DNA from: an uncultured Clostridia bacterium | Lineage (GTDB): Bacteria; Bacillota; Clostridia; TANB77; CAG-508 | NCBI GenBank assembly: GCA_947601495.1 | Contig: CANQGE010000001.1 | Span: 31,731-95,730, forward strand | DNA: 64,000 nt | Reading direction: 5' to 3' | Part shown: positions 1 through 64,000 of the stretch, piece after piece | How the letters are laid out: each line of letters begins with the position of its first letter | Numbering within the stretch: the stretch's first letter is position 1 | Notes under the pieces: generated by a model | What the model saw: the letters and a program-made list of their open reading frames with translations, nothing else | What the model was told of the DNA's origin: nothing | The model's database searches: none | Position numbers and translations under genes: made by a program

Positions 1-245
1 ATACCTATTAAATATCCTGTATTAAACGTTGTATCTGCTTTATGATTATAACTTTGAATAGCATCTATTAAAACTATTATTCCTAAAATAATATATATGC
101 CTAATAGCACATATTTTACAACAAATGATTCCTGAATTGTAAGTAATGTCATATCTTGTGGAACCTTTTTTGTAAAAATAACAATTAAAATTCCAAATAA
201 TATGTTAGTAAATGCTAAGCATAAATTTACAATTTTTCCTCTCAT
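1..245 (-). CDS. Membrane protein; only the N-terminal ~81 aa lie in the window and the gene continues past coordinate 1
   Basis: ATG at 243-245 on the minus strand. The frame stays open to the window edge. My translation is MRGKIVNLCLAFTNILFGILIVIFTKK...LLGIYIILGIIVLIDAIQ, which has two hydrophobic helices. The gene sits just upstream of tmk. It is absent from the ORF track because it is a partial ORF. Confidence 0.4.
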   Translation of the reverse strand, partial: MRGKIVNLCLAFTNILFGILIVIFTKKVPQDMTLLTIQESFVVKYVLLGIYIILGIIVLIDAIQSYNHKADTTFNTGYLIG

Positions 246-266
246 TATTTTTTCCTCACGTAAATT

Positions 267-947
267 TTATTTCTTTTGTATTTCTTCAAAAACAGCCTTA
301 TAAATTTCTTCATGTATATCTTCTCTAGTTCTTATTTCATCTTCTTTAACACATTTTATTTCATTCCAATTATATTCTTTTACTAAACTACAAGCTGCAT
401 TATAAGAATCTTCTAAGTGCTTTTGATCTCTTTCATGTATATCTTTTTTACTATCGTGTGTAAATTTGTTTTCTCTATTTGTTATTAACTCTCTAACTTT
501 TTCAGGTGGCATATTTAAGAAAAATACTTTTGTTGGAACTGGAAGTCCAAAAATATTAAATTCTAAATCAAATAACCACTTTAAAAATTTGTCTCTTTCT
601 TTTTTATCAGAAATTTTACCAGCTTGATGAACCATATTAGCTGTTGTATATCTATCTGCTAATATTATTCCATCATTTTCATAATATTGTTTTAAATCTT
701 TTATATATGTTGCATATCTATCTACAGCATAAAAAGTTGAAGCAATATAAGGGCTTATTTCTTTAGCATTTTCTCCAAATTCTCCAGATAAATACATTTT
801 TACAAGTGATGATGAAGGACTATCATAATTTGGAAAACTAACTGTTTTATAACTTATTCCATCTTGCTTTAAATGATTTTTTAGTAACTCAAATTGAGTT
901 TGTTTTCCACTTCCATCTGTTCCATCAATAACAAATAACTTTCCCAT
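267..947 (-). CDS. tmk: Thymidylate kinase-like P-loop kinase (dTMP kinase family)
   Basis: Walker A motif DGTDGSGKQTQ near the N-terminus. DRY...NMVHQ matches the Tmk motif DRYxxSxxAYQ. The length is about 226 aa. It follows metG directly on the same strand. Confidence 0.65.
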   Translation of the reverse strand: MGKLFVIDGTDGSGKQTQFELLKNHLKQDGISYKTVSFPNYDSPSSSLVKMYLSGEFGENAKEISPYIASTFYAVDRYATYIKDLKQYYENDGIILADRYTTANMVHQAGKISDKKERDKFLKWLFDLEFNIFGLPVPTKVFFLNMPPEKVRELITNRENKFTHDSKKDIHERDQKHLEDSYNAACSLVKEYNWNEIKCVKEDEIRTREDIHEEIYKAVFEEIQKK

Positions 948-957
948 AATATTTCCC

Positions 958-2559
958 CTATTTTTTACTTATTCTATTAAATAATGGTTCTACATTTTCA
1001 AGTTTTAGTCCAGAGCTAACCTCTGTAAATTCCCATTTAGGTTCTTTTAAATCTAAATAGTTTCTAATTTTTTGACAGGCTGTTGGCATAACTGGTTCAA
1101 AAAGATTTGCTAAATTAGCAATAATTATGCTACATGTATAGATAGTATTGTTGAAAGAATCTATATTTTCTTTTCTTGCAACCCAAGGTTTATTTTCATC
1201 ATAAAACTTGTTTCCAAGTTCAACTAAATCCATAACCTTTTTTATTGCTTCTCTAAATTCTAGTTTTTCAATTAATTCGCCAACTTCTTTATATGTTTTT
1301 TCAATATTAACTTTTATTTCTTCATCTAATTTTCCAATAGGAATTTCTTCTAATTCTTTAAATCTTAATGTTCTATTAACTAAATTTCCAAATTTATTTA
1401 ATATTTCGCCATTATGTGTTTTTTCAAAATCTTCTATTGTAAAGTTTGTATCTTTTTTCTCTGGTCCATTTGCTAATAAATGATATCTTAAAGAATCTGA
1501 ATCATACATATCTAATGCTTCTAAGGCTGTCATTCCTATTCCTTTACTCTTAGAAAATTTTTGATCATTAAAATTTAAATATTCTGCTGAAACTATTGTA
1601 TCTACTAAATGGTAGTTTTCTTCTTGTCCTAACAATAAGGCATTTAAAATTATGCTATGGAACATAATGTTATCTTTTCCATGGCACATATATATTTTAT
1701 TATTATGTCCTTCTTTCCAAAAATCTTCCCATGTGCAGTCTGTTCTATTTTCACATAGTTTCATTGTATCTGTAAGATATCCCAAAACTGCATCAATCCA
1801 AACATACATTCTTTTATCTTCATAACCTGGAATAGGAATATCTACTCCCCAATTTAAATCTCTAGTAACAGCTCTATCCATTAAGCCTTGTTTTAAATAT
1901 TTTAAAGTTTCATTTTGAGCATTTATTCTCCATTCACCTTTTACTTTTTCTGTATGCTCTTCTATTTGTTTTTGAAATTTTGAAAGAGCTAAATATAAAA
2001 CTTTATTATTTCTCTCAGAAACTTTTGAACCACATTCAATACAATTTCCTGTTTTTAATTCTTCGTTTGTTGGAACATGAAGACAATTATCACATTGGTC
2101 ACCTTTAGTTTCTGCACCACATTCAGGACAAGTAAGAACAATTTCTCTATCTGATAAGAACTTACCACATGTTTCACAATATGTTTGTGGTTCTATTTTT
2201 TCATAAATATATCCATTATCATATAATTTTTTAAATAATATTTTTACTTTTTCTTTATGATATTCATCAAAAGTTCTTGAATATAAATCATAAGAAAATT
2301 GATAACCCTTAAAGATTTTGTTAAATTCTTCATCATATTTACTTGCTATTTGTTTTGGTGAAATTTTTTCTTTTCTTGCTCTTTCAGTAATTGGAGTTCC
2401 ATGGCAATCTGATCCAGAAACATAAAGAACATTTTCTCCTTTTAGTCTATAATATCTTGCCAAGAAATCTCCTGATATAAGTCCAGCAATATGTCCTAAA
2501 TGCAAAGAGCTATTTGCATATGGCCATGCTCCACCTATAAGTATATTTTTTCTATTCAT
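958..2559 (-). CDS. metG: Methionyl-tRNA synthetase, short form
   Basis: Class I HIGH-type motif HLGH. KFSKS stands in for KMSKS. Two CxxC zinc knuckles are present: CETCGK...CPECG and CDNCLH...CIECG. The anticodon-binding helical domain is present. 533 aa. Confidence 0.9.
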   Translation of the reverse strand: MNRKNILIGGAWPYANSSLHLGHIAGLISGDFLARYYRLKGENVLYVSGSDCHGTPITERARKEKISPKQIASKYDEEFNKIFKGYQFSYDLYSRTFDEYHKEKVKILFKKLYDNGYIYEKIEPQTYCETCGKFLSDREIVLTCPECGAETKGDQCDNCLHVPTNEELKTGNCIECGSKVSERNNKVLYLALSKFQKQIEEHTEKVKGEWRINAQNETLKYLKQGLMDRAVTRDLNWGVDIPIPGYEDKRMYVWIDAVLGYLTDTMKLCENRTDCTWEDFWKEGHNNKIYMCHGKDNIMFHSIILNALLLGQEENYHLVDTIVSAEYLNFNDQKFSKSKGIGMTALEALDMYDSDSLRYHLLANGPEKKDTNFTIEDFEKTHNGEILNKFGNLVNRTLRFKELEEIPIGKLDEEIKVNIEKTYKEVGELIEKLEFREAIKKVMDLVELGNKFYDENKPWVARKENIDSFNNTIYTCSIIIANLANLFEPVMPTACQKIRNYLDLKEPKWEFTEVSSGLKLENVEPLFNRISKK

Positions 2560-2590
2560 TAATTTTCTCCTTTTTTAATTTCAAGTTATT

Positions 2591-3967
2591 CTAATATCTC
2601 CTGCCATAAGGGTCTGATGGTCCCAAAACATGTAGTTCTTCTTCATCTTCTTCGTCTTTACTTTGTGGTTTTTCTGCTGGTTTTTCTGTTGGTGTTTCTT
2701 CAGGTGTTTCTTCTTTTACTTCTTCTTCAGCTTCTGATTTTTCTCTTGCTTCTATTTTGTCCATTATTTCGTCTCTTTTGCCCATATCTGTTTCAATTTC
2801 TGATCTAATTGTAGGAAGTTTTAATCCATATTTATCAAATAATTTTAATCTATCATCATTGATTTCTTGCATTTTTTCGATTTTTTCTGCTTTTGAAAGA
2901 TTTGTAACATTTTTTATTGAATCTTGTTTATTTTCTAATTCTTCTAAGTTTTGTGCCAATAATTCCTTGTCTTCTCTTCTTAAGTCTCTAGGTTCAGTAA
3001 CTAAATCTGCAACTATTTGATGCCCGTCCATATCTTTATAATATACTTTCGTACCTTTATCTTCCGCATTATCAACTACAGAAGCAGTTTTATATTCATC
3101 CATTACTTTTGTTGCATCTTCATCATATCTTCTTTCATCTATAACTCTTTCACCTTGTACAAATACTATTCTGTCATTTCCTGTTGAAATATCTCCACTA
3201 GAAAAAGCTAAACAATAAACTGGTCCACCATTATCTTGTAATCCTGCTGTATCAATTAATTGATCTGAAATGCTAGAAGGATTTCTTGCTATTAAAACAT
3301 GTTTTAAAGTTGCACCTTCTCTTTCTTTTATTTCATCTACTTTATCTTTTACATTTTCTGGTATGTTTACTTCTTCTTCCTCTTTTTCTTCTTCTGAAAG
3401 TTCTGCATCTTTTTCCTTAGTTTCTTCTTCCTTACCTTTATCTCTTTCCTCTTCTTCTCTATCTATTTCTTTTACTTGAAGATTTGGATTATTTTCTTTT
3501 ATTTTTTTAATAGTTTCTTCTTCATTTTCGGGAATTAATGTATCTTCTGCTATTTGTTTTTCCATTTCTTCTGGGGAATCTGGAAATAATGCATTTTCGA
3601 CTTCTTCTACTGATACATTTGCTTCAACTGCATATTTAAATACTTGTTTTTTCATTCGTGGAGTTAGCATAAAATTTTGTGAGTTTTCATCATCACCAAT
3701 AAAATCAACAGCCATATCTTCACCTTTGTCATTTACAGTTAATATTTGTGTTTCTCCATTTGGTAACAATATTTGAACTTTTCCAATTTTTTCTACTGTT
3801 CCGTCTCTTTTTTGAATTTCTTTTACTTCTACTAAATCAATATTAGATGGATCTATATCTCTTACCCTCATAGTTTTTTTACCATCTGATGATACATATG
3901 TATCTGCATTTTCATAAACTTTTGCAAGTAAAAATTGTCTTTGTAAATAATTATCTATATCGTTCAT
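2591..3967 (-). CDS. Highly acidic hypothetical protein with E/K/D-rich low complexity and a globular central region
   Basis: 458-aa ORF with no TM segment. It has long EEEKEEEE runs and I recognise no motif. It is probably co-transcribed with metG and tmk, with a 31-nt gap downstream. It sits 170 nt downstream of the giant Wzz/BY-kinase-like gene. Confidence 0.6.
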   Translation of the reverse strand: MNDIDNYLQRQFLLAKVYENADTYVSSDGKKTMRVRDIDPSNIDLVEVKEIQKRDGTVEKIGKVQILLPNGETQILTVNDKGEDMAVDFIGDDENSQNFMLTPRMKKQVFKYAVEANVSVEEVENALFPDSPEEMEKQIAEDTLIPENEEETIKKIKENNPNLQVKEIDREEEERDKGKEEETKEKDAELSEEEKEEEEVNIPENVKDKVDEIKEREGATLKHVLIARNPSSISDQLIDTAGLQDNGGPVYCLAFSSGDISTGNDRIVFVQGERVIDERRYDEDATKVMDEYKTASVVDNAEDKGTKVYYKDMDGHQIVADLVTEPRDLRREDKELLAQNLEELENKQDSIKNVTNLSKAEKIEKMQEINDDRLKLFDKYGLKLPTIRSEIETDMGKRDEIMDKIEAREKSEAEEEVKEETPEETPTEKPAEKPQSKDEEDEEELHVLGPSDPYGRRY

Positions 3968-4089
3968 ATTTAGTCTCCTTTGATTTTAAATTTATATTTA
4001 TATTATATAAGTATATTTTTACAATTTCAACAATTTTATTAACTTTTTAATAACAAAATTGCTTATTTTAAAATTTTTATATCTCATAT

Positions 4090-4130
4090 TCTATAAAAAA
4101 ACCTAAATTGAAAAAACATCAATTTAGGTT
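4090..4130 (-). terminator. Rho-independent terminator after the giant gene
   Basis: 9-bp stem cctaaattg/caatttagg at 4102-4110 and 4120-4128. On the minus-strand transcript it is followed by UUUUUUUAU. Confidence 0.65.
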
Positions 4131-4136
4131 TTATTT

Positions 4137-7100
4137 TTATAAGTTTTTATTGTATTTTGTTTTAGGATATAAATTATCACCTAATAGTTCTTCTTCTATT
4201 CTAGCTTCTTCTTTTTGCTTTTCTCTTTCTTCTTCTCTTTGCTTTCTTATTTCCTCTTGTTTTCTCATTTTTTCTTCTTTTAGTTTTTGTCTTTCAATTT
4301 TTCTTTTTTCAGCTTTTTCTTTTCTTAGTTTATTTCTTTCTTCCCTTAATTTTCTTTGTTCTTCTTGTTTTTCTTTTTTATCTATAGATAATATATTTTC
4401 CTCATCTTTTTCTATTTCATACATTCCAGAATTTTCTGTTTCTGCACTCTCAACATCAATATCGCTTTTACTATCGAATTTTTCTATAATGCTTTCATAA
4501 AATTGCCTATTTTCCATTGATTTGTTAAACTCTTCTTCAGTTTTAAATTTTGAATCAATTTCATATATTTTTGAGAAATGAATCATAGATAATTTATCTG
4601 TTATGTTTATTCTATTTGTAAGCCAAATATTATTTAACTTATATTCAAGTTCAATATTAGATTCTTTTAATTCAGCTATTCTTAATCTTTTACATCTTAA
4701 ATCATATTCTTCTGATTTTTCATCTGGAAGTCTATCATAATTTTTTGACATACAATAAGCATAAGTATCTGCTCTATTAGAAACTACTTTTTCTTTTATC
4801 CAAACAGAATCATCATAATCGCAAAGAGTTGTATAAACTAAGGTATCTATTCTTTGAGCTTGCCTTTTGGTTATACCATATAATCCCATTAAGCCTTGCA
4901 TTCTATCACGTATTAGTGAAGGAGAATAATGTTTTTTCTCAAATCCGTCGTTTTTATCTATTCCTCGTATAATTTTTTCTACAAATATTTTTTCACTAAA
5001 TACTCTACAATATCCCTCTTCTGCATCAACAAAAATTAATACTGCACCATTTTTTTTGTTTGTTTCTACATTTTTTTTATCTTTTTTATGTTCTTTTTTT
5101 AATTCTCTTCTCTCTGCTTTTGCTCTTTCTAATTCTCTTTTCTCTGTTTCTCTTCTTTCTGCCTCTTGTTTTTCTTTTTCACGTTTTTCTATTTCTCTTT
5201 TTTCTGCTTCTATTCTTTCTTGTTCTATTCTTTCATTCTTTTTTGCTTCTAATTCTTTATTGTTCTCTTTTAAAATAGTTTCATTTTTTTCTTTCTGAAT
5301 ATTTTTAAAATCATTCTTTTTATTTATTTCATTTTCATTTTGAAATTCATCAAAAGTTTCCTGACCTTCGTAAGTATCTGAATTATTTTCTTTCTCTACA
5401 TCTAAATTTTCATCTAAGCTGTCAAATGATAATTGTGTGTTTTCTTCAGTTTCAATGTTGTTTAGATATATTTTGTCAAATTCTTTTTCTTTTTTTCTTT
5501 CTTCTATTTTTTCTTTAATACCTAATCCAAAATTTACTGTACTTGTTTTTACTTTATTAAAAGAGTTACTTACTACAGCTACGGTTTTTTCTTTTAAATT
5601 TTTTAATGATTTTGCAATATTTTCAAAATAATTATTAACTTTAAAACTTGATTCTGCATTATTAACTCTATTAGAAGAATTATTTATTAAAACAATGTTG
5701 TTTACATTTGTTTTTTTAGGATTTTTATTATAAATATTATTTTTATCTACAATTTCAATTTCTGGAATTATTGTTTTTATACTATCTTCTATATTGATAA
5801 TTTTTTCTTTATTTTCATTATTAGTTTTATCGTTTAAGTTTTCTTTACTTTCTGCTTTTTGCTCTTCCTTTTTATTATCATTATCTTTTACTTCGTTTGA
5901 CTCATCTTTTTCTTCTTTTTTATCTTTATTTTTATTTTCAATTTTATTTTCTTTATCTTCTAACTTATTATTATCTAATTTTTCTACGATAACTTCTTCT
6001 TTATTTTCAGACTGCTTTTTCTGTTCTATTTTATCTATTTTTGCTGCCATAAGAAGTTTTTGTTTTTTCTCTTCTTGTTTTTCTTTCGCAAAATCTTTTA
6101 ATTTATTAATTAGATTTTTTAAATTTTCTATAATTTTAGAAACGTTTAATTTTAAAAATGAAAATACTTTAATAGAAGTTGTTTTTATGTCTTGGAAAGA
6201 TATTTTTCTTCTAAATTTAGTTTTGTTTATTATAATTCCCATTGGATTTCCACCAACATTTTGAATATCTTTCTTAGCTTTAAATAAATCCTCTTTTTTA
6301 GTTTTCTTATAGTCCGATACTATTATTGTTGAATTAACAGCTCTAGTTAAAATTAAAGAATTCATATTGTTTAACACAGAAGTTCCATCTATTAAAACTA
6401 AATCATAAAAAACACTTAAGTCTTTTATTAATTCTTGTAATCTTTCAGAAGTAAGCAATTCTGTTGAATTTGGTGGTACTGTTCCTGAAGTAATCAAATT
6501 TAAATTTTTTATTCCTGTTTCATTTATAAAATTGTTTGTAAGTTTTTTTATTTCCATTCCATTAGAATCTAAACTTGATAAGTAATTAGAAAATCCAAGA
6601 TTGTTTGGTATGTTAAATATTTTATTTTGTCTACCATTTTGCATATCTGAATCTATTATTATTACTTTTTTTCCACTTTCTGCAAAAATTACACCAAGAT
6701 TAGCTGTAATGTAACTTTTTCCTTCACCATCTAAAGGACTTGTTATAAGTATTATGTTTTTCTCTTTATTATTAACGTTTATAAATTGAATATTAGTTCT
6801 AAGATTTCTAAATGCTTTTAAAGTTATTGATTTGCTTCCTGAAGTAGTTGATATTAATTCATTTTTAATTTTATTTGATTTATTTTTTTTGCAATTTATT
6901 AAAGGAATTTCAATTAATTTTTTTAAATTTATTTCATTATCGATGTTCTCATTAATTTTAATATTTCTGTCTATAATCGCTACAGCAAAAATATAACCAG
7001 AGCTTACTAAAATACCAATTATAAGAGAAATAAACGCACATAATATTATTGAAATATTTGTTGTAACTTTATTTATATGAGGACTATCAACTATATATAT

Positions 7101-7544
7101 TTCTCTATTTTCATACATTTCATCTAGTTTATCTGAAAGAATATCTATCAATTTTTGGTTTTCTTTTATTGAATTATTTTCATCAGTATTTTTTACTTGA
7201 ATTTGAAATGTATCTGAATTTGAATTTATTTTTATATCTATGCCTTTTCTTAGTTCTTTATTGCTTAAATTCAAATTTAAATCATCTTTTATTTTTTGAA
7301 TAGAGGAATCACTTTTTAATAGTTCTTTAAAAGTATGTATAAGTTTGGAAGTAATTTCTATGTTTTCTCTACTTTCGCTTTGTCCATTTTCAGTTACTTC
7401 TGATTTTATTAATAAAGCTTTTGATACTGAAATATATTCTTTTTTACTTAAGCATAGAGAAAGAACTATACCAATAATTAGTATAGATATTACAATTAAT
7501 ATTACATGTATTTTCTTTTCTTTTAATTTTTCCAAAAATATCAT
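4137..7544 (-). CDS. Giant membrane protein: Wzz/CpsC-like chain-length-determinant domain + BY-kinase (CpsD/Wzc)-like P-loop ATPase + K/E/N-rich low-complexity and coiled-coil segments + unrecognised C-terminal domain
   Basis: N-terminal TM helix, a roughly 170-aa ectodomain, then a second TM helix (ISIILCAFISLIIGILVSSGYIFAVAII). This is followed by NIILITSPLDGEGKSYITANLGVIFAESGKKVIIIDSDMQNGRQ, which matches the BY-kinase Walker A/A' region, and by a Walker-B-like LVLIDGTSV. There is no C-terminal tyrosine cluster. Instead there are about 500 aa of KEEK/NKEN/ERRE repeats and a roughly 160-aa globular region (VLIFVDAEEGYCRVF...LCDYDDSVWIKEK...) that I cannot assign to a family. 1135 aa. Confidence 0.75.
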   Translation of the reverse strand: MIFLEKLKEKKIHVILIVISILIIGIVLSLCLSKKEYISVSKALLIKSEVTENGQSESRENIEITSKLIHTFKELLKSDSSIQKIKDDLNLNLSNKELRKGIDIKINSNSDTFQIQVKNTDENNSIKENQKLIDILSDKLDEMYENREIYIVDSPHINKVTTNISIILCAFISLIIGILVSSGYIFAVAIIDRNIKINENIDNEINLKKLIEIPLINCKKNKSNKIKNELISTTSGSKSITLKAFRNLRTNIQFINVNNKEKNIILITSPLDGEGKSYITANLGVIFAESGKKVIIIDSDMQNGRQNKIFNIPNNLGFSNYLSSLDSNGMEIKKLTNNFINETGIKNLNLITSGTVPPNSTELLTSERLQELIKDLSVFYDLVLIDGTSVLNNMNSLILTRAVNSTIIVSDYKKTKKEDLFKAKKDIQNVGGNPMGIIINKTKFRRKISFQDIKTTSIKVFSFLKLNVSKIIENLKNLINKLKDFAKEKQEEKKQKLLMAAKIDKIEQKKQSENKEEVIVEKLDNNKLEDKENKIENKNKDKKEEKDESNEVKDNDNKKEEQKAESKENLNDKTNNENKEKIINIEDSIKTIIPEIEIVDKNNIYNKNPKKTNVNNIVLINNSSNRVNNAESSFKVNNYFENIAKSLKNLKEKTVAVVSNSFNKVKTSTVNFGLGIKEKIEERKKEKEFDKIYLNNIETEENTQLSFDSLDENLDVEKENNSDTYEGQETFDEFQNENEINKKNDFKNIQKEKNETILKENNKELEAKKNERIEQERIEAEKREIEKREKEKQEAERRETEKRELERAKAERRELKKEHKKDKKNVETNKKNGAVLIFVDAEEGYCRVFSEKIFVEKIIRGIDKNDGFEKKHYSPSLIRDRMQGLMGLYGITKRQAQRIDTLVYTTLCDYDDSVWIKEKVVSNRADTYAYCMSKNYDRLPDEKSEEYDLRCKRLRIAELKESNIELEYKLNNIWLTNRINITDKLSMIHFSKIYEIDSKFKTEEEFNKSMENRQFYESIIEKFDSKSDIDVESAETENSGMYEIEKDEENILSIDKKEKQEEQRKLREERNKLRKEKAEKRKIERQKLKEEKMRKQEEIRKQREEEREKQKEEARIEEELLGDNLYPKTKYNKNL

Positions 7545-7774
7545 TTTTTTCCTCTCTTATCTACTAAATAAAAAATAAAAGACGCAAATAAAAATTATTC
7601 ACATCTTTTGTATGGTATTTTCTTATAAAATTCTTAATCATTATAGCAAACTTTCTTTAAAAATTCAATACTTTTAAAGTATTTATTTAAAAATTTTTAT
7701 GCTAATTTTGACATCTTATTTTTTAAAGTTTACTATTTTTATAGATTACTATTTAAACTCTGTTTTAAAACAAT

Positions 7775-7812
7775 TGGAACGCCAAAAAGCACACTGTAAA
7801 GTGTGCCTTTTA
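7775..7812 (-). terminator. Rho-independent terminator after the secreted-protein gene
   Basis: Stem gcacact/agtgtgc with a gtaa loop at 7789-7806, flanked by A/T runs. The minus-strand hairpin is followed by UUUUU. Confidence 0.5.
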
Positions 7813-7834
7813 TATTTTAAAAATTAATTTCTAA

Positions 7835-8263
7835 TTAAACATTATAATCTGATACTTTCTTATAAGCATATAATGCTGAAGCAACAAGTGCAATTGTTAC
7901 AAATACCATAGATGATCCATTTCCTGCATATGGTAATGAAGAACTTACTTTATTTGTGTTTGAATTTGTTGAATTAGTATTACTAGAAGTATTAGTGTTT
8001 GTGTTGTTTACTGTATTATTAGCACTTGGTGAACCAACTGTTGCTGGAATAAGTGTTCCGTTTGTGTTTGAATTTGTGTTCTCATCTGTAGCTTCATTAT
8101 TAACTGCTCCTGCTTCTTCGTTTGTTGAAGTTGTATTTGTATCTGCAACTAATTGTTGACCTTCTGTAGCAGAAACTAATGAACTTATACTAGCAAATGT
8201 GAAAGTTATTAATACGATAAGTACTAAACTTACTAAAAATTTTTCTTTTCTTAATTTAACCAT
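7835..8263 (-). CDS. Small secreted T/S/N-rich protein with a C-terminal LPYAG + hydrophobic + KK sorting-signal-like tail
   Basis: N-terminal signal-peptide-like segment (KFLVSLVLIVLITFTFASISSLVSA). Low-complexity NTNTNTSSNTNS region. C-terminus SSLPYAGNGSSMVFVTIALVASALYAYKK. This resembles an LPxTG-type cell-wall sorting signal, but the motif is non-canonical. Confidence 0.55.
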   Translation of the reverse strand: MVKLRKEKFLVSLVLIVLITFTFASISSLVSATEGQQLVADTNTTSTNEEAGAVNNEATDENTNSNTNGTLIPATVGSPSANNTVNNTNTNTSSNTNSTNSNTNKVSSSLPYAGNGSSMVFVTIALVASALYAYKKVSDYNV

Positions 8264-8397
8264 TTTTCCATCTCCCTATTACTTAACATCTGAACATATT
8301 ATAACATTACGATATATTCAATGCAAGTATTTTTTGTATTTTTTTGTTTTTTAATATTCTTGAAATATTGTAATATTTTTGTAATATTTGTCGTTTT

Positions 8398-9492
8398 TTA
8401 GACATTAAACTTAAATAAAACAATATCTCCATCTTTCATTACATAATCCTTACCTTCTGATCTAACTAATCCTTTTTCTCTAGCTTGAACCATTGATCCT
8501 GAAGCACTCATTAAATCATCATATGATACAACTTCTGCTTTAATAAATCCTCTTTCTATGTCTGAATGTATTTTTCCAGCTGCTTGAGGAGCCTTTGTGC
8601 CTATTTTTATTGTCCATGCTCTAACCTCCGGTTCTCCAGCTGTTAAGAAAGACATTAATCCTAATAATTTATAGCTTGCTTTTATTAATTTATCTAATCC
8701 TGATTCTTTAAGTCCAAGTGCTTCAAGCATTTCTTGTTTTTCATCTTTTTCTAAAGAACTTAATTCTTCTTCAATTTTTACACAAAGTGAAATAACTTCA
8801 GCTCCTTCTTTAGAAGCGTACTCTATAACTTTCTTTACATTTTCATTAGAATTTGGATTTTCTATTTCACTTTCTGAAATATTTGCAACATAAAGTACTG
8901 GCTTCATAGTTAGTAAAAAGCTTTCTCTTAAAACTTCTTTTTCTTCATCTGTATAGTTTAATGTTCTTGCGCATTTTCCAGAATTTAAAGTTTCTTTTAC
9001 TTTTTCCAAAGTATCTATTTCAAATTGATATTTTTTATCAGCTTTTAAAAGTTTTTTTGCTCTTTCTAGTCTTTTTTCTATTGTTTCCAAATCTGCAAAA
9101 ATTAATTCAAGATTTATTGTTTCAATATCACGAACTGGATCAACACTTCCATCAACATGTACTATATTGTCGTTTTCAAAACATCTAACTACTTGAATTA
9201 TGCTATCTACTTCTCTAATGTGTGATAAAAACTTGTTTCCTAAGCCCTCACCTTTACTAGCTCCTCTTACTAAACCTGCTATATCAACAAATTCTACAAT
9301 TGCATTTGTTACTTTTTGAGGTTTATAAATTTCTGCTAGTTTTTCTAATCTTTCATCTGGTACTGCTACTACTCCAACGTTTGGTTCTATTGTACAAAAT
9401 GGATAATTTGCACATTCTGCACCTGCATTTGTTATGCTATTAAATAGCGTACTTTTTCCTACATTAGGAAGTCCAACAATTCCTATTTTCAT
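8398..9492 (-). CDS. ychF: Ribosome-binding ATPase YchF (Obg-family GTPase/ATPase)
   Basis: The N-terminus MKIGIVGLPNVGKSTLFNSIT...ANYPFCTIEPNVG is diagnostic. There is a C-terminal TGS domain. 364 aa. Confidence 0.9.
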   Translation of the reverse strand: MKIGIVGLPNVGKSTLFNSITNAGAECANYPFCTIEPNVGVVAVPDERLEKLAEIYKPQKVTNAIVEFVDIAGLVRGASKGEGLGNKFLSHIREVDSIIQVVRCFENDNIVHVDGSVDPVRDIETINLELIFADLETIEKRLERAKKLLKADKKYQFEIDTLEKVKETLNSGKCARTLNYTDEEKEVLRESFLLTMKPVLYVANISESEIENPNSNENVKKVIEYASKEGAEVISLCVKIEEELSSLEKDEKQEMLEALGLKESGLDKLIKASYKLLGLMSFLTAGEPEVRAWTIKIGTKAPQAAGKIHSDIERGFIKAEVVSYDDLMSASGSMVQAREKGLVRSEGKDYVMKDGDIVLFKFNV

Positions 9493-9562
9493 ATTTTACC
9501 TTCTTTTTTAATATATATTTTATTGTATTATAATTTATTTTAAGTTTTAATTAAAATAAAAA

Positions 9563-9638
<76 letters not shown>

Positions 9639-9678
9639 ATCTTTTCATAAAAATACATGGCATAAAATATGCCATATA

Positions 9679-10323
9679 CTAGTCTTCATTATCTAAACAT
9701 TTAATTGCTTTTTTTCTAATACGTTGAATTGCATTGTCTACAGATTTTACAGGAGAATTTAATTTATTTGCTATTGAAACATAACTATCTCCTTGTATGT
9801 ATTTATCTAGAACTTGTTTTTCAAATGTGCTTAAGTTTTTATCAATTCTATTTTCTACAAATTTTATGTATTCTTTTTTAGTGATTGTTTCTAATGGATC
9901 TTCCACAAGTTTTGTGTCTAGGATGTCCATAATAGAAGTATCTTCATTATCATCATAAGCTGCTATGTTTAGTGAATATGAAGAATTAAGTGGCATATGT
10001 TTTTGTCTATTTGAACTTTTTATTGCTGTTATTAATTGTCTTTCTATGCACAAATTTGCAAAAGTTTTAAATGAATTATTTTTTTCTAAATCGAAAGATT
10101 GTATTGCTTTAAATAATCCAATCATTCCTTCTTGAAGCATATCATCATTTTCAGCACCGATTAAGAAAAATCTATTTGCTTTCATGCTTGCAAGTCCTCT
10201 ATATTTTTCTAATAAATAATTCTGCGCTTCTAAATCGCCTAATCTAATTTTTTTGATTAGTTCTTCGTCTGACATATTTTGGTATTTACTACTCATTAAA
10301 CTATATAGCGCTTTATTAGACAT
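9679..10323 (-). CDS. sigH: RNA polymerase sigma factor, SigH (Spo0H) type
   Basis: The sigma-70 region 2 sequence FFLIGAENDDMLQEGMIGLFKAIQSFDLEKNNSFKTFANLCIERQLITAIKSSNRQKHMPLN matches clostridial and Bacillus SigH closely. Region 4 HTH near the C-terminus (SVKSVDNAIQRIRKK). 214 aa. Confidence 0.8.
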   Translation of the reverse strand: MSNKALYSLMSSKYQNMSDEELIKKIRLGDLEAQNYLLEKYRGLASMKANRFFLIGAENDDMLQEGMIGLFKAIQSFDLEKNNSFKTFANLCIERQLITAIKSSNRQKHMPLNSSYSLNIAAYDDNEDTSIMDILDTKLVEDPLETITKKEYIKFVENRIDKNLSTFEKQVLDKYIQGDSYVSIANKLNSPVKSVDNAIQRIRKKAIKCLDNED

Positions 10324-10402
10324 TTATATATAGAACCTCCATGCAAGTTATAGCTGTATTATATGTTCAAATGCTTGATATGTCAAGTATTTGAAAGAAA
10401 AA

Positions 10403-10440
10403 GAATAAAAAAAGGCAGATTTTTTTTAAATCCGCCTTTA
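10403..10440 (-). terminator. Rho-independent terminator after rny
   Basis: Minus-strand RNA AAAGGCGGAUUUAAAAAAAAUCUGCCUUUUUUUAUUC. The stem is 9 bp including one G-U pair, followed by a U-run. It lies directly downstream of the rny stop at 10444. Confidence 0.65.
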
Positions 10441-10443
10441 TTT

Positions 10444-11985
10444 TTATTTTGCATAATCAATTACTCTAGATTCTCTAATAACATTTACTTTAATCTGTCC
10501 TGGATATTCCATTTCATTCTCTACTTTTTTAGCAACATCTCTAGCCATAATAACCATATCTGCATCAGATACCTTTTCTGGTTTTACAATTAATCTAACT
10601 TCACGTCCAGCTTGAATTGCAAATGATTTTTCAACACCTTCAAATGAATCTGCTATTTCTTCAAGTTTTTCTAATCTCTTAATGTAAGATTCTAATGTTT
10701 CTCTTCTTGCTCCTGGTCTTGAAGCTGATATAGCATCTGCTGCTTGTACTAAAACTGCTTCTAAAGTAAGTGGTTCAACATCTCCATGATGTGCTTCAAC
10801 TGCATTAATTACGTTTTCATTTTCTTTATATTTTCTAAGAATTTCAACGCCTAATTCAACATGTGTTCCTTCCATATCATGGTCTAATGCTTTTCCTAGG
10901 TCATGTAATAAACCAGCACGTCTTGCTATTTTTGAATTTATACCTAATTCTTCTGCCATTATTCTAGCTAAATTAGAAACTTCTATTGAATGATTTAATA
11001 CATTTTGTCCATAGCTTGTTCTATATTTTAGCTTACCAATTAATTTTATTATATCTGGATGAAGATTATTTACACCTGTTTCTAAAGCTGCTCTTTCTCC
11101 TTCTTCCTTAATTGTTTGGGCTACTTCTTCTTTTGCCTTTTCAACCATTTCTTCTATTTTTGCAGGATGAATTCTACCATCTTCAATTAATTTTTCAATT
11201 GCAATTCTAGCAACTTCTCTTCTTAGTGGGTCAAATCCAGAAATAATAACTGCTTCTGGAGTGTCATCAATAATTAAATCAATTCCGGTAAGAGTTTCTA
11301 ATGCTTTAATGTTTCTTCCTTCTCTTCCTATAATTCTTCCTTTCATTTCGTCATTTGGAAGAGCAACAACAGATACCGTTGTTTCAGAAGTATGATCAGC
11401 TGCACATTTTTGAATTGCAAAACTAATTATTTCTCTTGCATTCTTTGTAGCTTCTTCTTTTGCCTTTGCTTCTTGGTCTCTAATAATTGCAGCCTTTTCC
11501 TGTGTAATTTCTTTATCCAAATTACTTAATAATTGTTGTTTTGCTTGTTCTTCAGTTAAACCTGAAATTCTTTGTAATTCCTCTGATTGTTTATTACAAA
11601 TTTCTTCCAATTCTTGTTTTTTCTGTTCATTTTCTGCATATTTTCTTTCAAGTTCTCTTTCTTTTCCTTCACAAGCTGTTACTCTTTTTTCTAAGTTTTC
11701 TTCTTTTTGAATTAGTCTTCTTTCTTGTGTTTGAATGTCACCTCTTCTTTCTTTAATCTCTTGCTCTAAATCATTTCTTATTTGTAGTACTTCCTCTTTT
11801 GCTTTAATTAATTCTTCTTTTTTTAAATTTTCGGCTTCTACTTTTCCGTTTTCAATTAATCTTTTAGCTTCATTTTCCGCACTTTGAATTTTAGACTCTG
11901 CAGTTCTTTTTCTAATAACCATTCCTACTGGAATGAAAATTATAGCTGAGATTAGAAGAGTGGCAATGATTGAAATTGTTTGCAT
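10444..11985 (-). CDS. rny: Ribonuclease Y
   Basis: N-terminal TM anchor, a long coiled-coil, a KH domain ([15 protein letters not shown]) and an HD domain (LLHDLGKA). 513 aa. Confidence 0.9.
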
Positions 11986-12150
11986 AATTACATTTACCTC
12001 TTTTCTATTAAATTTTCAATGTACAACAAAATTATTCCATAAACTAAGTTATCATTTATATAATTTATATTGTATTTTTTCCTACATTAATATTTTATAT
12101 GTATTATTGCAATGTGTCAAGTTTTTTTCTTGGAAAATTATGTAAATTTT

Positions 12151-13083
12151 CTATTCAAACATTTTATTTATAGCCTTTTCAAAAACATTTTTTGCAATTT
12201 TATATCCAGAAGGAACTATTTCTGAAAATTTATTCATGCAAACATTTCCATTTATTTCCATAACAAAAATTTTTTCATCAGATGTAACTGCTATATCAAT
12301 ACTTGCAAAATTAATGTTTATAGCATTTCCTGCTTGAATTGCAACTTTTTTAATTTCTTCAATGTATTTATCATTTTCATCAATTAAAATTGGTTCTGCT
12401 CCGTTATTTAAATTATGTTTCCAGCATACTGTAACTTCTTCATTTTTTAAAGGTATTTTATTTAAATCTAAATCTTTACAAATTGGAAGATTCATTTTAT
12501 CATATTTAATGCTAATTAATTCACCTATATTATGAACTCCATCGCCTACAACATATGCTTTTTTCTTTTTATATGCATATATTACTTCACCGCTTAAAAA
12601 TATAACTCTATATTCATAGTCTATATCCATATATGGACAGGCGCTTAAAGTATCATTATCTTCAAATAGTTTAGAAACAATTTTTCTTACTTCATCTTCA
12701 GTTGAGCAATAATATACATCTTTTCCCTCATATGAATTATTTGCTTTTATTACCAATTTATTATTTGAACTTTTAAGCAAATTAATTGCTTCATCTAAAA
12801 ATTTTTGATTATAATATGCACTTCTAGTTTTAGGATTAAATATTATTTTATGTGGTATAGTTGATATATTGTTTTCATGTAGCACTGCATAAGTTGCAAA
12901 TTTATCTGATGCAATGTTATATGATGTTGTACTATTTAAATCCAATTGATATCCTATTATGTGTCTCTTCTTTCCATCTTTTATTAGTTCTTTAATCCAG
13001 CCATAAGAAAGTTCTTTTTGGGTAATATTTTTTTCATTACAAATCTCATTAATTATTTTATAAAATGGTTTATGCTTTTCCAT
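12151..13083 (-). CDS. ATP-grasp fold protein (YheC/YheD-like family)
   Basis: The C-terminal half shows ATP-grasp-like strand and loop patterning: KLVIKANNSYEGKDVYY, then EYRVIFLSGEVIYAYKK, then VVGDGVHNIGEL. It is adjacent to the debranching-enzyme gene. The assignment rests on fold-level resemblance only. Confidence 0.4.
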   Translation of the reverse strand: MEKHKPFYKIINEICNEKNITQKELSYGWIKELIKDGKKRHIIGYQLDLNSTTSYNIASDKFATYAVLHENNISTIPHKIIFNPKTRSAYYNQKFLDEAINLLKSSNNKLVIKANNSYEGKDVYYCSTEDEVRKIVSKLFEDNDTLSACPYMDIDYEYRVIFLSGEVIYAYKKKKAYVVGDGVHNIGELISIKYDKMNLPICKDLDLNKIPLKNEEVTVCWKHNLNNGAEPILIDENDKYIEEIKKVAIQAGNAININFASIDIAVTSDEKIFVMEINGNVCMNKFSEIVPSGYKIAKNVFEKAINKMFE

Positions 13084-13120
13084 ATATCATTCCTCTTATA
13101 TATTTTGTTATTTATATATA

Positions 13121-13160
13121 AAAAGCGAACTTTAAATTTATATTTTAAAAATTCGCTTTT
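13121..13160 (-). terminator. Possible terminator after the GDE gene
   Basis: 9-bp stem aaaagcgaa/ttcgctttt with a large ~22-nt loop. On the minus strand it is followed by UUUUUAUAUAUA. Weak. Confidence 0.35.
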
Positions 13161-13167
13161 GTGTAAA

Positions 13168-15204
13168 TTATTTTAATTTAGTTACAATTTTTAGAATTTC
13201 AGAATCGCTCCAAGCCTGTGAGAAAGTTCCACCAGGGTTAAAAGGTAATTCTGCATCATATACTTCTGAAAGAGTTCCAACTCCTTGAGAATTATTTATT
13301 TCCACTTTAAAAGTATTGTAAACTTTTTCTATAAATTTTTCGTATTCTATTTTTAATTTTTCTTTTTCTAATCTATCTTTTTCAAATTCTATTATATTCT
13401 TAAAGCTATCATTATATAGTCCTAAAAGCCAAATCCAAATTGTTCCTTGATGATATGCTGAATCTCTTTCAAAAACATTTCCTTCATAATGTGGAATATA
13501 TCCTTCCTCATCTTTTGCAAGGGTTTTTAATCCATACTTAGTAAGCAATTTACTTGTTACTGTTTTAAATATTGTTTTTCCAATTTCAGAAGAAGGTTTT
13601 ATAACTGGATATGTTGTTGATATTGCAAATAATTGATTTGGTCTAATTTTTTCATCTCCAATAACATCATATAAAGACTTTTTCTTTTTATTATAAAATT
13701 GTTTTTCAAATTCTTTCTGATGCTCTACTGCTGTTTTTTTATAAATGTCAGCTAGTTCTTTTTCATCAAATCTTTTTGCTAAATTTTCCAAAGTTTTTAA
13801 TGCATTATAGTAAAGTGCATTTAATTCAACAACTTTACCATTTCTAGGTGTAACTGCTTTGTTTCCAATTTTAACATCCATCCATGTATTTTGGGTGTCT
13901 GGAGTTCCAGAGCATAAAAGTCCATCATTTGCAATATAGATGTTGTTATTATCTTGATTAATTCCTGATTGATAATATTTAATTATTTCTTTTAACTTTT
14001 CATATATATTATTTTTTATGAAATCATAATCTTTTGTATATTGTAAAAATTTATTTACTTGCTCAAATAGTAATAGTGATGCATCTGCACTATTATATAG
14101 AGGTCTATTATCAAAACCAGAGTAACCGTTTGGAACTAGTCCAAATTTAACATCTCTAGTAAAAGTTAATAATATTTCTTTTGCTAAATCATATCTTTTA
14201 GTTATTAAAAATGCTCCTTCAAAGGCAATTAATGAATCTCTTCCCCAATCTAAAAACCATGGAAATCCTGCTATAATTGAATGTGTTCCAAATGAAGGTC
14301 TATTTATAACAAAGCTATCTAAGGCAATTACAAGGTCTTTTACTAATTCGTTGTAGTCTTTCTCTTTTTTAGTTAATTTGCTTTTTTCTTTTAATAGTTT
14401 TGTGTTATTTACAACAGTTTCAATTCTTTTTATTTCATTTTGTATTACTTTATTTGCATCAACTTGTTCTGTATTATCTTCTAATGAAGCTACGAAAGTT
14501 ATTTCTTTAGTTTCACGAGGTTTAATTTTTATTTCATATCTACCAGGAATAATTAAATTTTCTTTTGGGAAAAATCCTCTTTCTTCCTCTTTTATATAAA
14601 ACATATCTCTAAATACATCATTATAATGTTTTATGTATTCGCCTTCATTAGAAAAAATATAAAGAGGGAAGCTTGCATTTCCATCTATTTCTAATCTAAC
14701 TTTATTATTATCATTTTTTTGTTTTAACTCAAATTCGTGGTTTGTAGTCATTTGATGGAAGTCTCTAAAATTAACAATAGGCGTTAATTTCAAAAGAGAC
14801 TCTTTTTTTCCATTTTTTATTTTATATTGTACGACTACTGTATTTCTTCCATATATCATTGATATAGTTTTCACTATTTTTACATCTTCAATTTTATAAG
14901 TGAAAACAGGCAAAAATTCTTTTTCAAATGATTCTAAATTTTTATATCCTTCTGAAATATAGTTTTCACATACATTTGTAAATAAGTTGTACTCATCTCG
15001 ATCAATTAATATGCTTTCATCAAGTTTTGAAAGTAATAAATGCCTTTGTGCTGGTGGATTTAAAGGTGCTACTAGTAGTCCATGATATCTTCTAGTATTT
15101 GCTCCAATAACTGTTGATGAAGCAAAACCTCCTATTCCATTTGTTATAATCCATTCTTTATTTAAAGCATTTTTTAAATCGATTTGTTTTTTTAATAGTT
15201 TCAT
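13168..15204 (-). CDS. Amylo-alpha-1,6-glucosidase family protein (glycogen debranching enzyme, GDE N- and C-domain type)
   Basis: The N-terminus ITNGIGGFASSTVIGANTRRYHGLLVAPLNPP is the conserved GDE_N motif. The C-terminal (alpha/alpha)6 catalytic region contains WIWLLG...GTLSEVYD. 678 aa. Confidence 0.8.
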   Translation of the reverse strand: MKLLKKQIDLKNALNKEWIITNGIGGFASSTVIGANTRRYHGLLVAPLNPPAQRHLLLSKLDESILIDRDEYNLFTNVCENYISEGYKNLESFEKEFLPVFTYKIEDVKIVKTISMIYGRNTVVVQYKIKNGKKESLLKLTPIVNFRDFHQMTTNHEFELKQKNDNNKVRLEIDGNASFPLYIFSNEGEYIKHYNDVFRDMFYIKEEERGFFPKENLIIPGRYEIKIKPRETKEITFVASLEDNTEQVDANKVIQNEIKRIETVVNNTKLLKEKSKLTKKEKDYNELVKDLVIALDSFVINRPSFGTHSIIAGFPWFLDWGRDSLIAFEGAFLITKRYDLAKEILLTFTRDVKFGLVPNGYSGFDNRPLYNSADASLLLFEQVNKFLQYTKDYDFIKNNIYEKLKEIIKYYQSGINQDNNNIYIANDGLLCSGTPDTQNTWMDVKIGNKAVTPRNGKVVELNALYYNALKTLENLAKRFDEKELADIYKKTAVEHQKEFEKQFYNKKKKSLYDVIGDEKIRPNQLFAISTTYPVIKPSSEIGKTIFKTVTSKLLTKYGLKTLAKDEEGYIPHYEGNVFERDSAYHQGTIWIWLLGLYNDSFKNIIEFEKDRLEKEKLKIEYEKFIEKVYNTFKVEINNSQGVGTLSEVYDAELPFNPGGTFSQAWSDSEILKIVTKLK

Positions 15205-15224
15205 TAGTACTTTACCTCTTCTTT

Positions 15225-16805
15225 TTATTTCTTTCGTTTACCGTCATCTGCTCTTTTTGATTTAGTTTTATTAAGTTCTCTTTGAGTTTGCTCTAGTTTT
15301 TCAATTTGATTTGCAACTTTTCTATTTTCAAGTATTCTAGCATCCGTAGTTTGAATAGATTTAACTCTTTCACTATATTTTTCTTTAAACTTACTCTCTC
15401 TATTTTTTCCTTCTTGATGTTTTGATGTGTTTTGATTAAATATTCCTTTTTTAGAAACCTTTACTAATGCTTTTTGCTGTTTCTGTTGTAATTTTTTCTG
15501 TTCTTTTAATACAGATTGTAATAATAAATATTGAGTATCATTTTGCATGTCATGGAATTTAAGATCGTTACAAACCATTTCTATTATTATTGAAGCAACA
15601 ATATCTGAATTGTGCATAATTTTTCCATCTTTAATACATGACATATTTCTTTGAATAAGTTTTACATTAAATTCACTTAGTTTCTTATTATCTATATCTA
15701 CTAAATCTGAACCTTCTTTATTATATTTTCTTATGTATTCTGGTATAACTTCTCCAGTATCTGCCAAGCAATAGTCTATAATTCCACTACCAATATGTTC
15801 TTGTAAAACTCTTAAGTGATCTGATACTGCAAAGTCATCTGTTTGACCAGGTTCTGTCATAATATTAGAAATATAATATTTTGTAGCTTTGCTATCTTTT
15901 ATTTCTCTTGCTATATTCCTTATTAATAGGCTAGGTAGAACATTTGTATATAAACTACCAGGGCCAATAATTATAACATCCGCACTTGCTATTGCTTCTA
16001 ATACTCCTGGTGCTGGTTTGCAATTTGAAGGAGAAATATATATTCTATTTATTCTTTCTTTTTTACTTGCTACTATTTCTGCTATTTTATCTTTTTGATC
16101 AATAGTTGTTCCATCAGCAAGTTCTGCATGTACACTAATTTCATCAAGAGTAGCAGGAATAACTGTTCCAGAAATATTTAATACATCTTTGCTTTTTGAA
16201 ATTGCTTCTGCTATATTTCCATATATTTCAGTCATAGCAACAAAGTAAATATCACTAAAATTTAAACCTCTTAAACGTTCATGTCTAAAGTTTAAGTCCA
16301 TAAGACTTTTCATTTCGTTTTGATTACTTGAAATAGATATTAAAGCATCTTTAATATCTTTTCTTGCATTCATAGAAGTGTTTCCATAATCAGACATAGT
16401 TACTATTGCTGTGATATTATTAGTATAATGCTTAAATCCTTCGATTATATTATTTAAACCTTGTCCACCGCCTATAATAACAACTTTTGGTCCTTCTTCA
16501 TAAACATTTCTATTAAATATTAAAGATTTTATATTAGATTGAGCTTGTCTTCCTTTTTCAGAAGTGTTATTTGCCTCTATAATTAGCTCTAAACTTCTTT
16601 TTTGTATAAAAATAACACTAGTAACAATTGCAATAAATCCAATAATAAATATAACTATTGTTTTTCCTAATTCGAAGAAAGATATTTCTTCTGATGTTAA
16701 TATTTTTGCTATTCCATAACAAGTAAGTACAACACCAACAATTATTAAAAGAATCCATCTTTTTACTTTTGTACTTGCCTTAAACCATTCAAAAAAAGAT
16801 TTCAT
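15225..16805 (-). CDS. YvcK/CofD-family (UPF0052, gluconeogenesis-factor-like) protein with an N-terminal double-TM anchor and a K/Q-rich C-terminal tail
   Basis: The core aligns with B. subtilis YvcK: VVIIGGGQGL...ITAIVTMSDYG, ADVIIIGPGSLYTNVLPSLLI and AVSDHLRVLQEH. Canonical YvcK lacks both extra parts, which are residues ~20-65 (TM helices) and the last ~90 aa (KQQKALVKVSKK...RADDGKRKK). Confidence 0.75.
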   Translation of the reverse strand: MKSFFEWFKASTKVKRWILLIIVGVVLTCYGIAKILTSEEISFFELGKTIVIFIIGFIAIVTSVIFIQKRSLELIIEANNTSEKGRQAQSNIKSLIFNRNVYEEGPKVVIIGGGQGLNNIIEGFKHYTNNITAIVTMSDYGNTSMNARKDIKDALISISSNQNEMKSLMDLNFRHERLRGLNFSDIYFVAMTEIYGNIAEAISKSKDVLNISGTVIPATLDEISVHAELADGTTIDQKDKIAEIVASKKERINRIYISPSNCKPAPGVLEAIASADVIIIGPGSLYTNVLPSLLIRNIAREIKDSKATKYYISNIMTEPGQTDDFAVSDHLRVLQEHIGSGIIDYCLADTGEVIPEYIRKYNKEGSDLVDIDNKKLSEFNVKLIQRNMSCIKDGKIMHNSDIVASIIIEMVCNDLKFHDMQNDTQYLLLQSVLKEQKKLQQKQQKALVKVSKKGIFNQNTSKHQEGKNRESKFKEKYSERVKSIQTTDARILENRKVANQIEKLEQTQRELNKTKSKRADDGKRKK

Positions 16806-17728
16806 TATTTTTCATCTCCTAAAACTATTATTTCCAATTCTAAATCTGTGTTAAATTTTTCTTTTACTGTTTTTCTTATATGATTAATTAATTCTAAAAC
16901 ATCATTTGCCTTTGCTTTTCCTTTATTTATGATAAATCCAGCATGTTTTGTAGAAATTTCTGCATCTCCTATGCTATATCCTTTTAACCCACACTCATCT
17001 ATTAATTTTGCTGTTGGAGCTTCTAATGTTCTCTTAAAAATGCTACCTGCATTAGGATATTCAAGAGGTTGATGCTCTTTTCTTGAAATTGAATATTCAT
17101 TTATTTTTTCCTCAATTTCTTTTTTATTTCCTTTTTTTAATTTTAATGTTGTATCAATAATTATGCCTTCTAATTCTTCAAAAGCACTATGTCTATATTT
17201 GAAATCATGTTCATCAAAATTTATAGTTTTTATTTTTCCATCCAAGGTAACATATCTTGTTTTCACAACTATATCTTTCATTTCTCTGCCATAAGCTCCT
17301 GCATTCATTCTTATAGCTCCACCTATAGTTCCTGGTATTCCAGATAAAAATTCTAGTCCTTCAATTTCTTCTTTTAAAGCTATTGCAGATAATGTTGATA
17401 AAGACATTCCAGATTCTACTGTAATAAATACTTCATTTTCATTTTTTCTAATTTTAAAATTTTTAATGTCTAACTTTAAAACAGCTCCTTTTATTCCTTC
17501 ATCTTTTACTAATACGTTTGTGCCATTTCCTAAAATTACAAATTTTATTTTATGTTCTTTTAAAACTTTTAAAACTTTTTTTAATTTCTCAATTGAATCT
17601 ATTATTATAAAATAGTCTGCTTTTCCACCAATTTTAAATGATGTATGCTTAGACATAGGCTCATTTTTGAAAAAGTTATTTTTATTTATTATCTCTAGTA
17701 ATTGTTCATCAAGATCTATCATATGCAA
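16805..17728 (-). CDS. murB: UDP-N-acetylenolpyruvoylglucosamine reductase
   Basis: FAD-binding PCMH domain (KHTSFKIGGKADYF...ILGNGTNVLV) and the MurB C-terminal domain (TKHAGFIINKGKAKANDVLELI). 307 aa. Confidence 0.9.
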   Translation of the reverse strand: MHMIDLDEQLLEIINKNNFFKNEPMSKHTSFKIGGKADYFIIIDSIEKLKKVLKVLKEHKIKFVILGNGTNVLVKDEGIKGAVLKLDIKNFKIRKNENEVFITVESGMSLSTLSAIALKEEIEGLEFLSGIPGTIGGAIRMNAGAYGREMKDIVVKTRYVTLDGKIKTINFDEHDFKYRHSAFEELEGIIIDTTLKLKKGNKKEIEEKINEYSISRKEHQPLEYPNAGSIFKRTLEAPTAKLIDECGLKGYSIGDAEISTKHAGFIINKGKAKANDVLELINHIRKTVKEKFNTDLELEIIVLGDEK

Positions 17729-17857
17729 ATTTCCCTTCTTGCAATTATATCACTAATTATTATATGCTAAATGCACACACAGTAATACTATCATTTTTCT
17801 GCTTTTTTTACAATACAAAAAGCAAATTTGTAACATTCAATTTATATTCTTATTATA

Positions 17858-17894
17858 AATAAAAAAATAAAGGGATAGAAAACTTCTATCCCCG
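17858..17894 (-). terminator. Rho-independent terminator after the GT2 gene
   Basis: Minus-strand GGGAUAGAAGUUUUCUAUCCC, with an 8-bp stem and a 5-nt loop, followed by UUUAUUUUUUUAUUU. Confidence 0.7.
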
Positions 17895-17915
17895 ATTATT
17901 TATTTAATTTACAAA

Positions 17916-19175
17916 TTAACTAATTGTTTCTTGTTTTACTTCTTTAATGTCTATATCTCTAACGTGCTCAATTTTTTCCCATTTTGTATTAGGTTTTACA
18001 ATACATTTAATGTTTATAGCTATCCAAGAACCTAAGAATAGTGGATAACAGATAATTGCACCAAGCATAGGTTTAATTTTTCTTTTATCTAATGCCATAA
18101 TAGCTGTTCCTGTAATAACTGGTAAAATAAATGTTGCAATTAAATATCTTCCATAGTTTCCTATTAATTCAGCAGCTGTCATTTCAGAACCTAGATATAA
18201 TAAGCCATTTATTCCTAATAAAACAAAAGTTAATATCATCATAGGAATTCCAAACATATATAATAAACCATCAAAGTTCATAAGAGTTTTATGTTCTACT
18301 ACACCTTTTGCTAAATCTTTAGTGTAGTTTTTCATACATTGAAGATGTCCAACTGTCCATCTAGAACGTTGTGACCAACTTTGAGCAAAATGAACTGGTT
18401 GTTCGTCATATACTATTGCATCTGTTGCCCATCCTATTTTTCTTCCTTTTGCAATATTTATTAAAGAAAATTCAATATCTTCTGTTAAAGTAACTGTTTG
18501 CCATCCATTAGGTTTTATTAAATCAAATTTAACCATAAAACCTGTTCCATTTATTAATGGTGATAATCCTAAATTATATCTTGCTAAGTGATAAAATCTG
18601 TTCATCATCCAATAAAAAATTGCATATCCTCCGGCAATCCAAGAATCTGTAGGATTTTTAATATCTCTATATCCTTGAACAATTTCTTCACCTTGGCAAA
18701 GTTTTTTATTCATATTTTTCAAAAAGTTTTTATCAACAATATTATCTGCATCAAATACGCAAAAAGCATCATAATCTGCATTTTCTTCTATTTTTTGTTT
18801 TAAAAACCAATTTAAAGCAAATCCTTTAGTTTTGTTTGTTTCATCAAATCTTTTTAGGACTTTTGCTCCTGCTTCTTTAGCAATTTCAGCTGTTGCATCT
18901 GTGCAGTTATCTGCAATAACAAATATATCATAAAGATTTTCTGGATAGTCTTGAGCTTTTAGGCTTTCAACTAAATTTTTAATAACTGTTTCTTCGTTAT
19001 GTGCTGGAACTATTGCCATAAATTTGTGGTTTTTTTCAATTAGTAATTTTTTATCTTTTAGTTTTATTAATGAACAAAAACTAACTACAATTTGATATGC
19101 CCAATATATAGTTATTAACCATATCAAAGCTTGTTGTAAAAGATATAAATACTTCATTTTTAACCTCTTTTCCAA
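17916..19175 (-). CDS. Processive family-2 glycosyltransferase (cellulose/chitin/PNAG-synthase-like integral membrane GT2)
   Basis: GT-A domain with AIVPAHNEE...DIFVIADNCTD, DxD-like FDADN and the processive-GT2 signature Q-R-S-RW (SQRSRWTVG). One N-terminal TM helix and about four C-terminal TM helices. 419 aa, a size similar to IcaA/PgaC. Confidence 0.75.
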   Translation of the reverse strand: MEKRLKMKYLYLLQQALIWLITIYWAYQIVVSFCSLIKLKDKKLLIEKNHKFMAIVPAHNEETVIKNLVESLKAQDYPENLYDIFVIADNCTDATAEIAKEAGAKVLKRFDETNKTKGFALNWFLKQKIEENADYDAFCVFDADNIVDKNFLKNMNKKLCQGEEIVQGYRDIKNPTDSWIAGGYAIFYWMMNRFYHLARYNLGLSPLINGTGFMVKFDLIKPNGWQTVTLTEDIEFSLINIAKGRKIGWATDAIVYDEQPVHFAQSWSQRSRWTVGHLQCMKNYTKDLAKGVVEHKTLMNFDGLLYMFGIPMMILTFVLLGINGLLYLGSEMTAAELIGNYGRYLIATFILPVITGTAIMALDKRKIKPMLGAIICYPLFLGSWIAINIKCIVKPNTKWEKIEHVRDIDIKEVKQETIS

Positions 19176-19424
19176 TCGTTTGTATTATATAGATTTTTCC
19201 ATATCTATACACCTTTTTCATTATAGCATTTTGTGGAAAATTTTTCAAGTTTTTTTGTAAAATTTAATAATTTCTAAAATTCAACATTTTCAAGGGTTTT
19301 CATACTTTTATTATACTTTTTTTAAAGAATTTTATTATCCAATTATATGTAAAATTTTTAAATTTATTTATTGCTTTATTTTATTAGTTTTTTGTATTAT
19401 ATTTCATTATTTGTAAAAAAATGA

Positions 19425-19461
19425 CTAAAAAAAGAAATTTATTTTGAAGTAATTCTTCAAA
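19425..19461 (-). terminator. Possible terminator after pnp
   Basis: AT-rich 7-bp stem tttgaag/cttcaaa at 19443-19461. On the minus strand it is followed, after a short spacer, by UUUCUUUUUUU. Weak. Confidence 0.3.
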
Positions 19462-19495
19462 TTATAAATTTCTTTTTTAATTTCTTTATTATTTT

Positions 19496-21604
19496 TTATT
19501 CTTCGCTATATAAGTCTTTTCTTGTTAAATTAATTCTGCCTTGGTCGTCTATTTCATAAACTTTAACAGTTACTTCATCTCCAAGTTTTAAGACATCTTC
19601 TACTTTATTTATTCTTTCTTTTGCTATTTTAGAAATGTGAAGTAATCCTTCTTTTCCTCCGCCTAAATCTATAAATGCACCAAATGTAGCTATTCTTGTA
19701 ACTTTTCCTGTATAGATTCCATCAACTTCAATTTCTCTTGTTATTTCTTCTATGATACTTTGAGCAGATCTTGCTTTTTCTATATCATCTGAATAAATAA
19801 ATACAGAACCATCTTCTTCAATATCAATTTTAACTCCTGTTTCTTCAATAATTTTATTAATAACTTTTCCGCCAGAACCAATAACATCTTTAATTTTTTC
19901 TGGATTAATTTGCATATTAATAATTTTTGGAGCATATTTTGAAATTTCTTTTCTAGGTTCAGAAATTTGTGGAAGCATTATTTCATCTAAAATGTATGTC
20001 CTTGCTTTTGCTGTTCTCTCAAATGCTTCTTCAATAATTTCATAGCTTAATCCATCAACTTTTATATCTACTTGAATTGCTGTTATTCCATCTTTTGTTC
20101 CACCAACTTTAAAGTCCATATCGCCAAAGAAATCTTCAATTCCTTGAATATCTGTAATAACAACATATTTGCTTGGATCATTTTCATCAGTAATTAATCC
20201 TGTTGAAATACCTGCAACTGGTTTCTTTATTGGAACACCAGCATCCATTAATGCCAATGTTGATGCACAAATGCTTCCTTGTGATGTAGAACCATTTGAA
20301 CTTAAAATTTCAGATACAACTCTTATTGAATAAGGAAATTCTTCTACACTTGGAAGTACTGGAACTAATGCTTTTTCAGCTAATGCACCATGTCCAATTT
20401 CTCTTCTTCCAGGTCCACGAGAAGCTTTTACTTCTCCAACACTATATCCTGGAAAATTATATTGATGCATATATCTTTTTGATTCTTCTGTATCTAGTCC
20501 ATCTAATAATTGCTCTTCGCTTTTCATTCCTAATGTAACTATTGACATTACTTGTGTTCTTCCTCTATTAAATAAACTACTACCATGAACTCTAGGAATT
20601 AATCCAACTTCACAAGATAATGGTCTTATATCATATATTCCTCTACCATCAACTCTTTTTCCTTCTTCTAGTATTAGTTTTCTAACAGTTTTCTTCTCTA
20701 ATTTATATATAGCATCTGCTATAGCTGTTTTATCTTCTTCAGCTTTTTCTTCACCAAATTTTTCAATATACCAATTTTTAACATCTTCTGAAAGCTTGTC
20801 TATTTTTTCATCTCTTTCTGGTTTATCTGGTGTTTGAACATCTTGTTTCATTCTTTCAGAAAATTCATTTGCTATTACTTCATAAACTTCTTCATTTACA
20901 GCAAAAGATGTATATTCAAATTTTGGTTTTCCTATTTCATCTTTTATTCCTTGTATAAATTCACATACTTTTTTAATTTCTACATGTGCTGTTTTAATTG
21001 CATCTAACATTGTTTTGTTTGGTATTTCATCAGCACCTGCTTCTATCATTGCTATTTTATCTTTAGTTCCTGCAACAGTTAATGTTAATCTACTATTTTT
21101 TCTTTGTTCTTCAGTAGGATTTATAACTATTTGGTCATTAACATATCCAACTGCAACAGCTGCTGTTGGTCCTCCAAATGGTATATCAGATATTGAAAGT
21201 GCAGCAGAAGTTCCTATCATACTGCAAACTTCTGGTGAGCAATCTTGCTCTACTGATAAAACTAAACAGCTAACAACAACATCATTTCTAAAATCTTTTG
21301 GGAACAATGGTCTAATTGGTCTATCTATTGCTCTTGCTGTTAAAATTGCTTTATCTGTTGGTTTTCCTTCTCTTTTTGTAAAGCTTCCAGGTATTTTTCC
21401 AACAGCATATAATCTTTCTTCATAATCTACTGAAAGTGGGAAAAAGTCTATTCCTTCTTTTGGTTCTTTTGAAGCTGTAACATTAACAAGTACAGTTGTT
21501 TCGCCATATCTTACAAGTACGCTTCCATTGGCAAGTCCTGCCATTTTTCCTGTTTCTATAGTAAGTGTTCTTCCTGCTAATTCCATACTATAAGTTTTAA
21601 ACAT
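19496..21604 (-). CDS. pnp: Polyribonucleotide nucleotidyltransferase (PNPase)
   Basis: N-terminus MFKTY...AGRTLTIETGKMAGLANGSVLVRYGETTVL. Two RNase PH domains, a KH domain and a C-terminal S1 domain. 702 aa. Confidence 0.95.
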   Translation of the reverse strand: MFKTYSMELAGRTLTIETGKMAGLANGSVLVRYGETTVLVNVTASKEPKEGIDFFPLSVDYEERLYAVGKIPGSFTKREGKPTDKAILTARAIDRPIRPLFPKDFRNDVVVSCLVLSVEQDCSPEVCSMIGTSAALSISDIPFGGPTAAVAVGYVNDQIVINPTEEQRKNSRLTLTVAGTKDKIAMIEAGADEIPNKTMLDAIKTAHVEIKKVCEFIQGIKDEIGKPKFEYTSFAVNEEVYEVIANEFSERMKQDVQTPDKPERDEKIDKLSEDVKNWYIEKFGEEKAEEDKTAIADAIYKLEKKTVRKLILEEGKRVDGRGIYDIRPLSCEVGLIPRVHGSSLFNRGRTQVMSIVTLGMKSEEQLLDGLDTEESKRYMHQYNFPGYSVGEVKASRGPGRREIGHGALAEKALVPVLPSVEEFPYSIRVVSEILSSNGSTSQGSICASTLALMDAGVPIKKPVAGISTGLITDENDPSKYVVITDIQGIEDFFGDMDFKVGGTKDGITAIQVDIKVDGLSYEIIEEAFERTAKARTYILDEIMLPQISEPRKEISKYAPKIINMQINPEKIKDVIGSGGKVINKIIEETGVKIDIEEDGSVFIYSDDIEKARSAQSIIEEITREIEVDGIYTGKVTRIATFGAFIDLGGGKEGLLHISKIAKERINKVEDVLKLGDEVTVKVYEIDDQGRINLTRKDLYSEE

Positions 21605-21837
21605 TTTACATTCCTCCTATAAATTAATTTTATTTATTTGAAATGTAACCTCTACAATATAGTATTTTGCTTAAAAATAATACATTGTACAAGCTACTCT
21701 TTCAAATAAATAACCATAAGTATTTTACTATATTAACATAAAAAAATCAAGATAATATTTATTTCTAAGTTCTATCATTTGCATTTGTATATTTTTTAAT
21801 TATTAATTTTATTTTTAGCTATTATTATTTAAATAGC

Positions 21838-21991
21838 TATCTAATATAGTTTATATAATTTAAAGGTAACGCGTAAGCGACCAACCGAAGCGAAAGCGAA
21901 GGGCGATTGGAGCAATCTTCATTTTGTTAATTTTAAAAAAAGAAGATTGCGACACCAAGTTACCGATAAATTATATAAACTATATTAGATA
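21838..21991. repeat. Foldback element copy 1: 25-bp perfect outer inverted repeat flanking a 100-nt GC-rich core (21865-21964, GGTAAC...GTTACC)
   Basis: Outer arms tatctaatatagtttatataattta and its exact reverse complement. Core ggtaacgcgtaagcgaccaaccgaagcgaaagcgaagggcgattggagcaatcttc...gaagattgcgacaccaagttacc, which contains an internal stem agcaatcttc/gaagattgc. The same core occurs in reverse orientation at 44553-44652. It lies in the rpsO-pnp intergenic (pnp leader) region. Confidence 0.8.
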
Positions 21992-22039
21992 ATGGTATTT
22001 TAATTAAACAGATATAATAAACTTAAAATAAAATTTTTG

Positions 22040-22072
22040 CTTCAAAATAAAAAACTCGGAACAAATCCGAGC
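22040..22072 (-). terminator. Rho-independent terminator / attenuator after rpsO (ahead of pnp)
   Basis: Minus-strand AAAAGCUCGGAUUUGUUCCGAGUUUUUUAUUUU, with a 6-bp GC-containing stem plus a U-run, 7 nt after the rpsO stop. This is the classical rpsO-pnp arrangement. Confidence 0.7.
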
Positions 22073-22078
22073 TTTTAA

Positions 22079-22342
22079 TTATTTTCTTAAGTTTAATTTT
22101 TTAACTATTTCTCTATATCTGTTAACATCTTTCTTAGCTAAATAGTTTAATAAATTTCTTCTTTTACCAATCATTTTTAATAATCCTCTTCTAGAGTGAT
22201 TATCTTTTTGATGAACTTTTAAGTGTTCTGTTAATTCTGATATTCTTTCTGATAAAAGAGCAATTTGTACTTCTGGTGATCCAGTATCATTTTCTTCTCT
22301 CTTATAAGTATTAATAATTTCTTGTTTTCTTTCTTTAGTCAT
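22079..22342 (-). CDS. rpsO: 30S ribosomal protein S15
   Basis: [68 protein letters not shown] matches S15. The track ORF starts 11 codons earlier, at 22375. I place the start at the internal Met (MTKERKQ) to match the usual S15 length, but either start is possible. Confidence 0.85.
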
Positions 22343-22478
22343 TATCTTTATCCTCCTATTTATTTTATTTGCCATAAGCTGAGTATAAAGTAGGTTTTTC
22401 CTTTAAACTAAGTTTGTGGTATTTTTTAACATAGCTATTGTACAATATTTTTTTTAAAAAATCAAGCATTTAGAAAAA

Positions 22479-23153
22479 TTAATCTAATTCTTCGCGTTCT
22501 TTTTCTTTTTTTGCTATATATAAAACTAATTCAACCACAGCAATAACTGTCATTAAGTTTACTATTACAGGTGATACTGGGATTCTTACTATTGCTATTA
22601 GGCTTGCTATAGCAAGTTCTGTTAAAGCAACTAGTACAAATAGTTTTCCTAACAATTCAAATGTATTCATTTTTCTAAATCTAATAACTAAATATGCAAC
22701 AATTACTACTACTGAAATAATTACTGGTTTTATATATGGTCTAATTAAATCTCTTATTCTTACATTTGAAACTTTCATTCTTTCAATATTTTCTGCTTCA
22801 AGCTCTGTTCCATATTTTTCATTTATTTTAGTTACTAAATTGTTTCTTTCTTCATCTGTGATAGATTGTGAGCTTATATTAAATGAATCTCTAAAGAAAT
22901 CTACACTTCTTACAACTACTGCTTTTTTTCCAAAAACTTCTTTACATATATCTTTTACTTCTTTTATATTTGTTTCTTTTCCTATAAATATATTTATTGA
23001 TTCATGTTGTTCTAACATTAAATATACATTAAATCCTTTCAATGCTACTACAACTAGTCCTGCAACTATTAAAAGAATCAAGCCCAATATAATTATTTTT
23101 TTGCTTCCATTTAATTCCATTGTTTTTCTCCTTTTATAAACTATTTTAAACAT
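22479..23153 (-). CDS. secF: SecF-like protein-export membrane protein, short and apparently C-terminally truncated relative to canonical SecF
   Basis: It aligns with SecF: the TM1 plus GFN region (LILLIVAGLVVVALKGFNVYL...IFIGKETNIKEV) and the YLVIRFRK...LVALTELAIASLIAIV block (SecF YVGFRFEWR...ALAHDVIITLG). It lacks the last ~80 aa, which in canonical SecF carry the final TM helices. It overlaps the upstream secD-like gene by 8 nt. Confidence 0.5.
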   Translation of the reverse strand: MFKIVYKRRKTMELNGSKKIIILGLILLIVAGLVVVALKGFNVYLMLEQHESINIFIGKETNIKEVKDICKEVFGKKAVVVRSVDFFRDSFNISSQSITDEERNNLVTKINEKYGTELEAENIERMKVSNVRIRDLIRPYIKPVIISVVVIVAYLVIRFRKMNTFELLGKLFVLVALTELAIASLIAIVRIPVSPVIVNLMTVIAVVELVLYIAKKEKEREELD

Positions 23154-24573
23154 TTATAATAAACAAATAATTGTATAATGCTTGAAGGAATAATCCCCAG
23201 AATAGAATCATTCCTATACTGCTTATAACCACACTAGACATAAATGTAAATATTATAGAAATTGCACAAATAGGTATAATTGCTAAATACATTTTTTTCA
23301 TAGTTTCTAATAAAGCTATTTTCTTCATTTGGTTAGATTCTAATCTCTTTAAATATTTGATAACAAAAATATAATTTATAATTACTACAGCTACAGTAGC
23401 TATCAAAGCATTTACTGTTATTGCAACATTTGTATATCTTAATATAAGATTTAATAATCCTAAATATCCTAAAGTTAGTATAGAAGCTTTTAATCCTTCT
23501 AATTTAAATCTAATTATTAAATATAAACTTACAACAGCTATAGCTACTATAGTTACTATTTCTGCTACTAATTTTACATCATTAGTTAAAACAGAATTAA
23601 TACGATTATCTGAGCTCAATGTGTATTTTAAAGGTAAAGCATCATCATTTAAAATGTCTACTATCATTGATACACTTTGTGCAACTTCTTTATATTCATC
23701 AAAATCTTCTGTTGCTTGTCCCATAGGAATTTGTAACACGCCTGTTGCTAGTTCTTCGCCGAAATAAGTTGTACTAATAACTTGGTCGTCCATCTTTATA
23801 GAAATATAATTTGTTGTTTCTGTTCCATCTTCTGCTGTAACAGTTTGATATTTATTACTAATATCTTTTAATTTATCTTTTCCATCTTTTTCAAATGTTA
23901 GTTGTAAATATGCTTGGTATGAATTATTATTATTTGATGCTAACATTTTAGCTTCTTTTAAAGTTGAATCATCCATTAATATTAATCCATTTTGATAATC
24001 GATAATTTCAATTTTTCCAACTGTAGAAACTAAGGCTTGTTCAAGTGATAAATTTTCATTATCTGGTAATTCTATAATTATTTCTCCAGTAATACTATCT
24101 AGTCTTATATTATATTCATATACATCCATTTTTTCTAATCTAGATTGAATTACTTTTTTTGCTTTTTCGAAGTTTTCTTTTGTTATACTAGAATCTTCAT
24201 TTGCTTTTATTGTTCTTGTTTCTTTAGTATAGCCTTCTACTTCTGTCTTATCTTCTTCTGGTTCTTCAGTTTTTTCTGCTGATTGATCATTGGTATCTAA
24301 AGAAATTTCTGTATTTGAAGGAGTTTCTTCTTTTACTTCTCCTGCATAATTTCCACCAGCATCTACATATATTTCTTTTTCTTCTTCTGAGTTATCTAAT
24401 ACATAATGTAATTCTCTTTTTCCATCTAGCTCCATTCCTAGATTAAAATCTGGTAATATGTTTCTCCAAATTCCATAATTCTTAACATATAGTCCAACAA
24501 AAGCTACTACTGCTATTAATATTGCACCTAATAGTATTGTTATTGTTTTTACTGTTTTTAAATTCTTTTCCAA
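23146..24573 (-). CDS. secD: SecD-like protein-export membrane protein (divergent)
   Basis: N-terminal TM helix and a large extracytoplasmic domain. KVIQSRLEKMDVYEYNIRLDSITGEIIIELPDNENLSLEQALVSTVGKIEI parallels SecD's IRNRVNELGV...IVVELPG...AKEILG..A.LEF. The C-terminal multi-TM block LYLIIRFKLEGLKASILTLGYLGLLNLIL parallels SecD's MILYYR.FGL.A.IAL. It lies downstream of queA-tgt, as in the conserved queA-tgt-yajC-secDF neighbourhood. Confidence 0.55.
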   Translation of the reverse strand: MEKNLKTVKTITILLGAILIAVVAFVGLYVKNYGIWRNILPDFNLGMELDGKRELHYVLDNSEEEKEIYVDAGGNYAGEVKEETPSNTEISLDTNDQSAEKTEEPEEDKTEVEGYTKETRTIKANEDSSITKENFEKAKKVIQSRLEKMDVYEYNIRLDSITGEIIIELPDNENLSLEQALVSTVGKIEIIDYQNGLILMDDSTLKEAKMLASNNNNSYQAYLQLTFEKDGKDKLKDISNKYQTVTAEDGTETTNYISIKMDDQVISTTYFGEELATGVLQIPMGQATEDFDEYKEVAQSVSMIVDILNDDALPLKYTLSSDNRINSVLTNDVKLVAEIVTIVAIAVVSLYLIIRFKLEGLKASILTLGYLGLLNLILRYTNVAITVNALIATVAVVIINYIFVIKYLKRLESNQMKKIALLETMKKMYLAIIPICAISIIFTFMSSVVISSIGMILFWGLFLQALYNYLFIINV

Positions 24574-24585
24574 AGTTATTACCTC

Positions 24586-25245
24586 CTATAATAAGTTTGT
24601 ATCATTTATAATTAATTCAAACCATAAACCTAAATATTTTGCTGCTCTTTTGCTCATTTTTGTTCTATCCATAAATATTTCAAAATAATCTATAACAGGA
24701 CAAATTTTTGTATCTATTGTTAAATTTAATATTGCTTTTCTTTCTTCAACATCAATTTTGAGCTCCGAATTTGTAACTGCATAATTTACTTCATCGTGTT
24801 TATCGAATAAACTTCTATCTTTTTTTGAAACTCTGCTTCTATGTGCATCAGATTTGTCTGCTAAAATAAGGGCCGCCGATATGTCGCTAACTGCTGTACC
24901 AGTTAATTCATCATGGTTTCCTATTGCCATCATAATTTCAGTTCTATCAGATGCTTCCATGTTCATATCTTTTAAAATATTATAAGCAAGAATCGCTCCG
25001 GTATGTGCATGGTCTACTCTGTTTACAGAATTACCAATATCATGCATATAGCCAGCAATCCTTGCAAGTTCTATTCTATGTTCATCATATCCTAGAGTTC
25101 TAAGTATGTTTCCTGCTCTTTCAGCAACTACAGATACATGTCTATTAGAATGTTCTGTATATCCTAAAACGTCTAATTGCTTTTGAGCATTTTTTATTAG
25201 TTCTTTTACTTCTACATTATTAACAACATCCTCAAAAGTTACCAT
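24586..25245 (-). CDS. HD-domain phosphohydrolase family protein
   Basis: HD motif residues H...HD in HSNRHVSVVAERAGN...AGYMHDIGN and a downstream NHDE. 219 aa. Confidence 0.6.
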   Translation of the reverse strand: MVTFEDVVNNVEVKELIKNAQKQLDVLGYTEHSNRHVSVVAERAGNILRTLGYDEHRIELARIAGYMHDIGNSVNRVDHAHTGAILAYNILKDMNMEASDRTEIMMAIGNHDELTGTAVSDISAALILADKSDAHRSRVSKKDRSLFDKHDEVNYAVTNSELKIDVEERKAILNLTIDTKICPVIDYFEIFMDRTKMSKRAAKYLGLWFELIINDTNLL

Positions 25246-25345
25246 ATATCCTCCCTTGATTTTGTCTTATGTAAATTCTTGAATCATTATTCTTGTAAAT
25301 TGTATATTAAATTTTTAAAAATATCAACTATTTTAAATAAAATAT

Positions 25346-25699
25346 TTATTTAAAATTTACACCTATTATTCCACCAATTGCTCCTCCTAAGATTCCAAGA
25401 GCCATCATTATTATCGAATTAATATTTAAATTAAATTTTAAGTTTATAATACTTGATATCAAATATAGGATAACCATATATATAAATCCTAATATACTTC
25501 CATATAAAATTCCTTTTTCTTTTTTTATTCTTGAAATTCTAAATCCGCAAACTAAAAGTGAAAAGCTCACAATAGCAATTGTTACTGGAACAATTACAGT
25601 TTCACTTAAAGACGTTTCACTAAGCAAAATTGATAAGATAAAAATTAAAGCTACTGAAATTAGAATTGATAAAAAAGTTTCTCTAAAAAAATATTTCAT
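25346..25699 (-). CDS. Small multi-TM membrane protein with a Gly-rich C-terminus (TIGR04086/YrzE-like)
   Basis: 117 aa with three to four hydrophobic helices. It ends ALGILGGAIGGIIGVNFK. Confidence 0.5.
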   Translation of the reverse strand: MKYFFRETFLSILISVALIFILSILLSETSLSETVIVPVTIAIVSFSLLVCGFRISRIKKEKGILYGSILGFIYMVILYLISSIINLKFNLNINSIIMMALGILGGAIGGIIGVNFK

Positions 25700-25790
25700 A
25701 AAATCCTCCTAAAAAATTTTTTAATTTAATTTTTTATTAACTATATAATATAACTGAATTGCAGCTATCGCTTTTGAAAGTAATTGAGTT

Positions 25791-25866
25791 AGAATTGCTT
25801 AATATATTTTACGGAAAGAGTTCACAAACTTGTGGAAGGGTGCCGTAAAATGTATTTAGCAATTCT
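25791..25866. repeat. Long imperfect palindrome (~76 bp) in the intergenic region upstream of the small membrane-protein gene
   Basis: Outer stem agaattgct/agcaattct and inner stem ttttacgg/ccgtaaaa enclose the palindromic core cacaaacttgtg. It reads the same on both strands. Confidence 0.6.
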
Positions 25867-25967
25867 ACGAAAATTAGCTTGAACAAGATAGCGAAAATGA
25901 AGTTATATTATATAGCTAATAAAGCTTATTTCTAAGTAAAAGTTTTTAAGCAAAAGTATATTTTTAA

Positions 25968-26004
25968 ACAAAAAAATACTTCTATAAAATTATATTTATA
26001 GAAG
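25968..26004 (-). terminator. Rho-independent terminator after the WG-repeat protein gene (hairpin also followed by a T-run on the plus strand)
   Basis: Perfect 9-bp stem cttctataa/ttatagaag at 25979-25987 and 25996-26004 with an 8-nt loop. On the minus strand it is followed by UAUUUUUUUG. Confidence 0.6.
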
Positions 26005-26037
26005 CATTTTTTATAACTATTTAATATATCTTTTCTA

Positions 26038-27621
26038 TTAATTTGATGTATTTGAATTTGAAACTTTATTAGTTGTATTTTCAGTATTTGTAGAAGAATT
26101 TTTGTCAGTAGTTGTATTTGAAACTTTATTTTCATTAGAAGTTGTTTCACTTTCAGTATCGCTATTTTTTTCTTCATTCTCTTCTTTTTCATCTATGTTT
26201 ATAAGATTTTGTTCTTCTAAGAAATCTCTTAAAGGTCTTGCCTGTCCATCATGTTCCATATAATATGTTGTTTCTCCTGATTTTGTAATTGCATATATTT
26301 TAGTGCAAACACAAGGTAATACTATTCTTTCCTCAGTTATATCATATATTCCATATAGTTCATCTTTCTTTATAACAATTCCTTTTATTCCAACAGATGG
26401 TGGTATAAGAAGAACATTTTCTTCATGTCCTGATGTAGTTTCTTTTGAACCAGTTTTATATCCTAAATCATCTATTGTAATTGATAATATTAAATCTCCT
26501 TCTGTATTACATAATCCATATAAATCATCTTTTTGAACAGGTATAACTTCTCCAAAAAGTAATGATGAATTTTCAATATCGTCTAGTTCAAATTCAGAAG
26601 TATCAAAACCTATTGCATCATTTTCTGCATGAATAAGAGTTTTTCCATTTCTATTTACAACTCCAAATTCTCCATCTTTTTCTACTAAATAAAGTTGTTT
26701 TTCATCATCTAGCAAAGAAATATTTTCAAATTCTGACGGAGCAATTACTGTTCCACCATCTGAGTTTAATATTCCCATTGTTCCATTTGATGCAGTTACA
26801 TAAAATTCTTTTACATTTTGAACAAATTTTATATCATTATATTTTACACCTATTACTTCTCTGCCATTTTCGCTTAAAGAAATTACGCCATATAAATTAT
26901 CTTTTGAACCTTCTGTACCTTTTGAAACTATAACAAAATCATACAAAATTGATTTTAAGTTTTCATAATATCCACTTATTTGTGTATATCCAAGTTGAGC
27001 AATAGAAGATTTTGCTTGTTTAACTATATAATCTAAAGTATAAAATCTATATCTATATGGTTTCCAATCAATTCTTAAATTAAGCATTTCTGCAGCATCT
27101 TCTTTTGAAACATATATTTTTCCATCAATAAATTTTAAAGGATTTATTAAATCAAAGTTTTCGCAATAACCACTTTTATTTTTTGTAGTTACAACTATAT
27201 CTGCGATAGTAATTTTTTGACTAGTTGAAACCGTTGAAATATATTTTTGATATTTATTTTCATTAACTGACATTGCAACTATTTCAAAATCATTTTGTAA
27301 ATAGCAACTATCAGCATTTTCATTATATTTATTATATTCACCTTGATTATATGTATAGTTTAATAGAGTGGCTAATTCATTAGCATTTAAATATACTGTT
27401 CCTTCAATTTCTTTATAGAAATCATCTGGAAAGCTTTGTTGCTGATTATTATCTATAAATACTTTGTCTGTAACTGAATCTTGATATTGTAAAAGTAGAA
27501 TCATTGCAACAAGTCCTACTATTAAAAGTGCACATAATACTATAGAAAGCATAACTCCTTTTCTGTTTCTAGTATTTTTTTCCATTTTTTCTCTGTACAA
27601 ATCGCTTTCTTCTAAGTTCAT
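26038..27621 (-). CDS. Membrane-anchored WG-repeat (KWG-like) protein with an S/T/N-rich C-terminal tail
   Basis: N-terminal TM helix (VMLSIVLCALLIVGLVAMILLL). There are several repeats of the type [DE]xxYG[LVI]xxxxGxx[IV][IL], for example KDDLYGLCNTEGDLIL, KDELYGIYDITEERIVL, KDGEFGVVNRNGKTLI and KDNLYGVISLSENGREVI. C-terminal low-complexity TSNENKVSNTTTDKNSSTNTENTTNKVSNSNTSN. 527 aa. Confidence 0.6.
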   Translation of the reverse strand: MNLEESDLYREKMEKNTRNRKGVMLSIVLCALLIVGLVAMILLLQYQDSVTDKVFIDNNQQQSFPDDFYKEIEGTVYLNANELATLLNYTYNQGEYNKYNENADSCYLQNDFEIVAMSVNENKYQKYISTVSTSQKITIADIVVTTKNKSGYCENFDLINPLKFIDGKIYVSKEDAAEMLNLRIDWKPYRYRFYTLDYIVKQAKSSIAQLGYTQISGYYENLKSILYDFVIVSKGTEGSKDNLYGVISLSENGREVIGVKYNDIKFVQNVKEFYVTASNGTMGILNSDGGTVIAPSEFENISLLDDEKQLYLVEKDGEFGVVNRNGKTLIHAENDAIGFDTSEFELDDIENSSLLFGEVIPVQKDDLYGLCNTEGDLILSITIDDLGYKTGSKETTSGHEENVLLIPPSVGIKGIVIKKDELYGIYDITEERIVLPCVCTKIYAITKSGETTYYMEHDGQARPLRDFLEEQNLINIDEKEENEEKNSDTESETTSNENKVSNTTTDKNSSTNTENTTNKVSNSNTSN

Positions 27622-27635
27622 AAAAATCCCTCACT

Positions 27636-28784
<1,149 letters not shown>

Positions 28785-29810
28785 TTATTTTATTAACATT
28801 GCATCTCCGAAACTAAAAAATTTATATTCTTTTTCTACTGCTTCTTTATAAGCCTTCATAATAAAATCTTTTCCAGCTAAGCTAGAAACTAACATTATTA
28901 ATGTAGACTCTGGCAAATGGAAATTTGTTATTAAGCTATCTATGCATTTAAATTTATATCCTGGATAAATAAAAATGCTTGTGTCTGCTTCTATTTCTTC
29001 TACTAATCCGTCTTTATCTGCAACAGATTCTAATACTCTACAAGAGGTTGTTCCTACTGCTACTACTTTTTTTCCTTCAATTTTTGTTTTATTTATTTTA
29101 TCTGCATCTTCTTTTTTTATGTAATAATGTTCAGAATGCATTTTATGCTCTTCAACATTTTCTACTTTTACTGGTCTAAAAGTTCCTATTCCAACATGAA
29201 GAGTTACGTTTGCTATTCTTACACCTTTTTCTTCAATTTTCTTTAATAGTTCTTCAGTAAAATGTAATCCGGCAGTTGGTGCAGCAGCAGAGCCATCATA
29301 TTTAGCATAAACTGTTTGATATTTCTTTTGGTCTTCTTTTGTTGCTTCTGTAATGTATGGTGGAAGTGGCATAAGTCCAACTTGATCTAATATTTCATTA
29401 AAAATTCCTTTATATTCGAATTTAACTTTTCTATTTCCACCTTCTAAAACATCTAAAACAGTAGCTTTTAAAATTCCATCACCAAAATATACTACTGAAT
29501 TTGGTCTTAATTTATTTCCAGGTCTTACCATTGCCTCCCAAATATCGCCATCAATTCTCTTTAATAGTAAAAATTCTACTTGGGCTCCTGTATCTTTTTT
29601 TCCATATAGCCTTGCTGGAATAACTTTTGTGTTATTTATTACTAAGCAATCTCCTGGATTCAAATAATCAATTATATCTTTAAAGACTTTATGCTCTATT
29701 TTATTTTCTTTTTTATCTAGAACCATAAGTCTTGCTTCATCTCTTTTATCATATGGGTGTTGTGCAATTAATTTCTCTGGTAGTTCATAATTAAAGTCTG
29801 AGACTTTCAT
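28785..29810 (-). CDS. queA: S-adenosylmethionine:tRNA ribosyltransferase-isomerase
   Basis: N-terminus [19 protein letters not shown]...DEARLMVL is diagnostic of QueA. 341 aa. It is directly upstream of tgt. Confidence 0.9.
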
Positions 29811-29931
29811 TTTAAAATCCTTTCTAAATATTTTTTATTAAATATATTTTTAAATTTATATATAACTTTAAATTTTAATCTTTTAATTAGCAAAATTATA
29901 TTATTCAATTAAGTTTTTCCGTTCCAGCTAA

Positions 29932-30039
29932 TTCTTATAGAAATTCTAAAATTATAAAATGCGCCTCTTTCGCTGCTCAAATCTTCGATTTGCCTTCGAA
30001 CATCCCTCATTTTATAATTTAAGAATTTCTATATAAGAA
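29932..30039. repeat. Foldback element: ~30-bp AT-rich inverted-repeat arms around a 47-nt GC-rich core, in the coaE-queA intergenic region
   Basis: The left arm ttcttatagaaattctaaaattataaaatg and the right arm cattttataatttaagaatttctatataagaa are near-perfect reverse complements. Core cgcctctttcgctgctcaaatcttcgatttgccttcgaacatccctc, with an internal hairpin caaatc-ttc-gatttg. Confidence 0.7.
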
Positions 30040-30090
30040 TTACTCTCAATCCAAAACTTAATTTCATAATATAAATTTTGCTAATTTTAG

Positions 30091-30684
30091 TTAATTTGAA
30101 ATTTTATTAATTATTTCTTCAATTTTCAATCTCAAATCACAATTTTTTGTATTATAAATCACAAAATCTGATTTTTCTATATAAAACTTATCTTCATTTT
30201 GTATATTAAGTCTGCTTTTAGCTGTTTTACTATCAATATTATCTCTTTTGCAAATTCTTTCAATTTTTAAGTTTTCATCTGCAATTAAAGAAATTACAAA
30301 ATCACAATATTTTTGTATTCCAGATTCAAAAAGCAGAGGTGCATCAATTATTACAAATTTAACTTTTGAATCGTTTATATTTTTTATTCTGTTTAATATT
30401 TCATCAACCACAAACTTAAAAGTTAAACTATTTAATTTTTGGCGAGAAGCATCTTCACTATATATTTTATCAGCTAAAGCTTTTCTATTTAAATTGCCAT
30501 CTTTTAGAAAAACTTCTTCACCAAAAGTATTTTTTATTGCTTTTAAATAATCTGTTCCTAAAGTGCTCATTTCTTTAGCGATTTTGTCTGCATCTAAAAC
30601 TACAACATCTTCGCGTTCATTTAAAATTTCACTTAAAGTAGTTTTTCCACTTCCAGAAGTTCCAGTAACTCCAATAATTTTCAA
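30091..30684 (-). CDS. coaE: Dephospho-CoA kinase
   Basis: MKIIGVTGTSGSGKTT P-loop. Size and domain order match CoaE. 197 aa. Confidence 0.85.
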   Translation of the reverse strand: MKIIGVTGTSGSGKTTLSEILNEREDVVVLDADKIAKEMSTLGTDYLKAIKNTFGEEVFLKDGNLNRKALADKIYSEDASRQKLNSLTFKFVVDEILNRIKNINDSKVKFVIIDAPLLFESGIQKYCDFVISLIADENLKIERICKRDNIDSKTAKSRLNIQNEDKFYIEKSDFVIYNTKNCDLRLKIEEIINKISN

Positions 30685-30699
30685 AATTTTTCCCTCACT

Positions 30700-31134
30700 T
30701 TATAAAGTTTTTATTGCACTTGTTGCTAAAAAATCACATCTATTATTAAATTCATTATCACTATGACCTTTTACCTTTATGAATTCTACTTCATGCTTTT
30801 TTACTAAACTATAAAGTTCTTCCCAAAGTTCTTTATTTTTTACTAAACTTTTTCCAGATGTTTTCCAATTATTTTTTTCCCAGTTTTCAAGCCACTTTTG
30901 ATTAAAAGCATTAACAACATAAGCACTGTCACTATAAACTTTAACTATGCATTTCTCTTTTAATAATTTTAAAGCTTCTAAAACTGCTGTGATTTCCATT
31001 ATGTTATTAGTTGTTTCTTTGCTTGCTCCAGAAATTTCTTTTTTTACATCATTATATATTAAGATGGCTCCCCATCCTCCAGGGCCTGGGTTTCCAGAGC
31101 ATGCACCATCTGTGTAAATTGTAACTTCTTTCAT
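30700..31134 (-). CDS. rnhA: Ribonuclease HI
   Basis: Active-site motifs TDGAC ([18 protein letters not shown]), E (ITAVLEAL), D (YSDS) and a C-terminal GHSD...N. 144 aa. Confidence 0.85.
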
Positions 31135-31251
31135 AAAAATAACCCTTTTATTTTATAATAAATAATATTTATATAATTATTTGTAATTTAAACAAATATG
31201 TGATATTATACCAGTAAATTTAAAATATTACAATATAGGTGGTGATATATT

Positions 31252-32484
31252 TTGGATGGAATTTTAGGAATAGTATCTGAATATAATCCTTTCCATAATG
31301 GACATCTACATCATTTAGAACTTTCTAAAAAAATAACTAAAGCAGCTTTTACTGTTGTTGTTATGAGTGGAAATTTTGTTCAACGTGGCGATACCTCACT
31401 TATAAACAAATGGGTAAAAACAGAAATGGCATTAAAAGCTGGTGTTGACTTAGTAATTGAACTTCCTACAATTTACTCAATTTCTAGTGCTGAAAATTTT
31501 GCTGATGGCGCAGTAAAAATTTTAAATAGTTTGGGAGTTGTAGATTATATTTCTTTTGGAAGTGAAATTGGTGAAATAAGTCCTTTAAATGATGTTGCAA
31601 ATATTTTATATAGAGAGCCTAAAGAATTTTCTTCTTTAATTACTGCTCAATTAAAATCAGGTCTATCTTATCCTAAAGCAAGAGAAATTGCCCTTTCGCA
31701 ATTTTTTGGAAGTTCAAAAATATATTCAGAAATTCTAAACAATCCAAATAATATCTTAGGTGTTGAATATTTAAAATCTTTAAAAAAACACAGAAGTCAC
31801 ATAAGACCACTTACAATAAAAAGAGATTATAATGACTATAATGATAAAACAGAAAAAAGCGGAATCGCAAGTGCTACAGCTATTAGAACAATGATTCAAG
31901 CAGGTAAAAATGTGCATTATGTTGTACCTTATGAAACATACGAACTTTTGGATCAAGAAATAGAAAACGGTAGAATTATTAAAGATTTATCTGTTTTCGA
32001 AAAAGAAATAATTTATACATTAAGAAAAATGACTTTATCTGAAATAGCAAATTTACCAGATGTTTCTGAGGGATTAGAAAATAAAATAAAATTAGCAGCA
32101 AACACATGTAATAACCTTGAAGATTTAATCAAAAAAATAAAATCTAAACGATATACTCAAAGTAGAATTCAACGTATTTTATTATATGCTCTTCTTGAAA
32201 TTTCTCAAAAAGATATGAATTCTTCTAAAAAAGTAAATCCATATATTAGAGTTTTGGGATTTAATAAACATGGAAAAAGAATTATTTCTGCAATAGCAGA
32301 AGCAAATCCAAAACTAAACATTATAGTATCTGTAAAGAAATTTATGGAAAATTCAAATGACAATTCTTTAAGAAATATGATTTCAAAAGATATATTAGCT
32401 ACAAATATTTATACTTTAGGTTACAAAGCAGACCCTATTGCAAACTTAGATTATACTCATAAAGTAATAGAATATAATGAATAG
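31252..32484 (+). CDS. tmcAL: tRNA(Met) cytidine acetate ligase TmcAL / YlbM-family nucleotidyltransferase (UPF0348)
   Basis: N-terminal GIVSEYNPFHNGH, a HIGH-like motif typical of the family. Apparent TTG start at 31252, 8 nt after a strong SD (aggtggtg). 410 aa. Confidence 0.75.
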   Translation: MDGILGIVSEYNPFHNGHLHHLELSKKITKAAFTVVVMSGNFVQRGDTSLINKWVKTEMALKAGVDLVIELPTIYSISSAENFADGAVKILNSLGVVDYISFGSEIGEISPLNDVANILYREPKEFSSLITAQLKSGLSYPKAREIALSQFFGSSKIYSEILNNPNNILGVEYLKSLKKHRSHIRPLTIKRDYNDYNDKTEKSGIASATAIRTMIQAGKNVHYVVPYETYELLDQEIENGRIIKDLSVFEKEIIYTLRKMTLSEIANLPDVSEGLENKIKLAANTCNNLEDLIKKIKSKRYTQSRIQRILLYALLEISQKDMNSSKKVNPYIRVLGFNKHGKRIISAIAEANPKLNIIVSVKKFMENSNDNSLRNMISKDILATNIYTLGYKADPIANLDYTHKVIEYNE

Positions 32485-32514
32485 AAGAAGTAATGTTATT
32501 TCATTACTTCTTTT
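32483..32514. terminator. Bidirectional hairpin at the convergent ends of tmcAL (+) and spoIIP (-)
   Basis: The stem agaagaagtaatg/cattacttctttt spans both stop codons, with T-runs on both sides. Confidence 0.45.
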
Positions 32515-33662
32515 ATTACATTTGCTAAATATTTCATACTGCTATTGCACTGTTCTAAAGTATTTCCTGTTGCTCCAACTTCTATTATGCATGCTCCATT
32601 TGCCACATGCTGATTGTATCTTGAATCTCTTAGTATTATTGGTTTAAAAAAACCCGGATACATTTCATTTGCTTTTTCCTGAATTTTTACTGCCAATTTT
32701 AAATTATTTATCCAGTTTGGATGCTCTAATCCTCCTCCATCACTTCCCATAACAAACATAACTTGAGCTACAACATCATCTCCTATTTGTACACAAGGTG
32801 CATAAGAACTATTATTTCCTAACGCATCTCTATGTAAATCTATTACAAATTCAGTATCATTGTTATTTGCAAGCATACTTTGAATTGTAGATAGTCCTCT
32901 AGTATATGAACCTGTGTATGCTGGATAATCGTGATATGTTGTATTATGAGTTACATTAAATCCAAATTCTGTAAGATAATTTGTAAGTTCAGTTCCAACT
33001 CTTGCCACACTTTTTTCTAAATCTATTGTTCTAAAATTTCCACTAGCGACATAATTGTTTTCTACTGTAGGAGTGTAACTTTCACAAGTATGTGTATGAT
33101 AAATTATAATGTTCTTTTTATTTGAAAAATCTATATTTGGATTTAGCATTTCTTGTGTAAGTGGATATTTAGATTCATTCTTTATTTTCACACTATTATA
33201 TGTATCTGTAAACTTATCAATTTTGTTATTGTCATCTATAACTTTTGTTGGGAGTAAGACATTTTCTAAATCATTTAAACTACTATTGTTTAAATTACTA
33301 TCACCATTTGTTTTGCCTAAATTAACATTATTCTCTTGGATTTCTGAATCCACTTGCTTTTCTTCTGAATTCAAAATTTTAATTTCTGACATTAACAATT
33401 TTTTAAATACACTTACATTTTCATTTTTAGTTTGTTCGTTTGAAAAAGATTTAGAAATTATAAGTGTATTATCTAATATTTTTTCTACGCCAAAATTAGA
33501 AAAATATTTTTCTTTAACAGCTGAAATATTTTTTGTAGTTTTAACTGCTCCTATAACTTTCCATAACACAAATAAAATAATTAAAAGTACTATACATTTT
33601 TTTATGAACTTAATTATATCTTTTAGGTTTATAACAGCTAAATTAATCATATTTTTCCTCAC
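32496..33662 (-). CDS. spoIIP: Stage II sporulation protein P (SpoIIP) family, cell-wall amidase/peptidase required for engulfment
   Basis: N-terminal TM helix. The C-terminal catalytic domain has IIYHTHTCESY...VIDLHRDA...IIEVGATGNT, characteristic of SpoIIP. 388 aa. Confidence 0.8.
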   Translation of the reverse strand: MRKNMINLAVINLKDIIKFIKKCIVLLIILFVLWKVIGAVKTTKNISAVKEKYFSNFGVEKILDNTLIISKSFSNEQTKNENVSVFKKLLMSEIKILNSEEKQVDSEIQENNVNLGKTNGDSNLNNSSLNDLENVLLPTKVIDDNNKIDKFTDTYNSVKIKNESKYPLTQEMLNPNIDFSNKKNIIIYHTHTCESYTPTVENNYVASGNFRTIDLEKSVARVGTELTNYLTEFGFNVTHNTTYHDYPAYTGSYTRGLSTIQSMLANNNDTEFVIDLHRDALGNNSSYAPCVQIGDDVVAQVMFVMGSDGGGLEHPNWINNLKLAVKIQEKANEMYPGFFKPIILRDSRYNQHVANGACIIEVGATGNTLEQCNSSMKYLANVIKEVMK

Positions 33663-33704
33663 TTACAAACAAGTATATTAATTTGAAATACAAATTATTA
33701 CTTA

Positions 33705-33750
33705 ATTTAAATTAAAAATGAACTTAAAATATTTCTAATATTCTAAGTTC
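33705..33750 (-). terminator. Probable terminator after hisS
   Basis: 13-bp stem gaacttaaaatat/atattctaagttc with one mismatch and a 5-nt loop. The minus-strand hairpin is followed by UUUUUAAUUU. Confidence 0.45.
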
Positions 33751-33828
33751 ATCTTCTATTTTAATTGTATTTTACTTTTCTATTAATATAATTAATTTAG
33801 CTGTTGTTTAATCTTTATTTTAAGAAGT

Positions 33829-35067
33829 TTATTTTTCTATAGCTTTAATAATTTCTTCAAGATTTAAGCTTATTTCGCTTTCTACACCAGTTTTCATTTC
33901 CTTAATTTTTGCTTTTCCTGATTGTAGTTCATTTTCACCTATAACTAAAAGATATCTTGCATTTATTTTATTTGAATATTTCATTTGTGAGCCAAAGCTT
34001 CTTTCACAAATATCTTTTTCAATTATATATCCTTTGCTTCTTAATTCTTGAGATAACTCTAAAGCTTTTTGATTTTCATTTTGTCCTGCTGACAAAATAT
34101 ATAAATCTGGCTTTTTATCTTCTTCTTCATTTTTATACATTTCCATAAGTCTTTCAACTCCAAGTGCAAATCCTATTGCTGAAGTTTTAGGACCACCAAG
34201 TTCTTGAACTAACTCATCATATCTTCCACCACCTAAAACAGTAAGAGATGTGGTTTCATCTATAAATTCAAAAACAGTTTTTGTGTAGTAATCTAGTCCT
34301 CTAACAATACTACTATTTATTTCATAATCTAATTTTAAATTTTTAAGAGTTTCTTGAACATTTTCAAAATGTTCTTTACATTCTTCACACAAATAATCTA
34401 TCATTTTAGGAGCATTTATGTTTAGTTCTTTACACTTTCTTTCTTTGCAATCTAAAATTCTCATTGGATTTTTTTCAAATCTGCTTTTACAAGTATCACA
34501 ATATTGTTCTAAATTTTTTCCTATAAATTCTTTTAGAACTTTTTGATATTCTTGTCTACATTTTGGGCATCCTATACTATTTAATGTTAGTTTTATATTT
34601 GGTATGTTTAGCTTTTTAAATATTTCATTTGCCATTAAAATTATTTCTACATCTGCTAAATAACTACTGCTACCTATTATTTCTGCACCAATTTGATGAA
34701 ATTCTCTTAGTCTTCCTTTTTGTACATTTTCATATCTATACATAGCCATATTGTACCAAAGTTTTGTTGGACTTGGCATGCTTCCCATTCCATTTTCCAA
34801 ATAAGCTCTAATAACTCCTGCAGTACCTTCTGGTCTTAATGTTATACTTCTACCACCTTTATCTTCAAAAGTGTACATTTCTTTTTGAACAACATCTGTT
34901 GTTTCTCCAACACTTCTTTGAAACAATTCTGTATGTTCAAAAACTGGAACTCTTATTTCTTTAAAATTATAGCTGTCAAATATTTTTTTCAATTTATTTT
35001 CTACTTCTTGCCATTTAAAAGATTCTTCTGGCAATAAGTCTTTAGTTCCCTTTGGTTTTTGTATCAT
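33829..35067 (-). CDS. hisS: Histidyl-tRNA synthetase
   Basis: MIQKPKGTKDLLPEE N-terminus. Class II motifs (RYE, GGGRYD). C-terminal anticodon-binding domain LLVIGENELQSGKAKIKEM. 412 aa. I do not fully exclude HisZ. Confidence 0.85.
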   Translation of the reverse strand: MIQKPKGTKDLLPEESFKWQEVENKLKKIFDSYNFKEIRVPVFEHTELFQRSVGETTDVVQKEMYTFEDKGGRSITLRPEGTAGVIRAYLENGMGSMPSPTKLWYNMAMYRYENVQKGRLREFHQIGAEIIGSSSYLADVEIILMANEIFKKLNIPNIKLTLNSIGCPKCRQEYQKVLKEFIGKNLEQYCDTCKSRFEKNPMRILDCKERKCKELNINAPKMIDYLCEECKEHFENVQETLKNLKLDYEINSSIVRGLDYYTKTVFEFIDETTSLTVLGGGRYDELVQELGGPKTSAIGFALGVERLMEMYKNEEEDKKPDLYILSAGQNENQKALELSQELRSKGYIIEKDICERSFGSQMKYSNKINARYLLVIGENELQSGKAKIKEMKTGVESEISLNLEEIIKAIEK

Positions 35068-35138
35068 TTCTTTCTCCCATCATTATAAATTTTTTATTGT
35101 TTAATTTTATGTTATTCATTATATAGTCTTTTAAATTT

Positions 35139-35789
35139 CTAAAAATCTTTTGGTTTTAATTCTAAATATATGTTTCTTTCATCTTGTATCATTGTAATTT
35201 TACCATGTCCTGGATATACAATTGTTTCATCTGGAAGTGGCATTAATTTATTAGTTATTGAATCTATAATTTCTGCAAAACTTCCAGTTGGAAGGTCTGT
35301 TCTTCCCCATGTTCCAGAAAATAATGTATCTCCTGTAAAAACAAGTCCTTGTTTTTCAGAATATAAACTTAGTCCTCCTTTTGTGTGTCCTGGTGTTGCT
35401 ATAACTTTGAATTCTATGTTTCCTACATGAATTAAATCTTCATCATCAACACGAGAATCTGCCTCTAATTCAGGCTTTTCCATTCCTATGTAACTTGCTA
35501 AATTTATACTATCATCAAATAATCCTTCACTATCTTCTCTACTAACAAGAACTTTTCCACCTTTTAATCTTTTAAGTTCTTGAGCTCCACCTATATGGTC
35601 TGCATGGCAGTGAGTTAAAAATATATATTTTAAATTAGCTTGCAATACATCTAAAGTTTCTGCTATTTTTTCTGGTTCTCCTCCTGGGTCTACAACCATT
35701 GCTTCTTTTGTTTCTTCATCACAAACAATATAGCAATTTGTAAGTATATCTTTTTGTTTTGTTTGTACATGTAATCTTTTTAATAACAT
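35139..35789 (-). CDS. MBL-fold metallo-hydrolase (glyoxalase II-like)
   Basis: HxHxDH motif THCHADHIGG, plus downstream H (TPGHT) and D/H ligands. 216 aa. Confidence 0.8.
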   Translation of the reverse strand: MLLKRLHVQTKQKDILTNCYIVCDEETKEAMVVDPGGEPEKIAETLDVLQANLKYIFLTHCHADHIGGAQELKRLKGGKVLVSREDSEGLFDDSINLASYIGMEKPELEADSRVDDEDLIHVGNIEFKVIATPGHTKGGLSLYSEKQGLVFTGDTLFSGTWGRTDLPTGSFAEIIDSITNKLMPLPDETIVYPGHGKITMIQDERNIYLELKPKDF

Positions 35790-35800
35790 TTGTATTCTCC

Positions 35801-37999
35801 TTATCCTCTTTTTCTATTAACTTCATAAACGTTTTCAATATTTTTAAATGCAACTAATAGTTTGTTTAAGTTGTCTATATTTTCAACCTCAAGAGAAACA
35901 TTAATAATAGCAATGTTTTCTTTTGTAGTTCTCGTATTAACTCCCATAAGTTTTACTTTATAATTTTCAATTTGCTTTATAATATCTCTTAATAATCCAC
36001 TTCTATCTGTTGCTAAAATTTCTATTTCAACTTTGTAAATTCCATTTACATCATCAAACCAATATACATCTATCATTCTGTCTTCTTCATTAAATAAGTC
36101 TTTTACATTAGGGCAATCTGTACGATGAACTGAAACTCCTCTACCTTTTGTAATATATCCTATTATATCGTCTCCTGGCAAAGGGTTACAGCATTTTGAA
36201 AGTTTTACTAAGCAGTTATCTATTCCTTTTACAACAACACCTGTTTTTGAAGGTCTACTAACAAATGTTTTTGTTTTAGATAGCTCTTCTATTTTTTGCT
36301 CAAAATCTTCATCTTCGTGCTCTTTTCTATATTCATCAAGAAGTCTTGCCATAAGTTTATTTACAGAGATTCCACCAAAACCAATGCTAGCATATAAATC
36401 ATCTACTGTTTGGAATTTGTATCTTTCTAATACCAAATTAATCCATTCTGGCTTTACTAAATCAGAATATTTTATTCCTATTTTCTTAACTTCTTTATCA
36501 ACAATGTCTTTTCCTCTTTCAATGTTTTCAGCTCTTTGAGCTTTTTTAAACCATTGATTAATTCTTGTTTTAGCAGAAGAACTTTTTACAAATTTTATCC
36601 AGTCTCTACTTGGTCCTTTAGATTGCTCTGAAGTAATTATTTCTACTATATCTCCATTTCTAAGAGGAGTTATAATAGGCATCATTTTACTATTTATTTT
36701 GCAACCTACCATTTTATGTCCTATTTGTTCATGTATGCTGTATGCAAAATCTATTGGAGTAGCTCCTTTTGGTAAAACTTTAATCATTCCTTTTGGTGTA
36801 AAAATATATACTTCATCTTCAAACAACTCTGTTTTTAATGTGTTTAAAAATTCATCTGGATTTTCAGTATTTTTCTGCCACTCTAAAGTTTCACGAAGCC
36901 AAGCTAATTTATCATCTGTAACAACTACAGATTCTTTAGTTCCTTTATTGCTTGCTTCTTTATAAGCCCAGTGAGCCGCTATACCAAACTCTGCTGTTCT
37001 ATGCATGTCCCAAGTACGTATTTGAACTTCAAATGGAGTTCCTTTTGGTCCTAAAAGAGTTGTATGTATAGATTGATACATATTTTTCTTAGGAACAGCA
37101 ATATAATCTTTAAACCTTCCTGGCATAGGTGTATACATTTCATGCACAATTCCAAGCACAGCATAACAATCTTTTACAGTATCTACTAGTATTCTTAAAG
37201 CAAATAAATCATAAATTTGATCTAGTGTTTTATTATCTCTTTTCATTTTTCTATAAATACTATATAAGTGTTTTGCTCTACCTGTTACATCTGCTTTAAT
37301 TCCTTGATTTTTGATTTCTTCTTTTAAATCTGACTGTATTTTTTCTAGGAATTTTAGTCTTTCTTCTCTTTTTTTATCTAGTCCATTAACAATTTCATGA
37401 TACTCATCTGGATGTAAATATTTAAAACTTAAATCTTCTAATTCCCATTTTAAAGAATAAATACCTAGTCTATTTGCAAGAGGTGCATATAAATCTTGTG
37501 TTTCTTGTGCATTTGCAATTTGTCTGTCTCTAGGCAAATATTTTAAAGTTCTCATATTGTGAAGTCTATCTGCTAGTTTTATTAATATAACTCGTATATC
37601 TTTTCCCATTGCAAGAAACATTTTTCTATAATTTTCAACTTGCTCTTCTTCTCTAGTTGTATATCTTAAAGTTCCAAGTTTTGTAACACCTGAAACCATT
37701 TCAGAAATAGTTTCTCCAAATTCATTTTTTAAATCTTCTTGAGTTATACCAGTATCTTCTACAACATCATGTAAAAGAGCAGCACATAAAGTTTCATCAT
37801 CTAATTCTAGAGTAGATAATATGTATGCAACATTTAAAGGGTGAATCATATATGGTTCACCAGACCTTCTAAGTTGTTCCCCATGATTTTTCTTAGCAAA
37901 TTCATAAGCTCTTCTTATAAGATCTTCATTTACATTTGCATAATTTTCTTTTTGTTTTTCAATTATATCATCTATTGTTATTTGCTTAGTTTCAGACAT
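35801..37999 (-). CDS. relA: Bifunctional (p)ppGpp synthetase/hydrolase RelA/SpoT (Rel)
   Basis: HD hydrolase domain (HPLNVAYIL...LLHDVVED), synthetase domain (RFKDYIAVPKKNMYQSIHTT), TGS and ACT domains. 732 aa. Confidence 0.9.
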   Translation of the reverse strand: MSETKQITIDDIIEKQKENYANVNEDLIRRAYEFAKKNHGEQLRRSGEPYMIHPLNVAYILSTLELDDETLCAALLHDVVEDTGITQEDLKNEFGETISEMVSGVTKLGTLRYTTREEEQVENYRKMFLAMGKDIRVILIKLADRLHNMRTLKYLPRDRQIANAQETQDLYAPLANRLGIYSLKWELEDLSFKYLHPDEYHEIVNGLDKKREERLKFLEKIQSDLKEEIKNQGIKADVTGRAKHLYSIYRKMKRDNKTLDQIYDLFALRILVDTVKDCYAVLGIVHEMYTPMPGRFKDYIAVPKKNMYQSIHTTLLGPKGTPFEVQIRTWDMHRTAEFGIAAHWAYKEASNKGTKESVVVTDDKLAWLRETLEWQKNTENPDEFLNTLKTELFEDEVYIFTPKGMIKVLPKGATPIDFAYSIHEQIGHKMVGCKINSKMMPIITPLRNGDIVEIITSEQSKGPSRDWIKFVKSSSAKTRINQWFKKAQRAENIERGKDIVDKEVKKIGIKYSDLVKPEWINLVLERYKFQTVDDLYASIGFGGISVNKLMARLLDEYRKEHEDEDFEQKIEELSKTKTFVSRPSKTGVVVKGIDNCLVKLSKCCNPLPGDDIIGYITKGRGVSVHRTDCPNVKDLFNEEDRMIDVYWFDDVNGIYKVEIEILATDRSGLLRDIIKQIENYKVKLMGVNTRTTKENIAIINVSLEVENIDNLNKLLVAFKNIENVYEVNRKRG

Positions 38000-38017
38000 T
38001 TTAAATCCCCTTTTAGT

Positions 38018-39706
38018 CTAATATGATTTTCTCATATCTTTCATATTTATTTGCACATTTTTAATTCCATTAAAGGTATTTGTCTCTAGTACCCCAATTA
38101 TATCTACTTTATCACCAATTAAATATTCTTCCGAATATTTGCCCATATTAAATCCTATTGCATTAATAATTGTATTATTATCTTTTAGTGTTAGTTTTAG
38201 ATGTTTTCCTTCTGATAATGCTCTAATTGAATCTATTTTCAAATTTTTATAAATAAAAATAGGTGTTTTATTTGATTCTCCAAAAGGTTCAAGTAATTTT
38301 AAACTTTCTATATTTTCTAAAGAAATATCTTTTAAATTAATTTCTTTATCTATTTTTATAACTGGCATTATTTCAGCTATTTCTGCTTCTTCGGCAATCT
38401 TTTCAAATTTAGCTTTGAAATTTTCAAATTGACTCTTTTTTAAACTTAAGCCAACTGCCATTTCGTGTCCACCATATTTTTCTAAGTAGTCACTTGATTT
38501 GCAAAGTGCATCATGTAGGTCAAAACCTGGAATACTTCTTCCTGAGCCTTTACCATTTTCTCCTTCAAAACATATTAATATACTTGGTTTGAAATATAGC
38601 TCAGTTATTTTAGAAGCTACTATTCCTATAACTCCGTGGTGCCAATTTTCTGAGCCAAGTACAATTGTTTTTTTCTCATCAATTTTATCTTTTTCAATTT
38701 TAGAAATTGCTTCTTCAAAAATTTTTTTCTCTATTGTTTGTCTTTGCTTATTATATGAATCTAATTTTTCTGTTATTTTATTTGCTTCTACTATATTTTC
38801 TGTTAAAAATAAATTTAATGCATCTCTTTCATGTCCCATTCTTCCACAAGCATTAATTCTAGGAGCTATTCCAAATGAAACTGTATTTGAATTTATTTCA
38901 CTATATCCTGCTACTTTTAATAAAGCTTTTACAGCGGGGGAATTAGTTTGCTTAACTAGTTTTAGTCCAAGTTTTGCTATAACTCTATTTTCATCAATTA
39001 AAGGAACTATATCTGATATTGTTCCAATGCAAACAATATCTAAATATTTTAAGTATTCTTTTTCATCTAATTTTAATTTCATTCCTATAGCTTGTATTAA
39101 TTTAAAAGCTACTCCAACACCTGCTAAGCTGTTAAAAGGATATTTATTATCTTTTCTTTTACAATCTATTACAGCTAAGGCTTTAGGAAGTTCATCTAGT
39201 GGTTCGTGGTGGTCTGTGATAATAACTTCCATCCCCAAACTATATGCATAGTTTACTTCTTCTGTTCCGGAAATTCCACAATCAACAGTTATAATTAATT
39301 TATATCCTTCATCTGCAATTTGTTTTATTGCTTCTTGATTTAGTCCATATCCTTCATCTAGACGATTTGGTATATATGTTCCAACATTTAATCCTAATTC
39401 TTTTAGAAATTTTGATAAAACAGTTATACTTGTAATTCCATCAACATCATAATCACCATATATCATAATTTTTTCTTGTTTTTTTATGCCTTCTATAATT
39501 CTATCAACAGCTATTTTCATATCTGGCATTAAATATGGGTCATGAAAGTCATTTCTTGTAGGATTTAAAAAAACTTTTATGTCTTCATCGTCTGTTATAT
39601 CTCTATTTACTAAAACTGTTGCTAATAATTCTGATATTTCAAATTTTTCAGAAATTTCTTTAATTTTCTTCTCATCAGAATTATAATATTCCCACTTTTT
39701 GTTCAT
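38018..39706 (-). CDS. recJ: Single-stranded-DNA-specific exonuclease RecJ
   Basis: DHH motifs (GDYDVDGITS, ITDHHEP) and the DHHA1 domain. 562 aa. Confidence 0.85.
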   Translation of the reverse strand: MNKKWEYYNSDEKKIKEISEKFEISELLATVLVNRDITDDEDIKVFLNPTRNDFHDPYLMPDMKIAVDRIIEGIKKQEKIMIYGDYDVDGITSITVLSKFLKELGLNVGTYIPNRLDEGYGLNQEAIKQIADEGYKLIITVDCGISGTEEVNYAYSLGMEVIITDHHEPLDELPKALAVIDCKRKDNKYPFNSLAGVGVAFKLIQAIGMKLKLDEKEYLKYLDIVCIGTISDIVPLIDENRVIAKLGLKLVKQTNSPAVKALLKVAGYSEINSNTVSFGIAPRINACGRMGHERDALNLFLTENIVEANKITEKLDSYNKQRQTIEKKIFEEAISKIEKDKIDEKKTIVLGSENWHHGVIGIVASKITELYFKPSILICFEGENGKGSGRSIPGFDLHDALCKSSDYLEKYGGHEMAVGLSLKKSQFENFKAKFEKIAEEAEIAEIMPVIKIDKEINLKDISLENIESLKLLEPFGESNKTPIFIYKNLKIDSIRALSEGKHLKLTLKDNNTIINAIGFNMGKYSEEYLIGDKVDIIGVLETNTFNGIKNVQINMKDMRKSY

Positions 39707-39771
39707 TCCTTTCCTCCTAAAATAAATTTTTCCTTAGTATTATATAACAAAATGTAAATAAAAGATAGTTT

Positions 39772-39814
39772 TTAAATAAAAAAAATAGAAACTGGACAAA
39801 AAATATCCAGTTTC
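39772..39814 (-). terminator. Rho-independent terminator after the UPF0342 gene (hairpin also followed by a T-run on the plus strand)
   Basis: Perfect 9-bp stem gaaactgga/tccagtttc. The minus-strand hairpin is followed by UAUUUUUUUUAUUU. Confidence 0.7.
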
Positions 39815-39819
39815 TTTTT

Positions 39820-40152
39820 TTATAATACATCTTTAATAGATTCTCCAATAATTTTATTGACATCAGCAATTAAAACATTAAATCTAACTTCTTTGTCAAA
39901 GTAATCTTTAACTTGAGCATTTTGAACTAATATTTGATAAAGTTCTTGTAATTTTTTCATTTTTTCATCACTTTGCTTTTCGCCTTGCATAGCAAGAAGT
40001 TGCTCTTCATAACGAATTTTTTCAAATTCATCAACCTGTTTTTTTAATTCAGGCATAGCAAGCAATTCTGTTTTTACTTTTTTATACTCATTATATTCTC
40101 TTGATTCTTTAAGAGCTCTCGCTAAATTATTTACTTCATCATAAACATTCAT
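39820..40152 (-). CDS. UPF0342 / YheA-YlbF-YmcA-like small helical regulator
   Basis: 110-aa all-helical protein. The pattern NLARALKESREYNEYKKVKTEL...LKKQVDEF matches the Com_YlbF/UPF0342 family. Confidence 0.55.
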   Translation of the reverse strand: MNVYDEVNNLARALKESREYNEYKKVKTELLAMPELKKQVDEFEKIRYEEQLLAMQGEKQSDEKMKKLQELYQILVQNAQVKDYFDKEVRFNVLIADVNKIIGESIKDVL

Positions 40153-40175
40153 TAAAATTTTCTCCTTTTACATCC

Positions 40176-41765
40176 TTAATAATAAACCATATAATCAATT
40201 TCTGGGAATATATCATCTTTGTTAAATATATCTAATAAATATTTTGGGTCTATTTTATCATTTTTTATTTGATAATATAGCTTCGTAAATCTTCCTATAT
40301 GGTCTTTAATTGCTTTATGTGCATATTCTACCATTGTTCCATTTGTAATTATAAATAGCCAGTCACTACTTTGTGCAAGTAAAAGTTCTCTTGCACATTG
40401 ATTTAATGCTTGTCTTCTTAATGTATCTCCTTCATTTGGGAACATGCTTGCAAGTTCACACATTCTATCTCCAGCTTTATGTAAGTGTCTATGTGCATAG
40501 TCATTTGTTTGATTTAGCCAAACTTCACTATAGCCATTTGCTCCCCAACTTGATCTACAAGGTGTAGAAACTTGCATTTCAGGATACATATCTATATATT
40601 CACTAGGTGTAATTAATTTAAAATTACATTCATCATAATAGATTTTTTTAAATAATATATAAAGCCAATATGGTCCCTCATACCACCAATGTCCATAAAG
40701 CTCTGCATCATATGGACAAGTAATAATTGGTGGAACGTCCATATAGCTTGCTAAATGGTCTATTTGAGCAGTTCTGCAATCCATAAAATGTCCTGCTTGC
40801 TTTTCAGCAGAATCTTTTGCCCATTGAATATCATAATAATCTTTATTATCTGTTTTTCCAGTAATTCTATAATATTTTATACCTGTGTTTACTCTTGCAC
40901 CATTACTTGCTATATATGGTTTTATATAGTCATAATCTGTATCATAGCCAATATCTCTATAGAATTCTCTATAGTTGAAATCGCCTGGATATCCAGAAAT
41001 TGAACTCCAAACCTGTCTTGATGATTCTAAATCTCTTGCAAATGCTACTAATCCACCATGAGAAACTATTGGTGCATAAGTTCCATAAATTGGAGTTGGA
41101 TCTGCATATAAAACTCCGTGTGTTTCAACTATTGCATATTCTATTCCAAATTCTTTAAGATACTTATCTGCTTCTGGAACATATCCACATTCTGGAAGCC
41201 AAATTCCTCTAGGATTTCTTCCAAAGAATTTTTTATATGTTTGAACACCAACTGCAATTTGTGCTCTAACAGTTTTTTCATTTACATATAAAATTGGAAA
41301 ATATCCATGAGTTGCTCCACAAGTGATAATTTCCAATACTCCAATGTCTTGAAAATGTTTAAATCCAGAAATTAAATTACAATCATAAACATCTTGAAAT
41401 ACATGTAAATCATTTGTGTATCTATCTAAATAGTAATGTGATAAGTTGTTTAATCTTTTATCGTAAACTGTTCTTTTAACTTCTTTTTCACATAATTCTA
41501 TATGTTTATTTAAATATTTAATATATCTTTCTTTTAAAAGTTTATTATCTAACATATTTAAAAGCGGTGGAGTCATTGTCATTGTGATTCTAAAATCTAC
41601 ATGTTCTTCTTCTAATTTTTTAAAATTTAGTAAAAGTGGTATATATGTTTCAGATATTGCTTCAAAAAGCCATTCTTCTTCTAAGTAGCCTTCACTTTCT
41701 GGATGATGAATATATGGCAAATGAGCATGTAAAACAAAATTGACATATCCTTTAATATTTTTCAT
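40176..41765 (-). CDS. Glycoside hydrolase family 57 enzyme (1,4-alpha-glucan branching enzyme type, DUF1957 C-domain)
   Basis: The N-terminus GYVNFVLHAHLPYIHHPE is the GH57 signature. 529 aa. Confidence 0.8.
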   Translation of the reverse strand: MKNIKGYVNFVLHAHLPYIHHPESEGYLEEEWLFEAISETYIPLLLNFKKLEEEHVDFRITMTMTPPLLNMLDNKLLKERYIKYLNKHIELCEKEVKRTVYDKRLNNLSHYYLDRYTNDLHVFQDVYDCNLISGFKHFQDIGVLEIITCGATHGYFPILYVNEKTVRAQIAVGVQTYKKFFGRNPRGIWLPECGYVPEADKYLKEFGIEYAIVETHGVLYADPTPIYGTYAPIVSHGGLVAFARDLESSRQVWSSISGYPGDFNYREFYRDIGYDTDYDYIKPYIASNGARVNTGIKYYRITGKTDNKDYYDIQWAKDSAEKQAGHFMDCRTAQIDHLASYMDVPPIITCPYDAELYGHWWYEGPYWLYILFKKIYYDECNFKLITPSEYIDMYPEMQVSTPCRSSWGANGYSEVWLNQTNDYAHRHLHKAGDRMCELASMFPNEGDTLRRQALNQCARELLLAQSSDWLFIITNGTMVEYAHKAIKDHIGRFTKLYYQIKNDKIDPKYLLDIFNKDDIFPEIDYMVYY

Positions 41766-41800
41766 TGAATTTTTCCTTTCAGTTTAATGTTAAAATCTTT

Positions 41801-42829
41801 TTATTTAAAAGTTGAACTTGAAAGTTTTGAAGATGGATTTGCCATATCAAACATACCTTCAGAAAGTTCTTCATCATATTGTTTTTGATAGAAGTCATTT
41901 ACATCGAATTTCTTTCCTAAGATAGTTTTTGTTTTTCTTAAATCTTTAACAAATTCTCTATTTGTTTTTACATCTCTAAAAGTAACACGATTTGATAAAT
42001 ATTCTAGTAGTACATGATCATTTGGTGCTTCTAAAACATTTGAATTTGCAAAAGGCAAATAATCTGTTTGAAGATTTATGTGATTTTCTTTTACCTTTTC
42101 CACATTTATAGCTTGATTTCTATCTATAAATTTTCTTCCAAGTTGAATTGTGTATTTTGTTTTTGGGTCATCTATATCTATGTACCAACTATTAGCAAAA
42201 TCGTTTATAGGTACCTCTTTTACATACTTTTTATCTTCATTATATACTAATAAAACAGGATAAGTAATTTCAAAGAATTTTTCTCCAAATGCATTTAAAT
42301 ATCTATCTCTATCACTATCAGCGACGTCCCAATATACGAATAATTTTTTAGGAGTTTGAGCAAGAATTTTTACAATAGTTTCATTATATCTGTATGGTAA
42401 ATCGTAGTATTCTAATATGTAATCTTTTTTAATATTTTTCTTTTCAGTTTTTTCTTTTTTCGCAGAAGAAGCTGTTGTTTTTGCGTTTTCTTTTTCAGTA
42501 GCAATTGAATCTTCTTCAGCCTCTTGCATAGAAATTATTTTTGATAAAAACTGCTTTATTTTTTCAATTACAGCATTTTCATTAATGTTCTTTGCTTTTT
42601 CTAATTTTTCTTTCTTGCTTCTTTCCCTAATTTTTTGAACTAATTCGTTAGGATTAGAAAAAATATTTTTTTGTGAAAAATCCTCAATTTTTAAAATGTC
42701 ATCACTATTCTTTTCAAACTCTTCATTTTTTAGCATTTTACCCATTTTCCTCCTTAGTAATTCCCTGTAAAATATTAGTATAAGTCCAATAATAATTAAT
42801 ATTATATCTTTAATGTAAAAAAACTTCAA
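41801..42829 (-). CDS. DUF4912-like protein (commonly encoded next to GH57 genes)
   Basis: N-terminal TM helix, a K/E-rich linker, then the conserved block YYDLPYRYNETIVKILAQTPKKLFVYWDV. 342 aa. Confidence 0.5.
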   Translation of the reverse strand: MKFFYIKDIILIIIGLILIFYRELLRRKMGKMLKNEEFEKNSDDILKIEDFSQKNIFSNPNELVQKIRERSKKEKLEKAKNINENAVIEKIKQFLSKIISMQEAEEDSIATEKENAKTTASSAKKEKTEKKNIKKDYILEYYDLPYRYNETIVKILAQTPKKLFVYWDVADSDRDRYLNAFGEKFFEITYPVLLVYNEDKKYVKEVPINDFANSWYIDIDDPKTKYTIQLGRKFIDRNQAINVEKVKENHINLQTDYLPFANSNVLEAPNDHVLLEYLSNRVTFRDVKTNREFVKDLRKTKTILGKKFDVNDFYQKQYDEELSEGMFDMANPSSKLSSSTFK

Positions 42830-43090
42830 TAGAAAAAATAAAATAAATTTTTTTTAAATTTTTTGTAATATAATCTTATAATTGTAACTAAAATGTAATA
42901 GAAATACGCGATTTTTTTGTCAAAAAATGTTTACTTTTGTTTTGGTTTTATATAAAATATATGAAGAATTAAGAAAATAATTTTTGAATTTTTTTCTTAA
43001 ATAATCAAGATTTGAAATAATTTTTTTTAAATTCAAAACTACTTGACAAAATTAAAATAACAAAAGATATGAAAGGAGCACTTTTTTACA

Positions 43091-44377
43091 ATGAAAATTT
43101 TAATGCTATCATGGGAATATCCACCAAGAGTTGTTGGAGGTATATCAAGAGTGGTTTATGACTTATCACACAAATTATGTATGCAAGGTCATAAAGTTAC
43201 CGTTATTACTTATAAAGATGGTAATGTACCATATTTTGAAGATGATGATGGTGTTGATGTTTACAGAGTAGATAATTTTATGATTGCTCCTAATAATTTT
43301 ATAGATTGGGTTATGCAACTTAATTTCAATATGATAGCAAAAGCTGGAGAAATTATTGCACAACAAGGAAACTTTGATGTTATACATGCTCATGATTGGC
43401 TTACTGCTTATGCTGGAAAAACATTAAAATTTGCATATAATACTCCTCTTGTAGCTACTATACATGCTACTGAAGCTGGTAGAAATAGCGGTATTAGAGG
43501 TGATATGCAAAAATATATTAATGATACTGAATGGATGCTTACTTATGAATCTTCAGAAGTTATCGTTAATAGTAATTATATGAAAAACGAATTACAAAGA
43601 CTTTTTGGTCTTCCTTATGAGAAAATAAATGTAGTACCTAATGGTGTTGATCTTACTTTATTTAATGGAATTGATAGAGACTATGAATTTAGAAGAAGAT
43701 TTGCCATGGATAATGAAAAAATTATTCTATTCATGGGTAGATTAGTTTATGAAAAAGGTATTCAAACACTTATTTCTGCTATGCCTAAAATCTTAGACAA
43801 TTATCATGATGCAAAATTAGTTATCGCAGGAAAAGGCGGAATGATTAATGAATTAAGAAATCAAGTTAATTTCCTTGGATTAGGAAATAAAGTTTATTTC
43901 ACAGGACACTTAGCTTCTAAAGATGTTCAAAAAATGTACAAGTGTGCTGATGTTGCTGTATTCCCTAGTACATATGAACCTTTTGGAATTGTAGCTATTG
44001 AAGCTATGCTTTCTGGAACACCAGTAGTTACTTCTGATGTTGGTGGATTAAATGAAATTGTAGAACATGGAGTAAATGGAATGAAAAGTTATGCTGGAAA
44101 TCCAAACTCTCTTGCAGATTCTATTCTTGCATTATTATTTAATCCAGAATTATGCAACACAGTTTCAAAAAATGCAAAAGAAAAAGTTAAAGCTCAATAT
44201 AATTGGACTAAAATTACAGAAGAAACTCACTTCACTTATGAAACAGCTATTTGTGAAACTATTGCAGAAAGACAAAAGAAACAAATTGCTCAAGAAGAAG
44301 CTCGTAATCAAATTAAAAAATCTAAAGAAGTTACAAACCTACTTTCATTCAAGAAAACTCACGAGGCATTTGCATAA
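43091..44377 (+). CDS. GT4-family glycosyltransferase (glycogen-synthase-like, retaining GT-B)
   Basis: MKILMLSWEYPPRVVGGISRVVYDLS N-terminus. E..xxxxxxE region (EPFGIVAIEAM). Good SD (aaaggagca) ahead of the ATG. 428 aa. Confidence 0.8.
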   Translation: MKILMLSWEYPPRVVGGISRVVYDLSHKLCMQGHKVTVITYKDGNVPYFEDDDGVDVYRVDNFMIAPNNFIDWVMQLNFNMIAKAGEIIAQQGNFDVIHAHDWLTAYAGKTLKFAYNTPLVATIHATEAGRNSGIRGDMQKYINDTEWMLTYESSEVIVNSNYMKNELQRLFGLPYEKINVVPNGVDLTLFNGIDRDYEFRRRFAMDNEKIILFMGRLVYEKGIQTLISAMPKILDNYHDAKLVIAGKGGMINELRNQVNFLGLGNKVYFTGHLASKDVQKMYKCADVAVFPSTYEPFGIVAIEAMLSGTPVVTSDVGGLNEIVEHGVNGMKSYAGNPNSLADSILALLFNPELCNTVSKNAKEKVKAQYNWTKITEETHFTYETAICETIAERQKKQIAQEEARNQIKKSKEVTNLLSFKKTHEAFA

Positions 44378-44407
44378 GATTTTAATAAAATATGTTTATA
44401 ATAATAT

Positions 44408-44446
44408 AAAAACTCTTAGGAATTATTTTCTTAAGAGTTTTTTTGA
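44408..44446 (+). terminator. Rho-independent terminator after the GT4 gene
   Basis: Perfect 10-bp stem aaaactctta/taagagtttt followed by TTTT. Confidence 0.6.
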
Positions 44447-44527
44447 TAAGAAAAATTGCTTAATATTATTAACATTGCTTAATAATATTATTAAATATTA
44501 ATCAATACTATTAATCAATACTATTGT

Positions 44528-44677
44528 GAATGCTTAAAAAATATAATTTAATAGTAACTTGGTGTCGCAATCTTCTTTTTTATAAATAAACAAAAGGAAG
44601 ATTGCTCCAATCGCCCTCCGCTTATGCTTCGGTTGGTCGCTTACGCGTTACTATTTAATTATATTTTTTAAGCATTC
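44528..44677. repeat. Foldback element copy 2: ~30-bp outer inverted repeat flanking the same 100-nt GC-rich core, in reverse orientation relative to copy 1
   Basis: The outer arm gaatgcttaaaaaatataatttaatagtaac and its complement gttactatttaattatattttttaagcattc flank the core. Apart from a few substitutions, the core is the reverse complement of 21865-21964. Confidence 0.8.
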
Positions 44678-44714
44678 ATAATATTTTTTGCAATTAATTT
44701 TAAAAATTATTTTA

Positions 44715-44975
44715 TTACTTCTTTTTGAGGTAAAGAAAAAGAACTCTTATTTGAGTTCTCCGTAACATTTCTTCTAATATTTTCTCTGCTACTATCAAAG
44801 GTGTTTGTTTTGGATTTGGTATTGCGCTGATTTTCTCCAAGTATTCTATTTGTTTCTCCCTCGGAAGCTTTTGAGCTTTCTCTACCATATTGTCCAAATA
44901 TTCCATTCGTTCCTTTTCTGTTCTCTGAAAACTTGTTAGACAACTGAATATTGTTCCTGATGGGTAATATACCAT
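44715..44975 (-). CDS. Small hypothetical helical protein (86 aa); an alternative-frame ORF overlaps it
   Basis: The ORF has an SD (aaaggggaag) ahead of its ATG. Its sequence is K/E-rich and helical (EKAQKLPREKQIEYLEKISAIPNPKQ). A second ORF, 44707-44943, in another frame is also SD-preceded, so the choice is unresolved. Confidence 0.3.
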   Translation of the reverse strand: MVYYPSGTIFSCLTSFQRTEKERMEYLDNMVEKAQKLPREKQIEYLEKISAIPNPKQTPLIVAEKILEEMLRRTQIRVLFLYLKKK

Positions 44976-45006
44976 TATTTTTCTTCCCCTTTAATCATTA
45001 ACATTA

Positions 45007-45672
45007 TTATCTAAGAAAATAATAAATTCCATATAAAATTAACATATGAGCTGGATAAAAACAGTAATAGAAATATTTTATTTTCTTTCCTAATTTTCCA
45101 TTATATAGCATCATTATAACTAGTGGTATTATATATCCAACTATATATATTGAATATATTTTTAAATTTGCTCCTATACTAAATAAGTATACTGAAATTA
45201 AAAGTATATATGGAATTGGGAAAAGTACTCTATGATCTTTAAAAATGTAAATTATTAAAACTAAGGTTATTCCAAACCAGCCATAGTCAACATTTAATAT
45301 TTCTCCTAATGCAATTATTAATATGCATAAAGGTATTGACAAATATTTTTTCTCTATTTTTGAATATGCTAAAATTGCTAATAATCCAAGTAGTAGCGTA
45401 AACATTATGTTTAGCATTTTCCACTCGCCTACAAGTGTTCTAAATAACATAAATGGTAATTGCGATATTAATCCAAAAATAAAAAGTCTTTTCATATAAG
45501 ATTTTAAATTACTTGTATGTACAAATCCTTCTGTAATTAAAAAAGCAAATAGTGGAAACGCTACTCTTCCTAAAATTATTGTTAGTAAATTTTGAGTTAC
45601 TGGCAAAGCATATTTTACATGGTCTAGTACCATTGTTATACAAGCTATAATTTTTATTACAAAAACACTCAT
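45007..45672 (-). CDS. TraX-family membrane protein
   Basis: IKIIACITMVLDHV...LGRVAFPLFAFLITEGF matches the TraX family. About six TM helices. 221 aa. Confidence 0.65.
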   Translation of the reverse strand: MSVFVIKIIACITMVLDHVKYALPVTQNLLTIILGRVAFPLFAFLITEGFVHTSNLKSYMKRLFIFGLISQLPFMLFRTLVGEWKMLNIMFTLLLGLLAILAYSKIEKKYLSIPLCILIIALGEILNVDYGWFGITLVLIIYIFKDHRVLFPIPYILLISVYLFSIGANLKIYSIYIVGYIIPLVIMMLYNGKLGKKIKYFYYCFYPAHMLILYGIYYFLR

Positions 45673-45675
45673 AAT

Positions 45676-46116
45676 TTATCCTAATAATTCCTTTACAACT
45701 TCATTAATAGTTTTTCCATCTGCTCCAGCACCTATTCTTGCTTTAGATTCTTTCATAACCATTCCCATATCTTTTAAAGAAGTAGCTCCAACATCTTTTA
45801 TTACTTTTTCTACTTCTACTTTTATTTCTTCTTTTGAAAGCTGTTTTGGTAAATATTCTTGCAAAATAGAAATTTCTTCATTTGTTTGATTTATTAAATC
45901 TTCTCTTTTGGCTTTTTCAAAATCTACAAGTGCATCTTTCTTTCCTTTTACTTCTTTTGCAATTATTTCAATTATTTTTTCATCTTCAACTTTTATTCCT
46001 TTGTCTTTTTCAATTTGTAAAATTGCAGCTCTAACCATTTGTATAGTGTTTTTTCTTACTTCATTTTTTTCTTTCATAGATTGTTTTAAATCTTCCATTA
46101 ATTTATCTTTTAACAT
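45676..46116 (-). CDS. GatB/YqeY-domain protein
   Basis: 146 aa. The MLKDKLMEDLKQSMKEKNEVRKNTIQMVRAAI...GADGKTINEVVKELL pattern is typical of YqeY. Confidence 0.75.
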   Translation of the reverse strand: MLKDKLMEDLKQSMKEKNEVRKNTIQMVRAAILQIEKDKGIKVEDEKIIEIIAKEVKGKKDALVDFEKAKREDLINQTNEEISILQEYLPKQLSKEEIKVEVEKVIKDVGATSLKDMGMVMKESKARIGAGADGKTINEVVKELLG

Positions 46117-46172
46117 ATGTTCTCCCTCTCTTTCTTATATTACTTTACTACAAAATATTCTTTTTATCAATA

Positions 46173-46667
46173 TCAAAATGTTATTAAATCTAAATAACTT
46201 AAAACTGAAACTTCCACAATTCGTTCTAATAGCTCTTTATATTCTTTTATTCTAAAATTAACAAATCCTTCAATTACAATTTTTTTGTTTTCTAACAAAT
46301 AATCTTTTATAGAATTTCTTAAAAGATCACTTTTATATCCTATTTTTTCATCTGGTAATTCTAGAACTTTTTTTGTTATTTCAAAAATGTAATTTCTTTC
46401 AAGGCTACTTAAATAAAAATAATTTTTTTCAACACTTTTTCTAATAAAATCTTCTTCATAAAATTTTTCAATACACCTTTTAATAATTATTGCAACTATT
46501 TCATAAAATTCATTAATGTAATCTTTTTCTAAATAATGAATGAATAAATTATCATATGTTTTAAATCTATAATTAGACATGCAAATATTTATTGGTAAAA
46601 GTTCAAATTGCTTTATTAAAAAATCTATTTTTTCCTCACTAATAGTTTTTATACATATTGTTTTCAA
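46173..46667 (-). CDS. Hypothetical cytoplasmic protein (possibly sporulation-associated)
   Basis: 164-aa ORF with ordinary coding composition. I recognise no motif with confidence. Confidence 0.45.
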   Translation of the reverse strand: MKTICIKTISEEKIDFLIKQFELLPINICMSNYRFKTYDNLFIHYLEKDYINEFYEIVAIIIKRCIEKFYEEDFIRKSVEKNYFYLSSLERNYIFEITKKVLELPDEKIGYKSDLLRNSIKDYLLENKKIVIEGFVNFRIKEYKELLERIVEVSVLSYLDLITF

Positions 46668-46743
46668 TTAAATACCTCTTCTTAAATTAAAATTTATTAA
46701 TTTATATTATTCATATTTTTCCTTTAGTGTGTTTAGATTATTC

Positions 46744-46785
46744 AAAAAAAAGAACTAAAATTATTTTATAATTTTAGCTCTTTTT
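46744..46785 (-). terminator. Probable terminator after the 46808-47323 gene
   Basis: Stem of about 11 bp (gagctaaaatt/aattttagttc, one mismatch). The minus-strand hairpin is followed by UUUUUUUU. Confidence 0.5.
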
Positions 46786-46807
46786 AAAACAATATGTTTC
46801 TTATATT

Positions 46808-47323
46808 TTAATTATCAGTTGCCTTACTATTAACATTTTGGAATGCAACATGCTCTACATTTTTATCTAATGCAACAAACATATATACATACCATTTGTC
46901 TGATAAAGACCCTGCCAAAGTTTCAAATTTATAAGTGTATCCAATTGTAGCTTCTGTTTTACCTGAATTGTACTCTAAAGTATCTATTGAATGAATATAA
47001 TCCTTAGATGTATCTTCATATAAAACAACAACAGCTAAGTTATTTTCTTTAAAGAAATCTTCTGTATAAGTTTCAGTTAAAGTTGATTTTTTAAAAGTTA
47101 CTTCATTTGTTATTGCATCATTTACTTGATTTTTCTTAATAAATTTTGTAAAAGAATCATAATCTGTTATAAGAGTATTTTCTGCATTTACACTTGACCT
47201 TGTAACATTATATTCTACTTTTTTTGGCTTTCTTATTACTGCAAAGTATATAACTCCAATAGCCACAACTACTATAAGAGCAATAATAATTATTGTTTTT
47301 TTACTTGTTCCATTATTTTCCAT
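46808..47323 (-). CDS. Membrane-anchored hypothetical protein (N-terminal TM, extracytoplasmic domain)
   Basis: The sequence TSKKTIIIIALIVVVAIGVIYFAVI is followed by a soluble domain. 171 aa. Confidence 0.5.
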   Translation of the reverse strand: MENNGTSKKTIIIIALIVVVAIGVIYFAVIRKPKKVEYNVTRSSVNAENTLITDYDSFTKFIKKNQVNDAITNEVTFKKSTLTETYTEDFFKENNLAVVVLYEDTSKDYIHSIDTLEYNSGKTEATIGYTYKFETLAGSLSDKWYVYMFVALDKNVEHVAFQNVNSKATDN

Positions 47324-47409
47324 TTTCTTTTCCCCTTTTAAATTACTATAACTATCATAACTTATAAAAAAGAAAAAAACAAGTTTTAGTTAAATTTTTT
47401 ACAAAAACG

Positions 47410-48288
47410 TTATAAACTATTATTTATTCCTTCTGAAACAATATTTGTTATGCTATCTATTAATGTATCTATTTCTTTTGGAGTTACTATAAAATTAAAA
47501 TTATTTAATTTCATTTTATCAATTAGTTCATTCTCATTAACTTCAAAATCACATACTTTTAAAGTGTCTAATACAATTGTTGCTGCATCTAAAACCGTTG
47601 GAACTCCAATGCTTATTACTGGTATTCCTAAAGTTTCCTCAGATAAATCTGTTCTTTTATTTCCAACTCCCCCTCCTGGTGCTATGCCAGTATCAGAAAT
47701 TTGTATAGATTTATTTATTCTATCTATATTTTTTGAACACAAACTATCTATTGCAATAATTAATTTTGGCTTGATATTATCTACTATTCCCTTTACTATT
47801 TCAACAGTTTCCATTCCAGTTGTTCCTAAAACTCCTGGCGTTATTGCACTAACGCTTCTTGTATTTTTATCTATAATTTCTGGTAAATACATTTTAATAT
47901 GCCTTGTTATTTCTATGTTTTGAACTACTTTTGCACCTAATGAATCTGGTGTTGCATATAAATTTCCTAAACCTACTATTAATATTTCATCATTTGAATT
48001 TACATGTTTTTTAATTATTTCTCTTAATTCATTTGAAAAAACATTTACAATTTTTTCTTCTTTTTCTGTAGTTATATTATTTATTTTTTTAACATCAATT
48101 GTTGTATAATTTCCTCTTTTTTTGTCCAGTGCTCTTTCTCCATCTTCATTTATTATTTTAACTCTCGTAACTACAATATCATCTATTTTTTCTTCTTCAC
48201 ATTCTATTCCCTCTACTTCGCTTTCTAATTTATTAGCAGTTCTATATAAGTCTCTTCTTTCAACAGCCATATCTGTTCTAAAAAACAT
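47410..48288 (-). CDS. gpr: Germination protease GPR (spore endopeptidase)
   Basis: MFFRTDMAVERRD start, the LIVGLGN...TPDSLGAKVV catalytic region and an overall length typical of Gpr. 292 aa. Confidence 0.8.
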   Translation of the reverse strand: MFFRTDMAVERRDLYRTANKLESEVEGIECEEEKIDDIVVTRVKIINEDGERALDKKRGNYTTIDVKKINNITTEKEEKIVNVFSNELREIIKKHVNSNDEILIVGLGNLYATPDSLGAKVVQNIEITRHIKMYLPEIIDKNTRSVSAITPGVLGTTGMETVEIVKGIVDNIKPKLIIAIDSLCSKNIDRINKSIQISDTGIAPGGGVGNKRTDLSEETLGIPVISIGVPTVLDAATIVLDTLKVCDFEVNENELIDKMKLNNFNFIVTPKEIDTLIDSITNIVSEGINNSL

Positions 48289-48374
48289 AATTTAAGTCTC
48301 CTCTCATTAAAACAAATTTACTATTTAATATTTTCCTACATTTTAATTTTTTTATGCAAAATAGAATTTTAAAT

Positions 48375-48420
48375 AAAACAAAAAAATCTTTTTGCTTTTT
48401 TTAGCAAAAAGATTTTTTTA
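48375..48420 (-). terminator. Rho-independent terminator after yebC (hairpin also followed by a T-run on the plus strand)
   Basis: Perfect ~14-bp stem aaaaatctttttgc/gcaaaaagattttt flanked by T-runs on both strands. Confidence 0.6.
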
Positions 48421-48438
48421 ATATTTTATTATATTTAA

Positions 48439-49164
48439 TTATTCTTCCCAATTGTGGAAAACTTCTAATACATCATCTAAATCTTCAAGATTATCTATTA
48501 ATCTTTGCATTTTTTCTGCATGATTCTCATCTAATGATACATAAGTATTTGGAACCATTTGAACTCCAGCTTCTAAAAATGTTAAGTTATTTTTAGTTAA
48601 TTCTTCTGTTACAGCTGTAAAATCACTTGGTGCTGTTGTTATTTCATAAACTTCTTCTTCAGAAGAAAAATCTTCTGCACCAGCTTCAATAGCAAGCATC
48701 ATTAAATCATCTTCACTTAATTTACATTCTGATTTTTCTATAACTATAACGCCTTTTTTCTCAAACATATATGATACACAACCTGTTGTTCCTAAGTTTC
48801 CTCCAGCTTTATCAAAAACATGTCTTACATCTGCTGCAGTTCTATTTTTATTATTTGTTGATGCATTAACAATAACTGCAACACCGCTTGGTCCATATCC
48901 TTCATATGTTATTTCATCATAAGTTTCATTACTTCCTGCTCCAGAAGCCTTTTTTATAGCATTATTTATTGTATCATTTGGCATGTTGTTTGCTTTACAT
49001 TTTGCAATAACATCTTTTAATTTTGAATTTCCTGCTGGGTCAGGTCCACCTTGTTTTACAGCTATTAATAATTCTCTTCCTAATTTTGTAAATATTTTTC
49101 CTCTTGCAGCATCTGCTTTTCCTTTTTTGGCTTGTATGTTATGCCATTTGCTATGTCCTGACAT
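48439..49164 (-). CDS. yebC: YebC/PmpR-family DNA-binding transcriptional regulator
   Basis: [32 protein letters not shown] is the family's N-terminal signature. 241 aa. Confidence 0.9.
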
Positions 49165-49323
49165 TAAATTTCTCCCCTTTCAAATTCATTTTTATTTAAG
49201 CTTTTCAATTATAGCACATTTCATCTATTTTGTCTATTTTTTTAATTTACTTATAGCATCTTTTTATCTATATTTTCAAATTGTTTATAACATTTTTTCA
49301 TCTATGCTCTTTAAAATTATAGT

Positions 49324-64000: not shown

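Follow-up and report, generated by a model that had tools for sequence, protein, structure and literature searches.

Within a 64,000-nucleotide stretch of DNA from an uncultured Clostridia bacterium (the window), an uninterrupted open reading frame (ORF) of 3408 nt encodes a giant BY-kinase-derived protein that has apparently exchanged polysaccharide export for a cytoplasmic job. Judged by its sequence, this protein is a natural fusion of the CpsC-CpsD (CapA-CapB) type, which runs from a CpsC-like two-pass anchor through a CapB/CpsD-type P-loop domain, a K/E/N-rich linker and a globular domain to an ER/K helix and a 24-residue C-terminal peptide. Our preferred reading, held at a probability of roughly 40%, is that of a fused CapA/CapB descendant that no longer regulates chain length, in which trans-phosphorylation of Tyr1126 would act as a switch under leader-gated expression. 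The parts of the protein lie as follows:

4137 to 7544, minus strand: whole ORF of the giant protein, stop codon included, 1135 aa
6900 to 7544, minus strand: CpsC/CapA-like transmembrane activator domain, residues 1-215 (TIGR01006, Pfam Wzz, hydropathy)
6207 to 6815, minus strand: BY-kinase-type P-loop catalytic domain, residues 244-446 (TIGR01007, alignment to 4jlv); Walker A GEGKS 273-277, DxD 298-300, Walker B Asp386, NK 440-441
5049 to 6206, minus strand: linker, residues 447-832, composition kept, sequence poorly conserved
4479 to 5048, minus strand: orphan globular C-terminal domain, residues 833-1022 (AlphaFold2)
4188 to 4382, minus strand: ER/K-type charged helix, residues 1055-1119 (composition and AlphaFold)
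4140 to 4211, minus strand: invariant C-terminal peptide, residues 1112-1135, EEARIEEELLGDNLYPKTKYNKNL, containing Tyr1126 (family counts)

The P-loop domain groups with BY-kinases. It had been read as a CpsD/Wzc-type ATPase in an earlier note on this DNA, and the profiles bear this out: TIGR01007 exceeds its curated cut-off (147.1 against 108.05 bits), and the best match in the PDB is Staphylococcus aureus CapA/CapB (4jlv, 1.8e-38), with MinD at only 1.5e-5. Membership of the MinD/ParA/Mrp clade, which the same note had named as its own refutation, is rejected on profiles that fall far below their cut-offs (MinD TIGR01968, 42.1 against 212.9 bits; ParA_partition, 25 against 180; ApbC, 20.9 against 348). 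MinD and ParA belong to the same SIMIBI P-loop superfamily, match weakly (MinD 6.4e-11) and offer a likeness in concept, that of a possible membrane-proximal ATP switch. However, BY-kinase profiles are better by more than 30 orders of magnitude and the MinD/ParA signature lysine is not conserved: the window reads SPLDGEGKS, and just 24 and 43 of the 116 members have Lys at positions 271 and 272. With this lysine absent and the profiles so far below their cut-offs, the “cytoskeletal/ParA-like machine” once suggested for this protein is conjecture.

The three motifs singled out beforehand were located at residues 266-277 (ITSPLDGEGKS), 298-306 (DSDMQNGRQ) and 382-388 (LVLIDGT). Across 116 members, G275, K276, S/T277, D298, D386 and N440 are invariant (G275-K276-S277 in the window). 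The catalytic-base Asp, D300 (D298-S-D300 in the window), is kept in 103 of the 116 and is otherwise N or S (DxN or DxS in 13/126, ~10%); the roles of these residues, including that of the second DxD Asp as catalytic base, are described for CapB (PMC2422856). The surrounding signature has drifted. Walker A' Arg (hhhhDxDxR) is not kept, being Gln302 in the window and N, I, T, K or Q in the 116 members; invariant Gly304 and then R/K305 come after the DxD. Walker B retains Asp386 within DGTS, with Pro at +3 in only 25 of 116, compared with DTPP in the CpsD of a canonical locus (L004). The O-motif EX2RX2R of helix alpha2 is replaced by K243-A-F-R246-N-L-R249, and among the 116 the Glu position is Lys in 75, the first Arg is Lys in 85 and the second Arg is kept in 106. 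In CapB the Walker A' Arg (R81) is a ring-contact residue, and the octameric ring serves trans-phosphorylation. As regards the Asp/Lys geometry that the earlier note had proposed to check, the catalytic residues themselves are kept (D300 in ~90%), but the ring-interface residues, Walker A' Arg and Walker B prolines are not.

Like CapA/CapB of S. aureus and CpsC/CpsD of streptococci (PCP-2b), the giant protein has a two-pass activator with a small extracytoplasmic loop. Its juxtamembrane segment can be aligned with the activator fragment of CapA (residues 189-243 with the C-terminal CapA part of the chimera 4jlv), and its P-loop has GK[ST], DxD, the Walker B Asp and the adenine-binding Asn. Unlike these systems it joins both parts in one chain, and in comparison with CapA/CapB it lacks the post-kinase Y-cluster (~690 extra residues stand there instead), the conserved O-motif Glu, the Walker A' Arg, the Walker B prolines, and a cps locus with its CpsB or LMW-PTP phosphatase; its activator domain is also dispensable in some members. 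The proteobacterial P-type enzymes Wzc and Etk share the single-chain arrangement of TAD and catalytic domain and align significantly (3cio, 4.7e-26; 3la6, 4.3e-24). Wzc, encoded in capsule or colanic-acid operons, is equipped with a large periplasmic domain, an RK-cluster, Tyr569 and a C-terminal Y-cluster (PMC9800525), whereas the giant protein has Arg/Lys (R305) at the Y569 equivalent and a periplasmic part of only ~120 aa.

Where, then, could a phospho-acceptor be? The canonical Y-cluster position is vacant, with no Tyr in residues 412-605, and the Y-cluster at proper spacing after the catalytic core by which the BYKdb isBYK filter recognizes BY-kinases (PMC3245071) is absent. The observation that there is no C-terminal tyrosine cluster holds for this position; it overlooked the invariant tyrosine motif at the very end of the chain. 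There, a 24-residue peptide with the consensus EEARIEEELLxDNLYPKTKxNKxL is near-invariant in more than 115 relatives, DNLYPKTK ends every complete family member seen, and among the proteins of all loci the peptide is confined to the giant. It holds two tyrosines ~680 residues downstream of the kinase, Tyr1126, which is invariant, and Tyr1131, which is variable. The terminus is Lys-rich with Tyr, like canonical tails (compare the L004 CpsD, ...KYYSSYYGKKYGGYRGR), although canonical Y-clusters are variable in sequence and have several tyrosines (PMC2422856). In an AlphaFold model of the C-terminal fragment alone the tail docks on nothing, and its last 10 residues have a pLDDT of 46.

We infer kinase activity, Tyr1126 as its acceptor, a switch role for that residue and a partnership with the acidic protein encoded next door. 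The two-pass anchor would keep the P-loop domain, still competent to bind ATP, on the cytoplasmic side of the membrane, a task for which some lineages may have only a basic amphipathic helix left. The tyrosine tail would have been displaced by ~680 residues, the interval being taken up by the charged, disordered linker, a pair of stiff ER/K helices and the orphan domain of 190 residues, and the protein now ends in a near-invariant 24-residue peptide with one invariant tyrosine. ATP-bound kinase domains might self-associate and phosphorylate the terminal tyrosine in trans, which would switch cytoplasmic binding by the peptide and the orphan domain, with the acidic neighbour as candidate binding partner. 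A strong vegetative promoter would set expression and a conserved terminator-like leader hairpin would gate it.

The kinase reading is supported by the 90% of members in which the catalytic residues of DxD, Walker A and Walker B are all present. Against Tyr1126 as a switch, ~10% have lost the catalytic-base Asp, the ring residues are unconserved and no cognate phosphatase is seen nearby. Could the protein be a nucleotide-switch scaffold, of pseudokinase or MinD type, in which ATP controls self-association at the membrane and the C-terminal peptide is a docking motif with Tyr as a contact residue? All 24 tail residues are extremely conserved, not Tyr alone, which fits a specific docking peptide better than a mere phospho-acceptor; members with DxN or DxS still carry the tyrosine motif unchanged, the O-motif Glu and A' Arg are gone, and the neighbourhood (64-kb window) is devoid of a phosphatase. 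BY-kinase-like scaffolds that function without phosphorylation have a published precedent: Myxococcus xanthus EcpK, a pseudokinase with a BY-kinase fold but without the canonical phosphorylated tyrosines, is a proposed scaffold and a precedent for roles of BY-kinase modules beyond catalysis or the export of polysaccharides (PMC12004946). However, EcpK is devoid of catalytic residues, and the PCP it serves belongs to an EPS pathway; the giant protein shares the missing Y-cluster but keeps the catalytic residues in ~90% of members and stands outside any polysaccharide cluster. Its kinase core is conserved beyond the needs of a mere oligomerization module, and the profile scores and signature lysine discussed above speak against the MinD version. 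We regard a scaffold as somewhat unlikely. Either outcome would be informative, as the family is a natural experiment in which the catalytic core was kept, the Y-cluster, ring-interface residues and polysaccharide context were lost, together with the membrane and extracellular parts in some lineages, and a strictly conserved C-terminal module was gained. If Tyr1126 is the acceptor, a tail can move ~680 residues from the active site and become a specific switch; if it is not, a new ATP-switch scaffold has been built on a kinase fold. In both cases two orphan domains and one linear motif are confined to a widespread uncultured gut Clostridia lineage.

The ~500 aa of low-complexity sequence claimed earlier are matched by the linker (386 aa, 38% K+E) and the tail at 1023-1135 (113 aa, 53% K+E+R). 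The linker contains, in order, a basic amphipathic helix, a conserved KQKLL motif (494-498), a K/E/N-rich disordered stretch and an ER/K helix at ~756-826 (66% E/K/R, 13% hydrophobic). Family members differ in the length of this linker (121 to 392 aa) but keep its composition, and its identity is low, 23-35% with the orthologues in L003 and L002 and 81% with the near-identical one in L001, with the QKLL island conserved. Residues 1055-1119 are 74% E/K/R and 11% hydrophobic, with no Gly or Pro and dense i/i+4 opposite-charge pairs; AlphaFold predicts a single continuous helix of 67 residues here (pLDDT 76-93), which makes this stretch a probable single alpha-helix (SAH) spacer. ER/K SAH spacers occur, for example, in myosin VI/X and caldesmon, and the giant protein resembles them in having 65-70-residue runs that are 66-74% E/K/R, poor in hydrophobics, dense in i/i+4 salt-bridge pairs and predicted as one uninterrupted helix. 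We know of no described case of ER/K helices flanking a domain in a bacterial kinase.

The domain between the two helices was correctly noticed as globular, but it spans ~190 aa (833-1022), not 160. AlphaFold2 models it at pLDDT 91-98 from a 40-sequence alignment. It had been called unplaceable, and searches of Pfam, PDB sequences, Foldseek-PDB and BFVD agree in finding no relative outside the giant family. Among 1.84 billion proteins it occurs in only 49 cluster representatives; the complete ones share the architecture of the giant and the shorter ones look like fragments, with rare stand-alone homologues (P0164 and P0165). A bolder and unlikely proposal is that the BY-kinase module was co-opted for a membrane-tethered cytoplasmic machine unrelated to polysaccharide export, in which ATP would drive assembly at the membrane and the disordered and ER/K “rulers” would present the orphan domain (possibly with an RNase-H/RuvC-like core) and the invariant tyrosine-switch peptide. 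The acidic protein, with its OB-like domain, would take part in this machine, which might help to organize the nucleoid, division or a process related to sporulation, and a dedicated leader-terminator would control the gene.

The surroundings of the gene point away from polysaccharide export. Two neighbours accompany it:

2591 to 3967, minus strand: acidic neighbour, 458 aa, with its own promoter at 4030-4002
7835 to 8263, minus strand: small surface or membrane protein, 142 aa, always upstream of the giant, with its own terminator at 7789-7806

The sizes given earlier for both ORFs (4137-7544, 1135 aa; 2591-3967, 458 aa) are exact, and Pfam verifies the reported neighbours tmk, metG and ychF. 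All 10 loci compared share the order ychF, small LPYAG protein, giant, acidic protein, (metG), tmk. The neighbour is extremely acidic, as had been remarked (pI 4.46, 121 D+E against 68 K+R), and consists of an N-domain (1-160), an acidic disordered segment (~169-201), a second domain (~204-420) and an acidic tail with a DP[RY] motif. AlphaFold gives it a mean pLDDT of 68 (N-domain ~90), no fold or family match was found, and its 13 relatives are all unannotated. Every locus that reaches far enough has an acidic ORF of 400-530 aa downstream of the giant. Of three distant loci tested, the acidic protein of the window finds homologues in L011 (E 1.5e-16) and L009 (E 1.8e-8), and none was detected in the L010 counterpart. 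Its promoter, TTGAAA-17-TATAAT, agrees with the consensus at 11/12 positions. The proposed partnership keeps its conserved adjacency, but this falls within lineage-wide synteny, which it could merely reflect, and the two genes are separate transcription units, each with its own sigma-A-type promoter and terminator.

Might the protein still be a co-polymerase (PCP-2b type) for a polysaccharide or cell-wall glycopolymer, with synthesis genes elsewhere in the genome and regulation added by the C-terminal extension? The N-terminus had been described as CpsC/Wzz-like (TM, ectodomain, TM), and the likeness is genuine though below profile cut-offs (TIGR01006, 62 bits over residues 4-214 against a cut-off of 296; Pfam Wzz, E 0.0095). 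By hydropathy it comprises TM1 (7-36), a ~120-aa extracytoplasmic loop and TM2 (157-193), followed by the juxtamembrane activator segment. Many family members match Pfam Wzz, and the ectodomain, where present, is under purifying selection (48-93% identity among orthologues, with conserved blocks). The upstream neighbour is always a sortase-type surface protein, with a signal peptide, an N/S/T-rich stretch, LPYAG, a TM segment and the conserved tail YAYKKVSDYNV; it matches NCBIfam EF0750_LPXTG weakly (E 5.9e-5, below cut-off), and its orthologues in L008-L011 retain the C-terminal 30 residues. The earlier statement that glycosyltransferases, flippase and polymerase are missing nearby holds for Wzx/Wzy across the 64 kb, but a lone GT2 gene (17916-19175) lies beside murB ~10 kb from the giant; a GT4/5 gene (43091-44377) sits among glycogen genes. 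The window has no Wzx/Wzy, CpsB-type or LMW phosphatase, or cps-like cluster, and neither in its 64 kb nor in ten related loci, as far as their gene tables were read, was a Wzx, a Wzy, an initiating transferase, an LCP protein or a CpsB found, so that the gene was rightly placed outside any polysaccharide locus; in contrast, L004 has CpsB, CpsC, CpsD, LCP and CapD side by side.

The co-polymerase role becomes quite improbable when the anchor is followed through the family. The activator domain is missing from at least 10 members, and some sublineages cleanly lack the ectodomain or both TM helices, with kinase, globular domain and tail all kept. In P0120 only a TM hairpin remains; P0123-P0133, P0127 and P0144 have no TM, and an N-terminal MLFLEK is joined straight to the juxtamembrane segment. 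The start codon in L010 is backed by an intact promoter, leader and ribosome-binding site (RBS). Ectodomain and anchor are thus dispensable in some members, and as the other parts persist the core function should be cytoplasmic, which lends weight to the earlier suggestion that a BY-kinase-like ATPase had been diverted from capsule work. Conservation within the giant is likewise highest in cytoplasmic parts: identity to the L001-L003 orthologues is 87-95% in the C-terminal peptide, 76-98% in the kinase core (the best-conserved large block), 46-87% in the globular domain and 48-93% in the ectodomain. BY-kinases are understood almost wholly as regulators of capsule and exopolysaccharide assembly, and autonomous roles in signalling or cell biology have long been debated. 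Were the bolder proposal of a co-opted cytoplasmic machine true, the family would be the first among BY-kinases with a conserved core function that needs no co-polymerase ectodomain.

Expression of the giant appears to be framed by three elements:

7640 to 7668, minus strand: sigma-A-type promoter, TTGAAT, 17-nt spacer, TGcTATAAT with extended -10 (consensus scan)
7566 to 7612, minus strand: conserved 5'-leader element, invariant UACAAAAGAU, 15-bp hairpin and U-run
4098 to 4132, minus strand: terminator-like hairpin directly after the stop codon (the scan lists the palindrome under the plus strand)

The promoter hexamers and TG are position-conserved in 10 loci, and promoter, leader and RBS are conserved across the aligned loci. 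The leader hairpin, with arms at 7609-7595 and 7591-7577, sits between promoter and RBS and looks like an intrinsic terminator. In the alignment (RNAalifold) paired cells make up 98%, a share that falls to 47-69% once the partner is slid, and compensatory changes occur at 3 pairs. The minimum free energy of the hairpin is -15.5 kcal/mol (z -2.2), and the element has no Rfam match. The hairpin at 4098-4132 can terminate the giant transcript, since a T-run (TTTTTTTT) follows it on the coding minus strand.

A database search with the giant gave 282 matches, of which ~115 full-length ones were examined (814-1157 aa); their source records are uncultured Clostridia MAGs, and the orthologues in the syntenic loci L001-L003 are 89, 60 and 45% identical. 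Two same-species entries, P0017 and P0018, end at 675 and 688 aa through frameshifts in A-rich low-complexity DNA, and P0017 and a frameshifted variant of the acidic partner, P0001, are both listed with a longest contig of 9,124 nt, probably one and the same. That the ORF or its low-complexity part was misassembled (the second refutation foreseen) or misannotated, or that the gene is a decaying pseudogene, nevertheless has next to no chance and is rejected, since over 100 independent assemblies besides this one carry the ORF unbroken, with domain order and C-terminal peptide unchanged, both flanks of the low-complexity stretch remain in frame, promoter, leader and RBS are conserved, and the low-complexity parts, which recur with the rest of the architecture, are genuine and position-conserved.

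The 1135-aa protein encoded at window 4137-7544 (minus strand; hereafter the giant) is firmly established as a BY-kinase of the CapA/CapB type fused into a single chain. Its residues 244-445 score 147.1 bits against the BY-kinase model TIGR01007, above the curated cut-off of 108.05, and the MinD, ParA and Mrp/ApbC models score far under their own cut-offs. The best match among PDB sequences is the S. aureus CapA-activator/CapB chimera 4jlv (1.8e-38), in an alignment that begins in the juxtamembrane segment, against 1.5e-5 for MinD. The P-loop domain therefore does not belong to the MinD/ParA/Mrp clade, the placement that the earlier note held would undo its reading. That note's open reading frames are both present, the second being the 458-aa acidic protein at 2591-3967 (minus strand), in a region of about 25% G+C. 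Hydropathy gives the giant two membrane segments, residues 7-36 and 157-193, and the acidic protein none. The proposed CpsC/Wzz-like start stands in part: the resemblance of residues 4-214 to chain-length determinants of the CpsC family is there, at sub-threshold scores (TIGR01006, 62 bits; Pfam Wzz, E 0.0095).

Most of the catalytic machinery is retained. Across 116 family members G275, K276, S/T277, D298, D386 and N440 are invariant, the CapB counterparts of the catalytic set being K55, S56, D77, D157 and N211 (PMC2422856). At D300, the position of the catalytic base D79 in CapB, 103 of 116 have Asp; Asn or Ser replaces it in 13 of 126, with the tail motif unchanged. Ring-forming residues have been described in CapB and Wzc (PMC9800525), and the giant family does not conserve them: the Glu position of EX2RX2R is Lys in 75/116 members, and the Walker A' Arg position holds Q, N, I, T or K. 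Walker B reads DG[TAS][SP] instead of the canonical DTPP. A Glu before GKS was dropped as an oddity of the giant, the canonical CpsD of locus L004 having NEGKS. In that firmicute locus CpsB, CpsC (254 aa), CpsD (232 aa), LCP and CapD adjoin one another and CpsD ends in KYYSSYYGKKYGGYRGR; the giant lacks any Tyr between residues 412 and 605 and hence the canonical tyrosine cluster, as had been claimed.

The giant is one of a family. A scan of genomes brought up three syntenic loci from uncultured Clostridia MAGs (L001, L002 and L003) with orthologues of 1138, 1032 and 1053 aa, and a concatenated query of kinase and C-terminal domain matched 282 proteins, the best 120 of which are nearly all 850-1157 aa long. 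Identity to the window protein, in the order L001, L002, L003, is 89, 60 and 45% in full-length alignment, 98, 83 and 76% in the kinase core, 81, 35 and 23% (with large indels) in the linker, 87, 66 and 46% in the globular C-terminal domain and 95, 91 and 87% over the last 24 residues. Linker length ranges over 121-392 aa among 115 full-length members, and that of the tail after the C-terminal domain over 123-223 aa. Both keep their K/E-rich composition; the low complexity is therefore a conserved feature and not the assembly artefact that the earlier note had allowed for. Shortened database entries for the giant (P0017 and P0018, presumably from the same species as the window) and for the acidic protein (P0001) arise from frameshifts or deletions within A-rich low-complexity DNA, and all three are 100% identical to the window proteins across the aligned part. 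P0017 and P0001 probably lie on the same 9,124-nt contig. Sequencing error is the likely cause of the shortening, with phase-variable truncation still conceivable.

About 50 residues past the kinase core, a basic amphipathic helix is followed by a small conserved island, (K/N)QKLL (together residues ~455-500; window ~6045-6180, minus strand). Both are kept in nearly all members, including those that lack transmembrane (TM) segments, and may form a membrane-binding or oligomerisation element. A K/E/N-rich stretch comes next, and then an ER/K-type segment (residues 756-826; 66% E/K/R, 13% hydrophobic) that leads into the globular domain at 833-1022. This domain is modelled at pLDDT 91-98 from a 40-sequence alignment, and it is an orphan: none of 40 members has a Pfam match there; Pfam, NCBIfam, PADLOC and PHROGs give no match to it or to the acidic protein; profile searches of PDB sequences with either yield charged-helix noise only; and hhalign finds the two unrelated. 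Foldseek returns nothing significant for it (best E 0.6 in PDB, 0.14 in BFVD); the weak top matches to the predicted model recur as RuvC, resolvase, RNase H and ASKHA/actin-like-ATPase folds, a lead only. Exhaustive HMMER with the domain alone retrieved 49 of 1.84 billion cluster representatives, the complete ones sharing the giant architecture and many shorter ones looking like fragments; measured against these and the 282 proteins of the concatenated query, the empty result of a word-index search with the domain alone is a false negative. Two distant stand-alone homologues, P0164 (223 aa; hhalign probability 98%) and P0165 (328 aa; phmmer E 2.6e-5), carry neither kinase nor terminal peptide. 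P0142, which resembled a possible fusion of a partner-like N-domain with the orphan domain, was set aside, with only 32 columns aligned at 25% probability.

Beyond the orphan domain runs a predicted 67-residue uninterrupted helix (residues 1055-1119; 74% E/K/R, 11% hydrophobic, no Gly or Pro), whose composition suits a coiled coil less well than a single alpha-helix spacer. The chain ends in EEARIEEELLxDNLYPKTKxNKxL, 24 residues that are near-invariant by position-wise counts; DNLYPKTK ends every complete family member seen, and in the window as in 14 loci the motif is confined to this protein. Clostridial sortase signals read SPKTG or PPKTG; YPKTK was ruled out as one, having no Gly and no hydrophobic anchor after it, at a protein end that is cytoplasmic.

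Pfam confirms the neighbours tmk, metG and ychF that had been proposed for the giant and adds a sigma factor, rny, an ATP-grasp gene and a glycogen-debranching enzyme (GDE). In a Pfam survey of all window ORFs of at least 150 aa, which turned up housekeeping, glycogen, sporulation and NRPS genes, there was no Wzx/Wzy, LCP, CpsB/PHP or LMW-PTP. The claim that polysaccharide genes are missing nearby thus holds for flippase and polymerase, but a lone GT2 gene lies 10 kb off. The order ychF, small LPYAG protein, giant, acidic protein, (metG), tmk, WG-repeat protein recurs in 10/10 loci inspected, including those with differing flanks, such as L011 and L012. WG-repeat proteins of ~527-552 aa are encoded at window 26038-27621 (minus strand) and, always downstream of tmk, in L008-L012. 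Two elements upstream of the giant's coding sequence are located as follows.

Window 7566-7612, minus strand: leader element in the 5' UTR of the giant gene (also in L001-L003 and L009-L014)
Window 7835-8263, minus strand: small LPYAG protein
L008 1142-1558: small LPYAG protein
L009 9395-9811: small LPYAG protein
L010 9378-9767: small LPYAG protein
L011 9144-9641: small LPYAG protein

The LPYAG protein, always upstream of the giant, has a signal peptide, an N/S/T-rich region, the LPYAG motif and a TM segment. Its cytoplasmic tail, YAYKKVSDYN[IV], contains tyrosines and is conserved to a degree not normal for the tails of sorting signals; the protein could be a membrane partner or substrate. 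Downstream in all ten loci is an acidic protein of 400-530 aa that diverges fast (phmmer E 1.5e-16 in L011 and 1.8e-8 in L009; undetected in L010). Its model averages pLDDT 68, with an N-domain near 90, and finds no significant structural or family match (Foldseek against PDB, best E 0.17); the weak top matches of the modelled N-domain are OB folds, again as a lead only. In the window the LPYAG, giant and acidic genes each have a separate sigma-A-like promoter and terminator-like hairpin, so operon logic does not tie the three together, and the adjacency of giant and acidic protein, in a block that is syntenic across the lineage, is weak evidence that they are partners. On metagenome contig L007 (4311-5549), the N-terminus of SpoIIIAF is joined to the C-terminal half of the acidic protein (P0013), directly after spoIIIAA-AE and before metG-tmk, with no giant gene on the contig; a chimeric assembly or a real deletion/fusion would account for this.

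The giant gene is preceded in ten loci by a common promoter, TTGAnn-17-TGnTATAAT. Between its extended -10 and the ribosome binding site (RBS) lies the leader element, made up of a 15-bp hairpin at window 7577-7609, with the invariant UACAAAAGAU in its 5' arm, and a U-run. Standard pairs fill 98% of the pair cells, against 47-69% with the partner slid, and three pairs show compensatory changes; Rfam has no match. The resemblance to an intrinsic terminator within a 5' UTR suggests attenuation, and the leader before the hairpin is too short for a riboswitch, so that a protein or kinetic mechanism seems likelier. A regulon sharing the motif TACAAAAGAT was sought in the window, where the sole other exact match is inside the GDE gene.

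The activator domain degenerates stepwise across the family. In most members it consists of a TM segment, a loop of ~120-130 aa and a second TM segment. P0120 retains only a TM hairpin, and hydrophobic segments are wholly absent from P0123-P0133, P0127, P0144 and others, in which the N-terminal MLFLEK is fused straight onto the juxtamembrane segment IFNEKIK. Kinase, orphan domain and terminal peptide are retained in all of these reduced proteins. For the TM-less giant of L010, the conserved promoter, leader hairpin and RBS immediately precede the start codon, so this is a genuine in-frame deletion and not a mis-called start. The series is evidence that the core function is cytoplasmic, and the evidence as a whole shows that the conserved function is independent of the co-polymerase ectodomain and of a polysaccharide locus.

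Could the terminal tyrosine be the missing acceptor? We favour a model, at a probability of about 0.4, in which the giant would act as a membrane-tethered ATP switch with the invariant Tyr1126 as its displaced acceptor, because the catalytic set is kept in ~90% of members, because BY-kinase acceptor tails always lie at the extreme, Lys-rich C-terminus, and because an insertion between core and tail would have been the most economical way for this layout to evolve. The chief rival to this model is a scaffold that would work without phosphorylation, its terminal peptide serving for docking alone. In its favour are the invariant state of the whole 24-residue tail, the existence of DxN/DxS variants, the loss of the ring interface and the missing phosphatase, and BY pseudokinases offer a precedent (PMC12004946); set against the retained catalytic set, it seems somewhat less probable than the displaced acceptor. 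A conventional polysaccharide role is disfavoured by the ectodomain deletions and looks improbable.

Whichever model applies, the catalytic module is a known one and the architecture around it is undescribed; two orphan domains and a new linear motif go with it, as does a dedicated leader element. Database names for the family are limited to 'CpsD/CapB family tyrosine-protein kinase' and 'capsular exopolysaccharide synthesis family protein', and no description of the architecture, orphan domain or terminal motif was found in the literature. BYKdb excludes as 'unsure' any sequence missing a required motif, the tyrosine cluster included (PMC3245071), and the giant family would presumably be filed there. 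The family, whose hosts are uncultured, is relevant to bacterial tyrosine phosphorylation and to Gram-positive cell biology.

Elsewhere in the window, a two-gene NRPS (52224-59661, minus strand) is arranged as C-A-T-C, then a C-domain tail, A-T and a reductase at the end. It neighbours a 7TM histidine kinase and an HD-response-regulator pair, and we take it to resemble the reductase-terminated dipeptide-aldehyde clusters of gut Clostridia. Two neighbouring, overlapping ORFs of 224 and 475 aa (22479-24573, minus strand), without Pfam matches at E 1e-5, adjoin an HD-domain protein. A tRNA lies at 9566-9638 (minus strand). The minus strand carries nearly all ORFs of at least 150 aa across window 1-64000, and the first 14 kb, the part profiled for GC skew, show negative values throughout; this fits a single replichore arm. 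The sporulation genes SpoIIP (32496-33662), Gpr (47410-48288) and YtxC suggest a spore-forming lineage.

Follow-up and report, generated by a model that had tools for sequence, protein, structure and literature searches.

What is the long hairpin-forming sequence between rpsO and pnp in this Clostridia genome, and does it belong to pnp? A preliminary description placed the sequence in the rpsO-pnp leader, allowed for RNA-level control of pnp, and left its nature open between a structured RNA or DNA cruciform and a mobile hairpin that had picked up palindromic flanks. Here we describe the element in its window (the whole 64,000-nt stretch of DNA analysed, to which all positions refer) and in relatives of the source genome. 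The locus has the following features:

21838–21991, plus strand: copy 1, the whole foldback element of 154 bp (inverted-repeat search; covariance-model match at 21861–21969, 120.2 bits; RNA and DNA folds)
21838–21870, plus strand: left arm of copy 1, with a 25-bp perfect outer stem, a 2-nt internal loop (AA opposite GA) and a 6-bp inner stem, GGTAAC
21871–21958, plus strand: conserved G+C-rich core of copy 1, 88 nt
21871–21878, plus strand: GCGTAAGC mini-hairpin of the core
21881–21887 with 21904–21910, plus strand: CCAACCG/CGATTGG helix of the core, enclosing GC-GAAA-GC
21912–21920 with 21942–21950, plus strand: GCAATCTTC/GAAGATTGC hairpin of the core, with an A+T loop
21951–21958, plus strand: single-stranded GACACCAA of the core
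21959–21991, plus strand: right arm of copy 1, pairing with 21838–21870 (inverted-repeat search)
22079–22342, minus strand: rpsO (Pfam Ribosomal_S15 in matching contigs)
22076–22050, minus strand: intrinsic terminator of rpsO
21750–21722: promoter-like site (TTGATT-17-TAAAAT) for the minus-strand gene pnp
19496–21604, minus strand: pnp

The arms of copy 1 are 33 nt each and 94% complementary; their outermost 25 bp are free of mismatches, and 88 nt lie between them. The reference orientation of the core (GCGTAAGCGACCAACCGAAGC...) is that of the plus strand at copy 1. The element lies between the rpsO terminator and the promoter-like site of pnp. This site and about 130 nt after it show conservation in all relatives examined; the element does not. 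Copy 1 is therefore upstream of the pnp leader proper: the earlier placement holds for the rpsO-pnp spacer but not for the leader. Between strains, copy 1 differs at 3 of its 154 nt and pnp at about 1.4%; the two values are indistinguishable, and faster divergence of the element than of pnp was rejected.

The window contains a second copy, with the following features:

44527–44678 (approximate), minus strand: copy 2, the whole foldback element (covariance-model match at 44548–44656, 121.7 bits; core in reference orientation on the minus strand)
44558–44646, minus strand: conserved core of copy 2
44761–44738, minus strand: terminator near copy 2
44408–44442, plus strand: hairpin with a T-run after the plus-strand gene near copy 2

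Copy 2 has the same core on the opposite strand, with 7 aligned positions different. Its arms, of 35–37 bp with 1–2 mismatches, are unrelated in sequence to those of copy 1, and it is flanked by a glycosyltransferase gene on one side and a small minus-strand ORF on the other. The main observations of the preliminary description are thereby confirmed: two copies, a 25-bp perfect outer stem in copy 1, a reversed core in copy 2, and outer stems that differ between the copies yet each pair with themselves. Two core words of 20–21 nt each occur exactly twice in the window (0 of 100 shuffles), and the covariance model finds exactly two sites in the 64 kb, at 120 and 122 bits; two other foldbacks, at 25733–25923 and 29925–30045, do not match it. 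Of the 50 ORFs in the window, 48 are on the minus strand, and there the two copies are oppositely oriented. Folding of both strands, which had been proposed as a check, gave a long hairpin for either strand, both as RNA (z = -10.9 against shuffled controls) and as DNA (z = -7.4 to -8.9, the strands being equally good).

A pattern derived from the core was scanned over 185,579 species genomes, one genome per species. It yielded about 40 sites in the rabbit-gut MAG "uncultured Clostridia bacterium Lapin-015 bin83", assembly GCA_947628085.1, and 1–4 sites each in Lapin-032, Lapin-025, RGIG2360, CASTFX, CANDRW and JAAWNJ. These six other Clostridia MAGs come from rabbit, goat and other guts, and their copies are divergent. 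The remaining matches, in unrelated phyla, are due to chance, the rest of the element being missing. In the collected loci, a covariance model built from 42 distinct copies recognises 53 copies (3 of them cut by a locus edge) and 3 weak partial matches; it added no more divergent copies in the loci of relatives or in the window. Lapin-015 bin83 carries about 35 or more copies of the foldback repeat. Across the family the whole element is about 155–170 bp long (also given as 150–170 bp). The source genome and Lapin-015 are closely related (about 92–94% identity in orthologous DNA, 99% in PNPase), and more distant PNPase relatives include 'Candidatus Scatovivens'.

Outside these genomes the element was not met in the collections searched. 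Sensitive blastn searches of PLSDB and INPHARED gave no match, and an origin as a plasmid or phage fragment was rejected. Three pattern scans of IMG/VR returned chance matches only (one scan was read directly; for the other two, 100 of 102 loci were checked with the covariance model). The JGI metagenomes gave 0 matches to a degenerate pattern permitting covariation in the CCAACCG/CGATTGG helix. The element is a dispersed repeat family restricted to a small clade of uncultured gut Clostridia.

The conserved part of the element is its head, an asymmetric, G+C-rich segment of 88–90 nt that is nearly invariant in sequence (92–96% identity between copies). On its 5' side the core, GCGYA(A)GC GACC AACCGAAGC-loop-GCGnAGGGCGATTGGAG, is essentially invariant, although the search pattern itself imposed some of this invariance. 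The CCAACCG/CGATTGG helix is the same in all copies, and covariation neither supports nor refutes it. The GCAATCTTC/GAAGATTGC hairpin covaries in distant MAGs, where it reads GTAGTCTTC/GAAGACTAC, GTAAT/ATTAC or GCAACCAACC/GGTGGTTGC, and the conserved inner stem (5–6 bp, AGTRAC/GTYACT) covaries in almost every copy. Scored on a hand-specified structure, 88.6% of the cells are paired, compared with 28–40% when the partners are slid, 17 pairs have changed on both sides, and the observed covariation score was reached by 0 of 500 shuffles. The covariation analysis suggested at the outset thus strongly supports the pairing. The GNRA-like loop attributed to the second sub-hairpin, by contrast, is not conserved as such: we find ATAA, ATTA, GTAT, three-base loops and a 10-nt extension.

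The stem also has a reproducible irregularity. About half of the copies leave stem positions 7–8, numbered outwards from the core, unpaired while the neighbouring positions pair, and among arm mismatches A opposite A (reference strand) is the most frequent, with 29 cases compared with 8 of T opposite T. The element thus has an asymmetric, heritable internal loop that is tied to the orientation of the head.

A covarying, multi-helix head raises the alternative of a structured-RNA family, in which the head would be a small RNA, a cis-acting RNA or a ribozyme and the long A+U stem would serve as a stalk for processing, for instance by RNase III. Selection on the RNA would then preserve the pairing. 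A conserved G+C-rich core of 88 nt with several helices in a very A+T-rich genome is typical of such RNAs, helices P1 and P2 covary, and a tandem G.A motif closes P2; on the non-reference strand, moreover, the invariant C.A mismatch becomes a U.G wobble, which gives a continuous 7-bp helix. Some copies are presumably transcribed, since they lie shortly after stop codons with no terminator detected in between or, as in JAAWNJ, inside the gatC-gatA spacer, where the copy must be transcribed. Against this stand the lack of a conserved promoter, the position of both window copies beyond terminators, the unbiased orientation relative to genes, the free variation of the supposed GNRA loops and a patchy distribution, from 0 to about 40 copies among near relatives. 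The Rfam scan envisaged in the preliminary description did not identify the element either. At the gathering score the only match in the window is a tRNA at 9566–9638, and with E up to 10 the region 21700–22120 gives, over the element, only a meaningless 17-bit match to a plant miRNA hairpin model; membership of a known RNA family was rejected.

The arms bear on this question as well. Beyond the inner stem, a further 25–30 bp of A+T-rich outer stem are paired within each copy and show almost no conservation between copies. Arm-to-arm identity inside one copy is 93%, whereas arms of different copies are 68% identical when gapped, compared with 66% for shuffled arms. The outer 26 nt reach 42% ungapped identity between copies against 37% expected from composition, and positional sequence conservation ends about 12 nt from the core. 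Arm length to shared landmarks varies among copies but pairing within a copy is mostly ungapped, and indels are therefore matched between the arms too. In the paralogous pair L020a/b, in which the core and inner arms are nearly identical, a 13-bp stretch of the outer stem carries 5 substitutions per arm, exactly complementary and with 0 uncompensated; a second pair, L035a/b, shows one compensated change. Mismatches of the G.U type number 19 on one strand and 15 on the other, and this symmetry therefore gives no sign of selection on one transcript.

Point mutation followed by selection cannot plausibly be the source of the complementary changes in these young pairs, and five simultaneous ones, as in L020a/b, would be hard to obtain by RNA-level selection. 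The pattern implies that in folded DNA one arm serves as the template on which the other is copied or corrected, or that this happens through intramolecular template switching. The complementary runs of change thus point to arm-against-arm templating in a DNA hairpin rather than to RNA selection, and we regard a structured-RNA family as unlikely. Templating is not the whole story, because the internal loop is preserved and not corrected.

Not all near relatives have an element at the two window sites. In the window and in 7 ENA contigs from the same species, the rpsO-pnp spacer includes the element and measures 474 nt; in Lapin-015, whose PNPase is 99% identical, it measures 259 nt and has none. 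Two more relatives (L082 and L083-86) likewise have an empty spacer, and copy 1 is missing from this spacer in genomes with PNPases 99%, 97% and 94% identical. In a third relative (L077-79), the spacer has a copy that points the other way and whose arms are unrelated. At the copy-2 site, both the window and Lapin-015 (orthologous copy L018) carry an element, and in the more distant L087 and L088 the spacer is 148 and 52 nt long, respectively, and holds no element. Copy 1 is a lineage-specific insertion, and the comparison lends no support to a role for it in pnp control. Neither RNA-level regulation of pnp, as first proposed, nor a PNPase autoregulatory hairpin of the pnp leader fits an element that lies upstream of the conserved promoter-like site, is absent from the spacer in Lapin-015, L082 and L083-86, and is inverted in one relative. 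In genome annotation, an attractive but false lead can thereby be dropped: the pnp-adjacent hairpin is a repeat insertion and not a conserved regulator.

The opposite orientations of the head in the rpsO-pnp spacers of two related species, together with the arrangement of an asymmetric segment between inverted repeats, would be expected of an invertible DNA switch, with the arms as recombination sites and the head as the flipped segment. The oppositely oriented copies have unrelated arms, however, and hence are not one copy flipped; the recombinase sites would have to be the arms, and these are not conserved; the head has no visible promoter, and all 7 contigs with copy 1 share one orientation. 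We consider such a switch highly improbable.

All copies are intergenic, and many lie within 10–60 nt of a stop codon. With respect to the flanking genes, 15 copies are opposed to both, 11 are in divergent, 10 in co-directional and 5 in convergent settings, an unbiased distribution; in tandem gene contexts, this amounts to 10 copies co-oriented with the genes and 15 opposed. The strictly intergenic placement near stop codons is what one would expect of a host-exapted cis element, whether it acts to stabilise or terminate mRNA 3' ends, to separate transcription units or to bind a protein on the chromosome, a reading with which a mobile origin is compatible. REP/BIME sequences are known for such host cis roles, for example mRNA 3'-end stabilisation. 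The copy in the gatC-gatA spacer fits this reading, as does the slow change of the core, with about 1–3 changes per about 65 non-loop core positions in orthologous pairs compared with 7–12% divergence of the flanks (hand counts on few pairs). This slow change could reflect host-level function or gene conversion between copies, not a need of transposition. Yet the closest relatives can do without a copy at given sites, no hairpin is followed by a U-tract, orientation is random despite the asymmetric head, and convergent spacers are not preferred (5 convergent compared with 11 divergent). Host exaptation as the main explanation is quite improbable in our estimation, although a mobile element of this kind may have acquired a secondary role for the host.

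Only two paralogous pairs have similar arms, L035a/b (5 kb apart) and L020a/b (3.6 kb apart), one pair being direct and the other inverted. In both, the arms are shared and the flanks are not, except that L035a/b have about 20 nt in common past one arm. The arms move with the element, and the idea that palindromic flanks were picked up is not borne out by these sister copies. Their proximity suggests local hopping. The tandem triplication at L028 (162-nt period) and the truncated copy at L042 can be grouped as decay and REARRANGEMENT products.

We found no direct repeat beside the palindrome, as a target-site duplication would leave, in 23 well-defined copies, and no conserved terminal nucleotides, flanking nucleotides or flanking tetranucleotide across copies. 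The window and the empty Lapin-015 spacer differ by about 215 nt, not 154, and this comparison of filled and empty sites is indel-rich, such that a short target duplication could escape it. Copying of the arms from the target site was rejected on three grounds: neither arm occurs in the empty Lapin-015 spacer, the arms are conserved over their inner 12 nt, and sister copies at different sites have common arms. Insertion into existing host palindromes was rejected as well, as no 'empty' long A+T palindromes occur in the window or the loci. A fixed position beside gatCAB or an M18 peptidase across distant MAGs was also rejected, the copies being on different sides of or between these genes, and the number of neighbourhoods shared among distant MAGs equals the chance expectation from sampling.

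A partner enzyme was sought near the copies. No protein family recurs among 408 ORFs in about 350 kb around them. Pfam searches of 13 window ORFs gave housekeeping genes only and no candidate enzyme, and the genes next to the window copies and the paired copies encode housekeeping proteins or transporters, with no transposase among them. The proteins scanned from the 64-kb window and about 0.4 Mb of loci include no RAYT (Y1 transposase).

Taken together, the element is probably a non-autonomous, REPIN/MITE-like mobile DNA foldback that is recognised via its conserved head. Of the two natures that the preliminary description had left side by side, the mobile hairpin agrees with the multiple copies, their presence and absence among relatives, their intergenic sites and their unbiased orientation; the structured-RNA side is disfavoured, as the changes in the arms point to DNA. 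The element would spread as DNA into new intergenic sites, often close by and in either orientation. An enzyme supplied in trans would bind the conserved head at the tip of the long stem, displayed most likely in an extruded hairpin or cruciform or in single-stranded DNA, and the stem would be needed as a stem alone, free in its sequence. The arms would stay complementary by being corrected against each other while folded, either through mismatch correction within the hairpin or through template switching as in quasi-palindromes. Because conservation lies in the centre and variation at the ends, the opposite of classical MITEs and REPINs, recognition through the head is a step that we infer.

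A more far-reaching version can be put forward only tentatively, namely a new mode of DNA mobility in which an enzyme reads the folded asymmetric head and the stem is regenerated or proof-read arm-on-arm in each round. If true, stem sequence could drift to a random level and yet stay paired, the mirror image of REPINs and MITEs. Still more speculatively, the head may itself be active, as folded single-stranded DNA or RNA.

For the biology of mobile elements, these copies add a family from uncultured gut Clostridia of very high A+T content, in which head and stem divide their tasks in an unusual way. The blocks of exactly complementary change are direct evidence, at the level of sequence, for templating of arm on arm in vivo, and if the arms are templated in this way, the DNA hairpin must actually form. 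The family could serve the study of hairpin or cruciform extrusion, quasi-palindrome correction and structure-specific recombination in Firmicutes, and could guide a hunt for the head-recognising enzyme. Its copies are also usable as strain-level markers in rabbit and ruminant gut metagenomes.

Among known systems, REPINs (REP doublets mobilised by RAYT/TnpA-REP transposases) are closest in logic. REPINs frequently carry compensatory changes in the two halves of the hairpin, and what matters most in their variable part is that it can pair (PMC3116915). Like REPINs, the element is short, non-coding, extragenic, high in copy number and mainly inherited vertically within a clade, is predicted to form a long DNA hairpin, and shows no target-site duplication. 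The unit is likewise a hairpin with compensatory changes on both sides. The architecture is different: a REPIN consists of two conserved inverted REPs at its ends and a variable spacer, whereas the element has one asymmetric conserved core of 88 nt with variable flanks and lacks the conserved inverted REP doublet that defines a REPIN. The hosts differ too: Proteobacteria for REPINs, a low-G+C clade of Clostridia for the element.

With bacterial MITEs (Correia/NEMIS, RUP and ERIC) the element shares its size, intergenic sites, copy number and varying presence among near relatives, as well as the ability to fold back into a hairpin and the possibility of co-transcription with neighbouring genes; it is small, non-coding, multi-copy and intergenic, as MITEs are. 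Classical MITEs, however, have conserved terminal inverted repeats matching a parent IS, whereas here the outermost nucleotides are near the composition-expected identity given above, and no parent IS or repeated ORF occurs in the collected loci around the copies. Classical MITEs also leave a fixed target-site duplication, unlike the 23 copies considered here.

The IS200/IS605-derived PATEs, with their single-strand 'peel and paste' mechanism, resemble the element in having neither a target-site duplication nor transposase-binding terminal inverted repeats, and for both, recognition of a folded DNA hairpin instead of a duplex sequence is plausible. For insertion, PATEs use the 3' side of a fixed tetra- or pentanucleotide, and their orientation follows replication, whereas the element has no conserved flanking nucleotides and no orientation bias. 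Integron attC sites are also folded recombination substrates with a variable stem and conserved unpaired bases. Their conserved R and L boxes lie at the outer ends around a variable centre, and they form arrays beside intI; the element has the reverse layout and is dispersed among housekeeping genes.

In quasi-palindrome template-switch mutagenesis, one arm is copied from the other and an imperfect inverted repeat becomes a perfect one. This process would yield clustered, exactly complementary changes such as those of L020a/b, but it is a general mutational process that leaves the conserved head and the spread of the element unexplained. Set against all of these systems, the family is ordinary in kind; what is unusual is its inverted architecture and the evidence it offers for arm-on-arm templating.

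A promoter-like site (TTGATT-17-TAAAAT) followed by a leader of about 130 nt to pnp is found on the minus strand at window positions 21605-21760, and both are kept in all relatives examined (the rpsO-pnp loci L075, L077, L082 and L083). This conserved 21605-21760 stretch, and not the foldback repeat, is the candidate regulatory leader of pnp. In L077 (positions 1850-2300), and likewise in L078 and L079, the rpsO-pnp spacer is swollen on both sides of the element copy by A+T-rich minisatellites, which consist of (ATTATTT)n-like runs and (AAGAATATAAAAATTAATTTAAAG)n. The left arm of the L077 element includes a 21-nt stretch, TTTATTATAACTGTTTAATTA, that resembles, with one mismatch, the DNA just outside window copy 1 (around 22010-22030).

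A divergent copy of the element occupies the gatC-gatA spacer of the gatCAB operon in the JAAWNJ MAG (L043, 1185-1372). This copy must be co-transcribed there, and the mRNA must carry the strand opposite to the reference orientation. Among the RGIG2360 copies (L050, L065 and L066), the short hairpin P2 reads GTAATCAAGATTAC in some and GTAATCTTGATTAC in another. Each variant is the exact reverse complement of the other; the hairpin tip could have been flipped, or two point changes could have occurred.

The minus strand carries 48 of the 50 window ORFs of at least 90 aa (1-64000), and the window therefore lies on one replichore arm. It also includes one tRNA.

9566-9638, minus strand: tRNA

Copy 2 of the element is adjoined by an ORF of 86 aa (44715-44975, minus strand), which has a terminator of its own and for which a Pfam search returned no match. 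This ORF is missing from the equivalent spacer of two relatives that do not carry the element there (L087 and L088), and other sequence takes its place at the orthologous Lapin-015 locus (L018).

Two further foldbacks are present in the window, the first of which has no relation to the main family.

25733-25923: outer arms of 37 nt (84% complementary) with a nested imperfect palindrome of 54 nt inside
29925-30045: near-perfect arms of 28 nt, starting with TTCTTATAG, and a G+C-richer core of 46 nt with a CAAATC-TTCG-GATTTG hairpin

Because a copy of the former at 74% identity is found in Lapin-015 (L003, 1-216), it represents another dispersed family. No further copies of the latter, which gave z = -7.4 when folded as DNA, were found in the collected relatives' loci; about ten copies of the main family share its arm start, TTCTTATAG, at their outer ends.

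At locus L028, three head-to-tail elements are arrayed with a period of 162 nt (2390-2900), the 3' core being mutated in the first two of the three (GATTTTGAGCACCAAA). Two paralogous pairs were also identified.

L020: 3654-3810 and 7290-7446
L035: 2371-2513 and 7491-7654

These are the only paralogues with similar arms, spaced 3.6-5 kb apart, and both pairs bracket transporter modules: one comprises an ABC ATPase, a permease-like ORF and a GntR regulator, and the other an MMPL transporter adjoining a TetR regulator. Such pairs could have arisen by hopping over short distances, or they could form a composite arrangement that resembles a cassette.

Follow-up and report, generated by a model that had tools for sequence, protein, structure and literature searches.

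The foldback at 44.5 kb of the window (the whole stretch of 64,000 nucleotides analysed here), which we call copy 2, is probably a member of a new multi-copy family of non-coding foldback elements of the MITE-like or ERIC-like class, the arms of which are homogenised and the core flipped by way of the arms themselves, and which may spread in trans. The element has no demonstrated host function and lies outside any mobile island. The unit is ~135–165 bp long and in every copy comprises an asymmetric 88-nt core between 25–40 bp AT-rich inverted arms. A profile search with a family-built profile found only two copies in the 64-kb window, the other (copy 1) being located between rpsO and pnp. The window has a G+C content of 26%, against 42–43% for the core (56% in its first 50 nt) and 14–18% for the arms of the two window copies. 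The features referred to below are as follows:

21838–21870, pnp-side arm of copy 1, 33 nt (repeat finder, I4; anchored arm alignment)
21871–21958, plus strand, conserved core of copy 1, 88 nt, orientation opposite to copy 2; position unchanged in seven contigs from this species
21959–21991, rpsO-side arm of copy 1, 33 nt (repeat finder, I4; anchored arm alignment)
43091–44377, plus strand, GT4-family glycosyltransferase gene upstream of copy 2 (Pfam Glycos_transf_1 and Glyco_transf_4)
44522–44558, GT4-side arm of copy 2, 37 nt, 16% GC, pairing with 44647–44683 (anchored arm alignment; repeat finder, I2; GC content)
44559–44646, minus strand, conserved core of copy 2, 88 nt, 43% GC, reading GCGTAAGCGACCAACCGAAGCATAAGCGGAGGGCGATTGGAGCAATCTTCC...GAAGATTGCGACACCAAG on the minus strand; orthologous copies in MAG bin83 (L010) and in L076
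44567–44605, internal hairpin of the copy 2 core, GCAATCTTC ... GAAGATTGC (covariation across subfamilies)
44647–44683, TraX-side arm of copy 2, 37 nt, 14% GC (anchored arm alignment)
44715–44975, minus strand, 86-aa ORF, doubtful as a gene, between copy 2 and the TraX gene; predicted by gene callers in two same-strain contigs
45007–45672, minus strand, TraX-family membrane protein gene (Pfam), the first of the genes converging on copy 2 to be well supported

Anchored arm alignment resolves window positions 44522–44683 into a 162-bp foldback made up of a 37-nt arm, the 88-nt core and a second 37-nt arm; the repeat finder reports the local foldback around it as I2 (44490–44558 / 44647–44715, 77%). 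A hairpin and T-run at ~44413–44444, read by eye and absent from the list of the consensus terminator scan, is terminator-like for the GT4 gene, which places copy 2 downstream of the terminator of that gene. Another terminator-like hairpin (44761–44738) is found inside the 3' end of the 86-aa ORF, the product of which has no Pfam match. This ORF is carried on a ~280-bp block (44716–44999) present in the window and in L075/L076, in place of which MAG bin83 (L010) has ~100 unrelated bases. The earlier note had put the element between the 3' ends of the GT4 gene and of a small minus-strand ORF. Pfam bears out the GT4 assignment and the ORF is present, but it is the TraX gene that can be relied upon as the converging neighbour. 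The convergent arrangement holds whether or not the ORF counts as a gene, and copy 2 lies between convergent transcription units, outside their terminators. The ~45-bp palindromic terminator hairpin 3' of the GT4 gene is missing from the otherwise identical same-strain contig L076 (~2190–2230 versus window 44405–44450), which is either a deletion polymorphism or an assembly artefact.

The same core does occur in reverse complement 22.5 kb away, as had been claimed, 44559–44646 being the reverse complement of 21871–21958, and each copy does possess a locus-specific outer stem (37+37 bp in copy 2, 33+33 bp in copy 1). The repeat finder aligns the two as inverted pair I1 (21853–21976 versus 44541–44664, 124 nt, 90% complementary, 22,564 nt apart) and gives the local foldback around copy 1 as I4 (21838–21870 / 21959–21991, 94%). 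The block shared by the copies, previously described as a 100-nt core, is real; on anchored alignment the core itself is 88 nt, and the remainder consists of the shared GTAAC and GTTAC at its two ends, beyond which the arms differ.

Could these two copies serve as substrates for a large inversion, or bound a mobile or invertible segment of 22.5 kb? We regard this as extremely unlikely. Inverted sequences of 124 nt with 90% identity are within reach of homologous recombination, and the small-scale flips described below show that inverted repeats recombine in these genomes. Were these copies to recombine with one another, however, rpsO would be parted from pnp, and this is seen in no assembly compared. 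The collinearity of rpsO, element and pnp extends to seven independent contigs from the species of the window. The relatives fetched, whether they carry the element or not, all have rpsO and then pnp, in the same orientation, with the upstream gene order as in the window; the adjacency across copy 1 is the ancestral one. At the other junction L076 and bin83 (L010) both show the collinear order GT4-element-(small ORF)-TraX. The RecA-mediated inversion of 21.99–44.53 kb, which had been raised as possible in principle, accordingly finds no support in the assemblies, though a rare subpopulation might carry it. The comparison of synteny proposed with it shows that the gene order from rpsO through SpoIIP is conserved in relatives, including those without the element; the intervening segment is housekeeping, as had been said, and contains no integrase or transposase. 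The earlier view that the copies are not the ends of a mobile island therefore holds. Elsewhere in the window, the segments 53707–55205 and 56822–58332, about 3.1 kb apart and 71–77% identical over several hundred bases (direct repeats D1–D3 and D7), look like two large minus-strand genes in tandem, paralogous and diverged.

The spacer between rpsO and pnp (window 21605–22078; orthologues L044–L055 and L069–L074) is a hot spot for change. It measures 221–272 bp in some relatives and 474–683 bp in others, where it contains the element and AT-rich minisatellite-like repeats; other relatives have at this place a small minus-strand ORF (116–180 aa), a single gene (Rhamno_transf) or else four additional ORFs. 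The final ~170 bp before pnp, with a promoter-like TTGATT...TATAGT and a conserved leader, are kept in all the spacers compared. The element is present in this spacer in two lineages and absent from the more distant relatives L052, L072 and L074. No other empty orthologous site was found among the fetched loci, and these spacers are too diverged beside the insertion point to define the boundaries of the element. In the comparison of the window with L037–L043, two strains of the species differ by three SNPs in the 474-bp spacer, all three of which fall inside the core of copy 1, one converting the tetraloop GAAA to GCAA. These may reflect gene conversion from another copy, which is only suggestive since the flanks diverge by 0.5–1.3%.

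An exact 20-mer from the core, GGGCGATTGGAGCAATCTTC, was searched against a collection of species-representative genomes. It matched 36 stretches with about 42 sites, nearly all of them in a single MAG from rabbit gut, "uncultured Clostridia bacterium Lapin-015__bin83" (bin83), which carries at least 40 copies; a few further matches were to a second MAG, Lapin-032__bin102 (bin102). A match in Phycisphaerales (L023) was rejected as a chance occurrence of the 20-mer in GC-rich DNA. The window is 92–94% identical to bin83 over their overlap (window 43569–51744 versus L010), in which copy 2 is at the orthologous place, and the flanks of the window are 100% identical to three rabbit-gut metagenome contigs where compared. 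A looser pattern revealed 13 more loci in other metagenomes, which constitute a diverged subfamily. These data agree with the suggestion of the earlier note that the pair are dispersed copies of a small element, and dispose of its alternative, a curiosity of two sites. All of the hosts of the family are low in G+C (22–34%). A pattern search of viral contigs gave no family match, leaving a phage origin unsupported.

All 37 copies checked are intergenic, and their orientation with respect to the neighbouring genes is unbiased: 12 are co-directional with their neighbours and 9 antisense to them, and a further 8 lie between divergent and 5 between convergent genes. An all-against-all comparison of the ORFs in about 300 kb of flanking DNA uncovered no recurrent neighbour gene, the only pairs being orthologues, and in the fetched flanks no related autonomous element, integrase or transposase recurs beside the copies, nor was a RAYT or TnpA gene seen. 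The best flanking direct repeat has a mean length of 2.46 bp against 2.22 ± 0.22 bp for mismatched-flank controls, and never exceeds 5 bp; a 2-bp TA duplication could escape detection in such AT-rich DNA. In L016 (2440–2850; MAG bin102) three copies of the element are arranged head to tail with a period of 162 bp, and in the first two the 3' end is a variant one (GAAGATTTTGAGCACCAA) and the right arm is truncated. In bin83 (L036) there is a single copy at the orthologous site, and its core has the opposite orientation.

The 88-nt core has no coding capacity and is characterized by a GC-rich 5' end and one internal hairpin. The consensus of 53 distinct copies begins GCGTAAGCGACCAACCGAAGCG(T)AAGCG(N)AGGGCGA(T/C/A)TGGA, and continues in the main subfamily with the hairpin GCAATCTTCC...GAAGATTGC, followed by GCGACACCAAG. 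In the metagenome subfamily this hairpin is rewritten with compensating changes (GCAACTTAC...GGAAGTTGC and GCAATTTAC...GGAAATTGC), a wholly different stem being present in L060, and the arms differ too; hardly any change is seen in the 5' half of the core or in the GCGACACCAAG at its 3' side. Insertions of ~75 nt in L056 (~6998–7080) and ~25 nt in L062 (605–769) are accommodated in the loop of the hairpin, with the rest of the core intact. Such a near-invariant 5' core across subfamilies points to a sequence-specific constraint, which the term "selfish repeat" would leave unexplained.

By comparison the arms are variable. Among 35 copies of the main subfamily the core is 92% identical between copies (96% over the first 50 nt) and the arms 68%, with 93% complementarity within a copy; for the outermost 13 bp of the arms the corresponding values are 57%, which is about background, and 92%. 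The consensus of the arms is loose and fades outward (..TTATATATAnnTTTTATAAGTGAC to the left of the core, GTCACTnATAAAAnnTATATAA.. to its right), and the outermost 10–15 bp could be target-derived or represent pre-existing palindromes. Arms of 36–39 bp are common to L031 and L034, and to two copies in L019, despite their unrelated flanks. Since they are shared at unrelated loci the arms are part of the copied unit, and travel with the core during copying to new sites.

Both strands of the element fold far better than shuffled sequences (z about -10 to -11). In the consensus structure of 24 diverse copies, 96.3% of the cells are paired and both partners have changed in 15 of the 26 pairs; the covariation score is 0.42 compared with 0.14 for shuffled alignments (0/500 reach the observed value) and ≤0.10 with slid partners. 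The signal is confined to the outer stem and the internal hairpin (helix 7, in which both partners have changed in 4 of 7 pairs); the small helices within the core are invariant and hence without covariation support. In the stems, 103 double changes were counted versus 3 one-sided changes of the G·U type, and the mismatches in the arms (24 G·T, 27 A·C) display no strand bias, which argues that the complementarity of the arms is kept at the level of DNA. In one orientation of the core (plus strand in copy 1, minus strand in copy 2) there are two GNRA-like loops, GUAA with GAAA, GCAA and GAGA variants, together with a symmetric GAA/GAA internal loop, the middle base of which varies while the flanking G·A positions stay. 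These motifs keep a reading of the core as RNA or single-stranded DNA alive, without proving it. Rfam 15 yielded no match at the gathering threshold in the window, and only at E ≤ 10 were there chance-level matches, to copy 2 and one diverged copy. The tRNA/tmRNA scan of the window returned a single unrelated tRNA-Thr, and the region contains no more promoter-like matches than chance would give (5 against an expected 5.1).

When each copy was oriented by its core and the 600-nt flanks were compared between orthologues, three of five comparisons showed a core turned round with respect to its flanks: L005 (bin83) versus L020 (bin102), L036 versus L016, and window copy 1 versus L044–46. Direct alignment of the flipped pairs reveals that the flanks and outer arms are collinear and the interior is reverse-complemented. 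An asymmetric patch beside the core moves with it, and the breakpoints of the flip are therefore within the arms. The orientation is unchanged between window copy 2 and both bin83 and L076, and between window copy 1 and the seven contigs of the same species. Since the core flips inside its own arms between orthologous sites, the relative orientation of the two window copies carries little meaning; their opposition is a labile state and not a design feature.

A second, unrelated foldback is located at 25733–25923 of the window, between a 117-aa gene and a WG-repeat gene. It has 37-bp AT-rich arms (25733–25769 / 25887–25923) and a 117-nt core which forms a long hairpin; Rfam gives no match to it at the gathering threshold, and a 75%-identical copy is present at L002 1–186. 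The interior is inverted between strains of the same species (window and L040 versus L037–39), being 99% identical once inverted, and the arms and flanks are the same. At its site L044 is without the foldback but retains part of one arm, and L047 has homologous arms around a ~40-nt AT spacer.

According to three reports (PMC8604942, PMC13100816, PMC8794818), template switching between imperfect inverted repeats makes their arms alike, can extend them, and turns the spacer round. Polymerase template switching of this kind, or recombination between the arms, probably keeps the two arms of one copy alike at the DNA level, and the same process probably also flips the core and lengthens the arms. 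Arm-to-arm exchange would account for the locus-specific stems as well as the labile orientation, so that RNA-level selection need not be invoked. Template switching fits four observations, namely the Watson-Crick-only compensation, the locus-specific outer stems, the flips, and a case in which what is flank in one lineage belongs to the stem in another: TTTATTATAnCTGTTTAATTA adjoins the element in the window lineage, whereas L044 has it twice, as an inverted duplication that makes up the outer stem. The flips would equally be produced by homologous (RecA-type) recombination of one arm with the other. The arm-mediated flipping is the most instructive feature of the family.

How the element reaches new sites is the step of this scheme about which we are least confident. 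Based upon a conserved centre, variable ends, and no detectable duplication, the copies may be spread in trans by an unlinked activity that recognizes the folded centre and not the ends, comparable to REP/RAYT or IS200/IS605 systems more than to a classical terminal-repeat transposase. With no target-site duplication, and no autonomous element or transposase in the fetched flanks, it is the dispersal of the copies that suggests transposition. Conservation of the centre rather than the termini is atypical for MITEs mobilised by a transposase.

Several other readings deserve consideration. The family might be one of paralogous structured ncRNA genes or cis-acting RNA modules, the stem, hairpin and loops of which are under selection for RNA structure. 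Such a reading accommodates the strong covariation of the outer stem and internal hairpin, the folding z-scores of about -10, the near-invariance of the 5' core across subfamilies, the occurrence of two GNRA-like tetraloops (GUAA/GAAA/GCAA variants) and the symmetric GAA/GAA internal loop in one orientation, and the restriction of variable-length insertions to the hairpin loop (L056 and L062); the bcr1 repeat of Bacillus, which is reported to be transcribed and shows compensatory changes, provides a precedent (PMC3184786). We nevertheless consider it unlikely because G·U intermediates are nearly absent, the mismatches in the arms lack a G·T versus A·C strand bias, the orientation towards neighbouring genes is unbiased, Rfam offers no match, and the covariation does not extend to the small core helices. 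The core, moreover, flips strand between orthologues, by which a fixed promoter or terminator context is not preserved. An intrinsic terminator was ruled out, the window copies lying outside recognisable terminators. A related proposal, to which we likewise give only a small chance, is that the 88-nt core functions as a folded module of nucleic acid, either the recognition structure of an undescribed trans-acting enzyme or a small RNA the strand of which is toggled by flipping. It is suggested by the ~50-nt 5' part, 96% identical and nearly unchanged in the subfamily in which both hairpin and arms have been replaced. Were the core an enzyme recognition structure, the enzyme would be one that copies hairpin elements without target duplications; were it a strand-toggled small RNA, each copy would be a recombinase-independent mini-switch.

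Two further explanations concern the arms. The mobile unit may be smaller than the foldback, consisting of the core and ~20 bp of inner arm, and insert at the apex of pre-existing AT-rich palindromes (terminator-like hairpins), in which case the outer stems are the target. The outermost 13 bp, which resemble each other between copies no more than background yet are complementary within a copy, are what one would look for here; in L004, L012 and L032 the outer stems are framed by A-runs and T-runs as in bidirectional terminators, and at the site of the second foldback L047 has arms around a short AT spacer without a structured core. Full-length arms of 36–39 bp at unrelated loci (L031/L034 and L019) are difficult to reconcile with this, as is the position of the window copies, which lie beyond the recognisable terminators of rpsO, of the GT4 gene and of the minus-strand gene. 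The single arm that L044 has at the site of the second foldback is explained equally well by deletion or by arm expansion, and no empty palindrome was recovered among the fetched loci of the family. On balance we doubt this explanation. Lastly, the architecture, a segment between inverted repeats, is that of an inverton, and the flips between orthologues, and between strains at the second foldback, would agree with programmed inversion in which a dedicated invertase toggles a promoter or other signal in the core of each copy. Unlike recombinase-specific sites the inverted repeats are not conserved between copies (68%), no recombinase gene recurs near the copies in the fetched flanks, promoter-like matches do not exceed chance, and the many copies between convergent genes would leave a promoter without a target. 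Programmed inversion is accordingly very improbable.

The preferred reading, a MITE-like or ERIC-like foldback family with arms that exchange with one another, explains for the purposes of annotation the GC-rich island met with repeatedly in AT-rich spacers of these uncultured gut Clostridia, and the element gives no indication of a mobile island or a large chromosomal inversion. It also carries a warning: such repeats break assemblies and, since their covariation is probably produced at the DNA level, mimic structured RNAs. The family thus constitutes a cautionary case for RNA structures inferred from compensatory changes alone. With ~40 copies per genome, and orthologues in sister species, it represents a natural series in which arm homogenisation, arm extension and spacer inversion could be measured in bacteria.

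Comparison with known systems places the element among several. As with inverted repeats attributed to template switching, the arms are kept identical by double changes and extend into flank-like sequence, and the spacer is inverted (PMC8604942, PMC13100816, PMC8794818); the cases in those reports, from yeast, apes and E. coli, comprise short repeats and short spacers, as opposed to a repeat family with 25–40 bp arms and an 88-nt spacer. Like ERIC/IRU of the Enterobacteriaceae, YPAL of Yersinia, Correia/NEMIS of Neisseria and RUP of the pneumococcus, the family is multi-copy, non-coding, and within the range of 100–170 bp; it is exclusively intergenic, its inverted arms fold into a long hairpin, and its presence varies between related genomes (PMC3184786). 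It differs from them in that no target-site duplication was detected, the centre and not the termini is conserved, and no parent insertion sequence was found in the flanks; its host clade (uncultured low-GC Clostridia) and its sequence are unrelated to theirs. The bcr1 element (group A repeats of the Bacillus cereus group) is likewise a dispersed intergenic repeat of the Firmicutes, about 155 bp long, in which compensatory changes keep a cruciform-like fold (PMC3184786). It has 5-bp flanking direct repeats and is reported to be transcribed, the compensation having been interpreted at the RNA level (PMC3184786). In the Clostridia element no direct repeats were seen, the compensation is apparently Watson-Crick only, and the core flips strand.

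For mobilisation in trans of a hairpin with a conserved centre, the REP/REPIN-RAYT (HUH) system and the palindromes derived from IS200/IS605 would be the closest analogy, sharing with our family the maintenance of structure over terminal sequence, the lack of a target-site duplication, and dispersed intergenic hairpins. A REPIN is a pair of mutually inverted REP palindromes, both short and GC-rich, and the RAYT gene is flanked by REPs. The Clostridia unit has in place of two inverted REPs one asymmetric 88-nt core between AT-rich arms, with no RAYT/TnpA gene seen in the fetched flanks. Palindromes derived from IS200/IS605 have similar subterminal hairpins at both ends and insert 3' of a fixed tetra- or pentanucleotide. 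The two core hairpins of the present element (CGC-GUAA-GCG and GCAATCTTC...) are dissimilar, and no fixed flanking motif is visible where the boundaries of the element are uncertain. A structured ncRNA would be at odds with covariation nearly free of G·U intermediates, mismatches without strand bias and a core that changes strand; an inverton with arms 68% identical between copies and no recurrent neighbouring gene, flipping itself having been seen; and a mobile island or large inversion with the conserved gene order from rpsO through SpoIIP and two collinear junctions. With MITEs the family shares the inverted arms around a short non-coding core and the dispersed, variably present copies, though not the target-site duplication. 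Its closest relatives in kind are the imperfect palindromes of the ERIC/YPAL type, together with bcr1 of Bacillus.
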